Shown here: positions 1 to 64,000 of the stretch, in pieces | Layout of the letters: each line of letters begins with the position of its first letter | How positions within the stretch are numbered: the stretch's first letter is position 1 | Assembly (NCBI GenBank): GCA_028864975.1 | Contig: JAGWLG010000001.1 | Location: 96,001-160,000, forward strand | Direction of reading: 5' to 3' | Length of the DNA: 64,000 bases | DNA from: Thermoplasmata archaeon | GTDB lineage: Archaea > Thermoplasmatota > Thermoplasmata > Lutacidiplasmatales > UBA184 | The notes under the pieces: generated by a model | Seen by the model: only the letters and a program-made list of their open reading frames with translations | Databases searched by the model: none | What the model was told of the DNA's origin: nothing | Made by a program: the position numbers and the translations under genes

Positions 1-312
1 TGGAGCTCGACGACCGGCATCGGGTATCTCGTGGCCGTCTACGGGGGGAACCCCCGCCAGGTGAACATGCTCGCCCAGTTCGTGGGTATCGTGATGACCT
101 TCTTCGCGCCAATCTACTACCCTGTCACCGCCTTGCCCCTCGCGGCCCAGTACGTGGCCTACGCCTGGCCCCTCACGTGGGGGGCCATCCTCCTGAAGGC
201 CCTCTTCGCTTCGAACCTCACCCAGGCCGCGATCGCGATCCTCGTGCTCTCGCTCTACACCGCGGCAGGGTATGCCCTGATCGCGCTCGGGCTGCGCTGG
301 CGCGCCAAGTGA
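1..312 (+). CDS. ABC-2 type transporter permease, C-terminal part (5' end outside window)
   Basis: Frame open from base 1; hydrophobic helices and the motif FFAPIYYPVTALP...AYAWPLTWG, typical of ABC-2 permease C-termini. Confidence 0.75.
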   Translation, partial: WSSTTGIGYLVAVYGGNPRQVNMLAQFVGIVMTFFAPIYYPVTALPLAAQYVAYAWPLTWGAILLKALFASNLTQAAIAILVLSLYTAAGYALIALGLRWRAK

Positions 313-330
313 GCGTACTGGGGGACTCCG

Positions 331-984
331 CTAAAGGAGGGGTCCGCTCACGCTGACCGTGTAGGGGATCTTCGAGCCGCTCTGGTACCCGCTCAGGATG
401 GCGCCGACGACCGAGTAGGTCCCAGTAGTCGTAGTGGTGAAGGTGCAGCTTCCCGAGGCGGCCCCGGTGCTCGCCGCGGGGCTCGAGCAGGTGATGTTCG
501 AGTAGGTCTGCAGGTCGTGATAGCAGCTCCCCAGGAGGGTACACGCGCCCTGGATCACCACGATGCCCCCCATGGCGGTCGAGGGAGTGGTGCTCCAAGA
601 GATGACCACCGAGCCCGAGGCGCTCAGGTTGAACTGGCTCTCACCGATCCCCTGTCCGCTCTGGCCGTTGGAGAACGTGTACACGGTGCCGGACGTGGAG
701 CCCCGGCCCAACGGGACCAGGAAGAGTACCAGGAGCGCGACGACCGCCACCACGGCGACGACCACGACCGCGGCGATCTTCTTTCGGCTCTTCTTAGGAG
801 GCGGTTGCCCCATGGGGGGGTACCCGGGGTAGCCCTGCGGTGGGTACCCCTGGGGGGGATACCCGTAGTCCTGTCCTCCGTACTGCGGGCCGGGGCCATA
901 GGCGGGCGCGTAGCCCTGGCCACCGGACGGGTCGTAGTAGCCCGGCGGCGCGTAGGGGTCCCCCGTCGGGGGATCGCCGGCCAA
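331..984 (-). CDS. Single-pass membrane protein: Y/P/G/Q-rich N-tail, TM, extracellular beta-rich domain with Cys pairs
   Basis: ORF 331..1008; TTG at 984 preceded by GGAGGG, 1 nt after the upstream stop; PQGYPPQGY repeats, KKSRKK then a hydrophobic stretch. Confidence 0.7.
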   Translation of the reverse strand: MAGDPPTGDPYAPPGYYDPSGGQGYAPAYGPGPQYGGQDYGYPPQGYPPQGYPGYPPMGQPPPKKSRKKIAAVVVVAVVAVVALLVLFLVPLGRGSTSGTVYTFSNGQSGQGIGESQFNLSASGSVVISWSTTPSTAMGGIVVIQGACTLLGSCYHDLQTYSNITCSSPAASTGAASGSCTFTTTTTGTYSVVGAILSGYQSGSKIPYTVSVSGPLL

Positions 985-985
985 T

Positions 986-1408
986 TCAGCGCCCTCCGCC
1001 CAGGGCATCCTTCTGCTCGAACTCCGCCTTGCGGAAGAAGGAACGGGAGAACCCCAGGAGCATGACCCCGACGCTGATCAGGATCACTCCGTAGCCGATC
1101 ATGTCGAAGATCCCCTGGAGGGCGCTCTGGCTGCAGCTGTTGCTGGTGTAGGCGCACCCCATGTACTGGAGCCAGAAGGTCCCCTCGAGGATGCCGCCCA
1201 CCCCGGCAATCACCGACCCCAGGAGGCCGAAGAGGAAGGCGAGCATCGCCTTCTTCCCCCGTCCGGACCCGGGCGAGGCATAGGCGGCAGCGGGTGCGGC
1301 GTAGGGGGCCCGGGCGGGCCATCCCTGCGCCCCCCCTCCGTAACCGGGTTGTTGGGCGTAGCCTCCTTGCGTGGCGTACGCTTCCTGGGGGTATTGCGCT
1401 GCGGCCAT
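986..1408 (-). CDS. Two-TM membrane protein with Y/Q/G/A-rich N-tail
   Basis: ATG at 1408 with GGAG upstream; AQYPQEAYATQGGYAQQPGY tail, two hydrophobic helices flanking a CAYTSNSC loop. Confidence 0.7.
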   Translation of the reverse strand: MAAAQYPQEAYATQGGYAQQPGYGGGAQGWPARAPYAAPAAAYASPGSGRGKKAMLAFLFGLLGSVIAGVGGILEGTFWLQYMGCAYTSNSCSQSALQGIFDMIGYGVILISVGVMLLGFSRSFFRKAEFEQKDALGGGR

Positions 1409-1579
1409 TACTCCGATCCTCATCGAACGCACGGTTCTCACGCTATTTGAATCGATTCCAGCATCGGCGAGGGGTCCGGTGCCATCGGAGTTTCGCTTGG
1501 TCTGCGCCGGCGAACGACGGCCTTGCGCGGCTTCACGAACCCGTGGAGGGGACGGTGGCAAGGGTAGATATGTATATGT

Positions 1580-1595
1580 ATATTCATATGAATAT
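1580..1595. promoter_or_regulatory. Perfect 16-bp palindrome ATATTCATATGAATAT in the vapB promoter; putative autoregulatory operator
   Basis: Exact self-reverse-complement, 9 nt upstream of the vapB ATG, in an AT-rich patch. Confidence 0.6.
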
Positions 1596-1604
1596 CGCAC
1601 CACT

Positions 1605-1826
1605 ATGACCTCCAAGACCCTGATGATCCGACGGCCGGTCTACGACGCCCTCCGAGAAGAGAAGCGGAAGGGGGAGAGCTTCTCGAAGGTGATCGAGCGG
1701 CTTCTCTCGCGGCGCCACGCTCTGGAGTCGCTCTTCGGGATCTGGGGGGTCGGCCGCCGCCGAGGACCCCGCTCTGGTGCGGCGAAGGCGTCGGCCCGAA
1801 GGCGGGCCGCGGGAGGGCGGCTGTGA
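1605..1826 (+). CDS. vapB: VapB-type antitoxin (archaeal UPF0330/DUF217-like)
   Basis: MTSKTLMIRRPVYDALREEKRKGESFSKVIERLL pattern; GTGA overlap with a downstream PIN gene. Confidence 0.8.
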   Translation: MTSKTLMIRRPVYDALREEKRKGESFSKVIERLLSRRHALESLFGIWGVGRRRGPRSGAAKASARRRAAGGRL

Positions 1827-2269
1827 AGTGCCTGGACACTCCCCTGCTCGAGGACCTGTTGATGGGCCGTCCGTCCTCGAGAAGGTGGATGGGCGCCCTC
1901 AAAGGGAGCGCCGAGCTCGCGACGACCGAGGTCAACCTGTTCGAGCTGACCCTTGTGGCGTTGAGGGGCCCTCGTCGGACGTGGACCCCCCGGCTCCGCT
2001 CTCTCGAGGAGGTGCGCAGGGCGCTCACCCTCCTCCCCCTCGATGCCGAGGCTTCCCGGAGGGCTGCCGGTATCCTTCAGCGGGGTCGAGGTGCTGCCGG
2101 GGGTCTCCTCCCCCTGGTCGTAGGGGTCTGCCTTGCCCATGGGGTGGGGGAGCTCTATACGACCCGGCAGCGGAAGGTGCCGAGAAATGTGGCCCCGCTC
2201 AGGATCGTCCATGTCGGACATTCGAACCCCGTTTCCCCGACAAAGAGGGCCCGTACTGCTGACCTGTGA
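1823..2269 (+). CDS. vapC: VapC/PIN-domain toxin, apparently degenerate active site
   Basis: N-terminal LDT, central NLFEL, ~140 aa PIN layout, coupled to the antitoxin. Confidence 0.75.
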   Translation: MKCLDTPLLEDLLMGRPSSRRWMGALKGSAELATTEVNLFELTLVALRGPRRTWTPRLRSLEEVRRALTLLPLDAEASRRAAGILQRGRGAAGGLLPLVVGVCLAHGVGELYTTRQRKVPRNVAPLRIVHVGHSNPVSPTKRARTADL

Positions 2270-2374
2270 CCCCCCTCTGAGGGCCATTTGTCATACATTC
2301 TATCTTCAGTAAAGCATGTATCGTTACTATATGTCTGTGGAAAGCATTCGCTGTAGTTCTTAGGGGTCCAATTG

Positions 2375-2396
2375 CCGTATAACTGCTGTTATACGG
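2375..2396. repeat. 9-bp inverted repeat CCGTATAAC-tgct-GTTATACGG in the AT-rich intergenic region
   Basis: Read directly from the sequence. Confidence 0.7.
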
Positions 2397-2842
2397 ACCC
2401 TCGAGGGGGGCGTGAAGAAAGGGGGGTTTGGCCCTTGGGAGGCTCCTGCCTACGTGCGACCGCCCGTTCGGGGCTGGGAGGGGCCTTTCTGTCGTTCCTC
2501 CTCGAGGATCCTCTCATTGAGTTACGGTCAATGCTTGTCTGTATCTCACTGTAGCGGTCCATACGTTTCTCAGGAGCGTATTTTCCGTGCATGTGAGCAG
2601 ATCAGGGTTCCGGGCCGGGAAAAGTATTTTTGTGATATATTGTTGCCTTCTAATAATATAAATCAATAAAACAAAAACGGCAACTCGTTGACGCGTGAAC
2701 GAATTCGACCGGACGTCGCCCACCGCCCCTCCTACCCACCTCTTCGTCCCGGTTCACCCGGGGCGGGGTCGAGCAATTGCATTCAAATCCGTGCGAGCGC
2801 TCGGACCCGCGTGCGGTACGAGGCGGTCGTGCGCACGCTCCG

Positions 2843-3793
2843 ATGACGCGGCGTGTGCTCTTTGTCCGGGACTCGACCCCGGTCTCGCCGGCCCACTACC
2901 TGCATCGGGCCCTCGAGGACGAGGGGGCGGACGTCTATCCGATCTACATCGACCGGTTCCGATGGAGCTACCAGTACGGCAATCGGCTTCCCGGACTTCG
3001 CTCTCAGTGGCCGGACCTCTACTATCAACCCTCTTTGGGGCCGCTACGACGCTGGGGCCGATTCGACCTGGTCCTGGTCTCGGACTGGCTCCGAGTGCCG
3101 GAGAAGGTGCTGCGCCTCGGGAAGCTCTCCGCTTTCTGGGCCTTCGACCCCGAGCTGAGGCCGGACAGCGCGTTCTACGACGGCCGCCATCGATACCGGG
3201 ACCTGCCTCCGTTCGACCTGATCTTCAACTCGCAGCCGACGCTCGGTGCGTGGCTCAAGGACGACTATCCCTCCTCGAAGGTGTACACGCTGCCTTTCGC
3301 GGCCCCCCGTCACCTCTACGCCGGCCTCCACGGAGCGAGGAGCCGCCCCAGCGGCTTCGTCGGGACCTTGAAGGCCGGGAAGCGCCTCTCGTTCCTCCGT
3401 GAGCTTGAGCGAAAGGTCCCTGGGTTCTACCTTCCCGAGGACCGGCTCTTCACCCCTTGGGAGTACGCGACGGAGATGTCGACCCTACGCGCCTCCGTCA
3501 ACCTCTCCGAGAACCACGAGGTTGCCATCCGCGCCTTCGAGGCGGTGGCGGCAGGCTGCATCCTGGTCCAGGACCAGGTCGCCGACCTCGAGACCTTGCT
3601 GGGGGACGAGCTCTACCGCATCGGGGTCGTAACGTTCCAGGAGCAGGACCGGGCCCCCGAAGCCATCAGGACCGCTGTGGGGCGGAGTGCGTCCGACCCG
3701 ACCGTGCATGACCGCATCCGAGCGCTCGCGCTCCGGGACCACTCCTACCACGCCCGCGCTAGGGAGATCCTTCGTCGCTCGGGACTTTCGTAG
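2843..3793 (+). CDS. Glycosyltransferase, CgeB-like GT-B family
   Basis: ATG at 2843 (MTRRVLFVRD); C-terminal SGFVGT...ASVNL...AIRAFEAVAAG...HSYHARAREIL pattern. Confidence 0.75.
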   Translation: MTRRVLFVRDSTPVSPAHYLHRALEDEGADVYPIYIDRFRWSYQYGNRLPGLRSQWPDLYYQPSLGPLRRWGRFDLVLVSDWLRVPEKVLRLGKLSAFWAFDPELRPDSAFYDGRHRYRDLPPFDLIFNSQPTLGAWLKDDYPSSKVYTLPFAAPRHLYAGLHGARSRPSGFVGTLKAGKRLSFLRELERKVPGFYLPEDRLFTPWEYATEMSTLRASVNLSENHEVAIRAFEAVAAGCILVQDQVADLETLLGDELYRIGVVTFQEQDRAPEAIRTAVGRSASDPTVHDRIRALALRDHSYHARAREILRRSGLS

Positions 3794-3798
3794 CGAGC

Positions 3799-4842
3799 TT
3801 ATCCGAGCTTCCGGTAGAGGCCGGAGAGCTCCCTCCCCACGAACTCGTCCGAGTACGGGCGGAGCACCTCCGGGCTCGGGGTGAAGTCCCCCTCGGAGAG
3901 GGCGCTCTCGATGGCGCCAGCGAGCCGCTCGACCATTTTGGGATCCTCTCCCCCCTCGAGCACCCTGCGGCAGTCGTACCGATAGTAGTGGACCCCGTTG
4001 GCATGCCCGTAGTCCTTGGTGAAGTTGAGCACCTCGGGCACGACGATCCGCGTCCCTCGTGCATAGGCGTCGAACACGGCGATCGGGAACCCCTCGTAAT
4101 AGCTCGAGTTCACGAACGCGTGGCTCGAACGGTAGAGCTCGTCCAGGCGCGCGAAGGGGACGGGGTACTCCGGCAGGTCCAGGTCATGGAGCCGACGTAC
4201 CTCCCGGAGCCAGCGGTCGATCTTGGAGTTCTCCTCGGTGTATTCGGGTTGACGATGCAACAGGAAGCAGACCTTTCGTCGTCCGGGGACCTTCAGGAGG
4301 GCCTCGAGGAACTTGGCGGGGCCTTTTCGAGGGTGGTTCCCTCCGACCCACAGAAGGTCGTAGGCCCGCTCCTTGCGACCGGCGGACGGAGCTTGAAGTG
4401 GCAGACGGATCAGGTGGGTCTTGCGATGGGCCCCCTCGCCCAGGAGCTCCCGGATCTCCTCCTGGATGGCCGGGTTGATGGCCACGATCGCCCGGGCCCT
4501 GGCCGCGGCACGGCGGTACCTCCAGGAGGTCCAGAGCCGGTCCATCGACCGTTGCGTCCGGTCGTAGAACGGGAAGAGGATGTGGTAGGTGACGACGTCA
4601 GCCCCACGGAATGCGACCTCGGGCTCCACGGCGTGGTAGAGATGATCCCGGTCGTAGGAGCGCGTCAGGAACTGGAATGCCGGCTTGACCCGCCCGCCCA
4701 GCCGCGCACCGTACCGCAGCCCGACCGGGAAGGTCTCCGCCTTCTCGCCCTGCGTGGCCAGCGCTCGTTGGTAGTACTTCGCGGCGTTGCTCATGCTGCT
4801 CGGATGCGTCCGCTCGAGGAAGGCGTAGCGGACCGTCCTCAC
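3799..4842 (-). CDS. GT4-family glycosyltransferase
   Basis: GTG at 4842 overlapping the upstream stop (GTGA); RKGPAKFLEAL and SYYEGFPIAVFDA motifs. Confidence 0.8.
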   Translation of the reverse strand: MRTVRYAFLERTHPSSMSNAAKYYQRALATQGEKAETFPVGLRYGARLGGRVKPAFQFLTRSYDRDHLYHAVEPEVAFRGADVVTYHILFPFYDRTQRSMDRLWTSWRYRRAAARARAIVAINPAIQEEIRELLGEGAHRKTHLIRLPLQAPSAGRKERAYDLLWVGGNHPRKGPAKFLEALLKVPGRRKVCFLLHRQPEYTEENSKIDRWLREVRRLHDLDLPEYPVPFARLDELYRSSHAFVNSSYYEGFPIAVFDAYARGTRIVVPEVLNFTKDYGHANGVHYYRYDCRRVLEGGEDPKMVERLAGAIESALSEGDFTPSPEVLRPYSDEFVGRELSGLYRKLG

Positions 4843-6026
4843 GGGGCCTCCCCTCCACGACCGCCGGCGCGCGTGGGGCTGTGGACACGCTCGAGCGCCT
4901 TCGCCAGGACCCGCCGAAGCTCGTGGGCCTGGGCCTCCCATGTCCACTGGGCAAAGGCGGCGTGCCCACTCTCCCCGACGCGCCGCATCCGTCCGGGATC
5001 GTGAGCGAGCTCGACGAGGACATCGGCGAGGGCCTTGGCATCGCCCGTGGGGACCTCGAGGAGGTCCCTTCCGCGGGTCCCTAGGTCCACGGAGACGTCC
5101 GGCGTGGTCACGATGGGAAGTCCTAGGGCGGCCGCTTCGGGGATCGGAAGAGGTGAGCCCTCGTAACGGGTCGGGAAGACGAAGGCATCCGAGGCGGCGA
5201 GCATCCTTCGCTTCTCTTTCCCGTCGATGAAACCGAAGCCGATCTCCTCCTCGGTGGTGTCCTTCGTGCTCCCAGCCTGCAGGATCCTCCAAGGGGCCCC
5301 TCGCGCGCGAGCGAGATGGACGGAGTCTCGCAGCACGTCCAGTCCCTTGCGCTTCCAGTCGACGCCGACGAACGACGCATAGAACGTACCCTCAGGCAAG
5401 CCGAGATCGGACCGTGCTTGACGACGTTCCTCGGGGGAGATGGGCGGGACCGGGTCGAACCCGTTCGGCAGTACCGCGATCTTCTCCTCCGGGATGCCGT
5501 ACAGGGCTCGCAGATCGCGACGGTTCATCGAGGAACAGGCGATGATGAGGTCCGCCTTGCGTACGTTCCTCTTCTCGAACCAAGGGATGATCCAGCGTTC
5601 GAAACCCAACCCCAGCTGATCTCGGGGCCGGGTACGCTCCCCGAAGCCAAGGAAGCGGGGGCCCACTCCCTGGAACCAGTCGACGCCCAGGATCCCCAGC
5701 CTATGTGCGCGGTTGAAGAGCCACCCCGCCCCGGAGTCGGCGGTGGAGATGATCACATCGAAGGAGCGGTCCAGCTCTCCTCGGACCCGCAGGGGTACCT
5801 CCCAACTGGGCAGCCGCGTGCGCCCTCCCGAGCTCCAGCTGCGGACGGGGGCAGCTTGGATCCCCTCCCAAGAAGGGGCACCACGAGGACGGCCATCGCG
5901 CGTTGGGTAGAAGGCGACCACCTCGTCCCCTTCGGCGACAAGGACCCGGCCGACGGCGCGGAGGAAGCGGGTGTGGCTCCAGATGCTCTCAGCCGGGTGG
6001 GCGTGGAAAACGATCCCGATCTTCAT
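4839..6026 (-). CDS. GT4-family glycosyltransferase
   Basis: MKIGIVFH start; KRKGLD and YEGSPLPIPEAAALG (EX7E) motifs. Confidence 0.85.
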   Translation of the reverse strand: MKIGIVFHAHPAESIWSHTRFLRAVGRVLVAEGDEVVAFYPTRDGRPRGAPSWEGIQAAPVRSWSSGGRTRLPSWEVPLRVRGELDRSFDVIISTADSGAGWLFNRAHRLGILGVDWFQGVGPRFLGFGERTRPRDQLGLGFERWIIPWFEKRNVRKADLIIACSSMNRRDLRALYGIPEEKIAVLPNGFDPVPPISPEERRQARSDLGLPEGTFYASFVGVDWKRKGLDVLRDSVHLARARGAPWRILQAGSTKDTTEEEIGFGFIDGKEKRRMLAASDAFVFPTRYEGSPLPIPEAAALGLPIVTTPDVSVDLGTRGRDLLEVPTGDAKALADVLVELAHDPGRMRRVGESGHAAFAQWTWEAQAHELRRVLAKALERVHSPTRAGGRGGEAP

Positions 6027-6274
6027 CGCCACGACCACGCGCCCACCGTCCTACGGCCACCATTATATCGAAGCTTCCGGGTGGCCGCCCCCAAGGTTGT
6101 CGGAGCGCGGGCCCCTTCGTCCGGGTGCGAGCCGTCCGCGTGGGGCCTTCCATCGCTTGCGCTTCAGGTGGAGCTCGCCGGAGTTGCTGTCAAACCTGCT
6201 TGACCGCCGGTTATAGACCCCGAGCCCGCGTAGAACGGAGTGTCCAGGGTCATGCGGTCGCCCCGGAAGGGTCT

Positions 6275-7309
6275 ATGTCGTGGGGGAGCGTCGCTCGCGC
6301 CCTATCGGGTGCGCTCGGGGCAACTTTCGTCCTCCTCCTCTTGCTCGGAGGAGCGGTCTCCTCGGCGTCGGCGGCGCCTAGCAGGTCGGAGGGCGGGGTA
6401 CCGGACCCTCCGGCTTTCGATGTCGAGATCGCGGCCACCCCTCAGACCGGTCCGCCACCTTTGGACGTGAGCTTCGCGGCAGCGGTGGCGGGGGCCGTTG
6501 GGTCGGTCAACATCACCTGGCAGTTCGGAGATGGCGGCACGTCCCGAGGAGTGGACGCGACCCACCTCTACAAGGTTCCCGGGACCTACACGGCGAAGGC
6601 GATCGCGGTCGACAGCACGGGTAGCTCGGCGTCCGCCGAGATGAACATCTCGGTGGGGGCCGCGGCGGTGGCGAGCTCGGGGGATTGGAACTTCTTCGGG
6701 CTCTCCCTCGGTGAACTCCTGATCCTGGCCGCGATCGTGGCAGGAGCCGCGCTCTTGGTAGGACCGGTCCTTCGGCTCGCTCACCTGGAGCGGTTCGTCA
6801 TGGAGCGGGGAAGGCGCCCCGTCCGTGGTGTAGCGGCCCCCTCGGGGGGCCCGGACCTCCTTCCCGGTGGGCGGCCGGTTCCCATGGCTTTCGTTCCCTT
6901 TTCGCTGGGACTTCGGTCCGTGGCGCGAACCATTCATCGACGGCCAGGAGGGGACGTGAGCTCCCTGCCCGAGGTGAAGGTGGCTCCATGGCCCGCTCCT
7001 TCCCCTCCCCGGTCCAGCTCCCGCACGCGGATCACCCGACGAGGCGACCCCCAGGTCCCGGGGGTCATCTGGGTCCGCTCTCCCGGGGCGGCTTGGGAGA
7101 GGGTGGGCACGCTCCCCTGGGCGAAGGCCAGCTTTCCATGGCTCGAGGCGTACCGGCGGACCAACGGTCTCACGGCCGAGACCTGGGTCTGGGTGCTGCC
7201 GAAGGGATCACGGCCGACCTCGGCTCCCTCCCGGGTGGGGAACGCGCCGACGAGCGCTCCTCCGCGCGGGCCCGCCCCCCTCGGGCGAGCTTCGCTCCGG
7301 CGAGTATAA
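6275..7309 (+). CDS. Secreted/membrane-anchored PKD-domain protein with basic low-complexity C-tail
   Basis: ATG at 6275; signal-like hydrophobic segment; GPPPLDVSF...WQFGDG...HLYKVPGTY PKD signature; second TM. Confidence 0.75.
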   Translation: MSWGSVARALSGALGATFVLLLLLGGAVSSASAAPSRSEGGVPDPPAFDVEIAATPQTGPPPLDVSFAAAVAGAVGSVNITWQFGDGGTSRGVDATHLYKVPGTYTAKAIAVDSTGSSASAEMNISVGAAAVASSGDWNFFGLSLGELLILAAIVAGAALLVGPVLRLAHLERFVMERGRRPVRGVAAPSGGPDLLPGGRPVPMAFVPFSLGLRSVARTIHRRPGGDVSSLPEVKVAPWPAPSPPRSSSRTRITRRGDPQVPGVIWVRSPGAAWERVGTLPWAKASFPWLEAYRRTNGLTAETWVWVLPKGSRPTSAPSRVGNAPTSAPPRGPAPLGRASLRRV

Positions 7310-7363
7310 GGAAGAGCAACTCTCCTCCCCTCCCCGGCGGGACACCCGGGAGGGCATCGGAGC

Positions 7364-8479
7364 ATGACCAAGGTCCTGGTCACGGGAGGGGCGGGGTTCA
7401 TCGGAGGGCATCTCGTCGACGCGCTCGTGGCCCACGGGGACCAGGTCCACGTTATCGATCCCCTTCTGCCGCAGGTGCATCCCTCCCCACCCGACTACCT
7501 GAACCCCAAGGCCAAGTATCACAAGAGCGACGTGGCGGAGGCCCGGGTCCTCTCGAAGCTGCTACCGGGGGCCGAGGTTATCTTCCATCTCGGTGCCGCC
7601 GTGGGGACCGCGCAGAGCATGTACCAGGTCGACGGGTACGTTCGTGAGAACTCCCTCGGGACCGCGAAGCTCCTCCAGGCGCTCATCGACCGGAAGCTTC
7701 GACCCCGAAGGCTCGTGGTCGCTTCGTCGAACACGATCTACGGGGAGGGCCGGTACCGCTGCGCCAAGTGCGGGCCCATCGCTCCGGGGCTCAGGAGCGA
7801 GGAGCAGCTCCTCAAGCACGACTGGGCGGTCCACTGCCCCATCTGTGGGGCTCCTGCGCAACCGGCTCCGACGGAGGAGGGGAAGCCGCTCGACCCGAGC
7901 ACCGTCTACGCCATGACGAAGTACGACGAGGAGAAGCTCTCCCTCATGATCGGGGAGGCCTACGGGATCCCCACCGTCGCGTGCCGCTTCTTCAACACCT
8001 ACGGGCCCCGCCAGCAGCTCCACAATCCCTACACGGGGCTCACCGCCATCTTCCTCAACCAGATCCGCAACGGCCACGCCCCGATCGTCTACGAGGACGG
8101 CTTCCAGACCCGGGACTTCGTGAACGTGCACGACATCGTGCGGGGTCTCCTCCTGGCGATGGAGCGCCGCGAGGCGGTGGGACACGCCATCAACCTTGGG
8201 ACCGGGAAGGGGACTTCGGTGCGAGAGGTCGCCCGGCTGCTGATGGACCTTGAGGCACGGGAGTTGCCGCTCAACACCCCGAACAAGTATCGCCCCGGGG
8301 ACGTGCGACATTGTACGGCGGACATTTCTCTCGCGCGCAAGCTCCTGGGCTACGAGCCCAAGATCGACCTCAGGACCGGTTTGGCGGAGCTCCACGCCTG
8401 GAGCCGCGAACGACGCACGGAGGACAAGGTCCGAGCCGCGAACCAGGAGCTCGTGGACCGGGGCATCCTCAAGGGCTGA
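7364..8479 (+). CDS. NAD-dependent epimerase/dehydratase (extended SDR, WbiB-like with CxxC insertion)
   Basis: GGAGFIG, YAMTK (YxxxK), RFFNTYGPRQ; CAKC and CPIC insertion. Confidence 0.9.
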   Translation: MTKVLVTGGAGFIGGHLVDALVAHGDQVHVIDPLLPQVHPSPPDYLNPKAKYHKSDVAEARVLSKLLPGAEVIFHLGAAVGTAQSMYQVDGYVRENSLGTAKLLQALIDRKLRPRRLVVASSNTIYGEGRYRCAKCGPIAPGLRSEEQLLKHDWAVHCPICGAPAQPAPTEEGKPLDPSTVYAMTKYDEEKLSLMIGEAYGIPTVACRFFNTYGPRQQLHNPYTGLTAIFLNQIRNGHAPIVYEDGFQTRDFVNVHDIVRGLLLAMERREAVGHAINLGTGKGTSVREVARLLMDLEARELPLNTPNKYRPGDVRHCTADISLARKLLGYEPKIDLRTGLAELHAWSRERRTEDKVRAANQELVDRGILKG

Positions 8480-8505
8480 TGGTCAGAGGAGGTCGCGCGC
8501 CAACG

Positions 8506-9705
8506 ATGGTCCCCCCCGCTCGCACGGACCGACCCCGCCTCACGGTGGTCCGAGGCACCCAGGTCGCGAACCTCTCCGAGCTGCAGATCTACGCCCATCT
8601 CAAGGACCACGGCTTCGACCCCGAACTGCTGGGGGCCCGGAGGACCAACTACAAGGATAGTGACGTTCCGATGCCGGTTCGTCGGCTCGCCACGCCGCCC
8701 ATCGCTGGACGGATCAGCCGGACGGCCGCCGGCGGGTACCTGATCGGCCAGGTCTCCCCCTACCGCTACTTCCACGAGTACCTGGTCGGGTTCGACCGTG
8801 CAGTGCAGGATTCCGACATCCTCTTCCCCGTCGACTTCGGGCACCCGACGAGCTTCCAGTGCCTGAAGCACCGCCCTCGGGCGAAGGTCGTCGTCCAGGT
8901 CTGGGAGAACATCCCGTTCAACTGGCCGGAGGACCGGCCGCTCTCCCAGCACTACCGGGCCGTGTTGGAGAAGGCCGACTTCTTCGTGCCCTTCACGCGC
9001 AGCGCAGACCGCGCCCTCCGACGCATGGGGGTCGCCTCGGAGCGCCGCTCGCTGGTCTACTGTGGTGTCGACACGTCCGCCTTCCGCCCGCCCTCCAGCC
9101 AAGAGCGCGCGTCGGCACGGGCCCACCTCGGCGTCGGGGCGAACGACGTGGTGGTGACGTTCGTGGGTCGCCTGGGCTTCTTCAAGGGCATCTACACGCT
9201 GCTGGAGTCGCTCACGGAGGTGGACCGTCGGGTCCGTCTCCAGCTGGTGGGCGCGGGAGAAGAGCGGAAGGCCTCACGCCGAGCCAGGGACCTGGGCGTT
9301 GCCGACCGGGTCAAGTTCTGGGGGTGGGTGCCCCACGCGGAGCTCGGTCCCAAGATCCTCTGGGGGAGCGACCTCGTCGTGGCCCCCTCCGTCCCGACCG
9401 AGCAATGGCGGGAACAGTTCGACCAGTTCGTCGTGGAGAGCATGGCGGCAGCCCTCCCTGCCGTGGGGTCGAGGACCGGCGGGCTTCCCGAAGTCATCGA
9501 CCAGGGACGGACGGGCCTCCTCGTGACCCCGGATGATCCCGAGGAGCTCGCTCAGGGGTTGAACGTTCTGGCCACGGACGCGGCGCTTCGCTCGAAGATG
9601 GGGGAAGCCGCTCGGAAGCGGGTCGAGTCCATGTTCGACGCGAGGAAGAACGCCGCGACCCTGGGTGAGGTCCTCCGCTCCAAGGTCTTGGGACTCCCCG
9701 ACTGA
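8506..9705 (+). CDS. GT4-family glycosyltransferase
   Basis: GAGGAGG upstream of ATG 8506 (8479 is an alternative start); FVGRLGFFKG and EQFDQFVVESMA motifs. Confidence 0.85.
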   Translation: MVPPARTDRPRLTVVRGTQVANLSELQIYAHLKDHGFDPELLGARRTNYKDSDVPMPVRRLATPPIAGRISRTAAGGYLIGQVSPYRYFHEYLVGFDRAVQDSDILFPVDFGHPTSFQCLKHRPRAKVVVQVWENIPFNWPEDRPLSQHYRAVLEKADFFVPFTRSADRALRRMGVASERRSLVYCGVDTSAFRPPSSQERASARAHLGVGANDVVVTFVGRLGFFKGIYTLLESLTEVDRRVRLQLVGAGEERKASRRARDLGVADRVKFWGWVPHAELGPKILWGSDLVVAPSVPTEQWREQFDQFVVESMAAALPAVGSRTGGLPEVIDQGRTGLLVTPDDPEELAQGLNVLATDAALRSKMGEAARKRVESMFDARKNAATLGEVLRSKVLGLPD

Positions 9706-9755
9706 GGCGAGAGCGCGCGTCGGGATCACGCGGCGGCTCGCCCGTCGACCCCGTC

Positions 9756-10985
9756 CTACTTCCCCGGTCCGTCGAGGACCCGATGGTAGGCGTCGAGCAG
9801 CCCCCGAACGTGGGCCGCGGGTCGGAAGAGCGCGACGTAGCGTTCCCGCCCCCGCCTCCCCCACTCCTCCATCCGCTTTCGGTCCGCGAAGGACTCGACG
9901 ATCGCCTCCGACCAGGCCGCCACGTCGCCCGGCGGGAGCAACCGCCCCTGCTTCCCGTCTTCCAACCAGTCCGGGATGCCTCCCAGGTGGCTGCCCAGGG
10001 CGGGGCGACCGCGCACGAAGGCCTCGAGCCCGACCAGGCCAAAGTTCTCGTAGCCATCCGAGGGGACCGCGAGCAGGTGGATCCTCCGGAAGAAGCGCTC
10101 CTTCTCTTCGCCGTTGACCCATCCAGGGAACTCCACGGCCTGGGCGGTCTCAGGCCCCAGAGCTCGGGCCCGGGCGCGAAGGGCGGGCTCGGCGGACCCT
10201 CTCCCGGCCAGGATGAGACGAAGCCCCGGGACCCGCGCACGAGCCTTGGCGAACGCCTCGAGCAGGGAGAAAGGGCCCTTGTACGTCTCCAGGCGCCCCA
10301 GGAAGCCGATCGTCGGCTCCCCGTTCGGGAGCGCGGGAGGCGCGGTCTCGACCGAGGAGGGTGCGTCGATGAACGGGGCAAGGACCTGCGTCGGACCAAA
10401 GCCGTGGCGCTCCAGGAACTGGGCGGCCGCCCGACTGGGGGCGATGAAGAGCTTCACCCGGGGAGCGACCCGCCGGCGGAAGACCCGGTCCTGAGCCAGC
10501 TTGTAGGGGATCCCCAGGCCGACGTGGCAGCCCGTGAACTGGCAACGGGGCAAGATCCTGCCTTCGCAGAGCCGCCCGTCGGGGAGGACCAGCGTCGCGA
10601 TAGGACAAACGAGCTTCGCGTCGTGGGCGGTCAGGACGGTCGGGACGGAGAGCTTGGAGAGGAGGCGGGCGAGCGGGACGAACCAGCTGTCGAAGTGGTG
10701 AACGTGGACGAGGTCGGGGTGGAACTCCTCGACCACACGGCGGAGCCGGAGCAGCCCGGGGGGCTCTGCCCCAAGGTCCTCGGCGAGGCGCCCGGGTCCC
10801 ATCCGAGCGAGCGGGAGAACCTCCTCCCACGGCTCCGGGCGGTACTCCGAGACCGAGGGGGCGTCCGTGATGCTGACGGTCTTCTGGGGGTGGCCCTCGG
10901 CCTCGAGCGCACGACCGACGGACCGCAGGTAGGACTCGGTCCCTCCCGGGGGCCCTGTCCAGTCGTTGATCCGCAGGACGCGCAT
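9756..10985 (-). CDS. GT4-family glycosyltransferase
   Basis: GGTESY, GFLGRLETYKG and YENFGLVGLEA motifs; HDAKLVCP Cys-rich insert. Confidence 0.9.
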   Translation of the reverse strand: MRVLRINDWTGPPGGTESYLRSVGRALEAEGHPQKTVSITDAPSVSEYRPEPWEEVLPLARMGPGRLAEDLGAEPPGLLRLRRVVEEFHPDLVHVHHFDSWFVPLARLLSKLSVPTVLTAHDAKLVCPIATLVLPDGRLCEGRILPRCQFTGCHVGLGIPYKLAQDRVFRRRVAPRVKLFIAPSRAAAQFLERHGFGPTQVLAPFIDAPSSVETAPPALPNGEPTIGFLGRLETYKGPFSLLEAFAKARARVPGLRLILAGRGSAEPALRARARALGPETAQAVEFPGWVNGEEKERFFRRIHLLAVPSDGYENFGLVGLEAFVRGRPALGSHLGGIPDWLEDGKQGRLLPPGDVAAWSEAIVESFADRKRMEEWGRRGRERYVALFRPAAHVRGLLDAYHRVLDGPGK

Positions 10986-11068
10986 GGTCCCCGAGGCCCT
11001 CTCTCGAGGATGGCCGCACCGCCTATATCATACGGGAGCTCGGGAGGGCGGAGCAGTGGGGTGCGAAG

Positions 11069-12469
11069 ATGCCGGCCGTGGTCGTGCTGGGGCTCGATTC
11101 GGTCCCGCCGGAGCTCCTCTTCCAGCGGTTCCTCCCTCACATGCCGAACGTCCGGGGATTGCTCGCGCGCGCGCTCTACGGGCCGCTGCGGACCTGCGAG
11201 CCCCCGATCACGGTACCGGCCTGGGCGGTCTTCTTCAGCGGGGTCGACCCCGGGACGCTCGGCGTGTATGGGTTCCGTCATCGGCGGGCCGGGACCTACT
11301 TCGACCAGTACACCCCCACCCCGTCAACGCTGCAGACCGCGCCCATCTGGGACCTGCTCTCTCGCAAGGGCCGACGTGTGGCGGTCCTCGGGATGCCCCC
11401 CGGGTACCCCCCTCCCGCCGTCAACGGGGTCTACGTCTCGGACTTCCTGACACCTGACAACGCCCCCGACAGCATCTACCCCTCCTCGCTGCGACCGGAG
11501 CTCGAGCGGGTCGCAGGCGGGCCCCTGGTCTTCGACGTCGAGTTCCGCCACGACGCTCGGGAGAAGCTCTTCGAGGAACTGCTCGCGATGACCCGTCAGC
11601 GGTGGGCGATCGCTCGGGAGGTCTACGCGCGCGGTCCGTGGGACCTCTTCGCGCTGCACGACATCGGCCCTGACCGCTTCCATCATGCCTTTTGGAAGTA
11701 CTTCGACCCGACGCACCCGCGCCACGACAAGGCTGGACCTTTCCTCGACATCGGGGAACGCTACTACGCGGAGCTCGACAAGGAGATCGGCGGGTTCCTT
11801 CGACAGGTTGGGCCCGAGAGCATCGTGCTCGTGGCGAGCGACCATGGCTCGAAGGCCATGGACGGATGCTTCTGCATCAATGAGTGGTTGATGCAGCAAG
11901 GGCTGCTTCGGCTCAAGGGGAATGCGCCACCCGCCGGTTCGCCCTTGGAAAAATGCGAGATCAACTGGAAGAAGACCTCGGTTTGGGGCGCGGGCGGATA
12001 CTACGCTCGCCTCTTCTTCAACGTCAAGGGTCGCGAGCCGGAGGGGTCCCTGAAGGGCTCGGAGGTGGCCAAGATGACGCAACGCCTTGAGCAAGAGCTC
12101 TCTCGAGTCAAGCGCCCGGATGGCCAACCCCTGGGAGTTCGTGTCGTCCGACCGGAGACCTCGTACCGCCAGGTCCGGGGAGACCCGCCCGACCTCATGG
12201 TCTACTTCGGCGACCTCGCATGGAGGTCCGCGGGGACCGTGGGCCACGGGAAGCTCTTCCTGGAGGAGAACGACACGGGGCCGGATGACGCGGTCCATGG
12301 CTGGGACGGTCTCTATGCCCTGGTCGATCCCCGAAGGAGCCCAGCTGCGGGTCAGGGAGGCGCCCGGGAGGACATTCTGAACGTCGCCCCGACCCTCCTC
12401 CGTCTCCTGGGGGAGACCCCGCCGAGCTATATGCAGGGTCAGCCCATCGCTCGCTGGATCCCCGAATGA
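11069..12469 (+). CDS. AlkP-superfamily phosphodiesterase/nucleotide pyrophosphatase (COG3379-like)
   Basis: VLGLD, PPITVPAW...GVDPG..G.YGF, ASDHG, terminal DAVHG motifs. Confidence 0.85.
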   Translation: MPAVVVLGLDSVPPELLFQRFLPHMPNVRGLLARALYGPLRTCEPPITVPAWAVFFSGVDPGTLGVYGFRHRRAGTYFDQYTPTPSTLQTAPIWDLLSRKGRRVAVLGMPPGYPPPAVNGVYVSDFLTPDNAPDSIYPSSLRPELERVAGGPLVFDVEFRHDAREKLFEELLAMTRQRWAIAREVYARGPWDLFALHDIGPDRFHHAFWKYFDPTHPRHDKAGPFLDIGERYYAELDKEIGGFLRQVGPESIVLVASDHGSKAMDGCFCINEWLMQQGLLRLKGNAPPAGSPLEKCEINWKKTSVWGAGGYYARLFFNVKGREPEGSLKGSEVAKMTQRLEQELSRVKRPDGQPLGVRVVRPETSYRQVRGDPPDLMVYFGDLAWRSAGTVGHGKLFLEENDTGPDDAVHGWDGLYALVDPRRSPAAGQGGAREDILNVAPTLLRLLGETPPSYMQGQPIARWIPE

Positions 12470-13077
12470 CGACGCCCCACCCGGCCCTGCAGCACGTCGC
12501 GAAGACCACTGGACCCCCTCCCATCCATCTCGCCAAGAAGCACGGTCGGCCCGGGTTCGTTCTGTGGATGGAGGGTCTCTCCGGCTCCGGGAAGTCGACC
12601 CTCTCGAAGACCCTCGCGGCCAAGCTCCACGCCGACGGTTGGAACGTCGAGATCCTGGACGGCGACGAGGTTCGTCAGGGCCTCTCACCCGACCTCGGAT
12701 TTTCCCGAAAGGACCGAGAGACCCATGCCCACCGTGTGAGCTACGTCGCTCGCGTGCTCTCGCGCAACGGGGTGGCGGTCCTCGTGGCCCTCATCACCCC
12801 CTACGAGAGCTCCCGCAAGGCCGCGCGGACCTCCGTCGGCGAGCGCTTCACCGAAGTGTACATCAAGGCCCCTCTGGACATCTGCCAGAAACGCGACGTC
12901 AAAGGACTTTACAAGAAGACCCAGTCAGGCCACGTGACCCAGATGACCGGGGTGGACGACCCGTTCGAGGAACCCGCGAACCCTGACCTCGTGGTCGATA
13001 CCTCGAGCGACTCCGTGGAGACCTGCGCAGGCGTGATCTTGGGCCACCTCAAGGCCAAAGGCTTCCTCCCGAATTAG
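12466..13077 (+). CDS. cysC: Adenylyl-sulfate (APS) kinase
   Basis: GLSGSGKST P-loop, LDGDEVR, RDVKGLY, TGVDDPFEEP. Confidence 0.95.
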   Translation: MTTPHPALQHVAKTTGPPPIHLAKKHGRPGFVLWMEGLSGSGKSTLSKTLAAKLHADGWNVEILDGDEVRQGLSPDLGFSRKDRETHAHRVSYVARVLSRNGVAVLVALITPYESSRKAARTSVGERFTEVYIKAPLDICQKRDVKGLYKKTQSGHVTQMTGVDDPFEEPANPDLVVDTSSDSVETCAGVILGHLKAKGFLPN

Positions 13078-13101
13078 GGCTCGCCGAGTCCCCTCCACGA
13101 G

Positions 13102-13190
13102 ACGGGCCTCTCGTCGATAGGCCGACCGGATCTCATCGGGCGAGGCCCGCGCGCGACCTCGACGATCCGGTAGAGATTCTGGCTCACCAT
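13102..13190 (-). pseudogene. Frameshifted, truncated J-domain (DnaJ N-terminus) remnant
   Basis: MVSQNLYRIVEVAR, then after a 1-nt shift ASPDEIRSAYRREAR; no HPD follows. Confidence 0.5.
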
Positions 13191-13271
13191 TCACCGAGGG
13201 GCGATGCCCTGTTGCCCGAGGGCCTACTTGGGGCATCTTGGTTCCGCCGCACTCGCCCCTGGATCGGAGGC

Positions 13272-13433
13272 CTAAGCGTACTTCCAGCGGAGGATCTCCA
13301 CGACGAAAGCGGCGATGAGCCCCATCGCCACCACGACCTCGGGGGGGATCTTGACCGACTTGGTCTCCTCCATGTCGTAGTACTGGATGAGACCGGCCGC
13401 GGATTGAAAACCGCGGTTCTTCTGCTCGGCCAT
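13272..13433 (-). CDS. secG: Preprotein translocase subunit Sec61-beta (53 aa; absent from the ORF track)
   Basis: Manual translation MAEQKNRGFQSAAGLIQYYDMEETKSVKIPPEVVVAMGLIAAFVVEILRWKYA; GFQSxAGLxxY plus C-terminal TM matches archaeal Sec61-beta. Confidence 0.9.
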   Translation of the reverse strand: MAEQKNRGFQSAAGLIQYYDMEETKSVKIPPEVVVAMGLIAAFVVEILRWKYA

Positions 13434-13487
13434 GCGCCGGGAAAGGGCCCCTCAGGGTAGAAAAGGGTGTCGTTCCCCCCTCGGCTC

Positions 13488-13841
13488 CTAAGGGGAGCGT
13501 CTCCGCCGAGCCACCCGTACCTGACGGAGTCGATGGACGGCGGGGGCTGCGCTCAAGAACGCGCGGAACTCCTGCAGGACCGCCACCACCCGGGGGTCCT
13601 TCTCCACCCGTGCCTGGTCCCGCAGGTAGGCCTTCGTCGAGGCGTATTCCACAACTTCGTGGAAGAGCCCCGGTTCGTCCAAGCTTTCGAAGAGGCGCAT
13701 CGTGACCCCCCGAGGCTCTTCGTAGACGTCGAAGGCCCTGCGGAGGAACAAGAGGAACGACCGTCGCCTTCGGGCGGGGACCCGGTAGGTCAGAGTGACC
13801 GAGGCCGCCGGGCTCAGGGCCCTTCGATGCGCTAGCGCCAT
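13488..13841 (-). CDS. Small protein, possible dimeric alpha-beta barrel (ABM/NIPSNAP-like)
   Basis: ATG at 13841, 2 nt after the argH stop; VTLTYRVP...RLFESLDEPGLFHEVVEY pattern. Confidence 0.55.
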   Translation of the reverse strand: MALAHRRALSPAASVTLTYRVPARRRRSFLLFLRRAFDVYEEPRGVTMRLFESLDEPGLFHEVVEYASTKAYLRDQARVEKDPRVVAVLQEFRAFLSAAPAVHRLRQVRVARRRRSP

Positions 13842-13843
13842 CT

Positions 13844-15343
13844 TCAGCGACCGGTGCGCAGCCGCGGGGAAGCCACGCCCACGACCGGGTCCGTCTCCAG
13901 CCGTCGCTCGAGGTCGTGGATAGCCTCCGTTTCCATACGGAGCGCAGATCGATGGCGAAGCAAGGCTCGCTCGAGCAGTAGACGGTCGTGAGCAACCTCG
14001 CCCCAGGCGCTCCCCCCGAAGGTCCTCCTCCGCTCGGGCTCCTGGTGCGGCGCGGGGGGGATCCAAGCGCTCGCCTTGAGCTCGGGGAAGCTGCGGTACC
14101 ATTCGTCCATCGTGAGCTCGCCCCAAGAGCGGTGGGCATGCTCGAGGTCCACGAGGAACCGTGCGACGCGCCGGTGCGCCTCCCGGAACGGGACCCCGTT
14201 CCGCGTGAGCTCGTCCGCGAGCTCGACGCTCGCCGTCGGGGAGGCCACACCGTGCGGTGAGGGGGAGGTGTGGAAGCGAGCGGTCCGGGCCATGGGGGCG
14301 AGGACCCGCAGGGAGCGCTCGGCCCTTCGAACGCCCTCGAACAAGAGGGGCTTCAGCGTCTGGAGGTCTCGGTTGTACGAGAGGGGTAGCCCCTTGAGGG
14401 TGATGAGGTGGGCCGCGCCGAGCCCGATGAGCGGGCCGGCCTCGCCGCGGAGCAGCTCGGCCATGTCCGGGTTCCTCTTGTGCGGCATCAGGCTGGACGT
14501 GGTGACGAAGGCATCGTCCAGGTGGATCCTCGCGACCTGGGGCGTCGACCAGAGGACCCACTCCTCGGCGAGCGAGGACAGGTGGACCCCCAGGATCGCG
14601 AGCGAACCCAAGGTCTCGCTCGCCGAGTCCCGGTCCGAAACGGCGTCCATGGCGTTCGGATGGGGCTCGCGGAAGCCAAGGGACCGGGCGGTGAGGTGTC
14701 GGTCGAGCGGCAGCGAGCTTCCCGCGACGGCCCCTGCGCCCAGGGGGCTGTAGACCATCGACTCTCGGATCCGCTTCAGGCGCGTGGCGTCGCGGGAGAG
14801 CCTTCGCGCGTGGACCTGGAGGATCTGCGCCAGGTAGACCCGCTGGGCGTCCTGCAAGTGGGTCGTCGCCGGGACCACGTAGCGCCCCTGCGGCCCCGCC
14901 GCCTGGTCGAGGAGCGCCTGCGCCGTGTCCAGGATGAGCCCTTCGAGCCGAAGGAGGGCGTCCCGCAGGTAGAGGGCGAGGTCCGTCGCGACCTGGTCGT
15001 TACGGCTGCGTCCCGTCGGCAGCCGCGCGCCCACGTCCCCCAGACGGGCCGTGAGCGCGGATTCCACGTTCATGTGGACGTCCTCGAGCTCGGGGTCGAG
15101 CCGGAAGGTCCCTGCCTCCGCCTCTCGGCGGAGCCGGACCAGTTCCCGCACGAGCGCGCGGCCCGCCGGGAGGGGGATGAGCCCCTGCCGCGTCAGCATC
15201 CGGGCGTGCGCGAGGCTCCCCAGGAGGTCGAACGGGAGGAGGACCGTGTCCTCCTTCACCGAGGCGCCGAACTCGGCCGCCTCAGGGTGGGGTGGGTGGC
15301 GAAACCTTTCCCGAAGCAGGGAGGGCCTCGCGCTCCTCGGCAT
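13844..15343 (-). CDS. argH: Argininosuccinate lyase
   Basis: EDVHMNVE, GRSRNDQ, THLQDAQ, TSSLMPHKRNPD. Confidence 0.95.
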   Translation of the reverse strand: MPRSARPSLLRERFRHPPHPEAAEFGASVKEDTVLLPFDLLGSLAHARMLTRQGLIPLPAGRALVRELVRLRREAEAGTFRLDPELEDVHMNVESALTARLGDVGARLPTGRSRNDQVATDLALYLRDALLRLEGLILDTAQALLDQAAGPQGRYVVPATTHLQDAQRVYLAQILQVHARRLSRDATRLKRIRESMVYSPLGAGAVAGSSLPLDRHLTARSLGFREPHPNAMDAVSDRDSASETLGSLAILGVHLSSLAEEWVLWSTPQVARIHLDDAFVTTSSLMPHKRNPDMAELLRGEAGPLIGLGAAHLITLKGLPLSYNRDLQTLKPLLFEGVRRAERSLRVLAPMARTARFHTSPSPHGVASPTASVELADELTRNGVPFREAHRRVARFLVDLEHAHRSWGELTMDEWYRSFPELKASAWIPPAPHQEPERRRTFGGSAWGEVAHDRLLLERALLRHRSALRMETEAIHDLERRLETDPVVGVASPRLRTGR

Positions 15344-16553
15344 CCGTGAGGGCCTCCCTCCGACGCGCATAAGCCAAGCGGTTCGCGAGCCCGAAGAGGT
15401 GGATGAACCCCTCGGCCGCCTCCTGACGGAACGTGGAGGTCCGGTCGTACGTCGCGAGCTCGTGGCTGAGCAGCGAGAAGGGAGAGCGGCGTCCGACGAC
15501 CCGGGAGGTCCCCTGGAAGAGACGGAGCGTCACCTGCCCCGTGACCGTCTCCTGAGTGCTCGCAACGAAGGAGCTGAGGGACTCGCGGAGCGGACTGTAC
15601 CACATGCCCTCGTACACCGTGTCGGCGAACCGGCGGTCCACCAGGCCCTTGAAGGAAAGGAGGTCGCGCGGGAGGACGAGGGCCTCCAGCGCCTGGTGCG
15701 CCTGCACGAGCGCGATCGCAGCGGGGCACTCGTACGTCTCGCGCGACTTGATCCCGACGACCCGGTCCTCGACGTGGTCGATCCGACCGATGCCGTGGGC
15801 GCCCGCCTTCTGGTTCAGGGTCTGGATGAGGTCCACCGGCTCGAGCGACCGGCCGTTCAGGCTGATCGGGGCGCCGCGCGAGAACCCTACGACCACGTCC
15901 TCGGGGACCTTTGGCCACTTCTCGGGGTGGCTCGTCCACTGGAAGACCTCCTCCGGTGGGGCGGAGCCGGGGTCCTCAAGACGTCCGCCCTCGACCGAGC
16001 GTCCCCACAGGTTCTCGTCGACGGAGTAGGGCGACTCGGGCTTGACGTGGATCTTGAGCCCGTGCTCCCGCGCGTAGGCGATCTCGTCCTGGCGGTTCAT
16101 GTTCCACTCCCGGACGGGCGCGATGATCGACAGGTGGGGGGCGAGGGTCTGGACGCCCACGTCGAAGCGGACCTGGTCGTTCCCCTTCCCCGTGCACCCG
16201 TGCGCGACGGCGTCGGCGCCCAGCCGCAGGGCGGCGGAGACCAGATGGCGGACGATGAGCGGGCGGGCTAGGGAGGTGGAGAGCGGGTAGACCCCCTGGT
16301 AGAGGCAGTTCGCCTGGAGGGCGGGAAAGAGGAACTCCTCGGCGAAGGTCACCTTCGCATCCTCGAGAAAGGCCTCGCGGGCCCCGTTGATGGGCGCGCG
16401 CTCCACGGCGTCCTCAAGCTCCCCTTCCTGGCCCACGTCGACGGTGAGGGTGGTCACCTCGGCGCCGTAGTGTTCCTTGATCCAGGGGATGGCGACCGAC
16501 GTGTCGAGTCCTCCGGAGTAGGCGAGCACCACGTGTTTGAGCTTCCCGGCCAT
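15282..16553 (-). CDS. argG: Argininosuccinate synthase
   Basis: LAYSGGLDTS, HGCTGKGNDQVRF, SVDENLWGRS. Confidence 0.97.
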   Translation of the reverse strand: MAGKLKHVVLAYSGGLDTSVAIPWIKEHYGAEVTTLTVDVGQEGELEDAVERAPINGAREAFLEDAKVTFAEEFLFPALQANCLYQGVYPLSTSLARPLIVRHLVSAALRLGADAVAHGCTGKGNDQVRFDVGVQTLAPHLSIIAPVREWNMNRQDEIAYAREHGLKIHVKPESPYSVDENLWGRSVEGGRLEDPGSAPPEEVFQWTSHPEKWPKVPEDVVVGFSRGAPISLNGRSLEPVDLIQTLNQKAGAHGIGRIDHVEDRVVGIKSRETYECPAAIALVQAHQALEALVLPRDLLSFKGLVDRRFADTVYEGMWYSPLRESLSSFVASTQETVTGQVTLRLFQGTSRVVGRRSPFSLLSHELATYDRTSTFRQEAAEGFIHLFGLANRLAYARRREALTDAEEREALPASGKVSPPTPP

Positions 16554-16570
16554 GTTCTTCCTCTTGGGTT

Positions 16571-17446
16571 TCACACTGCTCCCGGTCCCGCAGGGATAGG
16601 GAGCAGAGGAAGGGAGGTCGCGGCCGATGAGCGGGGAGGGGCTTGACGCGGCTCGGGAACGACCCAGGTGCCGCCGCGAGGGGTCCCTTCCGAAGGGACG
16701 AGGTCCAGGGTACCGATCCAGACCCCCCGAGCCCCCTCGGACAGCATGCGAAGCGCCCCCTCTAGCTTGGGGATCATTCCACCGTGGACCGTCCCATTCT
16801 CGATGAGGGCTCTCGCCTTGGACGGCGTGAGCCGCTCGATCGGTGCTCCATCCGTGCCCCGGACCCCCGGGACGTCGGTTACAAGCAGGAGATCGCCCCC
16901 GACGGCCCCGGCGATCCCTGCCGCGAAGAGGTCGGCGTTGACATTGAGAACGCCCCCTTTCCCGTCGGAAGCGAGCGGGGCCAGGACCGGCACGGACCCC
17001 AATTGGAACAACGCGAGGAGCAGCGTGGGATCGACACGCGCGGGTTCGCCCACGGCACCTAGCCGCCCCTCCTGGACGTCACGGGCGAGCAGAAGGTCCG
17101 CCGAGACCCCCGAGAGCCCGACGGCCCGCAGGCCCGCCTCATTGAGCGCCGAGACCAGGCGGAGGTTCACCGTCCCCGCGAGCACCCCTTCGACGAGCGG
17201 GAGGACTTCCGGAGGCGTGACGCGCTGTCCATCGACCTTCTCGACGGGGAGGTGGAGACGGGCGGAGAGCTCCGAGACCTCCTCGCCTCCGCCATGGACC
17301 AGGACGAGCGGCCCGCTGCGCCGCGCCTCGGCGACGACCCAACGGACCAGCTGGTCGAGGGCCGGACCGGGGCGGACCTCCCGTCCTCCGACCTTGACCA
17401 CACGCGGGACCCCCGTCAGGGGTCCCACCGCCTTCGCGAGCCGCAT
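16571..17446 (-). CDS. argB: Acetylglutamate kinase
   Basis: VVKVGG, VHGGG, RVT, NVNAD, GGMIPKL. Confidence 0.93.
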   Translation of the reverse strand: MRLAKAVGPLTGVPRVVKVGGREVRPGPALDQLVRWVVAEARRSGPLVLVHGGGEEVSELSARLHLPVEKVDGQRVTPPEVLPLVEGVLAGTVNLRLVSALNEAGLRAVGLSGVSADLLLARDVQEGRLGAVGEPARVDPTLLLALFQLGSVPVLAPLASDGKGGVLNVNADLFAAGIAGAVGGDLLLVTDVPGVRGTDGAPIERLTPSKARALIENGTVHGGMIPKLEGALRMLSEGARGVWIGTLDLVPSEGTPRGGTWVVPEPRQAPPRSSAATSLPLLPIPAGPGAV

Positions 17447-17471
17447 CGCTCTCGTTCCCAAGTCCTCGCCC

Positions 17472-18731
17472 CTAGGTCCGGTACTGGGCGTTGATCTGCA
17501 CGTAGCCGTAGGAAAGGTCGCAGCCCCAGGCGGTCGCCCGCGCCGGTCCGTTCCCCAGCTGGACGTCGAGGACGACCTCTTCCAGCCGCTGGAGGACGTT
17601 GTGGAGGCGGTGGCCCTGGCCGTTGTCCAGCCCCGGGGCCGGGGTGCCGTGAAGGATGAGCGGCCAGTTCTTCGGCCCGTCGACGAGCCGAACGTCCAGG
17701 TCCTGGGTCTCGAAGGTCGCGCCGGAGTATCCCAGCGCACAGGCGATGCGCCCGACGTTCGGGTCGGCGCCGAAGAGCGCCGTCTTCACGAGGAGGGAGC
17801 TCGCGACCGAGCGGGCCGCCTGACGTGCCTCGTGAGCGTCCGCCGCCCCGTGGACGTTCACGGTGAGGAGCTTGGTCGCCCCTTCCCCATCGCGGGCGAC
17901 GGAACGGGCCAGGCGCTCGAGGACGTAGGCGACCCCCCGGGCGAGCGCGGGGTCATCGTCGGCGAGGGCTCCCCCCGCCTCGCCGTTGGCGAAAGCGAGC
18001 ACGGTGTCGTTCGTCGAGGTGTCCCCGTCGACGCTGATCATGTTGAACGTGCGGTCCGCCTCCCGCGTGAGGAGGCCCTGCCACCCCGGCGTGCTGACCC
18101 GCGCGTCGGTGGTCAGGAAGGCGAGGGTGGTGGCGTGAGGAGGTCCCACCGAGGGGGCGATCATGCCGCTCCCCTTGGCCATTCCGCCCAGGCGGGCACG
18201 GGTGCCGTCCGCAAGGCGGACCGAGACCGCGGCCTCCTTCGTGCGGGTGTCCGTGGTCAGGATCGCCGTCGCGGCGCGCGTCGAGGCGGGACGATCGGAG
18301 GCCAGCGCGTGCACCGCCTGGGGCAAGTGCGATTCGACGCGCTCGACCGGGATGCGCGGGCCGATCACGCCGGTGGCCGCGTGGTAGACCGAGCCCTGGG
18401 GAAGCTTCAGCGCCCCTTCTGCGAGCTCGATGACGCGGCGCGAGTCGGCGAGCCCCTCGGGGCCGGTCAGCGCGTTTGCGACGCCGCTCACGACGACGAG
18501 GCCGCGGGCCTCCCCGGGGTGCTCCCGCAGGAGCCCTTCGCAGATCTCGACGGGCGCCGCACGCACGCGATTCGTTGTGAAGAGGCCGGCCACCGTGGCC
18601 GGTCTCTCGCTCACCAGCAGCGCGAGGTCAGGGCGGAGCGACCGCTTGATTCCGCAGGCGAGTCCGCTGGCCCGGTAGCCCTTCGGGAAGGTGATGCCGT
18701 GGTCCGAGACGGAGAACTCCCCGAGGCTCAT
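17472..18731 (-). CDS. argJ: Ornithine acetyltransferase / N-acetylglutamate synthase
   Basis: FTTNRVRAAP, AKGSGMIAP, ATTLAF autoprocessing site, DGDTSTND, DGEGATK, WGCDLSYGYV. Confidence 0.95.
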   Translation of the reverse strand: MSLGEFSVSDHGITFPKGYRASGLACGIKRSLRPDLALLVSERPATVAGLFTTNRVRAAPVEICEGLLREHPGEARGLVVVSGVANALTGPEGLADSRRVIELAEGALKLPQGSVYHAATGVIGPRIPVERVESHLPQAVHALASDRPASTRAATAILTTDTRTKEAAVSVRLADGTRARLGGMAKGSGMIAPSVGPPHATTLAFLTTDARVSTPGWQGLLTREADRTFNMISVDGDTSTNDTVLAFANGEAGGALADDDPALARGVAYVLERLARSVARDGEGATKLLTVNVHGAADAHEARQAARSVASSLLVKTALFGADPNVGRIACALGYSGATFETQDLDVRLVDGPKNWPLILHGTPAPGLDNGQGHRLHNVLQRLEEVVLDVQLGNGPARATAWGCDLSYGYVQINAQYRT

Positions 18732-19759
18732 GGCCCGAGCCCTCCTGCGGGTAGCCCATCCGTCTCGGGAACGCCCAGCATCAGGTTCGCGTTCTGGATG
18801 GCCTGCCCCGCGCCCCCCTTCACCAGATTGTCGAGAGCGCTGTAGAGGACCCCCGACGGAGGCGCGGCCTCCGTCGCCAGGTAGCAACGGTTCGACCCCA
18901 CGGCCCAAGGCAGGCGTGGGATGCCGCCCACGCGGACGAAGGGCTCGCTGGCATAGGCGGCCTCGAGCGTGGGGTTCCACGAGGAGAACGAGGAGGACTC
19001 GACCCCAGGGGCGTAGATCGAGCAGAGGAGCCCACGGACCACGGGAACCAGGTGCGGGACGAACGTGAGCTGCGGGCCCTCGCCCGAGGCGACCCCGGAG
19101 AGCTCGCTCAGCGCCTGGCGGATCTCCGGCACGTGGCGGTGGTTCCCTCCTCCGTAGGGGTTGACGGAGGCCCCCGCGAGCGGGTGATGCGTGGCGGGGG
19201 TCGGCGAAGCGCCCGCGCCCGAGCTCCCGCTCTTCGCATCGACGACGATGTGCGAGGGGAGGAGCCTCTTCTTCGCGAGAGGCAGGAGGGCCAGGAGCGT
19301 CGCGGTCGGGTAGCAGCCCGGGTTCGCGAGGAGCTTCGCTCCTCTGACCGCGTCGCGGTCGATCTCGGGGAGCCCGTAGACGGCTTGGGCGAGCCCGTCA
19401 GGGTCCGAGTGTGGCCGTCCGTAGGTCGCCTCGTAGGCCGCGGGGTCCTTCAGCCGATAATCGGGACCGAGGTCGACGACGCGGATGCCGCGGGAGCGGA
19501 GCGAAGGGGCAGTGCGCAGCGCCTCGCCTTGGGGGAGGGCGAGGAAGGCCAGGTCCACATCGAGCGACGAAGCGTCCGGCTCCAACTTGAGCGCGTGGCC
19601 GTCCGCCAGCCAGGGGCAGATGCGGTCGAGGGTCTCTCCGGCGTGGGATTGCGAGACGGCCTGCTTGAGGAGGAGCGAGGGGTGCGAGGAGAGGAGCCTC
19701 AGAAGCTCTCCGCCCAAGTACCCGCTCGCCCCAACGACCCCAACCGTACGTGTTGTCAT
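18728..19759 (-). CDS. argC: N-acetyl-gamma-glutamyl-phosphate reductase
   Basis: GASGYLG, ANPGCYPT, HRHVPEI, DNLVKGGAGQA. Confidence 0.95.
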   Translation of the reverse strand: MTTRTVGVVGASGYLGGELLRLLSSHPSLLLKQAVSQSHAGETLDRICPWLADGHALKLEPDASSLDVDLAFLALPQGEALRTAPSLRSRGIRVVDLGPDYRLKDPAAYEATYGRPHSDPDGLAQAVYGLPEIDRDAVRGAKLLANPGCYPTATLLALLPLAKKRLLPSHIVVDAKSGSSGAGASPTPATHHPLAGASVNPYGGGNHRHVPEIRQALSELSGVASGEGPQLTFVPHLVPVVRGLLCSIYAPGVESSSFSSWNPTLEAAYASEPFVRVGGIPRLPWAVGSNRCYLATEAAPPSGVLYSALDNLVKGGAGQAIQNANLMLGVPETDGLPAGGLGP

Positions 19760-19917
19760 GAGAGGTGGGCGGTGGTGGGGGACTCCTTGGAGGAAGAGAG
19801 ACGCGCCGTCGAACTTCCCCTTCGCGTCGCGAGAGTGACCGCGCGGCGCCTCGACGCTCCGTGGGACCGTCAGCGGTCGCTCGAGGGACGTCGTGGGTCG
19901 CGGCTGTTCCGTGGGGA

Positions 19918-20646
19918 TTACGGATGTCCCGAGGGCGACTCGCGCCGCAGGGGCTCGTCGCCGCCTTGCGGATGTGGGTGGACCAGGTCGCCCAGCACCT
20001 GGAAGGCCCCGAGCAGGTCCTTCTCCTCGAGGACGAACGTGCTGTCGGTGTGCGAGCTCACGATCTCGAGGCAGTTGATCCCGCGTCGCGCGAGCGCGTT
20101 CGCGAGGAAGGCCAGCACGCCTGGGGTGCGCACGATCGAAGAGGGCGAGCGGACCGTAAGGGCGGCCAGTCCCCGGAAGATGTCGATGACGTAGCCCTTG
20201 CCGAGGCTGGGGACCACGCTCGTGAGCAGGTCGTCCTCGAGCAGGATCGTGAGCGCGCCAGGGCCCTGCAGGAGCTGGAGCAGGTGCCGTCGGTCCTTGA
20301 GGAGCTCCCCCGCGGCCTCGTCGACCCGGAGCAGGACCTCCCAATCGTTGCGGGCCGCAATGATCGCGACCCTGGTGCGGACCTCGATCCGGGAGCCGTG
20401 GATGACCTGGAGGATCCGCTCGTCCTGGGCGACCTCCTGCTGCATCTGCCGCTGGTAGCGGCGGCAGGCGACGGTGACCGCCTCCTCGTTCTTCAGACCC
20501 TTCTCCTCGAGGATCCTACGGGCGAGCGCGGTGAAGTTCACGACGTCCCAGGCGAGGCAGTCGCGGATGGAGGGGTGCTCATCGATGTACCTTCGGGTGA
20601 TGTCCGCCGCGGTCGGGCCTTCCGGCTTCGGCGGGATACGAGGCAT
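19918..20646 (-). CDS. Archaeal ACT-domain protein (COG2150-like amino-acid metabolism regulator)
   Basis: N-terminal YIDEHPSIRDCL...VNFTALAR; C-terminal TPGVLAFLANALARRGINCLEIVSS ACT motif. Confidence 0.8.
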   Translation of the reverse strand: MPRIPPKPEGPTAADITRRYIDEHPSIRDCLAWDVVNFTALARRILEEKGLKNEEAVTVACRRYQRQMQQEVAQDERILQVIHGSRIEVRTRVAIIAARNDWEVLLRVDEAAGELLKDRRHLLQLLQGPGALTILLEDDLLTSVVPSLGKGYVIDIFRGLAALTVRSPSSIVRTPGVLAFLANALARRGINCLEIVSSHTDSTFVLEEKDLLGAFQVLGDLVHPHPQGGDEPLRRESPSGHP

Positions 20647-20758
20647 GGCCCGGCGGGATGAACGTTCCTCCCCTTGAAGCTGACCAATGGGCCGTGAGGC
20701 AGCAGCCCGCCGGGTGATCGTTGTTCCGGGAGCAGAGAACCCTTCTCGACTTCACCCA

Positions 20759-20791
20759 GGTTCAAGAATGCCGAACACGATGCCTTGAACC
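20759..20791. promoter_or_regulatory. Inverted repeat GGTTCAAG-N17-CTTGAACC in the divergent intergenic region
   Basis: 8-bp exact inverted arms read directly. Confidence 0.4.
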
Positions 20792-20837
20792 AGACTGAGC
20801 ATTCCCCCGGACAATAGGCAAGCCTCAGGAGCCGCTC

Positions 20838-23800
20838 TTGAGAAACCATCCCCTGGACGCTTCCCTCCCCAGGCCGGATGGGCCACGTGCCCCGCATGGC
20901 GGGAACCCGCCAGCCCGACGGGTCCTTGGGCGTGGAGTTCGGGAGCTCCGCATCTTGTTCCCGCTGCTGGTCTTCCTCCTCGTCCTCACGCCGTCCTTGG
21001 GAGGCGGGGCGGGGACGGGCCAGGAGATTCTCCACCGCTCGCAAGCTGTAGCAGGGGCTATCTCCGCTCCCGGGTCCACCTCGGTGACACCCTCTCCGCC
21101 AGGGCCCCTCCTTTGGTCCTACTCGGACGGCGGTTCCCCCGACCCGATCCGATCCCAGGCTGGAGTGGCGAGCTTCTCGCTTGGTTCGATCGGCTATGTT
21201 GATGTCATCGGGGGTTCGGGTCCCTGCGGCCTCTACTGCAACGACGATTGGGAAGTGAACCTCAATGCTCTTGCGTACCCAACTTGGTTCCATGAGCCCC
21301 CGCCCACGAACGTCGGACGGAAAGGGCCGAGCTTGGCCTTCGACCCCGCCTCCAACGAGCTCGTGCTATTCGGGGGACTGAACGGTACCCTTGGAGCGCT
21401 CAACGATACCTGGACGCGCGTCCTCTTGGTTCGAGGATGGGCGCCCGTCGCGGGGGCTGCGCCGCCGCCCCGGTGGGATGCTGCGTTCGCCTACGACCCG
21501 GCCCTCGGGGGAGTGGTCCTGTTCGGGGGCCTCGGGCCGGGAGGACAGCCGCTCGGGGACACCTGGCTGTTCCGTGGCGACCGGTGGACGCCCATCGTAT
21601 CCTTGGTGTCCCCTGCAGCCCGGTCTGGCAGCTCACTAGTATGGCAGGGCGACGAGGAGAGGATGACCCTTTTCGGGGGAAACGGGAGTGCTGGCCCCCT
21701 CTCGGACACCTGGGGACTCGCCTCAGGCGGGTGGTACCCTTTGTCGCCGACCCTCACGCCCTCGCCCCGCACCCTGGCGGCCGTGGGTTCGGACGGGGCG
21801 GGGGACCCGGTGATCTTCGGTGGATGGGGAACACCCGGATACCTCAACGACACGTGGATCCTCTACGGCGACAACTGGAGCGAGCCGACCGTTGAGACCG
21901 TAGCAAGGCCCGCCGCAGCTGAGGGCGCGATCCTGGTCCCTGACGCTGGTGCCACCCCCAACGACCTCCTACTGTACTGGGGAAAGGGTGAGGGCGGATA
22001 CTCGATTATCACGTGGGGGCTCCGGGTCCAGAACGGTGGGAGCCCTTCGTCCCCCCCTCCTCTTAGGGTGGCGGCGCAGGCCTCAGGATCGAACGGAACG
22101 AGCCCGTTCGCAGCATCCTTCGAAGCATTGGGGAGCGGGGGGGTGCCCCCCTACGGCGAGGTGTGGGGCTTCGGGGACGGCACACCACCTTCCATCAACC
22201 CGTATCCTCGGCACGTCTTCGCCTCTCCGGGCAATTATCTCGCCCACCTTCTCCTGCAGGACACCGCTTCTCCCCCGGCGACCGCGAGCGCCGACCTGGC
22301 GGTCCACGTCCATGCCCCTAACGGATCGTTCGCGGTCAACGTCTCGGCGACGGAGCGGTCGGGCCCACCTCCGCTCACGACGACCCTATTTGCCACCCCG
22401 TCGGGGGGTATGGGCCCGTACAGCTACCGCTGGCTCTTCGGAGATGGCACACCATCCTCTCGAGCACCCTCCCCGACACACATCTACAACGCTTCAGGGA
22501 CGTTCGTCGCGCGGTTGTTCCTCAACGACAGCCGTGGAGCGAGCGCCAACTTCTCCTACACGATGCGTGTCGTGGCCTCGGGACTTGCGGTCGCCTTCAC
22601 CGCCTCGCCGTCGCAGGGCCATCCCCCCATCACGGTGGCCTTCCACGCGAGCGCCCAGGGCGGAGACCCCCCGTACCATTACTTCTGGAGCTTTGGCGAC
22701 GGGAACTCGTCGTACGGTGGGAACGCAAACGCCACCAACCTCTACGGGAGGGCCGGGACGTTCGAGATCCGGGTCACGGTCCTCGACGCACAGGGAAGTA
22801 ACGCGACTGCAAGCGAGGCCATCCTCGTAACGCCCCCACCCCCGTTCGTCCCTCCCCCCCCCACGCTCTTGGAGAAGGTGGCGCGCCTCCTCGCCCCGGT
22901 GGTTCGAGGGCTGTCAAATCCCTGGGTCCTCGGTTCGCTAGTCCTGGTGATCGGCGGCACCGTGACGCTTCGCTGGGGACTCCCGACCGTCCGGCTCCGA
23001 AGTTCCGTTCGCCGGGGGAAGTCCTCCCTCAATCATGAAGCGACCTGGGGGGTCGCGGAGGTGGAGGTCGTGGTACACGGATTTCGCCACGGAGCCCAAC
23101 TCTCCGACCTCCTCGGCAGGCTTCGCCCACTTGTAGAGAGGGACGCCCGCCGGCTCGCTTCCCACCTCACCTGGCATCCCGGTTCAGCTGCCACTTGGTT
23201 GGCCCGTCGTGCGTTGCTTCTCGTACCCCAACTGCTCATTGCGGCCACGGTCTTGTTCATTGGGCTGAGGGCCCTGCCGGGGCTGGTCGTAGGCCCACCG
23301 ACCTTCCCCGGAATCCCGTTCGGCCCCCTGGGGTTCCTGCAGGCATGGTGGAGCTACGTCTCGGAGCTCCTGGGCGGGGGGCTCTCCGACCCCTATCTTG
23401 CTGCGAACCTCCCCTACACGCTGCAGTTCATGGGAGTGATCGTGCTCCTGAGCGCAATCATTTCCTACCCCTTGGGCGTTCTCGCGGGCTGGAAACAGGG
23501 TGGGGTCGTCGATCAGTCCACGAGGTTCGCGGGAGTCCTAGCGAACTCGTTCCAGATCTTCGTCGTCGCGCTCCTGACCCTGGTGGGAGCATGGCTGTGG
23601 TACTACCAGACCACGAACGGGGACTTCCTCGTCTCGAGCCTGCCTTCCATCCTCTGGGACGACCAGAACATGGGAGGGATCCCTCCTTGGGTGTCGGTCT
23701 TGCAGGCGACGTCTCCCACGGGCTTCCCGCTCGTCGACGCGCCCCTTCACGGCGCGTGGGCGTTCGAGCAGGTGATGTTGCTGAAGATCCTTGTCCAGGC

Positions 23801-24236
23801 TCTGCCCATCGCCGGAGTCTACTCGGCGATCTTCCTCCGGTATGCGAGGCTGGCAACCCTGGAAGCCGCTCAAGCCTTCAGCAACACCGGGGGGAGAGCG
23901 AAAGGGCTGGCTGAGAGGACCCTGCTTTGGCGGCACACCGCACGGCGCATTCAACCCACCTACGCTGAGATCTTCGGCGCAACCTTCCCGGTCCTCCTCT
24001 CGCTCCAGGTCGTGGCGGAGTGGTTCTACGACGACCAGGGCGTCGGGAGCCTCTTCGTCGTCCAGCTGCCCTGTCTCTCCTCGCTGGTGAACTGCACGCC
24101 TATCCAGGAGGCGATGACCTCGCTCACGATCGGGCGACTCGCCTTTCTGCTTCTCCTTCTCACCTTCGTCGCGAACCTCGTGGGGGATGCGGTCTCCAGG
24201 GCACTTGACCCGGTGGGGAGGGTCGCATCAAGATGA
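20838..24236 (+). CDS. Fusion protein: signal/TM + Kelch-like beta-propeller + 3 PKD domains + TM + DppB/OppB-type ABC permease (start uncertain; only TTG starts available)
   Basis: ~6 blades of (F/Y)D...LFGG...(N/G/S)DTW; three W.FGDG PKD units; RRALLLVPQLL permease start and RAKGL...LWRH EAA-like loop, all in one open frame. Confidence 0.8.
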   Translation: MRNHPLDASLPRPDGPRAPHGGNPPARRVLGRGVRELRILFPLLVFLLVLTPSLGGGAGTGQEILHRSQAVAGAISAPGSTSVTPSPPGPLLWSYSDGGSPDPIRSQAGVASFSLGSIGYVDVIGGSGPCGLYCNDDWEVNLNALAYPTWFHEPPPTNVGRKGPSLAFDPASNELVLFGGLNGTLGALNDTWTRVLLVRGWAPVAGAAPPPRWDAAFAYDPALGGVVLFGGLGPGGQPLGDTWLFRGDRWTPIVSLVSPAARSGSSLVWQGDEERMTLFGGNGSAGPLSDTWGLASGGWYPLSPTLTPSPRTLAAVGSDGAGDPVIFGGWGTPGYLNDTWILYGDNWSEPTVETVARPAAAEGAILVPDAGATPNDLLLYWGKGEGGYSIITWGLRVQNGGSPSSPPPLRVAAQASGSNGTSPFAASFEALGSGGVPPYGEVWGFGDGTPPSINPYPRHVFASPGNYLAHLLLQDTASPPATASADLAVHVHAPNGSFAVNVSATERSGPPPLTTTLFATPSGGMGPYSYRWLFGDGTPSSRAPSPTHIYNASGTFVARLFLNDSRGASANFSYTMRVVASGLAVAFTASPSQGHPPITVAFHASAQGGDPPYHYFWSFGDGNSSYGGNANATNLYGRAGTFEIRVTVLDAQGSNATASEAILVTPPPPFVPPPPTLLEKVARLLAPVVRGLSNPWVLGSLVLVIGGTVTLRWGLPTVRLRSSVRRGKSSLNHEATWGVAEVEVVVHGFRHGAQLSDLLGRLRPLVERDARRLASHLTWHPGSAATWLARRALLLVPQLLIAATVLFIGLRALPGLVVGPPTFPGIPFGPLGFLQAWWSYVSELLGGGLSDPYLAANLPYTLQFMGVIVLLSAIISYPLGVLAGWKQGGVVDQSTRFAGVLANSFQIFVVALLTLVGAWLWYYQTTNGDFLVSSLPSILWDDQNMGGIPPWVSVLQATSPTGFPLVDAPLHGAWAFEQVMLLKILVQALPIAGVYSAIFLRYARLATLEAAQAFSNTGGRAKGLAERTLLWRHTARRIQPTYAEIFGATFPVLLSLQVVAEWFYDDQGVGSLFVVQLPCLSSLVNCTPIQEAMTSLTIGRLAFLLLLLTFVANLVGDAVSRALDPVGRVASR

Positions 24237-25549
24237 CCAGGGCGAGCGAGCGTCAAACACGAAGCGAAGGTGAGGTGAAGGAACACGTAGCCGCCCCAGA
24301 CCAGCGTCCTGGGAGCGAGACGCCCCATGGGCAGAGCGTGACCTCTCCTCCGGCCAGGAGGGCGGAGAGGCACGAGACGGCTCCCACCGGTGGTGACCCC
24401 CATCCGGCCTCCCCACGGTCCCTGAGACCTCCTTCGAGTACCGTTGGAGGCGCGTCCGAGACGCACCGTAGGTCGCGCCGCAGCTCCCGAAAGGCCCGCG
24501 GGTTGCGCGCCCGGTGGCGAAGATTCCGTCGGGGGGTCTTGCGGCCTAGGGCCCGCGCCTGGGCCAGGTTGTGGGGCAACCTGCCTTTGGTGACAGGACT
24601 GCTGCTACTCGCGTTCTTTGTCGCCGCGGGACTGGTGGCCCCCCTCCTCTACCCGGGCAGCGGAGGTTCGCTCGCCGTGGACCACGGGGTCTTCGACAAC
24701 TGTTCAGCTCCTTCCCCACCGACCGCTCAGCTCGCACCCTTCGGGGGGGGCCCACATCCTCTGGGGCAGACCGCCCATCTCGGGCTCGACGTGGCCCAAG
24801 GGCTGTTGCTGGGAACCCGGTGGGACCTTCTCTTGATCGCCTTCCTCGTCGGAGCCTCGGCGCTGGTGGGAGCCCTCCTAGGGGCTATCGCCGGGGCGAT
24901 GGGGGGACGGGTCGAGAGCATCCTTTCACCGATCCTGGATGGCACCCTGGCCTTTCCTCCCTTGATGGTCATGGTCACGGTCCTTGCGGTGACCTACTCG
25001 GGCCCCCTCGAGGGATCCCGAATGGTTGTGTTCCTCTTCGGCATGCTCGCCGTGCTCTGGGCCCCCTTCGCCCAAGGGGTTAGGGCTCAGGCGCGTTCCA
25101 CCGCACACCAAGCGTTCGTGGAGGCGGCCAAGGCCTCTGGGGCGAGATGGCCGAGGATCCTCCTCCGCCACATTCTGCCCAACTGCTCTGCGCCGGTCCT
25201 GGCCCAGGTTCCAAGCTCGGTCTTCAGCGTCTTCTTCGTCCTGGGATTCTTCCAGTACTTGGGTCTCGTTGCCGAGAGCAGCGTGGTTCCGAACTGTGGT
25301 ACGGTTAGGGTCGGGCTTGGGGTGGTACACAGCATTCCCTCGGGCCTGTTCCTGATCGTCCCTTCGGTACGGTTTCCCGAGTGGACCTGGACGTTGGCGA
25401 ACGGGCTCTCTGGGTTCACCGTCGGATCGATCCTACCGGAGTGGTGGGGCTACCTACTGCCAACTGCCTGGATTGCGCTCTTCCTTCTGGCCGTCACCCT
25501 CTTCTGCGACGGGCTCGCCGCGCACCTCTCGCCGTTCCGTGGCCGATAG
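24233..25549 (+). CDS. DppC/OppC-type ABC permease
   Basis: HPLG...GLDV...G.R.DL, FVEAAKASGARWPRILLRHILPN EAA motif; ATGA overlap with the fusion gene. Confidence 0.85.
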   Translation: MTRASERQTRSEGEVKEHVAAPDQRPGSETPHGQSVTSPPARRAERHETAPTGGDPHPASPRSLRPPSSTVGGASETHRRSRRSSRKARGLRARWRRFRRGVLRPRARAWARLWGNLPLVTGLLLLAFFVAAGLVAPLLYPGSGGSLAVDHGVFDNCSAPSPPTAQLAPFGGGPHPLGQTAHLGLDVAQGLLLGTRWDLLLIAFLVGASALVGALLGAIAGAMGGRVESILSPILDGTLAFPPLMVMVTVLAVTYSGPLEGSRMVVFLFGMLAVLWAPFAQGVRAQARSTAHQAFVEAAKASGARWPRILLRHILPNCSAPVLAQVPSSVFSVFFVLGFFQYLGLVAESSVVPNCGTVRVGLGVVHSIPSGLFLIVPSVRFPEWTWTLANGLSGFTVGSILPEWWGYLLPTAWIALFLLAVTLFCDGLAAHLSPFRGR

Positions 25550-25665
25550 GCGATCCCCGCGAGCGACCCCAACTGTCGCAAGGTCGAGCTCGCGGTTGCG
25601 CATCATGCCCACCCGTTCGACGGGCCGTTGTCGGACCTTAAGCCCGGCACGCGCTCGGGTCCCGT

Positions 25666-26193
25666 ATGGCGAGCGCCTCCGAGCTCACGTTCCGAGTGGC
25701 CACCGAGGCGGACCTGGCCGTGGTCCTCGGGCTCTTGACGGAGGCGGCCGAGTGGGCCCACGAGCGCGGGATCGAACGGTGGTGGCCCGCGCCGTTCCCG
25801 GAATCCTGGGTCCTGCCCTCCATCGAACGGCGCGAGGTGGTCGTCGCCTCGTGGCGGGGAGAGGTCGTTGGCAGGCTCACCCTGACGAGAGAGGACCCCC
25901 GGATGTGGGGGGAGCGACCTCCCGAGGCAGGCTATGTCCATCGCCTGGCGGTCCGACGGGAGCTCGCGCATCGTGAGCTGGGAGGCGCGCTCCTCTCCTA
26001 CGCCGAGAACGAGGTGCGCCGATGGGGTCGGTCGAAGCTCCGTCTGGACGTCAGTGCCACGAACCTCGACCTGATCCGGTACTACTTACGGAAGGGTTTT
26101 CACGAAGTGGGTCGGGTGACCGGGGGTGCCCCGGCGGGTATCTTCGCCTCCTTGCTGATGGAGAAGGAGATCGAGGGCACGTCCCGGCGCTAA
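25666..26193 (+). CDS. GNAT N-acetyltransferase
   Basis: YVHRLAVRRELAHRELGGALL; LDV...N..L..YY...GF. Confidence 0.85.
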   Translation: MASASELTFRVATEADLAVVLGLLTEAAEWAHERGIERWWPAPFPESWVLPSIERREVVVASWRGEVVGRLTLTREDPRMWGERPPEAGYVHRLAVRRELAHRELGGALLSYAENEVRRWGRSKLRLDVSATNLDLIRYYLRKGFHEVGRVTGGAPAGIFASLLMEKEIEGTSRR

Positions 26194-26990
26194 CGGTAGC
26201 GCCGTCCGTAGAGAAGGACGTCCTCGATCGCGTCCTGGACCGAGGTCCGGATCCCTTGGGAGAGCCCGAACCCGAGGGAAGCGACCGGTCCCCCGGCGAG
26301 CCGCTCGAAGAACGGCTTGGGAGGGGAGAGCTCGACCGTCCGTTTCGCCGGGACGCCGGCCGAGTGCGCGAGGTCCTCGAGGGCCTTCTCCCGGTCGCCG
26401 AGGGCGTCGATGAGCCCCATCGCGAGCGCCTGCTTGCCGCTCCAGAACTCTCCGGTGGCGAGCTTCAGGATCTCCTCCCGGGGTCGCCGCCGCTCTCTCG
26501 CGACCACGTCCACGAAGGAGTTGTAGCTCACTTCCCCGACCTTGAGGAGCTTCTCCCGCTCCTCCGGGGTCAGAGAGCGCAGGCCCTGGTAGGCGTCCTT
26601 GTGACGCCCATGGTGGAGGAGCTCCACCTCGACCCCGATCTTCTCGAGCAGCCGTTGCGCGGCAAAGTGCGGCATGATGACCCCGATGGAACCGACCTCC
26701 GACTCCTCGTAGGCGTAGATCCGGTGAGCTCCTAGGGCCGCCATGTACGCGCCCGAGGCGGCGATGGCCCCGACGGCGGCGACCACCGGCTTCACCTTCG
26801 AGACCCGCTTGACCGCCAGGTAGAGGTCCGTCGAGGCGATGTCCTCACCTCCGCCGCTGCTGATGTCCAGGAGGAGCCCGCGGAACTTGGACTTCTCGCG
26901 CACGAAACGCAGGATTCTGAGGTAGGGCTCGACCGATCGCTCCCGGATCGTGCCCCGGAACTTCACCTTGGCGAGGATCGGTCCTACCAT
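26190..26990 (-). CDS. sppA: Signal peptide peptidase, S49 family (short form)
   Basis: ISSGGG, AASGAY, VGSIGV, G.HKD, GEFWSG..A...GLID. Confidence 0.9.
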   Translation of the reverse strand: MVGPILAKVKFRGTIRERSVEPYLRILRFVREKSKFRGLLLDISSGGGEDIASTDLYLAVKRVSKVKPVVAAVGAIAASGAYMAALGAHRIYAYEESEVGSIGVIMPHFAAQRLLEKIGVEVELLHHGRHKDAYQGLRSLTPEEREKLLKVGEVSYNSFVDVVARERRRPREEILKLATGEFWSGKQALAMGLIDALGDREKALEDLAHSAGVPAKRTVELSPPKPFFERLAGGPVASLGFGLSQGIRTSVQDAIEDVLLYGRRYR

Positions 26991-27107
26991 ACCACCGGGA
27001 ACTCCACCGGCCGGTATATGATGACGCGGTGGAGCGCTGGCGGCTCGCGCCCGGCGCGGCCGATGGACGGACCCGTCCGGGTGGAGCCGCGCGAGCGAAA
27101 CGGCTCC

Positions 27108-27785
27108 TCAGGTCACGGTGATCGTCCCGGACATGAACCCTGGCTGCCCCATCGACCAGCCGTCGCAGGGGGCCTGGCATTCCCAAAGGACCGGGCCGGT
27201 CGTGTTGAAGTAAAGGGCGAAGGTGGTCGACCAGCCGCTCGGCCCATCGGACTCGTGGAGCGGTACGTTCCAACCCGAAGTCGTGCTCTGCGGCAGCGCG
27301 CTGAACGTATGGGAGACATCCCCCAAGGGGATCTCGCTCGCCGCGGTGCCCCAGCTGGAGGGGAGGCTTGCCCCCACGTGCTCCACTCCCCCCACGACCC
27401 CCGAAACCTGGGCGACGGGGGTGGCGACCGGGTTCTGGCCGTTGTCGAAGTTCGTGATGGTGAAGATGATCTCCGTGTGATCAGGGACGGTGAAATTCGC
27501 GGGGGTGAACTGGTCGCTCCCGTTGAACGGGGAGGCACACCACGCGCATCCTCCTTTGATCGCCAGGTACACGTAATCGGGCGCCGGGGGCGGCGGAGGG
27601 GTCGGCTTGGGGGTGGGCGCGGCCTCGGCGGCATGGGGCCCCAGGCCCCAGACGACCCAGGAGAGGGAGATCACCAGGGCAACGACGAAGATCTCCGCGA
27701 AGAGGCGGTTCCACGACGAGGACCCGAAACCGAGGGAGCTGGGCTTTCCACGGGGCTTCGCGACGAGGCTCGAGGTCGACTTCAT
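27108..27785 (-). CDS. Membrane-anchored cupredoxin-fold protein with a CuA-like, non-canonical ligand set
   Basis: N-terminal TM, Pro linker, PANFTVP, SHTF, C-terminal WECQAPCDGWSMGQPGFMSGTITV. Confidence 0.65.
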   Translation of the reverse strand: MKSTSSLVAKPRGKPSSLGFGSSSWNRLFAEIFVVALVISLSWVVWGLGPHAAEAAPTPKPTPPPPPAPDYVYLAIKGGCAWCASPFNGSDQFTPANFTVPDHTEIIFTITNFDNGQNPVATPVAQVSGVVGGVEHVGASLPSSWGTAASEIPLGDVSHTFSALPQSTTSGWNVPLHESDGPSGWSTTFALYFNTTGPVLWECQAPCDGWSMGQPGFMSGTITVT

Positions 27786-27935
27786 GCGCAGTGGGTCCCG
27801 GGGCGGGTAGTAAAGGAGGAAGTGCAGTCGGATTGAGCAACCCGAGGCCGTTCGACCGCGAGCTCCGGTGTCGGCCACCGCCCGCGTCAAGACACTTATA
27901 CGCGGGTGACCCGAGGCCCCCCACGGAGGGCGAGC

Positions 27936-28946
27936 GTGGCGGAACCGAGGCAGGGAGAGATCTGGATCGAGAAGTATCGACCCCGATCGCTCTCGGAGAT
28001 GGTGGGCCAGACGAAGATCGTCCCGCTCCTCCAAGCCTACGTGAAGAAACGGACCCTGCCCCATCTGCTCTTCGCGGGCCCTCCTGGGACCGGGAAGACC
28101 ACGGCCGCGCTCTGCCTCGCGAGGGACCTCTACGGCGAGGATTGGCGAAGCTCGTTCCTCGAGCTCAACGCGTCCGACGAGCGCGGGATCGATACCGTGC
28201 GCGGGACGATCAAGAACTACGCGCGGAGCGCCCCCTTGGGTGAGGTCAACTTCAAGATTCTGTTCCTGGATGAGGGGGACAATTTGACTTCTGAGGCCCA
28301 GGCAAGTCTCCGGCGCACGATGGAGCGGTACTCCTCGATCTGCCGGTTCATCTTGTCCTGCAACTACTCCTCACGGGTCATCGAACCGATCCAGTCCCGC
28401 TGCGGGGTCTTCCGCTTCAAGGTGCTCCAGCCTGAGGAGATCCGCGCTTACCTGGAACGGATCGCGAAAGCGGAGGGCAAGACCGTCGTGCCCGAAGCGT
28501 ACGATGCGATCCTGAAGCTCTCGGAGGGCGACATGCGAAGGGCGGTCAATCTCCTGCAGCTCTCGGCGACGTTCTCGGACAAGGTGGACCCGGACACGGT
28601 CTACGAGAGCGCGGCCACGCCCCTCCCCCGCGAGGTCGAGGGGATGGTCAATGCCGCCATCGGCGGCGACTTCCAGGGGGCCCGCGACAAGCTCTTCACG
28701 CTCTTCACCGAGCGCGGGGCGAGCGGAGAGGACGTGGTGAAGGCGATTCACAGCTACCTCGCGACGCTTCCCATCCCCGATATCGAAAGGGTGAGGATGG
28801 TCGACGCGCTCGCCGAGGTCGAGTATCGGATCGTCGAGGGGGCCTCCGAGCGGATCCAGCTCGAGGCGTTCCTGACCCGGCTCATCTTGCTACGTTCCGC
28901 CGTGACCACGGGCGCCGGGACCAAGAGCGCCGCTCCCGGGCGATGA
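27936..28946 (+). CDS. rfcS: Replication factor C small subunit (no intein)
   Basis: WIEKYRP, GPPGTGKT, ELNASDERG, LDEGD, SRC, GDMRRA; GTG start with GGAGG and TTATA upstream. Confidence 0.97.
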   Translation: MAEPRQGEIWIEKYRPRSLSEMVGQTKIVPLLQAYVKKRTLPHLLFAGPPGTGKTTAALCLARDLYGEDWRSSFLELNASDERGIDTVRGTIKNYARSAPLGEVNFKILFLDEGDNLTSEAQASLRRTMERYSSICRFILSCNYSSRVIEPIQSRCGVFRFKVLQPEEIRAYLERIAKAEGKTVVPEAYDAILKLSEGDMRRAVNLLQLSATFSDKVDPDTVYESAATPLPREVEGMVNAAIGGDFQGARDKLFTLFTERGASGEDVVKAIHSYLATLPIPDIERVRMVDALAEVEYRIVEGASERIQLEAFLTRLILLRSAVTTGAGTKSAAPGR

Positions 28947-29446
28947 AGCGAACGTATTCCCGGCACCAGGGGGCCCGCCGCCCTGGTGGGGGCTCGACCG
29001 GCCAGCGCAGCATCACCGCGAAGCCCCTAGTCTACCGCAGGGCCGTCGTGGAGGGCGAGATCGCCCTCTCGGGCCGAGCGCGGGTGGCGATGGCCGAGGG
29101 GACCGTGGAGAAGGGCGACCCCCGTGCCGCCGCCGCCTTGGCTGGTATGTCCGCGATGAAGCGGACCGCAGAGCTGATCCCTCACTGCCACATCGTCCCG
29201 CTCACGTGGAGCCGGGTCGATCTGGAGCTGACGGAGCGGGGCGTTCGGGTCCGCGCGGAGGCCGAGGCACGGTGGTCCACGGGTGTGGAGATGGAGGCGC
29301 TCGTCGGGGCGACGGTCGCCCTGCTCACCGTGTGGGACATGGTGAAATACCTCGAGAAGGATTCTCGCGGACAGTACCCCGAGACGGTCCTGGGTCCGGT
29401 CCGTGTGACGGAGAAGGTCAAGGGCCGTTCGGGGGGACCGAGGTAG
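28943..29446 (+). CDS. moaC: Cyclic pyranopterin monophosphate synthase
   Basis: LIPHCH, TGVEMEAL, TVWDMVK. Confidence 0.93.
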   Translation: MKRTYSRHQGARRPGGGSTGQRSITAKPLVYRRAVVEGEIALSGRARVAMAEGTVEKGDPRAAAALAGMSAMKRTAELIPHCHIVPLTWSRVDLELTERGVRVRAEAEARWSTGVEMEALVGATVALLTVWDMVKYLEKDSRGQYPETVLGPVRVTEKVKGRSGGPR

Positions 29447-29447
29447 C

Positions 29448-30050
29448 ATGACGTCCCCTGGCTCGAACTACGCGCCGACCTCGCACGCGGGAGCCGTGTC
29501 GGCTCCCCGAGCGGCCACGCCACCATCGCCGTCCCACGGCGGCGCCGAAGCCGCCTCTCGCCACCATCTGGGCGCGACGCGCGCCCTGGTCTTCGGCGTC
29601 CTCACCACGTCGGACACGCACACCGAGGACGACGACGAGTCCGGGAGCGCCGTGAAGCAGATCCTCACGGAGGCCGGGCACAAGGTCGGCCACTACGGCC
29701 TGGTCGCCAACTCGGTCGCGGACATCCGCGAGGCCGTCGGCAAGTGGCTGGACGACCCGAACCTCGAAGCGGTCGTCACGATCGGCGGGACCGGGGTGAG
29801 CTCACGCGATGTGACCGTCGAAGCGCTCGCCGGGATGGGGGGGAAGCCGCTCGAAGGGTTCGGCGACCTCTACCGCATGCTGAGCTACCAGGAGGTAGGC
29901 CCGCTCGCCGTGCTTTCGCGGGCGAGCCTGTTCGCGATCCAGAACCGACCGGTCTTCGCGATCCCCGGCTCCGAGAGGGCCTGTCGCCTCGCTCTGAGCA
30001 AGCTGGTCGTCCCGACCGCCGAGCACTTGGTCGACGAGCTCGCGCGTTGA
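29448..30050 (+). CDS. moaB: Molybdopterin adenylyltransferase, MoaB/MogA family
   Basis: TSD...D.SG, GGTGVSSRDVTVEA, GFG..YR, LSRA, PGS. Confidence 0.9.
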   Translation: MTSPGSNYAPTSHAGAVSAPRAATPPSPSHGGAEAASRHHLGATRALVFGVLTTSDTHTEDDDESGSAVKQILTEAGHKVGHYGLVANSVADIREAVGKWLDDPNLEAVVTIGGTGVSSRDVTVEALAGMGGKPLEGFGDLYRMLSYQEVGPLAVLSRASLFAIQNRPVFAIPGSERACRLALSKLVVPTAEHLVDELAR

Positions 30051-30131
30051 GCGTGTCGCTCCTCGAGCGAGGAGCGGTCGACCATGGGCGACGCAAAGGG
30101 GTTTATCTCGAAACACGTTGGGGACGGGTAG

Positions 30132-30458
30132 GTGAACGTCATGGGTGTCAAGGACCTCGATGCTGCGAGCTTTACGAAGTTCCCTCAGGAGAACTCGGTC
30201 GCTCTCGTCGATGTGTGGGCTCCGTGGTGCGGGCCCTGTCGCATGGTCTCTCCCATCGTCGAGCGGCTGTCGAAGCGATACGAGGGGAAGGTCGGGTTCG
30301 GCAAGCTCAACTCGGACGACAACTCCGAGACGGCGCAGCAGCTGGGCGTGATGAGCATCCCCACGCTCCTGTTCTACAAGAGCGGAAAGCTCGTCGATCG
30401 CATCGTCGGGGCGTACCCCGAGGATGTCATCGAGGAGCATCTCAAGAAGCTCCTCTGA
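30132..30458 (+). CDS. trxA: Thioredoxin (start 30132 or 30141)
   Basis: WAPWCGPC, VMSIPTL. Confidence 0.95.
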   Translation: MNVMGVKDLDAASFTKFPQENSVALVDVWAPWCGPCRMVSPIVERLSKRYEGKVGFGKLNSDDNSETAQQLGVMSIPTLLFYKSGKLVDRIVGAYPEDVIEEHLKKLL

Positions 30459-30507
30459 TCGGAGGGCCGTGTCGAGCCCCCCGTGAGGTGGGGGCGAACG
30501 GGTCAGG

Positions 30508-31467
30508 TCAGCTCGTGGAGGCCAGGTCGCGGGTCCACGTCTCGGTTCTCGCGATCATGCTCAACGAGAGCTCTGCCTGAAGGCCAGGCGAGAGGGCTTG
30601 CCCTTCCTCCGTGATGAGGAACGTGCGGGACGCTCCATGGTCCCTTGAGCGCTCCAGGGCCCCTCGGACGAGAGTTGCTAACGTGGCCTCCGGTGCGGTG
30701 GAGCTCGAGCCCTCCGCCATCGGGACAACCAGCACGTAGGCGTTGGGGCTGTCCGGACGTGTCCAGATCCGTGCCAGGAGCCCTCTCGGGCCCTGGCCCG
30801 CGACTAGCTCATCCCTCGACCAACCTTGCGCAGAGAGGGCGAGCTCGACCGGCAACATCCAGCGGCCCCGGAGCGGGAGCGTGGTCGCGCGCGCCTGGAC
30901 GGACCGGGCGGTGGCGACCTCTTCCTTCGTCGCTTCTCGGAGCTCGGAGGACCTCTCGAGCTTCGTCGCCCCACGAGGTGGCCCAGAAGCTTCCCCCTTC
31001 GACCATACCCACCTCTTCCGGAAGACCCAGCCATGCCGTCGGTAGAGGGCGATGGCGGTGGCGTTCGTCGAATCGACATCGAGCGCCATCCTCCGCCTTC
31101 CTCGCTCGAGGCTCCAGCGCTGCGCGGTCCGCACCAGCTCGGCGCCCACCCCCTTCCCGCGCTCCGAAGGCAGGACCCCGACGGCCGCGACGTAGCTCCA
31201 TCCGTGCTGGAAGAGGAGGAGCGTCGTTCCGATGAGCTTCCCATCCCGCTCGGCGGCGAGGAACCGAACGGGGGTCCTGTGGAGGACCCGTAGCAGGGCC
31301 AGGAGCGACCAGGTCGGCCCCTGGAGGACCGGGCGGAAGTCCCGTTCGGTGAGGTCGAGCAGTCCTGAGCGGCGGTCGAACTCTCCAGCTTCGCTCACGA
31401 CGATCTGTTGGTAGATGCGCCGCTCCCCCTTCCGAAGGTCGCGCACGAAGCAGGGGGGGTTGGTCAC
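30508..31467 (-). CDS. GNAT acetyltransferase with a degenerate second GNAT-like half
   Basis: VGVLPSERGKGVG, N..AIALYRRHGW. Confidence 0.8.
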   Translation of the reverse strand: MTNPPCFVRDLRKGERRIYQQIVVSEAGEFDRRSGLLDLTERDFRPVLQGPTWSLLALLRVLHRTPVRFLAAERDGKLIGTTLLLFQHGWSYVAAVGVLPSERGKGVGAELVRTAQRWSLERGRRRMALDVDSTNATAIALYRRHGWVFRKRWVWSKGEASGPPRGATKLERSSELREATKEEVATARSVQARATTLPLRGRWMLPVELALSAQGWSRDELVAGQGPRGLLARIWTRPDSPNAYVLVVPMAEGSSSTAPEATLATLVRGALERSRDHGASRTFLITEEGQALSPGLQAELSLSMIARTETWTRDLASTS

Positions 31468-31588
31468 AGGGTTCCTCAGCGGACCCGTAGCGGCGACGGG
31501 CTTGAACTCTCGGAGGCAGAGCGCACGCCCCCGTGGGGCTTTATCACAGGATCTGGTGGTGAGGGTTCGCCACCCCTGGGATGCCGGT

Positions 31589-31663
31589 GCGCCGGTGGCT
31601 CAGCCTGGATAGAGCGTTCGGTTCCTAACCGAAACGTCGTGGGTCCGAATCCCACCCGGCGCG
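31589..31663 (+). tRNA. tRNA-Arg (anticodon CCT), 75 nt, no intron, CCA not encoded
   Basis: Cloverleaf: acceptor GCGCCGG/CCGGCGC, D-stem GCTC/GAGC, anticodon stem TTCGG/CCGAA around TT-CCT-AA, T-stem GTGGG/CCCAC. Confidence 0.95.
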
Positions 31664-31700
31664 TAGGCTCCTCTGAGAGGGGGCCGGGAGGGCCCTGGGC

Positions 31701-32636
31701 ATGCCGAGAGGTCGAGAGCGGAAGAACGGGCGACAGGGAGAGGGCGACCGCGCTTCCTATCGGGGTCCCCGACGCTTCCTCTCCGCCGGTCGATACGAGG
31801 TGGAGCGCGAATGGCGCCGTCTCGAAGGGACCCCCCAACGCGACCTGCTGAGGACCCTTCGAGAGCGGTTCCTGCGTCGGAGCTTCCCGACCCCGCTTCC
31901 CGAGGGTCGATGGGCGGTCGAGGTCGGACCGGGCCCCGGGCGGTTCACCCCGGTGCTAGCGGAGACCTCCGCGCAGCTGCTCTTGGTGGACCTCTCGCGC
32001 GAGATGCTCCGAGCGGCGGCGGTCCGCCGCGAACGAGGGCTCGGGTCCCGAGGGAGGAGGGCCACCCTCGCGCTGGTCCTGGGCGACGCGACCGCCTGGC
32101 CGGTGCGTCCTGGGACGATCGAACGGTTGACCGCCATCGGGAACGTCGTCGGCTTTTCGGGAGATCGGGCCGAAGGGATCCTCCGCGAGCTCTCGGCCAG
32201 TCTCGCCCCGGGGGGAGAGATCGTGGTCGAGAGCGTATGCCCGACCACGACCCTTCCGAAGTTCGCCGCACGGTGGCGGCGGGACACCCGAGCGCCGGTG
32301 CTGGCAGGGGACCCCGAGCTCCGTCTGCGCCCGCTCCTCGGTCAGGGGTGGGAGCGGCACCACGTTCCTGGGGGCCCCCACCCCTCCTCCGCCGAGTTCC
32401 ACTTCTTCCACCCCCGAGAGATTCGGGAGGCCCTTGCGCGCCTCGGTATCGAGGTCCGGGAGCAGGAGGTCCTCGCCCCTCTGAGCGGCGACAACCCTGA
32501 GCTTGTGGGAAGGATCGCGCGAGGAGGCCCTCGTGGGCTCGACGAGCTGGTCCGTTGGGAGGAGGCGGCGGGGCACCGGCCGGAGTTCCTGGAGGCAGGG
32601 GGCCACGCGCTCACGCTCGCTGTCCGCCCTCGGTAG
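31701..32636 (+). CDS. Class I SAM-dependent methyltransferase
   Basis: VEVGPGPGRFT, VDLSREML, VLGDA, L.PGG. Confidence 0.85.
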   Translation: MPRGRERKNGRQGEGDRASYRGPRRFLSAGRYEVEREWRRLEGTPQRDLLRTLRERFLRRSFPTPLPEGRWAVEVGPGPGRFTPVLAETSAQLLLVDLSREMLRAAAVRRERGLGSRGRRATLALVLGDATAWPVRPGTIERLTAIGNVVGFSGDRAEGILRELSASLAPGGEIVVESVCPTTTLPKFAARWRRDTRAPVLAGDPELRLRPLLGQGWERHHVPGGPHPSSAEFHFFHPREIREALARLGIEVREQEVLAPLSGDNPELVGRIARGGPRGLDELVRWEEAAGHRPEFLEAGGHALTLAVRPR

Positions 32637-32854
32637 CGACCGACACCTCGATGTCACCCCCGGGGAAGGTCGTTCTGTGAAGGTGGCGAGGGGCCTTCCC
32701 CCTCCGACGGAATCCGGGTCACGATGTCGGAAAGCCCCGAGAAGGACTATTATGCGGAGCCAGCTCACGAGCGCGTGCGTGGTCCCGGGAGCCCTCTGGC
32801 CAAGGCGATCCTTGGGTCGGGGTCGCTAAGAACCCCCGCTCTGGGGGGTGAGCG

Positions 32855-34521
<1,667 letters not shown>

Positions 34522-34525
<4 letters not shown>

Positions 34526-35865
34526 ACCACGAGGCGATGAAGGACGCGAACCAACTGGCGGCGAGCTGGCGAAAGGAAGAGAAGTGGCGCGGGATCGTCC
34601 GGCCGTACAAGGCCGAGGACGTCGTGCGCCTGAGGGGGACGCTTCCGATCCGCTACACCCTGGCGGAGATGGGCGCGGAGAAGCTCTGGCATCAGCTGGC
34701 GACCCAGCCCTTCGTGCCCGCGCTCGGCGCCCAGACGGGGAACCAGGCGGTCCAGATGGTCCAGGCGGGGCTCCCCGCAATCTACGTCAGCGGCTGGCAG
34801 GTCGCCGCCGACAACAACGAGGCCGACGAGACGTACCCGGACCAAAGCCTCTACCCCTCGGACAGTGTTCCTCACTTGGTCCGTCGGATCAACAACGCCT
34901 TCAAGCGGCAGGATGAGCGCAAGCACGCGCTCAACGGCGAGCCGATCGACTGGTTCGCCCCGATCGTCGCCGACGCGGAGGCGGGCTTCGGAGGGCCTCT
35001 CAACGCCTTCGAGGTGATGAAGGACATGATCGAGGCGGGCGCCGCGGGCGTTCACCTCGAGGACCAGCTGTCCAACGCGAAGAAGTGTGGCCACCTGGGC
35101 GGGAAGGTGCTCGTCCCTTCGCGGGAGTTCTTGTGGAAGCTCCACGCGGCCCGGCTCGCGGCCGACGTCATGGACGTGCCGACCCTGCTCATCGCACGGA
35201 CCGACGCGCTCAACGCCCGCATCGTGACGAACGACGTCGACCCGGTCGACACGCCCTTCCTGAACGGCAAGCGGACGTTCGAGGGGTACTACGAGTACAA
35301 GGGGGGCATCGAGTGCGCCATTGCGCGCGGGCTCGCCTACGCTCCCGTCGCCGACATGGTCTGGTTCGAGACCTCCTCACCCGACCCCGACGAGGCCCGG
35401 TCGTTCGCCCAGGCGCTGCACGCGAGGTTCCCGGGGAAGCCGCTCGCGTACAACTGTTCCCCCTCCTTCCACTGGAAGAAGAAGCTCTCGGACGACCAGA
35501 TCGCCCGTTTCATGAGCGACCTGGGCGAGCTGGGTTACAAGTTCCAGTTCATCACGCTCGCCGGGTTCCACTCGCTCAACTACCACCTGTTCGAGCTCGC
35601 GCGGGCCTACCGCTCCCAGGGCATGACGGCCTACGCCAAGTTCCAGGAACAGGAGTTCGCCGCCGTCCCCAACGGGTACAAGGCGGTCGCGCACCAGGCG
35701 TTCGTCGGGACCGACTACTTCGACGAGGTGGCCCAGGTCATCTCGGGAGGCGAGGCGTCCACGCTCGCCATGGACGGCTCGACGGAGCGCGAGCAGTTCC
35801 ACACGGGCACGGAAGGCAAGGCCTCCGCCTCGTCGAAGCAAAAGACGCCGGTCGCGGCCCGCTGA
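34522..35865 (+). CDS. aceA: Isocitrate lyase (short form)
   Basis: [53 protein letters not shown]. Confidence 0.97.
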
Positions 35866-36088
35866 TCGCGCGTGTAGGAGCGCCCACACCGTAAGGGGCG
35901 TGGCACGGGCGGGACCGCCCCTCCGCGGGCGCCCTTCTCCACGCTCCCCCGCGGAGAACTGCCGTCCGCCGACCGGTGTCCGTCGCCTGCACGCGCCGCC
36001 ACCAGGGATCGGGGGGCCCGCTAGCTCCGTTGGGACCGCTCCTCCTTCCGAGGGCGGGCAGTCGGAACCATCAAGGGACATACGGCAC

Positions 36089-36340
36089 ATGCCCATCATG
36101 ATGGTCGCGCCACGGAAGCCCAGCGAGCGAGAACGGTTCGCCGCGAACCACGTGTGGTTCGAGGCCCACCTGCCTGAGCTCTTGGAACGCTACGGGGGAC
36201 TCTACGTGGCGGTGGACCAGGGCTCGGTGCTAGCCGCGGTCCGGCGCGTCCGGGACCTCTCTGAGCGATTCGGCAAGGACCCGGCCATCTTGATCGAGAA
36301 AGTCGCCCGACCTGAGGACGAGATCTTCTACTGCAACTAG
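36089..36340 (+). CDS. Small DUF5678-like protein
   Basis: WFEAHLPELLERYGGLYVAV...VLA pattern. Confidence 0.6.
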   Translation: MPIMMVAPRKPSERERFAANHVWFEAHLPELLERYGGLYVAVDQGSVLAAVRRVRDLSERFGKDPAILIEKVARPEDEIFYCN

Positions 36341-36503
36341 GCCGCAGAGTCCCCCGTCGACGTTGGGTCTCCAGGTGTCGGTGACTTCTCGAGGTTACGT
36401 GCCACGTTGACGGTCGACTACGATAGCGAGGTCGTGACCCTGTCGTGGCCCTGAACGCAGCGCCGGGGGCATCTCGCGGGGCGGTTTTCGCCGCCCCCCC
36501 TGG

Positions 36504-37808
36504 TCAGTCGAGCAACGAAAGCAGCCGGCGGCGTCGTGCGCGAGCGCGCCCCAGGAGCGCGGGTGGGACGTACAGTCCGACCGCCCACGGTGTGATCGGG
36601 CGGTCGACGAGCGCAGCCCACGTGCTCCCCTCGCGCAGGAGGTCGACCACCTTCCCGCCATCCCAGATCCAGAGCGGGTCCCGTGGGGCCGAGGGGGTGG
36701 AGAGCGGGCCCCTCGCGCCCCGATGGGTGTTGGCCAGGTCGAGGAGCGCGGAGCCCGGGGGCCCGTCTAGGATCTCTGCGAGATCATCCTCCACAGCTCG
36801 GCGTGCGGCGGGGTCTCGACCTAGTCGCCGCAAGGTGCGGCCTCGAGAGGTCCCTTCCTCCCACGAAAGGGTCCAGGCCCGCTTGTAGAGCTGACGGAGC
36901 TCGAAGCGTCGCGCGATCTCGGCGGCGCGCCCGCCCGCGTTCTCGAGGGCCCCCATCAGGCCGCCGTCGGTGAGGGCCAGGAGGGGGGCGACGTTCGGGA
37001 ACTCGGGGAGCCGCTCCACCGCGGACTGGAGCATCACCTCCGCGATCCGTACGGTCTTGTTGTAGTAGACCGAGGAGTACATGAGCGACCGCGCGAAGAG
37101 GAAGCCCTCGACCGCGGGGCGCCCCTTCTCGGCGAAGACCAGGTGGCCCCGGTCGCGCCGCAGGGTCTCGAGGAGCCGGTTCGCGTCGATGAAGCCATGG
37201 GCGACCCCCGTGTAGTGGGCGTCGCGCTGAAGGTAGTCGAGTCGGTCCGCGTCGACCGACCCGTGCAGCATCTCGCTGCGGAAGGGGCGGGAGGAGGGCC
37301 GCCGGGCGCGGAGGAGGTCGACGGTCTCCCGTACCGATAGGCCGTGCCGCTCCAGGACCTCGGGGACCGAGCGGGGGCGCGGAGCGCTGGTAATCCCCCG
37401 CTGGAAGCGTTCGAAAGGAAGAGGGAGCTCGCCCCGGAGGAGGTCCGAGGTGACCTGCTCATGCGACTTGCCTTCGACCTCTTCGAGGACCGGCTCCAGG
37501 GTGTGGGAGAAGGGGGTGTGCCCGAGGTCGTGAAGGAGACCCGCCACCTCCAGGGGGACCGCCTCCTGGGGGGAGAGCCCCAGTCCGGTGGCCATCGCGC
37601 GCGCGACCCAGAGCACGCCGAGCGAGTGTTCCAGCCGGGTGTGGTTCGCGCCGGGAAAGACCAGGTGGGCGAGACCGGTCTGGCGGATCCCCCAGAGCCG
37701 CTGAAGAAGGGGATGGGAGAGGAGCTCGAGCGTGGGACCCGTGAGCGAGATCGACCCGTGCACGGGGTCGTAGATGTACTTCCGAGGACCGGGACGAATG
37801 GGCACCAC
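36504..37808 (-). CDS. HD-superfamily phosphohydrolase (COG1078 / SAMHD1-like)
   Basis: DPVHG, QRL..IRQ.G, HTRLEHSLG, LLHDLGHTPFSH, DADRLDYLQRD. Confidence 0.92.
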   Translation of the reverse strand: MVPIRPGPRKYIYDPVHGSISLTGPTLELLSHPLLQRLWGIRQTGLAHLVFPGANHTRLEHSLGVLWVARAMATGLGLSPQEAVPLEVAGLLHDLGHTPFSHTLEPVLEEVEGKSHEQVTSDLLRGELPLPFERFQRGITSAPRPRSVPEVLERHGLSVRETVDLLRARRPSSRPFRSEMLHGSVDADRLDYLQRDAHYTGVAHGFIDANRLLETLRRDRGHLVFAEKGRPAVEGFLFARSLMYSSVYYNKTVRIAEVMLQSAVERLPEFPNVAPLLALTDGGLMGALENAGGRAAEIARRFELRQLYKRAWTLSWEEGTSRGRTLRRLGRDPAARRAVEDDLAEILDGPPGSALLDLANTHRGARGPLSTPSAPRDPLWIWDGGKVVDLLREGSTWAALVDRPITPWAVGLYVPPALLGRARARRRRLLSLLD

Positions 37809-38049
37809 GATCGGTCCTTCGACCCCCGGGGCGCGGAGCAGGAGGGGTCGACATCAAGGTTCCTCCGACGAGCTCCGGCCGCGGAGATGCAGGGCCCCCT
37901 GCCCGGGAGCCCGACGAGGGGGGCCACCGAGGGGGTCCGATGGCGCCTGGGGCAGGGCCCCGCCCCGCGGGCGAGGAGGCGAGGTCCGCGGAACCTCTGA
38001 CGGCGGATGTCGAACCCTTTATGTCGTACCGGTGAACTCCCAGGTCGAA

Positions 38050-41000
38050 ATGGTGCAGCCCGGGGGCACGCAGGCCACTCCCGCCCTCGCCAAGGCCCGG
38101 CAGTGGTTCGAATCGGCCGAGGCCGCCCAGCAGGTCCAGGACTTCAACCGCCAGGTCGAGGCCCTGAGGGAGGTTCTGAACCTCGCTCGGGACCGGTTCA
38201 ACGATCTTTCCTACCAGCGGCAGGAGGCGGGGGACCTCATGGACAAGACGGCCCTCGGGTTCTATCGGCTCTCGATCGGGGACGCGGCCCTGCAGTCCGT
38301 CGAGTTCGCGCTCTCCTTTACGCCGAACTCCGCCGCCGCCCTCCAGCACAAGGCGATGATCCTGCTGTCGATGAACCAGAACCTGGACCAGGTGCTGAAC
38401 CTCCTGGACCGGGCGCTCTCGGTCAACCCCCACGACAAGGGGATCTGGGCGAGCAAAGGGGACGCGCTCAAGATCCTGGGCCGGCCGCAGGAAGCGGTCG
38501 AGTGCTACCTCCAGGCGCAGCAGCTCGACGCGACCTCCACGCAGTACGTTGACCGGGCCTTGAAGCTCGTCCCGGGGCATCCGAAGGCCCTGCGGGTGAA
38601 GCTCGCGCTCGCCATGACCCTCGGAGGGGTCAAGCAGGCGACCGAGACCTGCGACCAGCTCCTCCAGTCGAATCCCTCGGACCCCGAGCTCCACTTCACC
38701 AAGGCGAACCTGCTCGCCTCCTCGGGGGACCTGAACCCCGCCCTCGACTCGCTGGAGAAGGCAATCCAGCTCAAGCCCGAGGACCCCCGTTACCTCTTCC
38801 TGAAGGCCCGGGTCCTGCTCGCGCTCCAGAAGAACGACGAGGCCTTCGCCCTCTACCGTTCCCTGCTCGAGAAGAAGGCCGAGGTCGACCCCTCGCTCTT
38901 GCTGGAGCTTTCCTCCACCTTGGAGTCGTTGAACCTCCAACCGGACCTCCAGGTCGAGGTCCGTCGCAGGGTCAAAGAGCTCGACCCGAGGAACCTCGCG
39001 AACCTCCAGGCGCTTCGGACGCTCTCGTTGAAGCAGGAGCGCAAGGACGTGGCCACCGAGGCGTGCGAGGCCATCCTCGTGCTGTCGCCCCACAACCTCG
39101 AGGCCGAGCGTACGCTCGGGGAGCTGCTCTCCGCCTCCGGTCAGGTCGAGGGGGCGTTGCGGGTCTACCAGGAGATTGTCCAGGCCCATCCCACCGAGGT
39201 CGAGGAGTTCCGCAAGGGGCTCAAGCTCGCGAAGCAGAACCGCAAGGCGCCCTACGTCGTGTTCTTCTCCAGGGCGATCCTGGCCCAGAACGCTTCGGAT
39301 GTTCCCGCGGCCGAAGAGCTGGCCCAGGCCCTTTCCTCCCTGGGGCAGCGGGACGAGGCCCTCCAGGTCTACGACCACATCCTGCGGATCAGCCCCGACA
39401 ACATCCCCATCCTCCTCCAGAAGAAGGACCTCCTGCAGGCGATGGGTCGCCAGGACGAGATCCCCGCGCTGCTCGACCGCATCTTCGAAAAGGACCCCTC
39501 CCGCTACGACGTGGCGCTCCACCGCGGGAACCTCTACCTCTCCCGCGCCTACCGGACCGCGGAGAAGGCGCCCGAGCGCAAGGGGCTGGCAACGGAGGCG
39601 CTGCGCAGCTACGAGCGCGCGAGCCTCTCGAGCGAGTTCCGCAACGTGAGCCTGCTCGGGGCGGCCCGGGCCGCGAAGCTCCTCGCGAACGTCGACCGTG
39701 CCATCGAGGGGTACAAGGAGTTCCTGAACGACCCCGCGAACGCGGCCCGGGGGGACATCTTCAAGGAGCTCGGCCACACGCTCCGGGAGACCGGGAGGAA
39801 CGCGGAAGCCGAGCTCGCCTACCAGAAGGCCATCGACCTCGGACGTGAGGACACTGACCTCATCTGGGGGATGGAGGAGGTCCTGGGGGCGCTCAACCAG
39901 GACGCGAAGGCGCTCCACTACGTCGAGATCCTGCTCCAGCGGGAGCCGCAGAACCCGCTCTTCCTTCGGCGGCGGGGGCGGCTCCTCCTCCGGCTAGGGC
40001 GGAAGGCCGAGGGGGTCCAGGTCCTGAAGAACGCGCTCTCCCCGCAGGAGCGCGACCCGATCGCGTACCTCGAGGTGGCGGACGCCCTCAAGGAGCAGGG
40101 GGCCTACGCCGATGCCCTCCCCTACTACCAGAAGGGGATCCAGCTCGACCCCGGGAACAAGCTGGGGACCCTCTCGCTCGCCGAGACCCTGATGCTCGCG
40201 GGTCGGTTCACGGAGGCCGCGACGGCGGTCGACGGGATCCTTCGGACCGATGCCTACGACCTGAGGCCCTGGAAGCTGCGCGCGGACATCTACCGGTCGC
40301 TGCAACGCGACACCGAGGTGCTCTACTCCCTGAAGGCGATCCTCCTGCTGGAGCCGGACAACGCCGCGGTCTGGGAGGAGAAGTACCGCGTCCACCTGGC
40401 GCGGGGAGAGAAGATCGACGCCTTCGAGTGCCTGACCAACCTGCTCGCCCACCCTCCGGAGAAGGGGAACCCGGCCTCGCTCTGGTTGAGCCACGGCGAC
40501 CTGGCGCTGGAGCTGGGGAAGACCGACGAGGCGATCAAGAGCTACGACAAGGCCGTGGCCGCCTCTCCCGATGTGAAGCTCGAGGTCGCCTACCGCAAGT
40601 CGGGCGTGGAGGAGCGTGAGAGCCGCTACGCGGACGCCCTCTCGACGCTCGAGGTCTTCGGCAATCCGCCATTCCCTTCCGAGGTCGCGCCCGAGCTGGG
40701 CGACCGGGTCCTGCTCACCCGGGGGCGCATCGCCTTCCACCTGGAGCGCTTCCAGGACGCGCTCGACATCTTCCAAGACCTCTCCCAGCGGAAGAGCGGC
40801 GACACCGAGGTCGCGCTCTGGTTCGTCCGGGCGCTCCTCGAGATGGGGGAGCACGCGAAGGCCCGGGACTTCCTCGAGCAGAACCTGACCGCGCTCTCGA
40901 GCCAGCCCGAGACCTATCTCCACCTTGCGGAAGCGGAGGCGGGGCTCGGGTCCCTCCCCCGCGCCGTCGATGCATGCATGAAGGGGCTCGAGCGGCACGC

Positions 41001-42531
41001 GAACAACGTCCCGCTGTTGGTCCGGCTGGGGGAACTGCAGAGCAAGCAGGAGAAGTGGAGCGAGGCGGCGGACGCCTACGGCCGCGCCCTCTCCGTCGAC
41101 GGGAACAACGCGGACCTCTTCATGAAGGACGGGAGCGTCCACGAGAAGCTCCAGCATCCGCACGAGGCGCTCACGGCCTACGAGCAGGCCCTGCGCATCG
41201 CCCCCGAGAACAAGTACGCGCTCGCGAGCCGAGGGCGCGTGCTGCTCGAGCTCGCGCGCCCCGAGGAGGGGCTCCAGAGCTTCGAGGCGGCGTTGAAGGT
41301 CGACGACGGGTTCGAGGCGGCCAAGGAAGGGCGCAAGCTCGCCCAGCAGAAGATCCGCGACCGGCAGATCGAGGGGTACGGCCGGGAGGCCCTTCTGCTG
41401 GAGGCGAAGCTCAACCGCCCGATCACCAAGAACGACCTCTTCCTGACGCTCCACATCCCCTTCGACCTCCTGGACCCCGTCACGCGGGCCATCTCCCGCA
41501 GCGTCGACGTGGACGTTCGGGACCTTCCCGAGCAGGAGCTCAAGGACCTGGAGAGCGCGAGCTACCACCTCATCAACGCGGCGCTGGAGCAGCGCGCGGA
41601 GATCGTCGAGAAGCGAGGGCTCACGCTCGCCGATGTCGCCATCCTCTCCCCGCCCAACTACACGCTCGCCCAGCTCCAGCGGCTCTTCGGCTACATGCGG
41701 GCGGTGCTGGAGATGGACATCCGTCCCGAGAACCTCTCCCTCACCCCCGATGTCGAGGAGCTCGCGCGGCGGGCGCTGGGTCTTCCCCCGGAGGAGCGGA
41801 CCCCCTTCCGCCTGGTGCGCAACCTGCGCGTCGGGCTCTACAAGGCCCGGCTGATCAAGGCGGTGGAAAGCATCGGTTCGGCGGTCCACGCCCCTCTCCC
41901 CTCGCTGCGGATCACGGAGTACGGCTCGCACCCTGCGGCGCCTCCCCCCTCGCCGCCGTCCCAACCTCCCTCCTCGCCCCCCTCGTCGTCCGTCGGGGCC
42001 CCCGCGGCGCCCCCCTCGTACGGCTCCCCGTACTCGAGCCCCCCCTCCCCGCCGAGCTACGGGGCTCCGTCGACCCCTTCGAGTTACCCTTCGTCCAACC
42101 CGCCGCAACCCGGACCCGCGCTTCCCAGCACCGCGCCCCCGTCCGCGTCCTCCCCGTCAGGAGGGGCCCGCGCGTCCCCTGCTGGACCTCCGCCCGATCT
42201 CACTCCTGCGCCCGCGGGGGCTCGCTGCTCGGGATGCGGCGGGCTTGCCCAGTACCGCCACACCTGCGGGGCCTCGGTCTGCCAGCACTGCGTCGTGCAG
42301 TTCGGCAGCTGTCCTCGGTGCTCGCTCACGCTGACGCTCCCCTCCACGCAGACGACCACTCCGGTCCCCTCCATCCCCGGGGGACAGGACCGGATCGAGA
42401 TGCCCCTCGCGCTGCTCGCGGTCTCTTCGCGGGACGACGACTCGGGCACGGTCTCCCGGGGGAAGCACGGCGGCTCCCGCTCCTCCCGCGACTCGCGGCG
42501 GGAGTCGCGGGACGAGGACGCGCGCCTCTGA
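38050..42531 (+). CDS. Giant TPR protein (~1490 aa) with helical C-domain, P/S-rich linker and C-terminal Cys/His zinc finger
   Basis: Many 34-aa helical repeats; start at ATG 38050 inferred from TTTAT at ~38018; tail CSGC..HTC..CQHC..CPRC. Confidence 0.85.
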   Translation: MVQPGGTQATPALAKARQWFESAEAAQQVQDFNRQVEALREVLNLARDRFNDLSYQRQEAGDLMDKTALGFYRLSIGDAALQSVEFALSFTPNSAAALQHKAMILLSMNQNLDQVLNLLDRALSVNPHDKGIWASKGDALKILGRPQEAVECYLQAQQLDATSTQYVDRALKLVPGHPKALRVKLALAMTLGGVKQATETCDQLLQSNPSDPELHFTKANLLASSGDLNPALDSLEKAIQLKPEDPRYLFLKARVLLALQKNDEAFALYRSLLEKKAEVDPSLLLELSSTLESLNLQPDLQVEVRRRVKELDPRNLANLQALRTLSLKQERKDVATEACEAILVLSPHNLEAERTLGELLSASGQVEGALRVYQEIVQAHPTEVEEFRKGLKLAKQNRKAPYVVFFSRAILAQNASDVPAAEELAQALSSLGQRDEALQVYDHILRISPDNIPILLQKKDLLQAMGRQDEIPALLDRIFEKDPSRYDVALHRGNLYLSRAYRTAEKAPERKGLATEALRSYERASLSSEFRNVSLLGAARAAKLLANVDRAIEGYKEFLNDPANAARGDIFKELGHTLRETGRNAEAELAYQKAIDLGREDTDLIWGMEEVLGALNQDAKALHYVEILLQREPQNPLFLRRRGRLLLRLGRKAEGVQVLKNALSPQERDPIAYLEVADALKEQGAYADALPYYQKGIQLDPGNKLGTLSLAETLMLAGRFTEAATAVDGILRTDAYDLRPWKLRADIYRSLQRDTEVLYSLKAILLLEPDNAAVWEEKYRVHLARGEKIDAFECLTNLLAHPPEKGNPASLWLSHGDLALELGKTDEAIKSYDKAVAASPDVKLEVAYRKSGVEERESRYADALSTLEVFGNPPFPSEVAPELGDRVLLTRGRIAFHLERFQDALDIFQDLSQRKSGDTEVALWFVRALLEMGEHAKARDFLEQNLTALSSQPETYLHLAEAEAGLGSLPRAVDACMKGLERHANNVPLLVRLGELQSKQEKWSEAADAYGRALSVDGNNADLFMKDGSVHEKLQHPHEALTAYEQALRIAPENKYALASRGRVLLELARPEEGLQSFEAALKVDDGFEAAKEGRKLAQQKIRDRQIEGYGREALLLEAKLNRPITKNDLFLTLHIPFDLLDPVTRAISRSVDVDVRDLPEQELKDLESASYHLINAALEQRAEIVEKRGLTLADVAILSPPNYTLAQLQRLFGYMRAVLEMDIRPENLSLTPDVEELARRALGLPPEERTPFRLVRNLRVGLYKARLIKAVESIGSAVHAPLPSLRITEYGSHPAAPPPSPPSQPPSSPPSSSVGAPAAPPSYGSPYSSPPSPPSYGAPSTPSSYPSSNPPQPGPALPSTAPPSASSPSGGARASPAGPPPDLTPAPAGARCSGCGGLAQYRHTCGASVCQHCVVQFGSCPRCSLTLTLPSTQTTTPVPSIPGGQDRIEMPLALLAVSSRDDDSGTVSRGKHGGSRSSRDSRRESRDEDARL

Positions 42532-42653
42532 GGGGGGCCAAGGGGTCGTGTGGGACCGATCTTTCCCCGAGGGTCTTCACCCATCTTGAGGGGGGTCTTC
42601 AGCATCATTATGAAGGGCGGCGACCCTAAGTTCTGGGTCAGGGCTGGGGGGAG

Positions 42654-43226
42654 ATGAGCAGCAGCAAGGCCGAGATGCAGGCGGCGGAGACCGGCGCCCG
42701 ACTGAGCGGGATCGCGATCGTCGCCATCCTGCTGGGCATCCTCGTGCTGATCGGGGTCGCGATCTACGTCTCCTTCCCCGCGACCAACAACCACTTCTCT
42801 GCCCTCATCGCGATCGGGATCCTCGGGCTGGTCGTCTCCGTCCTGGCCGTGCTCCTCCAGGCCGCGAGCCGTGACCCGTCCATGGCCCGCGCGGCCTCGG
42901 CGGGGTCATTCTGGTTCGGGGTCGCGGTCCTGCTCGGTGCGGGGCTCGTCGCCCCCGACGGGGCCTTCTCCGGCTCGGCCTGCCCGGCGAGCGGGAGCGC
43001 AGGGGCCGCCTGCCAGATCACCTTCGGGTCGATCCGGATCGTCTACCTCATCGTCGTCCTTCTCATCGTCGTCGCGGGGCTTCTCTACATGCGCTGGCAG
43101 CTCCAGGGACGCGCGCGCGATGCGGCCCAAGAGTCCCACCGGGCGGCCTGGAGGGCCAAGTCCGGTGTCCAGGTCGGCACCCCCGGAGCGGGCTCGCCGA
43201 ACGACCCCCGTACCAATCCCCCCTAG
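42654..43226 (+). CDS. Four-TM membrane protein of unknown function
   Basis: Four hydrophobic segments; a Cys pair in the loop before the last TM; GGGGAG upstream. Confidence 0.75.
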   Translation: MSSSKAEMQAAETGARLSGIAIVAILLGILVLIGVAIYVSFPATNNHFSALIAIGILGLVVSVLAVLLQAASRDPSMARAASAGSFWFGVAVLLGAGLVAPDGAFSGSACPASGSAGAACQITFGSIRIVYLIVVLLIVVAGLLYMRWQLQGRARDAAQESHRAAWRAKSGVQVGTPGAGSPNDPRTNPP

Positions 43227-43233
43227 GTGAACC

Positions 43234-44064
43234 ATGGCGATGAGCAATCCCGCAATGTCTGCCTCGGCCGGACCGAAATTCTGCTCTCAGTGCGGGGGCC
43301 CCTTGGGCTCCGGGGCCAAGTTCTGCCCAGGGTGCGGAGCTTCCGTCGCGCCCTCCGCGGCGGTCCCTTCCGCGGCGCCCGTCGGGGTGGCCCCGGTCGA
43401 CCCCTCCAGCGCTCCTCCTCCCATGGCGGCCGACCCGCCTCCTCCTCCGCCTCCTCCCCCGCCGCCTCCCGCGGCGGGACCCTCCGGGCCGAACCCGTAC
43501 GGCGCTCCTCCCGTCCCCGCCTCGTCCCCCGCCGGGAACGACATCCGGGGACGCGTCGACCAGGACCGGGGGTTCCTCAAGAAGCTCCAGTTGTTGATCC
43601 CTGGGTTCCGCGGCTATCGTCAGGCCGAGGACGTCCGTGCGGCCGACTCGATCCTGAGGATCCAGGTCGCGGACCGGCTCGTCACAGCGATGACGCAGAT
43701 CGACACCGTCCGCAGCCAGATGGGGCGCGACGGCATCATGGCGGGCCTCGTCGCGGTCGGCGGTCTCAGGACCGAGATGCAGCGCCTGGAGGGACAGATC
43801 CGCCACGCTGAGGGCGGCTACAGCGGCCTGTCGGCGACCATCAAGGTCACCCCTCAGACGCTCGACTCCCTCTACGAAAGGGACTACACCTTCGTCGCCT
43901 CGGCCGACCAGGTGCTCCAGAGCATGGGAGGGCTGCAGACGGCGGTCTCCTCCCGCGACACGAACCAGATCAACACGATGTGCGACACCCTTCGGGCCAA
44001 CCTGAAGGCGCTCGAGACGTCGTTCAGCCAGAGGATGCTCTCCGTGGAGGGGGTCCTCCAGTGA
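43234..44064 (+). CDS. Zinc-ribbon + poly-Pro linker + helical-bundle protein
   Basis: FCSQCG...FCPGCG; PPPPPPPPPPP; IPGFRGYRQAEDVRAAD helical domain. Confidence 0.8.
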   Translation: MAMSNPAMSASAGPKFCSQCGGPLGSGAKFCPGCGASVAPSAAVPSAAPVGVAPVDPSSAPPPMAADPPPPPPPPPPPPAAGPSGPNPYGAPPVPASSPAGNDIRGRVDQDRGFLKKLQLLIPGFRGYRQAEDVRAADSILRIQVADRLVTAMTQIDTVRSQMGRDGIMAGLVAVGGLRTEMQRLEGQIRHAEGGYSGLSATIKVTPQTLDSLYERDYTFVASADQVLQSMGGLQTAVSSRDTNQINTMCDTLRANLKALETSFSQRMLSVEGVLQ

Positions 44065-44123
44065 GCCTGGCCCATCCGAAGGTCCACCCAGGAAGTTCAG
44101 CAAACTAAGGAGCGGAACGAACG

Positions 44124-45407
44124 ATGTTCACACGCAACACCCCACCCCCGGCGACCGGCGGCTCTCTCTTCGGCTCGACGACGATCATCTGGGAGGACGC
44201 CTTCAAGGGACCCAACGTGATGTGGCGGGTCCCCCGCAACATCCGCCTCAACGACAACGTGGTCGTTCGGGAGGACGAGTACGCGGTCTTCTTCCGCGAC
44301 GGGAAGGTCCTCTCCTACATCGACCGCCCCGACCGTTACGCGCTGACGTCGATCAACGCCCCCATCGTCGGGACGCTGGTCCAGAAGCTCTCGGGCGTCC
44401 AGCAGCAGGCGGAGGTCTACTACCTCCAGCGCCGCTTCTTCGACGGCAAGTTCGGTTCGAAGGAGCCCTACATCTTCAAGGACCCCGATTTTGGGCTCGT
44501 CCAGCTGAGGGTCTTCGGGGACTACCGCTGGCGCGTCTCCCACTGCGACAACTTCATCACGCAGTTCGTGGGGACCTTCGGCGCGGAGGCCTCGGCGGAC
44601 ATCGAGGACCGGACCCGGGACCAGATGGTCCTCCTGGTCTACGCGGCCCTCGGACAGGCGAAGCAGCAGGGGATGGCGGTGACCGACCTTGCCGCCCAGC
44701 TCCAGACCATCGAGCAGATGGTGCTCGCGAAGGCGCCGGACTACTTCGACGCCTACGGGATCGAGATCAACCGTCTCCAGGGGCTGTCGATCAGCGTCCC
44801 GGACGAGGTCCAGAAGGCCATCGACACGCGCAGCACGATGGGTGTCCTGGGCGTCAACTACATGCAGTACCAGGCCGGCCAGGCCATGACCACGGCCGCC
44901 GCCAACCCTGGCGGGGCTGGGACGTTCATGGGGGCCGGGCTCGGCCTCGGGGCCGGGATGGGCATGGGCTACGGCATGGCGGGACAGATGCAGGGGGCTT
45001 ACCAGCAGGGCCCCGGGGGGGCGGGCGGACCCTCGAGCCCGTGTCCCAAGTGCGGTGCCCTCATCCCAGGGGGGACGCGCTTCTGTCCCTCGTGCGGGTT
45101 CAACTTCGCGGCCCCGGCCCCGCCGGGCGGCGGAGGCGGAGCGGGAGCGGTCTGCCCCAAGTGCGGCCAGCCGTTCGGAACGGGGAAGTTCTGCATGAAC
45201 TGCGGGGCCCCCGCGGCGGCGCCCGCCGCGTCTTCGGCCGTGTGCCCGAAGTGTGGCCAGCCGTTCGGGAACGGGAAGTTCTGCATGAACTGCGGGGCTC
45301 CCGCCGCGGCGCCTGCGGCGGCCGCGGCCCCCGCGAACTGCGCGAAGTGCGGTCAGCCGTTCGGGACCGGGAAGTTCTGCATGAACTGCGGGGCCCCTCG
45401 GGCCTGA
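44124..45407 (+). CDS. SPFH/band-7 protein (YdjI-like) with four C-terminal double zinc ribbons
   Basis: VVREDEYAVFFRDGK, GRY-like DRYAL, FGLVQLRVFGDY, YMQYQAGQAM; repeated CPKCG..FC..CG. Confidence 0.85.
   Translation: MFTRNTPPPATGGSLFGSTTIIWEDAFKGPNVMWRVPRNIRLNDNVVVREDEYAVFFRDGKVLSYIDRPDRYALTSINAPIVGTLVQKLSGVQQQAEVYYLQRRFFDGKFGSKEPYIFKDPDFGLVQLRVFGDYRWRVSHCDNFITQFVGTFGAEASADIEDRTRDQMVLLVYAALGQAKQQGMAVTDLAAQLQTIEQMVLAKAPDYFDAYGIEINRLQGLSISVPDEVQKAIDTRSTMGVLGVNYMQYQAGQAMTTAAANPGGAGTFMGAGLGLGAGMGMGYGMAGQMQGAYQQGPGGAGGPSSPCPKCGALIPGGTRFCPSCGFNFAAPAPPGGGGGAGAVCPKCGQPFGTGKFCMNCGAPAAAPAASSAVCPKCGQPFGNGKFCMNCGAPAAAPAAAAAPANCAKCGQPFGTGKFCMNCGAPRA
45153..45398 (+). repeat. Three near-identical ~58-nt repeats encoding C(P/A)KCGQPFG(T/N)GKFCMNCGAP
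   Basis: Copies start at 45153, 45243 and 45339; shared core CAGCCGTTCGG...GGGAAGTTCTGCATGAACTGCGGGGC. Confidence 0.9.
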
Positions 45408-45420
45408 GCTCGGAGGACCC

Positions 45421-46431
45421 ATGTTCTGCAACGCCTGCGGCCAACAGAACCCCGACGGGGCGGCCTTCTGCGCGCGATGCGGGAGGCCGCTCGCGGCCAC
45501 CGCCTCGGGAGGTGCCCCCGCAGGGTACGGGGCTCCGCCTCCTCCCCCACCCCCCCAGCAAGCGGCGGCCCCGATCGACCTCAAGAGCCTCAAGTGCAAG
45601 CAGTGCGGAGCGCCGCTCAATCCTTCCGGGAACGACGCTATCATCACCTGCGAGTACTGCGGGACCTCTGTCACCATCTCGGGAGCGGGGCTCAAGGCCA
45701 TCCAGAACCACTCGATGCTGGTCCCCCAGGTCCTGGACCAGCAGCAGGCGATGGCCGCGGTCGGGAAGTGGATGAACTCCCAGGGCCTCTTCCACCGCCA
45801 CGACTACGAGACCTCGAAGCTCCTCGAGGCCAAGGTCCAGATGGTCCCCTTCTGGATCATCCCTTCGAGCGCGGTGACCCACTACGTCTACCAGGACGCG
45901 GGGGTCGAGGCCGCCGAGATCGGCGGGGGGCTGGCGGCGGCTGCGCTCCTGGGAGGCCGCGGCGGGGGCGCGGGGAACCTCCTCGGGGGGATGATGCTCG
46001 GGTCGGCGATGGGCGGCGGCGGGGCGAACATGGCCAAGCGGGCGGCGGAGCTCGCGGGCCAATACCAGTTCCCGATCATCGGGGTGAAGGGACTCGGCGC
46101 TTACCAACCCAAGGAGTACCAGTTCGATCTGACCTCGCGCGTTCCCTACGACAAACGCAAGGCCCCGAACGGGATCCCCGTCCTCAACGGGGACGTGAGC
46201 GAGGACGACGCGAAGTTCCAGGCCAAGAACATGGTGGTCCAACTCCAGGCCGCGAAGGCCCGCCACCAGCACCGGATGATCGAGCAGCTCAACACCGAGG
46301 TCAACGTCTCGGACGGCGAGCTCCTCCACGCGCCCGTATGGTACATGAACTTCCAGAAGAAGAACGGTCAGAACGAGATGATCGTCATCGACGCCGCGCG
46401 AAACGCGGTGATGAACGCGCAGAAGCAATAG
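45421..46431 (+). CDS. Multi-zinc-ribbon protein, YdjG-like
   Basis: MFCNACG..FCARCG; LKCKQCGAPL..ITCEYCG; MVPFWII; APVW. Confidence 0.75.
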   Translation: MFCNACGQQNPDGAAFCARCGRPLAATASGGAPAGYGAPPPPPPPQQAAAPIDLKSLKCKQCGAPLNPSGNDAIITCEYCGTSVTISGAGLKAIQNHSMLVPQVLDQQQAMAAVGKWMNSQGLFHRHDYETSKLLEAKVQMVPFWIIPSSAVTHYVYQDAGVEAAEIGGGLAAAALLGGRGGGAGNLLGGMMLGSAMGGGGANMAKRAAELAGQYQFPIIGVKGLGAYQPKEYQFDLTSRVPYDKRKAPNGIPVLNGDVSEDDAKFQAKNMVVQLQAAKARHQHRMIEQLNTEVNVSDGELLHAPVWYMNFQKKNGQNEMIVIDAARNAVMNAQKQ

Positions 46432-46451
46432 CCCCCGGCCCGCGCTCGTGC

Positions 46452-47033
46452 CTACGTCGCGGATGCCGGGGCCGCCTCGTCGTGGAAGGTGGAACGGAAG
46501 GTGTACTGCGCGGGCATCCTCCGTTGGCGGGGGGTCCAGAAGGGGCAGGCCGTACATCGGTATCCCACGATGACCGAGGAATCCCCCCAGAGGGTCTCGT
46601 TGTAACGGGGTCGAATGGGATGAAAGCAGACCGGACAAGTCATGAGAGGATGCTTGCCGCCCCGGTTCGCATATCGGACCGATAGCCGGACGAGCGAGGA
46701 GGTCGCCAGCAGGGCCCGCATCCGGATGGGACCCACGTAGCGCGGAGGGTCCTCCTTCCGCAGTCGGCGGGAGACCTCCTGCCAAAGGGCGTGCTGGGAG
46801 AAGACCGTCCCTCCCTTCTTCCGGAGGACCTGGAACGCGACGCGCTCGACGTCCTTGAGGTCCGCGCGCTTGTACCCCGAAGCGGGAGCCTGGGGAGGGG
46901 GGCGGGGGCCCGGGCCGCTACGACGCCGAGAAGGTGCGCCCTTCTCGGGCCGAGATCTCCTGCTGGTAAAAGAGTCGAGCGAGAGCTTCCTCGTCCGCGC
47001 CGACGGGGAGGGTCGTCTCCTTGCCCTTCTCAT
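46452..47033 (-). CDS. Putative winged-helix + zinc-finger DNA-binding protein (true start uncertain)
   Basis: Basic helical N-part; CPVC...NETLWG...YRCTAC; the only in-frame ATG overlaps the upstream gene by ~115 nt. Confidence 0.6.
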   Translation of the reverse strand: MRRARRRPSPSARTRKLSLDSFTSRRSRPEKGAPSRRRSGPGPRPPPQAPASGYKRADLKDVERVAFQVLRKKGGTVFSQHALWQEVSRRLRKEDPPRYVGPIRMRALLATSSLVRLSVRYANRGGKHPLMTCPVCFHPIRPRYNETLWGDSSVIVGYRCTACPFWTPRQRRMPAQYTFRSTFHDEAAPASAT

Positions 47034-48372
47034 GCTTGAAGTATCCCACCAGCGCCCCGGCGGCCGCGAGCTTCACGGCCCGGCTCTTGAGCCGTGGGGA
47101 GAACTTCGGGTTCGCGGTCCTCGCGAGCGCCTTCTCGGACACCTCGCGGAGCGAACGGTACAGCGCGGGTTGCAGCGCGACGCCCTTGGAGGCCCAGCGC
47201 CGGACGAGCGGGTGCTGCGTCTCGATGGCGTAGACCAGGGAGAGCTGGTCCTGCACCTTCCGCGCGAGATGGAAGTCGATCTCCCCGAGCTCCAGCCGCT
47301 CCGCGCTCCGCTCGACGGCGCGGAAGCGCTCCCGCGTCATGAGGTGGAAACGCAGCAGCATGCGGTCCTCGAGGGCCGCGAAGTTGGGGTCGCCGATCGT
47401 GGACTCCCAGGCGTTCCCCAGGACCCGCACGTTGTAGTTCACCGTGAAGTAGGAACGGAAGGTGTAGGGCCCGACGGTCCCGTAGGTCGTCTCCCACTTG
47501 ACCTCCCGCTGTTCCATCACCAGCTTCAGGGGCTCGACCATGCCTTTGTACTTGAACCAGTCGTTGAACTCGGGGACGATGAAATTGAACGTCCTGCCTC
47601 TGTAGAAGGATCCCACGCGCAGGAACTGGGCCGGGGTGATCCCCCCGCAGTAGCGGTTCCGACCCGGGAGACCGTGGGGGGGGACCCCGCTCCTCGCGTT
47701 CCCCCGTACCAGGTCGTCGATCGCGAAGGTCTTCCCCGTCCCGGGGGGGCCGAAGAGGGCGAGGTGGAACCCCGTCGTCCCGCTCGCCCGGCCACTGGGG
47801 GTGATCAGCGGGACGTCCGCGAGCGCGTACTGCTGGAGGAGCGCGAGGGCGGGGTCGAGCCCCAGCTCCTCGCCGAAGAGCTCCCGGGTGTAGCGCAGGA
47901 GCGACCCCAGGTCGAACCCCCGAGCGAACTCCAGTGTCTCCTCGAGCCGTTCCTGGAGGATCTCCCGAAGGTGGCGGAAGAAGACCGCGTCCATCTCGCG
48001 GATCTCGAGCGCCTCGTCGGGAGGGGGCTGGAGCGCGCTGGGGGGCGGGGCTTGCAGGCGCTCGACCGCCTCTCGAAGGAGGCCCATCACGTCCGCGAGG
48101 TGGGGGGCGACGAACACTTTGTCGCCCTTCGGGGCGAAGCTCTCGTCCAGCAGCCCTCTGCGGCGCAGCCGCCCCAGGAGCCGGGAAGGGTCCTCGAAGA
48201 CCCGAGCGCGCAGGAGCTCCGCCCGCAGCTCCGAGAGCCGGAAGCTCGCCGGGACCCCGGGGAGGCTCCGAGCCTCCTGACGGCGACGCGCCTCTTCCAG
48301 GACCACAAGGGTGGCTCGGGCCACCCGCAGGTCCTCCCCATCCAGTTCGAGCGATCCGGAGGGGGTCGCCAT
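46918..48372 (-). CDS. Divergent MCM-like AAA+ ATPase with N-terminal helical extension
   Basis: GPPGTGKT; FIVPEFND at the Walker B position; LKLVMEQREV (cf. MCM AMEQ); ALEDR arginine finger. Confidence 0.7.
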   Translation of the reverse strand: MATPSGSLELDGEDLRVARATLVVLEEARRRQEARSLPGVPASFRLSELRAELLRARVFEDPSRLLGRLRRRGLLDESFAPKGDKVFVAPHLADVMGLLREAVERLQAPPPSALQPPPDEALEIREMDAVFFRHLREILQERLEETLEFARGFDLGSLLRYTRELFGEELGLDPALALLQQYALADVPLITPSGRASGTTGFHLALFGPPGTGKTFAIDDLVRGNARSGVPPHGLPGRNRYCGGITPAQFLRVGSFYRGRTFNFIVPEFNDWFKYKGMVEPLKLVMEQREVKWETTYGTVGPYTFRSYFTVNYNVRVLGNAWESTIGDPNFAALEDRMLLRFHLMTRERFRAVERSAERLELGEIDFHLARKVQDQLSLVYAIETQHPLVRRWASKGVALQPALYRSLREVSEKALARTANPKFSPRLKSRAVKLAAAGALVGYFKHEKGKETTLPVGADEEALARLFYQQEISAREGRTFSAS

Positions 48373-48439
48373 CAGGGCACCGTCGGGAGGGCACATTGCA
48401 GAGCAGCGTATAATTACCTCGAGGAACGTCGCATCCCAT

Positions 48440-48988
48440 GTGGCAGGCTCCTTCTCGGGGTACGAACGCGAGTTGAAGGGCGTCCTGCAAGGGGAGGGCG
48501 ACGCGCTCGCCCGCTATCGGAAGTATGCCCAGACCCCCGAGGAGCTCGAGCTGCTTCGCTCCCTGGAGGAGCGCCCCTTCCTCGTGGTCCGCGCCGCGGG
48601 GTCCCAAGGTTTCGATCTGGTCGCGCTCCGCGACCGGGTCGTGCTCCCGATCGAGGTCAAGTCCTCGAGCCAGCCCCGCATCCCGTTCGCCTCGGCGAGC
48701 GGGCGGAGTCAGGACCAATACCACACGCTCAAGGACCAGACGCGGCGCTCGGGGCTCATGCTCCTCTACGCCTACCGCCTCCTCGGGGGCGGGGAGCGCG
48801 ACCCCTGGAGGCTCTTCCTCGCCGAGGCCCCCGTCGAGGACCACAACCGCTACGCGAAGATGATCGCGGCGCAGCTCCCGCCCGTGGGGGTCACGGGGCA
48901 GGGGAACCAAGTGCTCCGCTGGGAAGAAGGGAAGCCGCTCCTCCATTTCTTGAACTGGGTGCACTCGGTCCTCCTGGGGACCGCATGA
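48440..48988 (+). CDS. hjc: Archaeal Holliday junction resolvase Hjc-like PD-(D/E)xK nuclease
   Basis: YEREL, RAAGS.GFDLVA, IEVKS; GTG start downstream of TATAATTA. Confidence 0.8.
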   Translation: MAGSFSGYERELKGVLQGEGDALARYRKYAQTPEELELLRSLEERPFLVVRAAGSQGFDLVALRDRVVLPIEVKSSSQPRIPFASASGRSQDQYHTLKDQTRRSGLMLLYAYRLLGGGERDPWRLFLAEAPVEDHNRYAKMIAAQLPPVGVTGQGNQVLRWEEGKPLLHFLNWVHSVLLGTA

Positions 48989-50133
48989 GCGTCGCGATCG
49001 CATCGACCGGCCTCACCAAGTTCGGGAGGAGGAACGAGGGACTCATCGAGCTCCTGGTCGAGGCCGGAAGGGAAGCGCTCGAAGGCGCTCCCGCCTCTGC
49101 ACGCAGACCGGACTGCGTGGTCGTGGGGTCCATGGCCGCCGGGGCGTTGGCAGGCCTCGAGAGCCTCGTCCCTCGGGTGGCGAACGGCCTTGGGCTCGCG
49201 GGGCTCCCAGGATGGCGGGTCGAGAGCGCTTCGGCGACCGGGGCGGGCGCCTTCCAGCTCGGGGCCCATCTGGTCGCCTCGTCAGCCTTCGAACGGGTCC
49301 TCGTCCTCGCCGGGGAGAAGATGACCGCACAGGCAACGGGGTCGACCACGACCGCGCTCGCTCGCTCGTTGTCGGCGAACGAGGTGCGGCACGGTGCGAC
49401 GATGCCCTCGATGGCCTCCCTGCTCTCGCAGCTCTACCTTGCACGCTACCATCTGAGCATCGAAGACGTCGCCGAGGTGACCGTGCGCAATCGGGCGTGC
49501 GCCCAGGGGAACCCGAAGGCACAGTTCCCCTCAGCGGTGACAGCGGCTCAGGTCAACGAGAGCCGCATGGTCTCGAGCCCCCTGCGGCTGCTCCACGTCT
49601 CTGCGATCAGCGATGGCGCGGGGGCGGTCCTCTTGACCCGCCCCTCCTCCCGAGAGAGCGTCGTCGTTCGGGGAATGGGACAAGCCACCGACGTCCTTGA
49701 GGTGGCCTCACGACCCATGGAGCCCTTGGGTTTTAGGGCGACGCGCCAGGCCGCTCGCGCGGCCTACGACCAGGCCGGGGTCGGACGGAAGGAGGTCCAG
49801 ACGTCCGAGGTGCACGACGCCTTCGCGCCCTTCCAGCTCATCGACCTGGAGGACCTGGGATTCTGCGGTCCGGGGGAGGGACTCGCCTGGACCAGGGCGG
49901 GGCGTGGCGACCCGAACGGGGTCCTACCGGTCAACCCTTCGGGAGGGCTCCTGGGACGAGGACACCCCGTGGGCGTCTCGGGGCTGGCCCAGATCATCGA
50001 GGTCGACCGTCAGCTTCGCGGCGAAGCAGGTCGGATGCAGGCGGGCTCTCCCCGCGTTGGGCTCGCGCAGTCCGTGGGGGGGCTGGGCTCCCACAACTTC
50101 GTGACGATCCTCGGGAGGGAGCAGAGCGCATGA
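48985..50133 (+). CDS. Thiolase-fold protein (SCP2-thiolase/archaeal type) lacking the catalytic cysteines
   Basis: TKFG, VESASATG, SDGAGAV, EVHDAF, NPSGGL...GHPVG; ATGA overlap with hjc. Confidence 0.85.
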   Translation: MSVAIASTGLTKFGRRNEGLIELLVEAGREALEGAPASARRPDCVVVGSMAAGALAGLESLVPRVANGLGLAGLPGWRVESASATGAGAFQLGAHLVASSAFERVLVLAGEKMTAQATGSTTTALARSLSANEVRHGATMPSMASLLSQLYLARYHLSIEDVAEVTVRNRACAQGNPKAQFPSAVTAAQVNESRMVSSPLRLLHVSAISDGAGAVLLTRPSSRESVVVRGMGQATDVLEVASRPMEPLGFRATRQAARAAYDQAGVGRKEVQTSEVHDAFAPFQLIDLEDLGFCGPGEGLAWTRAGRGDPNGVLPVNPSGGLLGRGHPVGVSGLAQIIEVDRQLRGEAGRMQAGSPRVGLAQSVGGLGSHNFVTILGREQSA

Positions 50134-50435
50134 TCACGGTCTTCGTGTGCTCGGGTTGCGGCCTTCACTTCCCGAGCGACGAAATCCGTCGGTGTCCCGA
50201 GTGCGGGGGCACCTTGTCGGCGAAGGAACTGGAAGGACGGGGACGGGTCGCTGCAGCCACCGAGCTCAGCGTTCCCCCTGAAGGCTGGGCCGCTCCGCAC
50301 CGGCTGGTGCTCGCTCAGGTGGATGGTGGGGGGCTGCTCCTGGCCCTCGCTACGTCGGGTACGCCCGAGGTCGGCTCTACGGGTCGGTTGGTTCGGAGAC
50401 CCGAAGGGCAGCTCTCCTGGCAGGGCGACGGGTAG
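50130..50435 (+). CDS. DUF35 zinc-ribbon/OB-fold protein, thiolase partner
   Basis: CSGCG..FP...RCPECG, G.GRV...T; ATGA overlap with the thiolase. Confidence 0.85.
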   Translation: MITVFVCSGCGLHFPSDEIRRCPECGGTLSAKELEGRGRVAAATELSVPPEGWAAPHRLVLAQVDGGGLLLALATSGTPEVGSTGRLVRRPEGQLSWQGDG

Positions 50436-50479
50436 GTTCGATCTCACCCCCGTGGGACACGGTCCTGGATGGACAGGAG

Positions 50480-50596
50480 CGCGGGGAGGGGGATGTTCCG
50501 CCGCTCGGGCGAGGCCCGACGCGGCTTTTGAACCCCCGAGGTGCAAGCACCACAGGATTAGCAATCCTGCGCCGTACCGGGCTGGGCCATCCCCGC
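50480..50596 (-). tRNA. tRNA-Ser (anticodon GCT) with a 33-nt intron at position 59/60 (intron 50494..50526); mature length 84 nt
   Basis: Acceptor GCGGGGA/TCCCCGC, anticodon stem CAGGA/TCCTG around TT-GCT-AA, long variable arm GGTG/CACC, T-stem GGGGG/CCCCC; removing the intron restores TTCAAAT; BHB geometry present; TTAAAT ~26 nt upstream. Confidence 0.9.
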
Positions 50597-50623
50597 GCGA
50601 GGCGGCCGACCGTCGCCCCGCAT

Positions 50624-51229
50624 TTAAGCGTGTGCTGTGGGCGGCGAGGTCGACGACGCGAACCCCGCGAGCGCCAGGACGTCCAGGTGGTGTCGCCCCA
50701 CCTCTTGGGGGTCCAGGATGAGGGGATTCTTGAACGCGAGCTCGCGCCACGGCGCGGAATGGAGCTGACGGCCCGGTGGCCACTCCCCCCGGTAGATGAA
50801 CGAGAGGTCCCAGTGCGGTCCCTTGCCGACCGGTTCCGGTCGCTCCCACACGTCGGAGATGACCTCGGGTCCTTTGAGGTAGAGCGACTCCAGTCCCAGT
50901 TGTTCCTCCAGGATGAGCTTCGCCGCTTCGCTCGGGGCCTCGTAGAGGAAGAGCTGGCGGGAGGGGAGCATCCACCGGTCCGCGAGGTCCGCGACCCGTT
51001 TCGGGTGCATCCCTCCGATGCGCCTCCAGTCGAAGGAGGCATCGATCCGTCCCATGAGCACCCGGTCCGGGCGGCGCGGTTCGGTCAGGAGGGGGAAGAC
51101 GTTCAGGCAGAGCCCGTCATCCGGGACAGGGATGTAGACGGGGTCGTCGGGCGGAGGAGAGGGTCGGAAACGGCACACCTTGCGCGGCGCGTCCGGGCCC
51201 GGCATGCCCCGGGCGAGCGCCCTCAGCAT
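50624..51229 (-). CDS. Nudix-fold protein with a degenerate Nudix box
   Basis: WMLPSRQLFLYEAPSEAAKLILEEQLG, HWDLSFIY. Confidence 0.6.
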   Translation of the reverse strand: MLRALARGMPGPDAPRKVCRFRPSPPPDDPVYIPVPDDGLCLNVFPLLTEPRRPDRVLMGRIDASFDWRRIGGMHPKRVADLADRWMLPSRQLFLYEAPSEAAKLILEEQLGLESLYLKGPEVISDVWERPEPVGKGPHWDLSFIYRGEWPPGRQLHSAPWRELAFKNPLILDPQEVGRHHLDVLALAGFASSTSPPTAHA

Positions 51230-51267
51230 TATCTATCTGCCTCCATCGCGCCACGAGGGCTAGGAAC

Positions 51268-52233
51268 ATGCTCTACGTGCGGAAGGCAGGAGTGGTCGGC
51301 GCGGGAACGATGGGGGCCGCCATCGCGGAGGTCCTGGCGTTCAACGAGATCCCGGTCGTCCTGAAGGAGGTCAACGAGGAGCTCGTCCAGAAGGGTCTCG
51401 CGCGGGTCAAGGGGATCGTCGACGAGCTCGTCGCGTTCCACGAAGGACGCGCGGAGAAGGAGATCGAGCGGATCGAGGAGATGGGGCTGAAGCTCAACGA
51501 CGAGCAGAAGGCCGCCATCCGGGCGAAGCTGAAGCCCAAGGTGGACCGCAAACGCGGGGACGAGGTCCTCGCTCGGGTGAAGGGGACCACAAGCTGGGAC
51601 GAGTTCAAGGACGTCGACCTGGTCGTCGAGGCCGCCTTCGAGAAGGAGTCGGTCAAGAAGGAGGTCTTCGCCGCGCTCGACAAGGCGCTTCCCGACCACG
51701 CGATCATCGCGAGCAACACCTCTTCGCTCTCGATCACCCAGCTGGCGAAGGGGTTGAAGCACTGCGGAAGCACCCTCATCGCCCACTTCTTCAACCCCCC
51801 CTACACGCTTCCGCTCGTCGAGATCGTGGCGGGCGTGGACACGCGTGAGGACGTGGTCAGCGACACCGTGGACTTCTTTCAGGGACTGCGCAACCACCGC
51901 TACCCGATGGTCCCGATCCGCGTCAAGGAGGTCCCGGGGTTCCTCGTGAACCGGCTGCTCATCCCGATGCTGAACGAGGCGTGCTTTGCCCTCGAGGAGG
52001 GGGTCGCTTCCGCCCGCGACATGGACATCGCCCTCAAGGCGGGAGCCGGGAACCCGATGGGACCGCTGGAGCTCGCCGACATGATCGGGCTCGACGTCTG
52101 CCTGGACGTAGCCGAGATCCTCCACCGCGAGTACGGCGACCCCAAGTACCGCCCCGCGATCGCGCTCAAGCGACTGGTCGCAGCGGGCCACCTAGGTCGC
52201 AAGACCGGTCGCGGTTTCTACGAGTACACCTGA
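51268..52233 (+). CDS. hbd: 3-hydroxyacyl-CoA (3-hydroxybutyryl-CoA) dehydrogenase
   Basis: VVGAGTMG, VEAAFE, SNTSSL, HFFNPP, PGFLVNR, PMGPLELADMIGLD, GRKTGRGFY. Confidence 0.92.
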   Translation: MLYVRKAGVVGAGTMGAAIAEVLAFNEIPVVLKEVNEELVQKGLARVKGIVDELVAFHEGRAEKEIERIEEMGLKLNDEQKAAIRAKLKPKVDRKRGDEVLARVKGTTSWDEFKDVDLVVEAAFEKESVKKEVFAALDKALPDHAIIASNTSSLSITQLAKGLKHCGSTLIAHFFNPPYTLPLVEIVAGVDTREDVVSDTVDFFQGLRNHRYPMVPIRVKEVPGFLVNRLLIPMLNEACFALEEGVASARDMDIALKAGAGNPMGPLELADMIGLDVCLDVAEILHREYGDPKYRPAIALKRLVAAGHLGRKTGRGFYEYT

Positions 52234-52248
52234 GCGGGTTCGGGACGC

Positions 52249-55200
52249 TCAGCGCGTCCCCTGGGCTTCCTCGGGGCCACCCGACGGAGGCGGGGGAGCT
52301 ACTCCTCCCGATCCCTCACCCGCCCACGGAACGACCGGGGGCGCGCTCGAGGTCCCAGGACCCATAGGGGGCAGCGCCCTCGAGGGGACCGCTCCTCTCG
52401 CACCGAGATGGGGGCGCCTCGCCCGCGAATATCGGAACCGGTGGTGGAGCCAGAGGAGGAATCCGACCAAGAGGAGGGAGCTCGCGAGAGCGTAGAGGAG
52501 CGAGACCGTCGATGCGGACGACGCATGCGCGGGGACCGAAAGGTAGGCCCCCTGGGAATAGCCTCCGACAGCGCCCGTGAGCGCTCCCAAGCTGAAGAGG
52601 GCCGTAGCCAGGAGGGGCTCGGCGCGCATCCTTCTCACCGAGAGTCGCTGCTCCGGTGTGAAGGGACGCCGGTACTTCCATCCGGTGCGAAGGAGTTCGA
52701 TGCCCGCGACCCCGACCGCGAGGAGAAGCCCCACGAGGAAGCTCAGGAACTCGGGGCCGAGCGTGAGCGCAAAGAGCCCTCCGAAGACGGATGCGATGAT
52801 GGGTCCTCGAAGCGATGGGGAGCCCGAGGAGACCACCGTGCCGTTCACGATGCTCTCTCCGTAGAAGGCGACCGCCCCGCCCTGGCTGGTCAGGAGGCCG
52901 GTCTGGAAGACCGCACCCGAGATGTTCGCCCCCTGCGGGAAGGTCGCCGTGTCGTTCGGAAGCACGATCGTCCCGGTGAGGGTTAGCCCCCCCGCGGACA
53001 TCGAGCCGTTGTTGACTTCCATGAATCCCCCGAGCGTGGCCCCGTCGCCCAGGTCGATGTAGCCCACCGTGAGGCTCGAACCCCAGACCGCCGCGCTACC
53101 GGTCGCGACCGTGTGCCCGACGATGCGGCTCTCGCCGTGCACGAAGTATCCCTGGGCGTTCGCCGTGATCGTCCCCAAGGAGACGGTGAACCCCGTGAGG
53201 TCGATCGCGCCGTTGAGGCGGAACTCGCCCCAGCGCAGCGTATAGTTCCCTGCTACGTCGAGCCCGGGGAGCTGCGTGCGGCCCAACGTCAGGACCGGGC
53301 CCTGGAAGTCGGCGGTGCCGGTGAGCTCGATCCACCCACGGGAGTAGACGGACCCCTGAGCGGAGAGCGACCCTGAGATGACGACCTGGGCCGCGGAGAG
53401 GCTCGCCGAGCCGGCGATGGTCACGTTCCCGGTCGTGTTGACGTTCCCTACGATGTGGGCCGCGCCGGCGAGGTTGATGTTCCCCACTAGGGAGAGCGAG
53501 GTCCCGGCCTCGGTCGCCAGCGTGGAGTCGCCGGTCACCAGGACCGTCCCGGTCATGCCGAGGGTGCCGAGGATGACCGACGTCCCGTTCTCCGCGAAGA
53601 CGCCGTGGTCCACCGTGAGCCTTCCCGAAAGCGAGACGTTCCCCGCGACGCTCGAGGTGCCGGTGCCGTTCACGACGCCCCCGGCCGAGGAGAGGGAGAA
53701 GGTCCCGGTGAGGCTCATGCCGGGAAAGTGGGCCGTGCCGCTCGAGGAGACCGCTCCGGAGAACGCCGTCACCCCGTCGACGGAGACGTTCCCTTGGGCC
53801 TGGACCGAGCCCAAGACCACGAGCCCGGAGGGGAAGGAGACCGTCGTCCCGTTGAACGAGGAGGTCCCGTTGGCGAAGGAGGTTCCCCGTACCATGACGC
53901 TGCCCAGGACCCTCGAGGTCCATGGGGACCCGGCCCCTCCTCCCGAGCCCATGAGGACCGTCGCGTTCAGGTGGAGCGCGCCGCCGGGCGCGGTCTGAAG
54001 TTCCGCGTTCCCGCGGACCACGATCGAGCGGTTCACGTCGACCGTCCCGTTGAGCCACGCCGAACCGACCACGGAGTAGGTCGTGGAGTTGACCCAGGTC
54101 CATCCACGGCCCACGCTCGTTCCTTGAAGCAGCGTGCTCCCCACGCCGACGAAGCTCCCGTCGGTCAGGAGGAAGGTTCCGTCCATGAACGAATGAGGGA
54201 GCGATATCGCCCCCGAGCTCGAGATGAGGCCGGCAAAGGCGGTGGTGCCGGAGGTCCCGACCGAGCCCGAGGCCACCATCGTTCCGTTCAGCGACAGGTT
54301 CCCCCCGATGTGGATCAGGGTCGAGTTCTGCACGAACTCTCCTGCGATGGTGAGGTTCCCGGAGGCGTTCGTGGACCCGAGGATCGTCACATCGGAGTCG
54401 ATGGTGGTCGGCCCCAGCGTCTCGACGGCGCCGCCCGGGGCGGTCTGGATCTCGATCTGGGGACCCAGCTCGAGGTGGTGCTTGAAGAGCTGCTCCCCGG
54501 CGCTGTCGAGGTGCCCCTGGACGACCAGGCCCCCCGCATTGTAGAAGGTGCCTCCGTTGTCCGCCGTGGCCTGGGCCGAGAAGGTGCCGTTGACCACGAC
54601 CGACGCGTTCAGGCTCTCGCCGCGAGAGACGGTGACCCGACCGTACGTCGAAAGGAGCGCGGGATAGGTCGCCCCCGCGTTCACGGTGAGACGCGGGCTT
54701 CCCTGGTCGGCGACCATCGAGATGTTCGGGCCCACCCCCGGCGGGACGGAGATGGAGAGCCGGGAGTCCGGCATCGACGCGGTCATTCCCGATCCCCCAG
54801 AGAGCGTCTGCCCCAGGATCGAGAAATGCGTCCCGGCCCCCCAGGTGATCGAGACGACCGGGATCTTGACCACGCATCCAAGGAGGAGCACGCAGAGCGA
54901 TGCGACGTAGTGCTGCCCCACCGCCACCGGCACCGTGACCGCGGGCAACCCCGGGATCTGGGCGACAATGTTGACCGGCCCCGAGGAGTTCGCGTAGTTG
55001 ATCACTTGCGACGCGTTGAGGACCTGGATGTTCGTCCCCCCGCCGAAGCTGTAGAAGCCTCCGGCCTGGTTCGCGTCGATCGTGAGGTTGACCCCGATCG
55101 CCGTCATGAGGTAGGTGTCGCCATTTGTGGCGTCGCCGAAGGCCAGGTTCCCCTCCATGACGTTGAAGGCGGTCTGGTTCTGGGGCGAAGCGTCCACCCA

Positions 55201-55770
55201 GAAGCTGCCCCCGCCGTTGGAGGAGAAGACCGGTGCGGGGGTTCCCGGCAGTGCCGCGATCTGCATCGAGCCGGTCACGGTCGTCGGACCGTACTCGGCC
55301 CAGCCCTGGGTCTCCGTGAGTCCCGAGGTAACCGCGCTCCCGACGATGTGCACATCTCCCGCGAGGTAGGTCGATGAGGCTGCGAAGCTGCCGTTCACGT
55401 GCACGCTCCCATTGATCGCCGTGGAGGGAGGGGAGCTCCTGGGAAGCGTGGGAACAGGCGCCGCGGATGGGCCCGAGAGCGGGTCGGACGTACCCGGGGG
55501 CGAAGCCGGGACTGTTGTGGGCCCTCGTGGCTCCGGTAGCACCGGCGAAGGTCCCGACGATTCGGGGCCACTCCCGAGAGAGCGTGGGACGGGTCCGCCG
55601 ACCTTCCCGAACGTCCCGGGGGCGGTGAGGAGCGAGACCGAGCTCAGGACGAGGAGCCCTACGATCAGGGCGATGGGGAGAGAGCAGTACGCTTCCAAGG
55701 CTCCACCGGACGCGGGACGGGCGCAGCCAGACTTCCCCCGCGTAATGAGCGTTGGCTCCGTTGGGACCAC
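52249..55770 (-). CDS. Large (~1173 aa) membrane-anchored surface protein with a long beta-solenoid-like repeat region
   Basis: GTG at 55770 with GAGGAGG upstream; N-terminal TM, P/S linker, ~850 aa of G/S/T/V/N-rich beta repeats with many NxS/T sequons, 3-4 C-terminal TMs. Confidence 0.8.
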   Translation of the reverse strand: MVPTEPTLITRGKSGCARPASGGALEAYCSLPIALIVGLLVLSSVSLLTAPGTFGKVGGPVPRSLGSGPESSGPSPVLPEPRGPTTVPASPPGTSDPLSGPSAAPVPTLPRSSPPSTAINGSVHVNGSFAASSTYLAGDVHIVGSAVTSGLTETQGWAEYGPTTVTGSMQIAALPGTPAPVFSSNGGGSFWVDASPQNQTAFNVMEGNLAFGDATNGDTYLMTAIGVNLTIDANQAGGFYSFGGGTNIQVLNASQVINYANSSGPVNIVAQIPGLPAVTVPVAVGQHYVASLCVLLLGCVVKIPVVSITWGAGTHFSILGQTLSGGSGMTASMPDSRLSISVPPGVGPNISMVADQGSPRLTVNAGATYPALLSTYGRVTVSRGESLNASVVVNGTFSAQATADNGGTFYNAGGLVVQGHLDSAGEQLFKHHLELGPQIEIQTAPGGAVETLGPTTIDSDVTILGSTNASGNLTIAGEFVQNSTLIHIGGNLSLNGTMVASGSVGTSGTTAFAGLISSSGAISLPHSFMDGTFLLTDGSFVGVGSTLLQGTSVGRGWTWVNSTTYSVVGSAWLNGTVDVNRSIVVRGNAELQTAPGGALHLNATVLMGSGGGAGSPWTSRVLGSVMVRGTSFANGTSSFNGTTVSFPSGLVVLGSVQAQGNVSVDGVTAFSGAVSSSGTAHFPGMSLTGTFSLSSAGGVVNGTGTSSVAGNVSLSGRLTVDHGVFAENGTSVILGTLGMTGTVLVTGDSTLATEAGTSLSLVGNINLAGAAHIVGNVNTTGNVTIAGSASLSAAQVVISGSLSAQGSVYSRGWIELTGTADFQGPVLTLGRTQLPGLDVAGNYTLRWGEFRLNGAIDLTGFTVSLGTITANAQGYFVHGESRIVGHTVATGSAAVWGSSLTVGYIDLGDGATLGGFMEVNNGSMSAGGLTLTGTIVLPNDTATFPQGANISGAVFQTGLLTSQGGAVAFYGESIVNGTVVSSGSPSLRGPIIASVFGGLFALTLGPEFLSFLVGLLLAVGVAGIELLRTGWKYRRPFTPEQRLSVRRMRAEPLLATALFSLGALTGAVGGYSQGAYLSVPAHASSASTVSLLYALASSLLLVGFLLWLHHRFRYSRARRPHLGARGAVPSRALPPMGPGTSSAPPVVPWAGEGSGGVAPPPPSGGPEEAQGTR

Positions 55771-55852
55771 GGGGCCTCCTCGAGGGGAGGGGCGACAGGG
55801 TGGCGAAATTCGTAAGTGGCTGCCGTTCGACCGACAGATATATACTGTTTGT

Positions 55853-55866
55853 CTGACAAGTGTCAG
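55853..55866. promoter_or_regulatory. Inverted repeat CTGACA-ag-TGTCAG in a divergent AT-rich promoter
   Basis: Read directly; adjacent ACAG-ATATATA-CTGT and TTGTC-T-GACAA dyads. Confidence 0.45.
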
Positions 55867-55871
55867 CACGG

Positions 55872-56033
55872 ATGACGCCCGTCAAGATCGAGCTGGCACC
55901 GTTGTCCCATGAGCCCACCGTACGCCGACAGTACCGACCCGCAGACCGTGCCTACGCCGAAGCAGGGCGCACCCTCTTCGGACTGGCCGGGCTCTCGGTC
56001 GTGATCTTCCCCTCCAGCGAGCCCGAGGAGTGA
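55872..56033 (+). CDS. Possible 53-aa small protein (absent from the ORF track)
   Basis: ATG right after the promoter dyad; stop overlaps the next GTG (GTGA); MTPVKIELAPLSHEPTVRRQYRPADRAYAEAGRTLFGLAGLSVVIFPSSEPEE. Confidence 0.35.
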   Translation: MTPVKIELAPLSHEPTVRRQYRPADRAYAEAGRTLFGLAGLSVVIFPSSEPEE

Positions 56034-56458
56034 GCGGTGCCTTCCCTCGCACGCTCCCGCCTCCTCGGCGGGGCCTTCGGGCCTCTCCGCTGCCCGTCGT
56101 TCGGGACCCTGGGGCCCGGGGAGCCTCGGTTCCGTTGTCGGCAGCGGGCGGAGCCAGCGCCGGGCGTGGCTGCCCGTCGCCGGTGCCGTGTTCCAAGGTT
56201 GCGGTCGAGCCCGCGAGGGAGGGCGCCGCCGATGCGGAGCTGTCAATGCCTTCGATGAGCACCCTTCCCGGCACCTGGTGGTCCACCCTCTGGCTCTGGC
56301 CCACCTCGGCGGGCCCTCTCGGGCAACGCCGCTGCCGTTGGTGTGTGCACGGACAGGTCTCCTGTCCCAGCTGCAGCGGGGGCTCACCGGACTGCTACCG
56401 TTGCAGCGGCAAAGGCCAGCTCGTCTGCATGGTGTGTGGGGGCGAGAGCGCGGTATGA
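56030..56458 (+). CDS. Small protein ending in a DnaJ-like four-CxxC zinc finger (start uncertain; 56246 is an alternative)
   Basis: CRWCVHG, CPSCSGG, CYRCSGKG, CMVCGG. Confidence 0.45.
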   Translation: MSGAFPRTLPPPRRGLRASPLPVVRDPGARGASVPLSAAGGASAGRGCPSPVPCSKVAVEPAREGAADAELSMPSMSTLPGTWWSTLWLWPTSAGPLGQRRCRWCVHGQVSCPSCSGGSPDCYRCSGKGQLVCMVCGGESAV

Positions 56459-56489
56459 TCCGAACGGTTCGGGAGTGTCGGAGCGCCGA

Positions 56490-57872
56490 CTACCGACCGT
56501 CGTGGGTCTGAAGCGTTGCCTGCAGCTGCCGGCGCCGCTTCTGCGCTTCTTCCGCGTTGGGGTCGGTCGTCGGCCCGTCCTCGGAGGAGCGTCCCCCCTC
56601 CGCGGGAGGGTCGACGAGGACGGCCGTCGGGGGCTCCAGCTCGGGATTGCTGGTGAGGCTCTCCCGCTCGAGGATGGCGCTCGTCGAGGACTCGACCTGG
56701 CTCACCGCCTCTTCCCGCTCCCGGTGGATGTCCTCGCGCTGTTTCCACATCTTGAGGTGGCTCCGCCGTTCGCTCTCGAGAAGCTCGTGCTCCTTGAGGT
56801 CCAGCTGGAGCAATCGCTTCAGGTTCCGGTCGAACTCGTCCCCCCGGATGTAGTCGAAGAGCTGGGACTCCTTGCGGTCGCGATGGGCGCCGCTCGCCCG
56901 GGCGAGGTCGATCTTCACGATCTGGCGCCGGAGCACCTCGACCAAGGCCGTGAGCGCGCTACGCTTCACGATCAGGATTCCGTCCTCCTCCGCCACGAGG
57001 CGGTCGGCCGCATCGGTGGGCATCTCGTCCGTGACCACGAGGACGTAGTCGGTGCTGTGGATCTCCCGGTACGTCCGGGCGCTGGAGAGGTCCTTCGCGT
57101 TGACCTTCTTCCCCACCTTGTTGTCGTAGACGATGGCCGTGGGGGTGTAGACCCCGGGGGCCCGTGAGATCCGCTGGACGATGTCCGCGGACCTCTGGCC
57201 GGGGCGGGAGACCTTCTGGACGTCGTCGTCCGGGAAGGCGGCCTTGAGGGTCTCCTTGAGCAGGAACTCCCCCGCGTCCCCCGTCACGTCCGACGGGGAA
57301 CGGCGCATCGATTCCCGCATCTCCTCCAGCTGCTTCTCGAGCCGGGTCTCGTGGGTCTTGAGCTCCTGCACCTGCTGCTGCCATCGGGAGATCTCGGTGG
57401 AGGCGTCCGAGCGCGCGCGCTCCGCGATCGCCCTCTCCTTCTGAGAGAACTCCTCCCGGAGCTTCTGTCGCTCCTCTTCCCACGACTTCTGCCGTTGGGC
57501 GGCCTCGGCGACCTCCTTCTGCAGGATCTCCACATCCCGTCGGTGCCGGTCCTCGATAGCCGCGACCTGGGCCTTTTGGAACTCTCCCATCTGCGCCTTG
57601 AGCTGCTCGAGCCCTTCCTGGTTCTGCGTTCGGAGCTGCTTCATTGCTTCGTGTTGCTCCCGCTCCAGCCGCTCCATCTCTCTCTTGCGTCGGGCTTCGG
57701 CCTCCTCGAGCCGTGCCTCCGCCTCACGGCTACGGGTCTCGAGCTCGCGTTGATGCTGGAGCCGCAGCCGCTCGAGGGCCTCGGCGCTGCCTTGGTGGAG
57801 CGCGTGAAGCTCCTCGGGCTTGAGCTCGATAAAGCAGACCGGACATCGGAGGGGTGCGGCAGGGTCCGGCAT
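56490..57872 (-). CDS. DUF2130-like coiled-coil protein with an RmuC-like C-terminal domain
   Basis: N-terminal CPVC, long E/R/Q coiled coil, GDAGEFLL...AFPDD, ADIVQ, YDNK. Confidence 0.75.
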   Translation of the reverse strand: MPDPAAPLRCPVCFIELKPEELHALHQGSAEALERLRLQHQRELETRSREAEARLEEAEARRKREMERLEREQHEAMKQLRTQNQEGLEQLKAQMGEFQKAQVAAIEDRHRRDVEILQKEVAEAAQRQKSWEEERQKLREEFSQKERAIAERARSDASTEISRWQQQVQELKTHETRLEKQLEEMRESMRRSPSDVTGDAGEFLLKETLKAAFPDDDVQKVSRPGQRSADIVQRISRAPGVYTPTAIVYDNKVGKKVNAKDLSSARTYREIHSTDYVLVVTDEMPTDAADRLVAEEDGILIVKRSALTALVEVLRRQIVKIDLARASGAHRDRKESQLFDYIRGDEFDRNLKRLLQLDLKEHELLESERRSHLKMWKQREDIHREREEAVSQVESSTSAILERESLTSNPELEPPTAVLVDPPAEGGRSSEDGPTTDPNAEEAQKRRRQLQATLQTHDGR

Positions 57873-58020
57873 GGTCGAACGGTCTCGGATGTCGACGGGA
57901 GCGAATGAAGGTTCCATCCGGAGGTTCGTCGTGTCGAGTGGTGGTGAGGAGGCCGTTCCCGACACTCTGTCGCCCGAGCTAACATATAAAGGCAGGTTCC
58001 CCTGGGGAAGCCCCGCGAGG

Positions 58021-58434
58021 ATGCCCATGGTGAAGTTCCCGAGCCAGGAGTGGATCGACCAGTTCAAGGAGAAGATCAACACGAACGCCGCGTACGAGGA
58101 CGCAGCGAAGACCTGGGAGGGGGACTTCATCTTCCTGGTCGAGGCGGACGGACCGCTCACCTCCCCGGTCGCGCTCTACATGGACCTCTTCCACGGCAAG
58201 TGCCGCGACGCCAAGATGCTCTCCAGCCCCTCGGAGAAGACCGCGGCGTACACCTACCAGGGGCCCTACGGCAACTGGCGGAAGCTGATCAACAAGGAGA
58301 TCGACCCGATCCAGGGGATGATGACGGGGAAGTTCAAGCTCAAGGGCAACATGATGAAGATCATGCGATACACCCGGGCCGCGAAGGAGCTCATCAACAC
58401 CGCTTCGGCGATCCCGACGGAGTTCCCCGGTTAA
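58021..58434 (+). CDS. SCP2 sterol/lipid-binding domain protein
   Basis: FPSQEW...IN...Y...A.TWEGD, DPIQGMMTGKFKLKGNM; CATATAAA ~35 nt upstream. Confidence 0.85.
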   Translation: MPMVKFPSQEWIDQFKEKINTNAAYEDAAKTWEGDFIFLVEADGPLTSPVALYMDLFHGKCRDAKMLSSPSEKTAAYTYQGPYGNWRKLINKEIDPIQGMMTGKFKLKGNMMKIMRYTRAAKELINTASAIPTEFPG

Positions 58435-58513
58435 CGTCCCTCGACCGAACCGCTCCCGGGGGTCGATCTCGCACCATCGAGGGCACCTACGGGAGAGGAG
58501 GTCGTTCCGTTCC

Positions 58514-59674
58514 ATGTGGTTCTTCACGGCGCCGAAGATCGTCTTTGGTGCGGGAGCCATCGAGTTCTTGGCCTCGCTCCCGACCAAGAAGGCGATGATC
58601 GTGTGCGACCGTTTCCTCGCCGAGCAGGGGACCTACAAGCCGGTGCAAGAGCAGCTGGAGAAGGCCGGAGCGAGCGTGAAGGTCTTCGGGGAGGTCGAGC
58701 CGGAGCCCCACATCACCACGGTGTCCTCCGGGCTCAAGATCGCCAGGGCGTTCGAGCCCGATACGATCGTCGGGCTGGGCGGTGGGAGCGCCATGGACAT
58801 GGCCAAGGCCATTTACGCGCTCTACGAGCGACCCGACCTCACCATCTACGATCTGACCCCGATCGTTGACCTCAACCTCGGGAAGAAGGCCCGTCTCATC
58901 CAGGTCCCGACCACGAGCGGGACGGGGGCCGAGACGACCTGGGCGACCATCATCACGGAGGGAGAGGGGGGACGGAAGCTGGAGCTCGCGCACCGCGACC
59001 TCATCGCCCAGTGGGCCGTCCTGGACCCGATGTTCCCCTCCTCGATGCCCCCGAAGCTGACGGCGGACACCGGGGCGGACGCCCTCGCCCACTCCATCGA
59101 ATCGATCTCCTCCCAGTGGTCGAACCCGTTCTCGGACGCCATGGGGATGAAGGCCGTGGACACGATCTTCCGCTACCTTCCGAAGGCGGTGAAGGGCCAG
59201 CCGGTCCCATCGGAGGTGCGCGAGGAGCTCCACCTCGCGGCGGCGATGGCCGGGCTCTCCTTCGGGAACGCCCAGATCGGCATCGGCCACGCGCTTGGCC
59301 ACGCCTTCGGATCGGTCTTCAAGGTCCCGCACGGTCGGACCGTCGGGCTCTTCCTCCCCTACCACATCGAGTTCAACTTCGCGGCCGCCCGAGACAAGTT
59401 CGCGCGCCTATCGCCGGTCCTCGGCGACTCGACCGTGAGGAACGCCCGGGACCTTTCGGCGAAGGTTCGTTCGCTCTGGGACCAGATCGGGATGTCGAAG
59501 ACGATCCCGGAGGCCACCAAGGTGACGGAGAAGGAGTTCGAGGAGAAGCTCCCCGAGCTCGTCGAGCGCGCCGATTCTTCGACCGGTCTCGTCGCGAACG
59601 CGCGCGTGCCCACCTCCCAGGAGCTCGAGCGCATCCTCCGCGCGGCGTGGTCGGGCGCGCCGGTCGACTTCTAG
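58514..59674 (+). CDS. Iron-containing alcohol dehydrogenase
   Basis: GGGSAMD, PTTSGTGAE, DALAHSIES, GHALGH, VPHG. Confidence 0.92.
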   Translation: MWFFTAPKIVFGAGAIEFLASLPTKKAMIVCDRFLAEQGTYKPVQEQLEKAGASVKVFGEVEPEPHITTVSSGLKIARAFEPDTIVGLGGGSAMDMAKAIYALYERPDLTIYDLTPIVDLNLGKKARLIQVPTTSGTGAETTWATIITEGEGGRKLELAHRDLIAQWAVLDPMFPSSMPPKLTADTGADALAHSIESISSQWSNPFSDAMGMKAVDTIFRYLPKAVKGQPVPSEVREELHLAAAMAGLSFGNAQIGIGHALGHAFGSVFKVPHGRTVGLFLPYHIEFNFAAARDKFARLSPVLGDSTVRNARDLSAKVRSLWDQIGMSKTIPEATKVTEKEFEEKLPELVERADSSTGLVANARVPTSQELERILRAAWSGAPVDF

Positions 59675-59716
59675 AGCTCCACCACTCGAACCAGGAAAGG
59701 AGAACGCGAGGCGAAC

Positions 59717-61300
59717 ATGGCGACCCCGATGATGGCCAAACCCGAGCAAGGCAGCGCGAGCGGACCGACGGTGTGGAAGGCGTTCCTCGGCGGAGAGTGG
59801 CGAGACTCCTCGAACGGAGCGACGGCCACGCTCATCGACCCCTCGACGGGGGAGGTCATCGGAACCGTCCCCAAGTGCACGAGGGCGGATGCCAAAGCGG
59901 CGGTCGACGCCGCGCGCGAGGCGTTCGATAAGGGCCCCTGGCCGCGGATGAAGCCGAAGGAGCGAGCCGCGGTCCTGCAGAAGGTGGCCGAGCTCCTGGT
60001 CGCGAACCAGGAGGCCCTCTCGCTGCTCGAGACCCGGAACGCCGGGAAGCCGATCCGGCAGTCCTCCCTCTTCGACATGGGGCTCGCGGCCGAGCACATG
60101 GGCTACTTCGCCGAGCTCGCGACCTCCGTGCGGTGGCACCAGAAGATCTCCCAACCCGACTACGAGGGGACCATCGGTACGGTCGTCAAGGAGCCGATGG
60201 GGGTCTGCGCGGGGATCACCCCCTGGAACCTGCCGATCCTGATGGCGGTCTGGAAGGCCGGTCCCGCGCTCGCCGCGGGTAACACCTGCGTGCTCAAGCC
60301 GGCCTCGCTAACGCCGCTCACCACCCTGGAGCTTGCAAAGCTCTTCGAACAGGCAGGCCTCCCGAAGGGCGCCCTCTCCGTCGTCACGGGCTCGGGGGAG
60401 GAAGTGGGCGACACCCTCCTCACCCATCCCGGCGTCGACAAGGTGAGCTTCACCGGCTCCACCGAGGTGGGTCGGACCGTGCTGGCCAAGAGCTCGCTGA
60501 CGGTGAAGCGGACGACGATGGAGCTCGGAGGAAAGAGCGCCAACATCATCCTGCCGGACGCCGACCTCGAGAAGGCCACCGACGGGGCGCTTTTCGGGAT
60601 CTTCCTTCACTGCGGGCAGCTCTGCGAGTCGGGGAGCCGTCTCCTCGTCCCCGCGAAAGAGCAGGAGAAGATCGTGGCCCGGCTGGTCGAAAAGGCCCGC
60701 CGGATCCGGATCGGCCTCACGCAGGACTACGAGACGGACCTGGGACCGCTCGTGAGCGATGGGCAGCGGACCCGGGTCGAGGGCTACATCCAGTACGGAC
60801 TGGACCAAGGCGCGAAGCTCTCCTTCGGGGGGAACCGCCCGGACCGACCGGAGCTCCGCAAGGGGTTCTACCTGCGGCCGACGATCTTCTCGGGCGTGAC
60901 CCCGGACATGAGGATCGCCCAGGACGAGATCTTTGGACCGGTCCTTTCGGTCGTCCCCTACGAGAATGTTGACCAGGCCGTGGAGATCGCGAACTCCACC
61001 ATCTTCGGGCTCGCGGCTGCGGTCTGGAGCGAGAAGGAGGCGAAGGCGACGAGGGTCGCCGAGCGGTTGCGGGCCGGAACGGTGTGGATCAACGACTACC
61101 ACATGCTCTCTTGCCACGCCCCCCGTGGGGGGTACAAGCAGTCGGGGATCGGTCGCGAACTCGGTGAGAACGCCCTCGAGGACTACCTCGAGACCAAGCA
61201 CTTCTTCTACGGCCGCGAGTCGCCGCTCATCCCCATCGCCCGCGCCCTGGTCGTGCCTCCTGCGGCGAAGGGCGGGAACGAGCAACCCCCCGCGGCCTAG
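59717..61300 (+). CDS. NAD(P)-dependent aldehyde dehydrogenase
   Basis: ITPWN, FTGSTEVG, MELGGK, GQLCESGSR, EIFGPV, GGYKQSGIGRE. Confidence 0.95.
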   Translation: MATPMMAKPEQGSASGPTVWKAFLGGEWRDSSNGATATLIDPSTGEVIGTVPKCTRADAKAAVDAAREAFDKGPWPRMKPKERAAVLQKVAELLVANQEALSLLETRNAGKPIRQSSLFDMGLAAEHMGYFAELATSVRWHQKISQPDYEGTIGTVVKEPMGVCAGITPWNLPILMAVWKAGPALAAGNTCVLKPASLTPLTTLELAKLFEQAGLPKGALSVVTGSGEEVGDTLLTHPGVDKVSFTGSTEVGRTVLAKSSLTVKRTTMELGGKSANIILPDADLEKATDGALFGIFLHCGQLCESGSRLLVPAKEQEKIVARLVEKARRIRIGLTQDYETDLGPLVSDGQRTRVEGYIQYGLDQGAKLSFGGNRPDRPELRKGFYLRPTIFSGVTPDMRIAQDEIFGPVLSVVPYENVDQAVEIANSTIFGLAAAVWSEKEAKATRVAERLRAGTVWINDYHMLSCHAPRGGYKQSGIGRELGENALEDYLETKHFFYGRESPLIPIARALVVPPAAKGGNEQPPAA

Positions 61301-61306
61301 ACCGCG

Positions 61307-61768
61307 ATGGCGAGGATCGAGAGCCAGGTGGTCATCCGCGCCCCTCTCGACAAGGTCTTCTGGTTCCTCGCGGACGGGGACCACGCGCCCGCCTGGCACC
61401 TCTCGGTACGGGAAGCGCACCACGAGACCGCCCCGCCGATCCGGGTCGGGAGCCGGCTCGTCGTGAAGGCCCACGCGGGCCGCCGGGAGTACGCTTGGAC
61501 CCAGGAAGTGACCGGATGGGAGCCGCCGCACTCCTTCGCGGACCGCATGGTCCCCGGCACCGGACCCTTTCGCCGGTTCGAGGATTGGGGTCGCTTCGAG
61601 CAGGTCCCGGAGGGGGTACGGTTCACCTTCGGGACGGACTATGCCCTGCCCTACGGTCCCCTGGGATGGCTGGTCGACCGCCTCGTCATCGCCCCCCGGG
61701 TCCGTAGGGACCACGGCCGCTCGATGGAAAAGGCGAGGTCGACCCTGGAGGGGGAGGCACGGAAGTGA
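61307..61768 (+). CDS. SRPBCC/START-like (polyketide cyclase family) ligand-binding protein
   Basis: IESQVVIRAPLDKVFWFLAD....P.W. Confidence 0.85.
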   Translation: MARIESQVVIRAPLDKVFWFLADGDHAPAWHLSVREAHHETAPPIRVGSRLVVKAHAGRREYAWTQEVTGWEPPHSFADRMVPGTGPFRRFEDWGRFEQVPEGVRFTFGTDYALPYGPLGWLVDRLVIAPRVRRDHGRSMEKARSTLEGEARK

Positions 61769-63753
61769 CCCCAGCCGCCGTCCCGCCCCCACGATCCTCC
61801 TCGACTTCTCCTGTCTCCCCCCGGGTGCGCGCGACGCTCGAGGCCGTGGCACGGGGCCTGGTGCCGTCCGGCGGGAGCTTCCGACCGGGCGCGCTCGAGC
61901 TCGGAGTGCCGGACCTCATCGTCGACATGGATTCCGAGATGGACCGCGTGAGCCGGCTCGTCGTCCGCTCGCTCCTGAACTTGCTCGAGATCGCCCCCGT
62001 CTTCCGAGGACCCGGCCGTCCACTATCCCGACTGCGACAGGAGGAGGCGGAGGAGTTCCTGAGGGTGGCGAACTCGCAGGGGACCAACCGCCCGATGGCC
62101 ACCTGGCTGCTCCGCTTGCTCGTCGAGGCCAACTACGTCTCCACCCCCCAGGTCCGAGAGCATCTCGGGGTCCGAGAGGAGCCCATGTACTCCGTCCCTC
62201 CGGTTCCTCCCCCGCGCCCGCCGTTGCCGACGACCACCTTCCCCCAGCTCGCCATCGGGAGCGAGCTCGACTCCGACGTCTGCGTCGTAGGGAGCGGTGC
62301 CGGGGGAGCTCCCGCGGCGGCCTTGCTCGCCGAGGCCGGTTGGAAGGTCGCGGTCCTGGAAGAGGGGCCCGCGGTCTCCCGCGCCGACTTCCAGGGCTCC
62401 GCCATCGGGAGGATAGGACGATACTACCGGAGCAACGGGATCTTCTTCACGCTCGGCAAACCGCTCGTCCAGATCTCCTACGCGAGCTCGGTCGGTGGCA
62501 CGACCGTGTTCAACTCGGGGACCTGCTTCCAGCCCCCCGACTCCACGCTGGACCGTTGGGCGAAGGACTCCGCGATCCCGGGCCTCACTCCCGGTGAGCT
62601 CGCGCCCTACTTCGCCCGGGTGAAGAAGTTCCTCCAGGTCGGGCCCTCGAGGGCCGACATCCTCGGCCACAATGGCGAGATGCTGCAGAAGGGAGCCCAG
62701 GCGATGGGTGGGCTCAAGCACGGGATCATTCCCCGACCCGCCCCCGGGTGCCGAGGAAGCGACGAGTGCGTCATCGGGTGCCCGACCGATGCGAAGCGAT
62801 CGATGGCCCTTTCCTACCTTCCTCGGGCCGTCGCCGCGGGAGCGAAGGTCTACTCTCGGGTGCGCGTGGAGCGGGTGCGCCCCGGACCGGGAGGTCCACA
62901 TCGCTGGAGGGTCGAGGGGCACGTGCTGGACCCCGCGACGCAGCGACCGGTCGGCCGGGTCGCGGTCCGCTGTCGGCACGCCGTGCTGGCGGGCGGGGCC
63001 CTGAGCAGTCCGTACCTCCTCCCCGAAGTGGGCCCACGACCCGCGAGGTCGCACCGCGGCCGCCACCTCCGCGTCCACCCCTCGCTCGACATCGGCGGGG
63101 ACTTCCCTGGGCGGGTCGAGGGATGGCGCGGGGTACTGCAGTCCTATTACGTCGACGACTACGAGCACGGGGTGCTTCTCGAGGCCACCTTCCATCCTCG
63201 CGGGCTCCTCTCCACCTCCGGACTGACCCCCTTCACCGGTGCGCGGTACAAGGAGTTCCTGGAGCGTCTTCCCCATCTCGCCTTGATCGGGGCGCTGATC
63301 ATGGACGAGAGCGAGGGTCACCTCGGTCCCTTCCTCGCAGGCCGTCCCTGGATCCGCTACGACATGGTCCCGGCGGACCTCGCCAAGGTAGGAAGGGCGA
63401 TCGCCCTTTCCGGGCGCCTCCTCTTTGCAGCAGGCGCCGAACGCGTCTTCGTGCCGGTGCATGGGGGACAGGAGGTACGCCGGCCCGAGGACCTCGACCG
63501 GTTCGAGACCTCCCCGCCAGGGCCCGAGGCGCTCCACCTTCTTGCCTTCCATCCGCTCGGCACCGCCCGCATGGGAGGAGCGCCCGAGCTGGGAGCCGTC
63601 GATCCCACGGGGACGGTCTGGGGAGCCCCCGGGCTGCACATCTCGGATGCGAGCATCCTACCGGGATCGCCCAGCGTGAACCCTCAGATCTCGATCATGA
63701 CGCTGGCCGAGCGGAACGCGGAGTCCTGGATCAAGCAAGGTGTGGGAGCATGA
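61765..63753 (+). CDS. GMC-family FAD oxidoreductase with an N-terminal gluconate-2-DH subunit-3-like domain
   Basis: VVGSGAGG, VLEEG, VGGTTVFNSG, C.GS.EC..GCP, HPLGTARMG, DASILP..P.VNPQ. Confidence 0.9.
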   Translation: MTPAAVPPPRSSSTSPVSPRVRATLEAVARGLVPSGGSFRPGALELGVPDLIVDMDSEMDRVSRLVVRSLLNLLEIAPVFRGPGRPLSRLRQEEAEEFLRVANSQGTNRPMATWLLRLLVEANYVSTPQVREHLGVREEPMYSVPPVPPPRPPLPTTTFPQLAIGSELDSDVCVVGSGAGGAPAAALLAEAGWKVAVLEEGPAVSRADFQGSAIGRIGRYYRSNGIFFTLGKPLVQISYASSVGGTTVFNSGTCFQPPDSTLDRWAKDSAIPGLTPGELAPYFARVKKFLQVGPSRADILGHNGEMLQKGAQAMGGLKHGIIPRPAPGCRGSDECVIGCPTDAKRSMALSYLPRAVAAGAKVYSRVRVERVRPGPGGPHRWRVEGHVLDPATQRPVGRVAVRCRHAVLAGGALSSPYLLPEVGPRPARSHRGRHLRVHPSLDIGGDFPGRVEGWRGVLQSYYVDDYEHGVLLEATFHPRGLLSTSGLTPFTGARYKEFLERLPHLALIGALIMDESEGHLGPFLAGRPWIRYDMVPADLAKVGRAIALSGRLLFAAGAERVFVPVHGGQEVRRPEDLDRFETSPPGPEALHLLAFHPLGTARMGGAPELGAVDPTGTVWGAPGLHISDASILPGSPSVNPQISIMTLAERNAESWIKQGVGA

Positions 63754-64000
63754 GCGCGAAGGAAGAGGAGACCGAGCAGCCCCAGGGCGAGCCGAAAGCC
63801 GTAGCCGCAGCGCGCTCCTCCTCCCATGCCACCGGGCCTCGCTGTCCCCAGGCCTCCTTAGCGCTGCTGCTCCTCGCGGTCGTTCTCTACGTCTTCGGGG
63901 TCTTCTACGTGCTCGACCCCTCGGCGTCGGTCGCCTCCATCCAGGGGGTCGCCACGGGAATCGGGCTCAAGCTCCCCGCTCCGCCTTCCGAGCCGAGCGG
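63750..64000 (+). CDS. Membrane protein, partial (runs off the window; absent from the ORF track)
   Basis: ATG overlaps the GMC stop (ATGA); MSAKEEETEQPQ...LALLLLAVVLYVFGVFYVLD TM; frame open to the window end. Confidence 0.6.
   Translation, partial: MSAKEEETEQPQGEPKAVAAARSSSHATGPRCPQASLALLLLAVVLYVFGVFYVLDPSASVASIQGVATGIGLKLPAPPSEPS

Follow-up and report, generated by a model that had tools for sequence, protein, structure and literature searches.

A tRNA-Ser(GCT) gene with a 33-nt T-loop intron at position 59/60 in a Thermoplasmata archaeon, and its place in a family rich in such introns

The window analysed, a 64,000-nt stretch of archaeal DNA, contains a tRNA-Ser(GCT) gene that bears an intron: this observation is confirmed. 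The gene is very probably functional, producing a tRNA-Ser(GCU) from which a 33-nt intron, located in the T-loop between positions 59 and 60, is removed by a two-unit EndA, the exons being joined by RtcB. The elements of the locus, all on the minus strand, are the following.

50480..50596, minus strand: tRNA-Ser(GCT) gene, intron included, 117 nt; G1 is at 50596 and the discriminator G73 at 50480
50527..50596, minus strand: 5' exon, tRNA positions 1-59, 70 nt, ending in ...GGGGG TTCAAA
50562..50560, minus strand: anticodon GCT, by direct reading, within the arm CAGGA-TTGCTAA-TCCTG
50494..50526, minus strand: BHB intron at T-loop 59/60, 33 nt, from reading, folding, orthologues and covariation
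50480..50493, minus strand: 3' exon, 14 nt, with T60, the 3' strands of the T stem and of the acceptor stem, and G73
50622..50627, minus strand: TATA-box-like TTAAAT, 26-31 nt 5' of G1, a probable archaeal promoter
Exon junction predicted after splicing: GGGGGTTCAAA joined to TCCCCC

Direct reading indicates a class II tRNA, with a long variable arm (GGTGC-TT-GCACC), a 7-bp acceptor stem (GCGGGGA/TCCCCGC) and a 3-bp D stem. The T stem, GGGGG/CCCCC, has 5 bp, and the T-loop consists of TTCAAA, the 33 extra nucleotides and T; CCA is not encoded. The gene lies on the strand opposite to its neighbours: on one side a thiolase/DUF35-like pair, whose end is at 50435, on the other a gene for 3-hydroxyacyl-CoA dehydrogenase (51268..52233). 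An A/T-rich box (TTAAAT, TTAAGG, TTTAAA or TTATAT) is found at the same distance from the gene in all 30 orthologous loci, in flanks that are otherwise GC-rich; TTAAAT is, on this pattern, the probable archaeal promoter of the gene. A scan for bacterial promoters and terminators gave nothing, as expected in an archaeon.

Within the window, the gene is called neither by ARAGORN nor by Rfam at its gathering threshold: both report only an unrelated tRNA-Arg(CCT), an ordinary, intron-free gene at 31588-31664 on the plus strand (61.4 bits), which is the sole tRNA found there by standard tools. When the whole genome is searched, the Rfam tRNA model gives a partial match to the unspliced sequence, limited to its 5' part (24.8 bits); a natural, intron-free orthologue scores 57.6 bits. 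After the intron is cut out in silico, ARAGORN, which does not call the unspliced form, recognizes an 84-nt tRNA-Ser(gct), the length of the spliced product given by the first-pass annotation. The same annotation expected the gene to be missed by default scans: this holds for ARAGORN and Rfam, but not for tRNAscan-SE 2.0, which seeks introns of this kind by default. In the paper describing Lutacidiplasmatales, where introns are not mentioned, tRNAscan-SE 2 in archaeal mode detected tRNAs for all 20 amino acids in the type genome (PMC9287336), a full set suggesting that such interrupted genes are indeed found by that program.

The ends of the insert form a BHB motif. Its outer helix is the T stem itself; its inner helix, GCCGC/GCGGC, has 5 bp and is followed by a 6-bp hairpin. 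In the central helix T54 and T55 pair with A, C56 pairs with G, and A57 faces a G, the partner strand being GGAA near the 3' end of the intron. The two bulges, 3 nt each, are on opposite strands, four positions apart: the 5' one is made of A58, A59 and the first intron A, the 3' one of the last two intron bases, C and A, and of T60. The cut sites, predicted from the second-base rule, would fall after A59 and before T60. As anticipated in the first-pass annotation, cutting after the second base of each bulge restores TTCAAAT. In this genome the boundaries may slide by one base, the first and last intron bases both being A; in most orthologues the consensus is restored by 59/60 alone.

The precursor folds better than expected by chance (z = -3.5; none of 200 shuffled sequences is as good); in the minimum-energy structure produced by RNAfold the central helix is open, as a 7x7 internal loop. 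A strict hBHBh' motif has four Watson-Crick or G-U central pairs: here there are three, plus A57.G. Both flanking helices exceed the minimum of 2 pairs, h being the 5-bp T stem and h' the 5-bp inner helix with its 6-bp hairpin. According to a classifier encoding the rules of Marck and Grosjean, three out of four central pairs make a relaxed motif (bioRxiv 10.64898/2026.10.13.758758). The term "relaxed", as used in the earlier annotation, fits the central helix, with standard pairs at three of its four positions, but not the rest of the motif: its 3-4-3 geometry is intact, as are the two flanking helices. In geometry, position 59/60 may be regarded as matching the canonical 37/38 site, since the T arm and the anticodon arm both consist of a 5-bp stem capped by a 7-nt loop; this mirroring would offer a simple reason for a hot spot at 59/60.

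Conservation was evaluated by a DNA search of 60 relatives, with reading of 30 orthologous loci and of 20 further stretches from the family, the order and the class. The gene is present in 36 out of 36 genomes of the same family. An insert of 29-33 nt is found at the identical site in 26 distinct orthologues, all of them (26 out of 26) with the 3-4-3 geometry; these counts, like those of covariation and of model hits, take in locus L010, from an unpublished genome (G028); the 25 intron-bearing orthologues that remain without it share these features, so that nothing claimed depends on this locus alone. The 27-row alignment (A1) features almost invariant exons and a variable insert. Within the insert, two-sided, compensatory changes occur in 9 of the 10 pairs of the inner helix, and 88.8% of the cells are paired. 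The covariation score of this helix is 0.176, compared to 0.053 for column shuffles (0 out of 500 reach 0.176) and to 0.02-0.045 when the partners are slid by 1-3 columns. The base facing A57 is G in 25 of the 26 orthologues, and U in the remaining one.

Four species of a single genus (g3; genomes G005, G015, G020 and G024, loci L031, L032, L044 and L045) have an intron-free tRNA-Ser(GCT). Their sequence at the junction, GGGGTTCAAATCCCC, is identical to the predicted spliced product. In G010, a fifth species of the same genus, the insert is present. A tRNA-Ser(GCT) gene with a 33-nt BHB intron at 59/60, as proposed in the first-pass annotation, is thus supported by direct reading, folding, intron-free orthologues and covariation.

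The failure of standard finders to call the gene could also be accounted for by a pseudogene, the insert being a scar, such as a mobile-element remnant or integration debris. This is highly improbable: no other Ser(GCT) gene was found, exons are near-invariant in 27 species, the pairing of the insert is kept by compensatory changes and the promoter box is conserved. Furthermore, a search around the gene for att-like copies, flanking direct repeats and integration scars returned nothing but the acceptor stem itself. Hardly any weight can be given, either, to the idea that the mature RNA retains the insert, with a T arm enlarged by it. The T-loop is disrupted by the insert, and its consensus is exactly preserved in the exons; moreover, the insert ends in two 3-nt bulges at EndA spacing in 26 out of 26 orthologues, and sister species function with a precisely excised form. 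A functional gene, with an intron to be spliced out, is the reading followed below.

Outside the family, tRNA-Ser(GCT) genes vary. In most other families of the class they carry no intron. In another family of the same order the insert at 59/60 is of 13 nt in locus L034 (G038; AATTTTTTGAAAA) and of 11 nt in L035 (G040; AATTTTGAAAA): these mini-inserts preserve the 3' bulge and the central helix, TTCA/TGAA, while the inner helix is absent, as in hBH-type motifs. A 37-nt insert at 59/60, with a fully paired central helix, is found in L033 (G050). In L048, grouped with L046 and L047 (L046-L048 correspond to G037, G039 and G042), an insert of about 39 nt is located on the 5' side of the anticodon loop; L049 (G049) and L050 (G059) feature inserts of the canonical 37/38 type.

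The first-pass annotation had proposed to look for another Ser(GCT) gene: none was found in the assembly, composed of 124 contigs and 89.6% complete. By BLAST, the gene matches only itself and Ser(GGA); by an assembly scan for GCT anticodon loops on a 5-bp stem, it is the only hit in a tRNA context. AGC codons are in use: in two neighbouring genes they make up 4 of 9 and 8 of 32 serine codons. The interrupted gene is therefore apparently the sole serine tRNA gene of the genome for AGC/AGU codons. Given the number of contigs and the level of completeness, the sequence absent from the assembly could harbour another Ser(GCT) or EndA gene.

The same type of insert recurs in the genome. At least nine tRNA genes have an insert at 59/60, namely Ser(GCT), Ser(GGA), Asn, Asp, His, Ala(GGC), Gly(TCC), Arg(TCG) and Lys(TTT): of roughly 50 tRNA genes, about one in five is interrupted at this site. 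The eight genes other than Ser(GCT) are located as follows.

G000:C104:121071-121195, plus strand: Ser(GGA)
G000:C100:~10303-10403, minus strand: Asn
G000:C119:~61570-61674, minus strand: Asp
G000:C93:18312-18418, plus strand: His
G000:C97:~90656-90758, minus strand: Ala(GGC)
G000:C50:11378-11478, plus strand: Gly(TCC)
G000:C59:125420-125529, plus strand: Arg(TCG)
G000:C38:9218-9363, plus strand: Lys(TTT)

Their inserts at 59/60 are 28-41 nt long; Lys(TTT) has an insert in the D-loop, too. When spliced in silico, eight of the nine genes, all but Lys, generate tRNAs recognized by ARAGORN, with the expected anticodons. ARAGORN calls most of the eight genes listed only once the insert has been taken out. 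Introns at 59/60 account for most of the anticodons apparently missing from its output. Hand parsing of the nine introns indicates a standard pair for purine 57 in 4 of them and a purine-purine mismatch in 5. The canonical 37/38 intron of tRNA-Met, also parsed by hand, has the same A.G at the same position of the helix.

The genes were searched by a regular-expression scan for T arms with inserts, which produced 69 candidates; only those resembling a tRNA were kept, and Ser(GGA), with one mismatch in the inner helix, was missed. A whole-genome census by ARAGORN with option -i was discarded, most of its 111 calls being false, with kilobase-long "introns". Transposition of introns between tRNA genes was also considered, and set aside, as only weak signals were obtained and scores are inflated by GC-rich hairpins. 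In pairwise alignments of the nine intron cores, compared to shuffled sequences, His gives z = 3.7 with Ser(GGA) and z = 3.1 with Asp, and Ser(GCT) is involved in none of these pairs; at sequence level, this may be a weak hint that T-loop introns spread between the His, Ser(GGA) and Asp genes.

Inserts at other positions were also observed in this genome. An Arg(GCG)-like tRNA with a D-loop insert is found at G000:C32:~210148-210260, minus strand; another Ser(GGA) gene, whose anticodon loop opens with a 19-nt insert, at G000:C83:15780-15883, plus strand; two Leu-type genes, with inserts around the anticodon, at G000:C10:2785-2897 and G000:C81:~10555-10680, both plus strand (genes and loci are matched in the order given). 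Genes for Trp, Pro(TGG) and Leu(TAG) tRNAs were not found in the assembly. Predictions of 89-97 nt made by ARAGORN (Arg gcg, Trp cca, Ser cga and Glu ctc) are apparently false positives, judged on their sequences and on the absence of any match to the Rfam tRNA model; examples are at the following positions.

G000:C2:48495-48583
G000:C15:28224-28320
G000:C46:9688-9784
G000:C48:65208-65300

In a naive tRNA census of this GC-rich genome, such false positives would mask true gaps.

Distribution of the T-loop motif outside this genome was evaluated by a covariance model (R1), describing the T arm and the BHB and trained on the same family. Matches were obtained in all of the 15 sampled family genomes, with 3-12 sites per genome; elsewhere in the class, 0-3 sites per genome are found, and whole families have no match, as in 0 out of 16, 0 out of 12 and 0 out of 10 genomes. 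The model recovered 7 of the 9 training sites from its own genome, as a lossy first-look filter scores few candidates. As the filter is lossy and the training set comes from one family, these counts are lower bounds, biased toward GC-rich relatives. The intron of tRNA-Ser(GCT) is part of a family-wide expansion, in soil Thermoplasmata related to Lutacidiplasmatales.

For the Ser(GCT) gene, the following pathway may be envisaged. Transcription would start from the gene's own TATA-type promoter. In the precursor, as shown by sequence and covariation, the T-loop is blocked: T54, T55, C56 and A57 face the GGAA of the intron, prolonging the T stem into the BHB. The single EndA, of alpha'2 type, would then cut after A59 and before U60, as in established archaeal tRNA splicing. 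By the same established route, RtcB would join the exons into the 84-nt tRNA and circularise the 33-nt intron, CCA being added later.

Candidates for both enzymatic steps are encoded in the genome. RtcB is found at G000:C104:51240-52547 (565 bits). For EndA, whose architecture the first-pass annotation had suggested to identify, a genome profile search with PF01974 detects a single locus, G000:C53, where two domains share a reading frame. The single two-unit protein, P0001, is 374 aa long and contains two PF01974 (catalytic-type) and two PF02778 (N-terminal) domains. Its alignment with the A. fulgidus two-unit enzyme (1r0v, 2gjw) is full-length, covering residues 44-355, and the alignment of its C-terminal unit with M. 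jannaschii EndA (1a79) is almost gap-free. When inspected by eye, the C-terminal unit features FRAYE, SSHARY and GVRKQ, with the catalytic Tyr-His-Lys, and the N-terminal unit has Leu at the Tyr position and Lys/Ser at the His position. On these sequence grounds, the enzyme is of the two-unit alpha'2 (Archaeoglobus) type. Its closest homologues are EndA genes of metagenome-assembled genomes labelled Thermoplasmata archaeon, recovered from soil, peat and mine samples and including AcS1-67, SubAcS10-22 and UBA61; names of the AcS and SubAcS series are also borne by the Lutacidiplasmatales genomes of PMC9287336.

The literature does not guarantee that such an enzyme cleaves the Ser(GCT) precursor, because alpha4 and alpha'2 enzymes require a strict motif (PMC3239211) and the central helix contains A57.G. 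Cleavage of relaxed motifs has been tied to the specific loop, or to its ARMAN-2 counterpart (PMC5829648, PMC3239211). It was considered that the intron is real, and that its removal requires an endonuclease of broadened specificity, acquired or evolved, the alpha'2-looking enzyme being functionally unlike that of A. fulgidus. Such a requirement is unlikely, though it deserves more attention than a pseudogene or a retained insert. The first-pass annotation, too, had supposed a broadened or acquired endonuclease in this lineage; this finds no support in the sole EndA locus, which encodes a two-unit enzyme lacking the specific loop, nor in its architecture, common to relatives with and without the intron.

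Of the features that mark broad-specificity enzymes, none is present: there are no separate alpha and beta genes, no three-unit chain and no A. pernix-type loop. Alignment with the A. pernix alpha subunit (3p1z_B) leaves a gap of about 10 residues in P0001 where the specific loop sits; in the C-terminal domain the aligned range of the ARMAN-2 chain, 4fz2, exceeds that of P0001 by about 5 residues, as judged from the alignment coordinates. In an alignment of 13 EndA sequences no indel separates the intron-rich family from other Thermoplasmata. The two-domain enzyme was found in five relatives: of these, one has a normal intron, one is intron-free, two have mini-inserts and one, from another family, has the 37-nt insert. 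On the other hand, Thermoplasmata EndAs share a strongly conserved segment of the N-terminal unit, PRGG..KTPSKWW (residues ~125-145), for which the A. fulgidus enzyme has no equivalent in the alignment; its retention may speak for some functional difference. In position, the segment seems to correspond to the catalytic-loop region of the active unit, a region that the structural units of Archaeoglobales, Thermoplasmatales and Halobacteriales have lost by deletion (PMC5829648).

The substrates, too, bear on both readings. A broadened enzyme is favoured by the conservation of A57.G in nearly all orthologues, by the purine-purine mismatch in 5 out of 9 T-loop introns of the genome and by the 11-13-nt inserts of the sister family, whose hBH motif is tied to (alpha-beta)2 or epsilon2 enzymes (PMC3239211, PMC5829648). 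The 37/38 intron of tRNA-Met, however, shares the same A.G at the same position, and all the elements of a BHB are present, so that broad specificity is not needed in principle. Removal by the ordinary-looking two-unit EndA remains the preferred reading.

The interest of the case is in the whole family. It may be suggested, tentatively and with more doubt than confidence, that an ordinary-looking alpha'2 EndA processes a surge of T-loop introns, which would number about 9-12 per genome, affect roughly a fifth of the tRNA genes and have a purine-purine mismatch in the central helix in half of the cases, and that in the sister family an enzyme of the same architecture deals with inserts devoid of the inner helix. 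If all of them were spliced, neither subunit architecture nor specific loops would predict which introns are tolerated, and the co-evolution rule, by which non-canonical or relaxed introns occur only with (alpha-beta)2 or epsilon2 enzymes, would need revision. The family offers a natural test of the strictness of two-unit EndA, where one site hosts many introns of graded quality: some with four central pairs, some with three pairs plus A.G and, in the sister family, some with no inner helix. As general finders miss the nine genes, these genomes seem to be without tRNAs for Asn, His, Asp and AGY-serine, and estimates of completeness and of codon capacity are distorted.

Introns at 59/60 were previously described in ARMAN-2 (Ca. 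Micrarchaeum acidiphilum). Its pre-tRNA-Pro(GGG) has introns at 53/54 and 59/60, with strict hBHBh' motifs, its pre-tRNA-Cys(GCA) a 13-nt intron at 59/60, of hBH type; the 59/60 introns are cleaved in vitro by an epsilon2 EndA (PMC3239211). The site in the T-loop, the BHB logic, the use of T-loop bases in the central helix and the shortness of the intron are shared with the gene described here, and the 11-13-nt inserts of the sister family closely resemble the ARMAN-2 tRNA-Cys. The isoacceptor, in contrast, is different, and the Ser(GCT) intron has a full inner helix and a single defect, A.G. The enzymes differ as well, a three-unit epsilon2 in ARMAN-2 and a two-unit alpha'2 without specific loops in this genome.

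In Thermoproteales, other Crenarchaeota and Thaumarchaeota many tRNA genes are interrupted outside 37/38, by non-canonical and multiple BHB introns (PMC8450103), and many are interrupted outside 37/38 here, too; those groups, however, have an (alpha-beta)2 EndA and introns at many sites, as opposed to one site, 59/60, and a two-unit enzyme. A T-arm intron of similar length, 31 nt, occurs in the tRNA-Sec of Lokiarchaeota, according to a work cited in PMC9499178: by this brief description the arm is the same, while phylum and tRNA are different.

Closer relatives are covered by the tRNAscan-SE 2.0 census, which counts 6 non-canonical introns in 3 genomes of Methanomassiliicoccales and 1 in 5 genomes of Thermoplasmatales, and, for all Euryarchaeota, 25 in 6970 tRNA genes (PMC8450103, Table S7). 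The two orders belong to the same class and have the same general type of enzyme, with a load of only ~0.2-2 introns per genome; the table lists neither positions nor isoacceptors. The first-pass annotation had stated that its proposal would lose its point if 59/60 introns were already known in the lineage: non-canonical introns have indeed been counted in Thermoplasmata, but with no positions (PMC8450103). No description of T-loop introns was found in the literature on tRNA introns in Lutacidiplasmatales or Thermoplasmatota. Taken alone, the tRNA-Ser(GCT) gene adds little new, since the type and the position of its intron are already known; what stands out, in comparison with these systems, is the unusually high load of such introns in this lineage.
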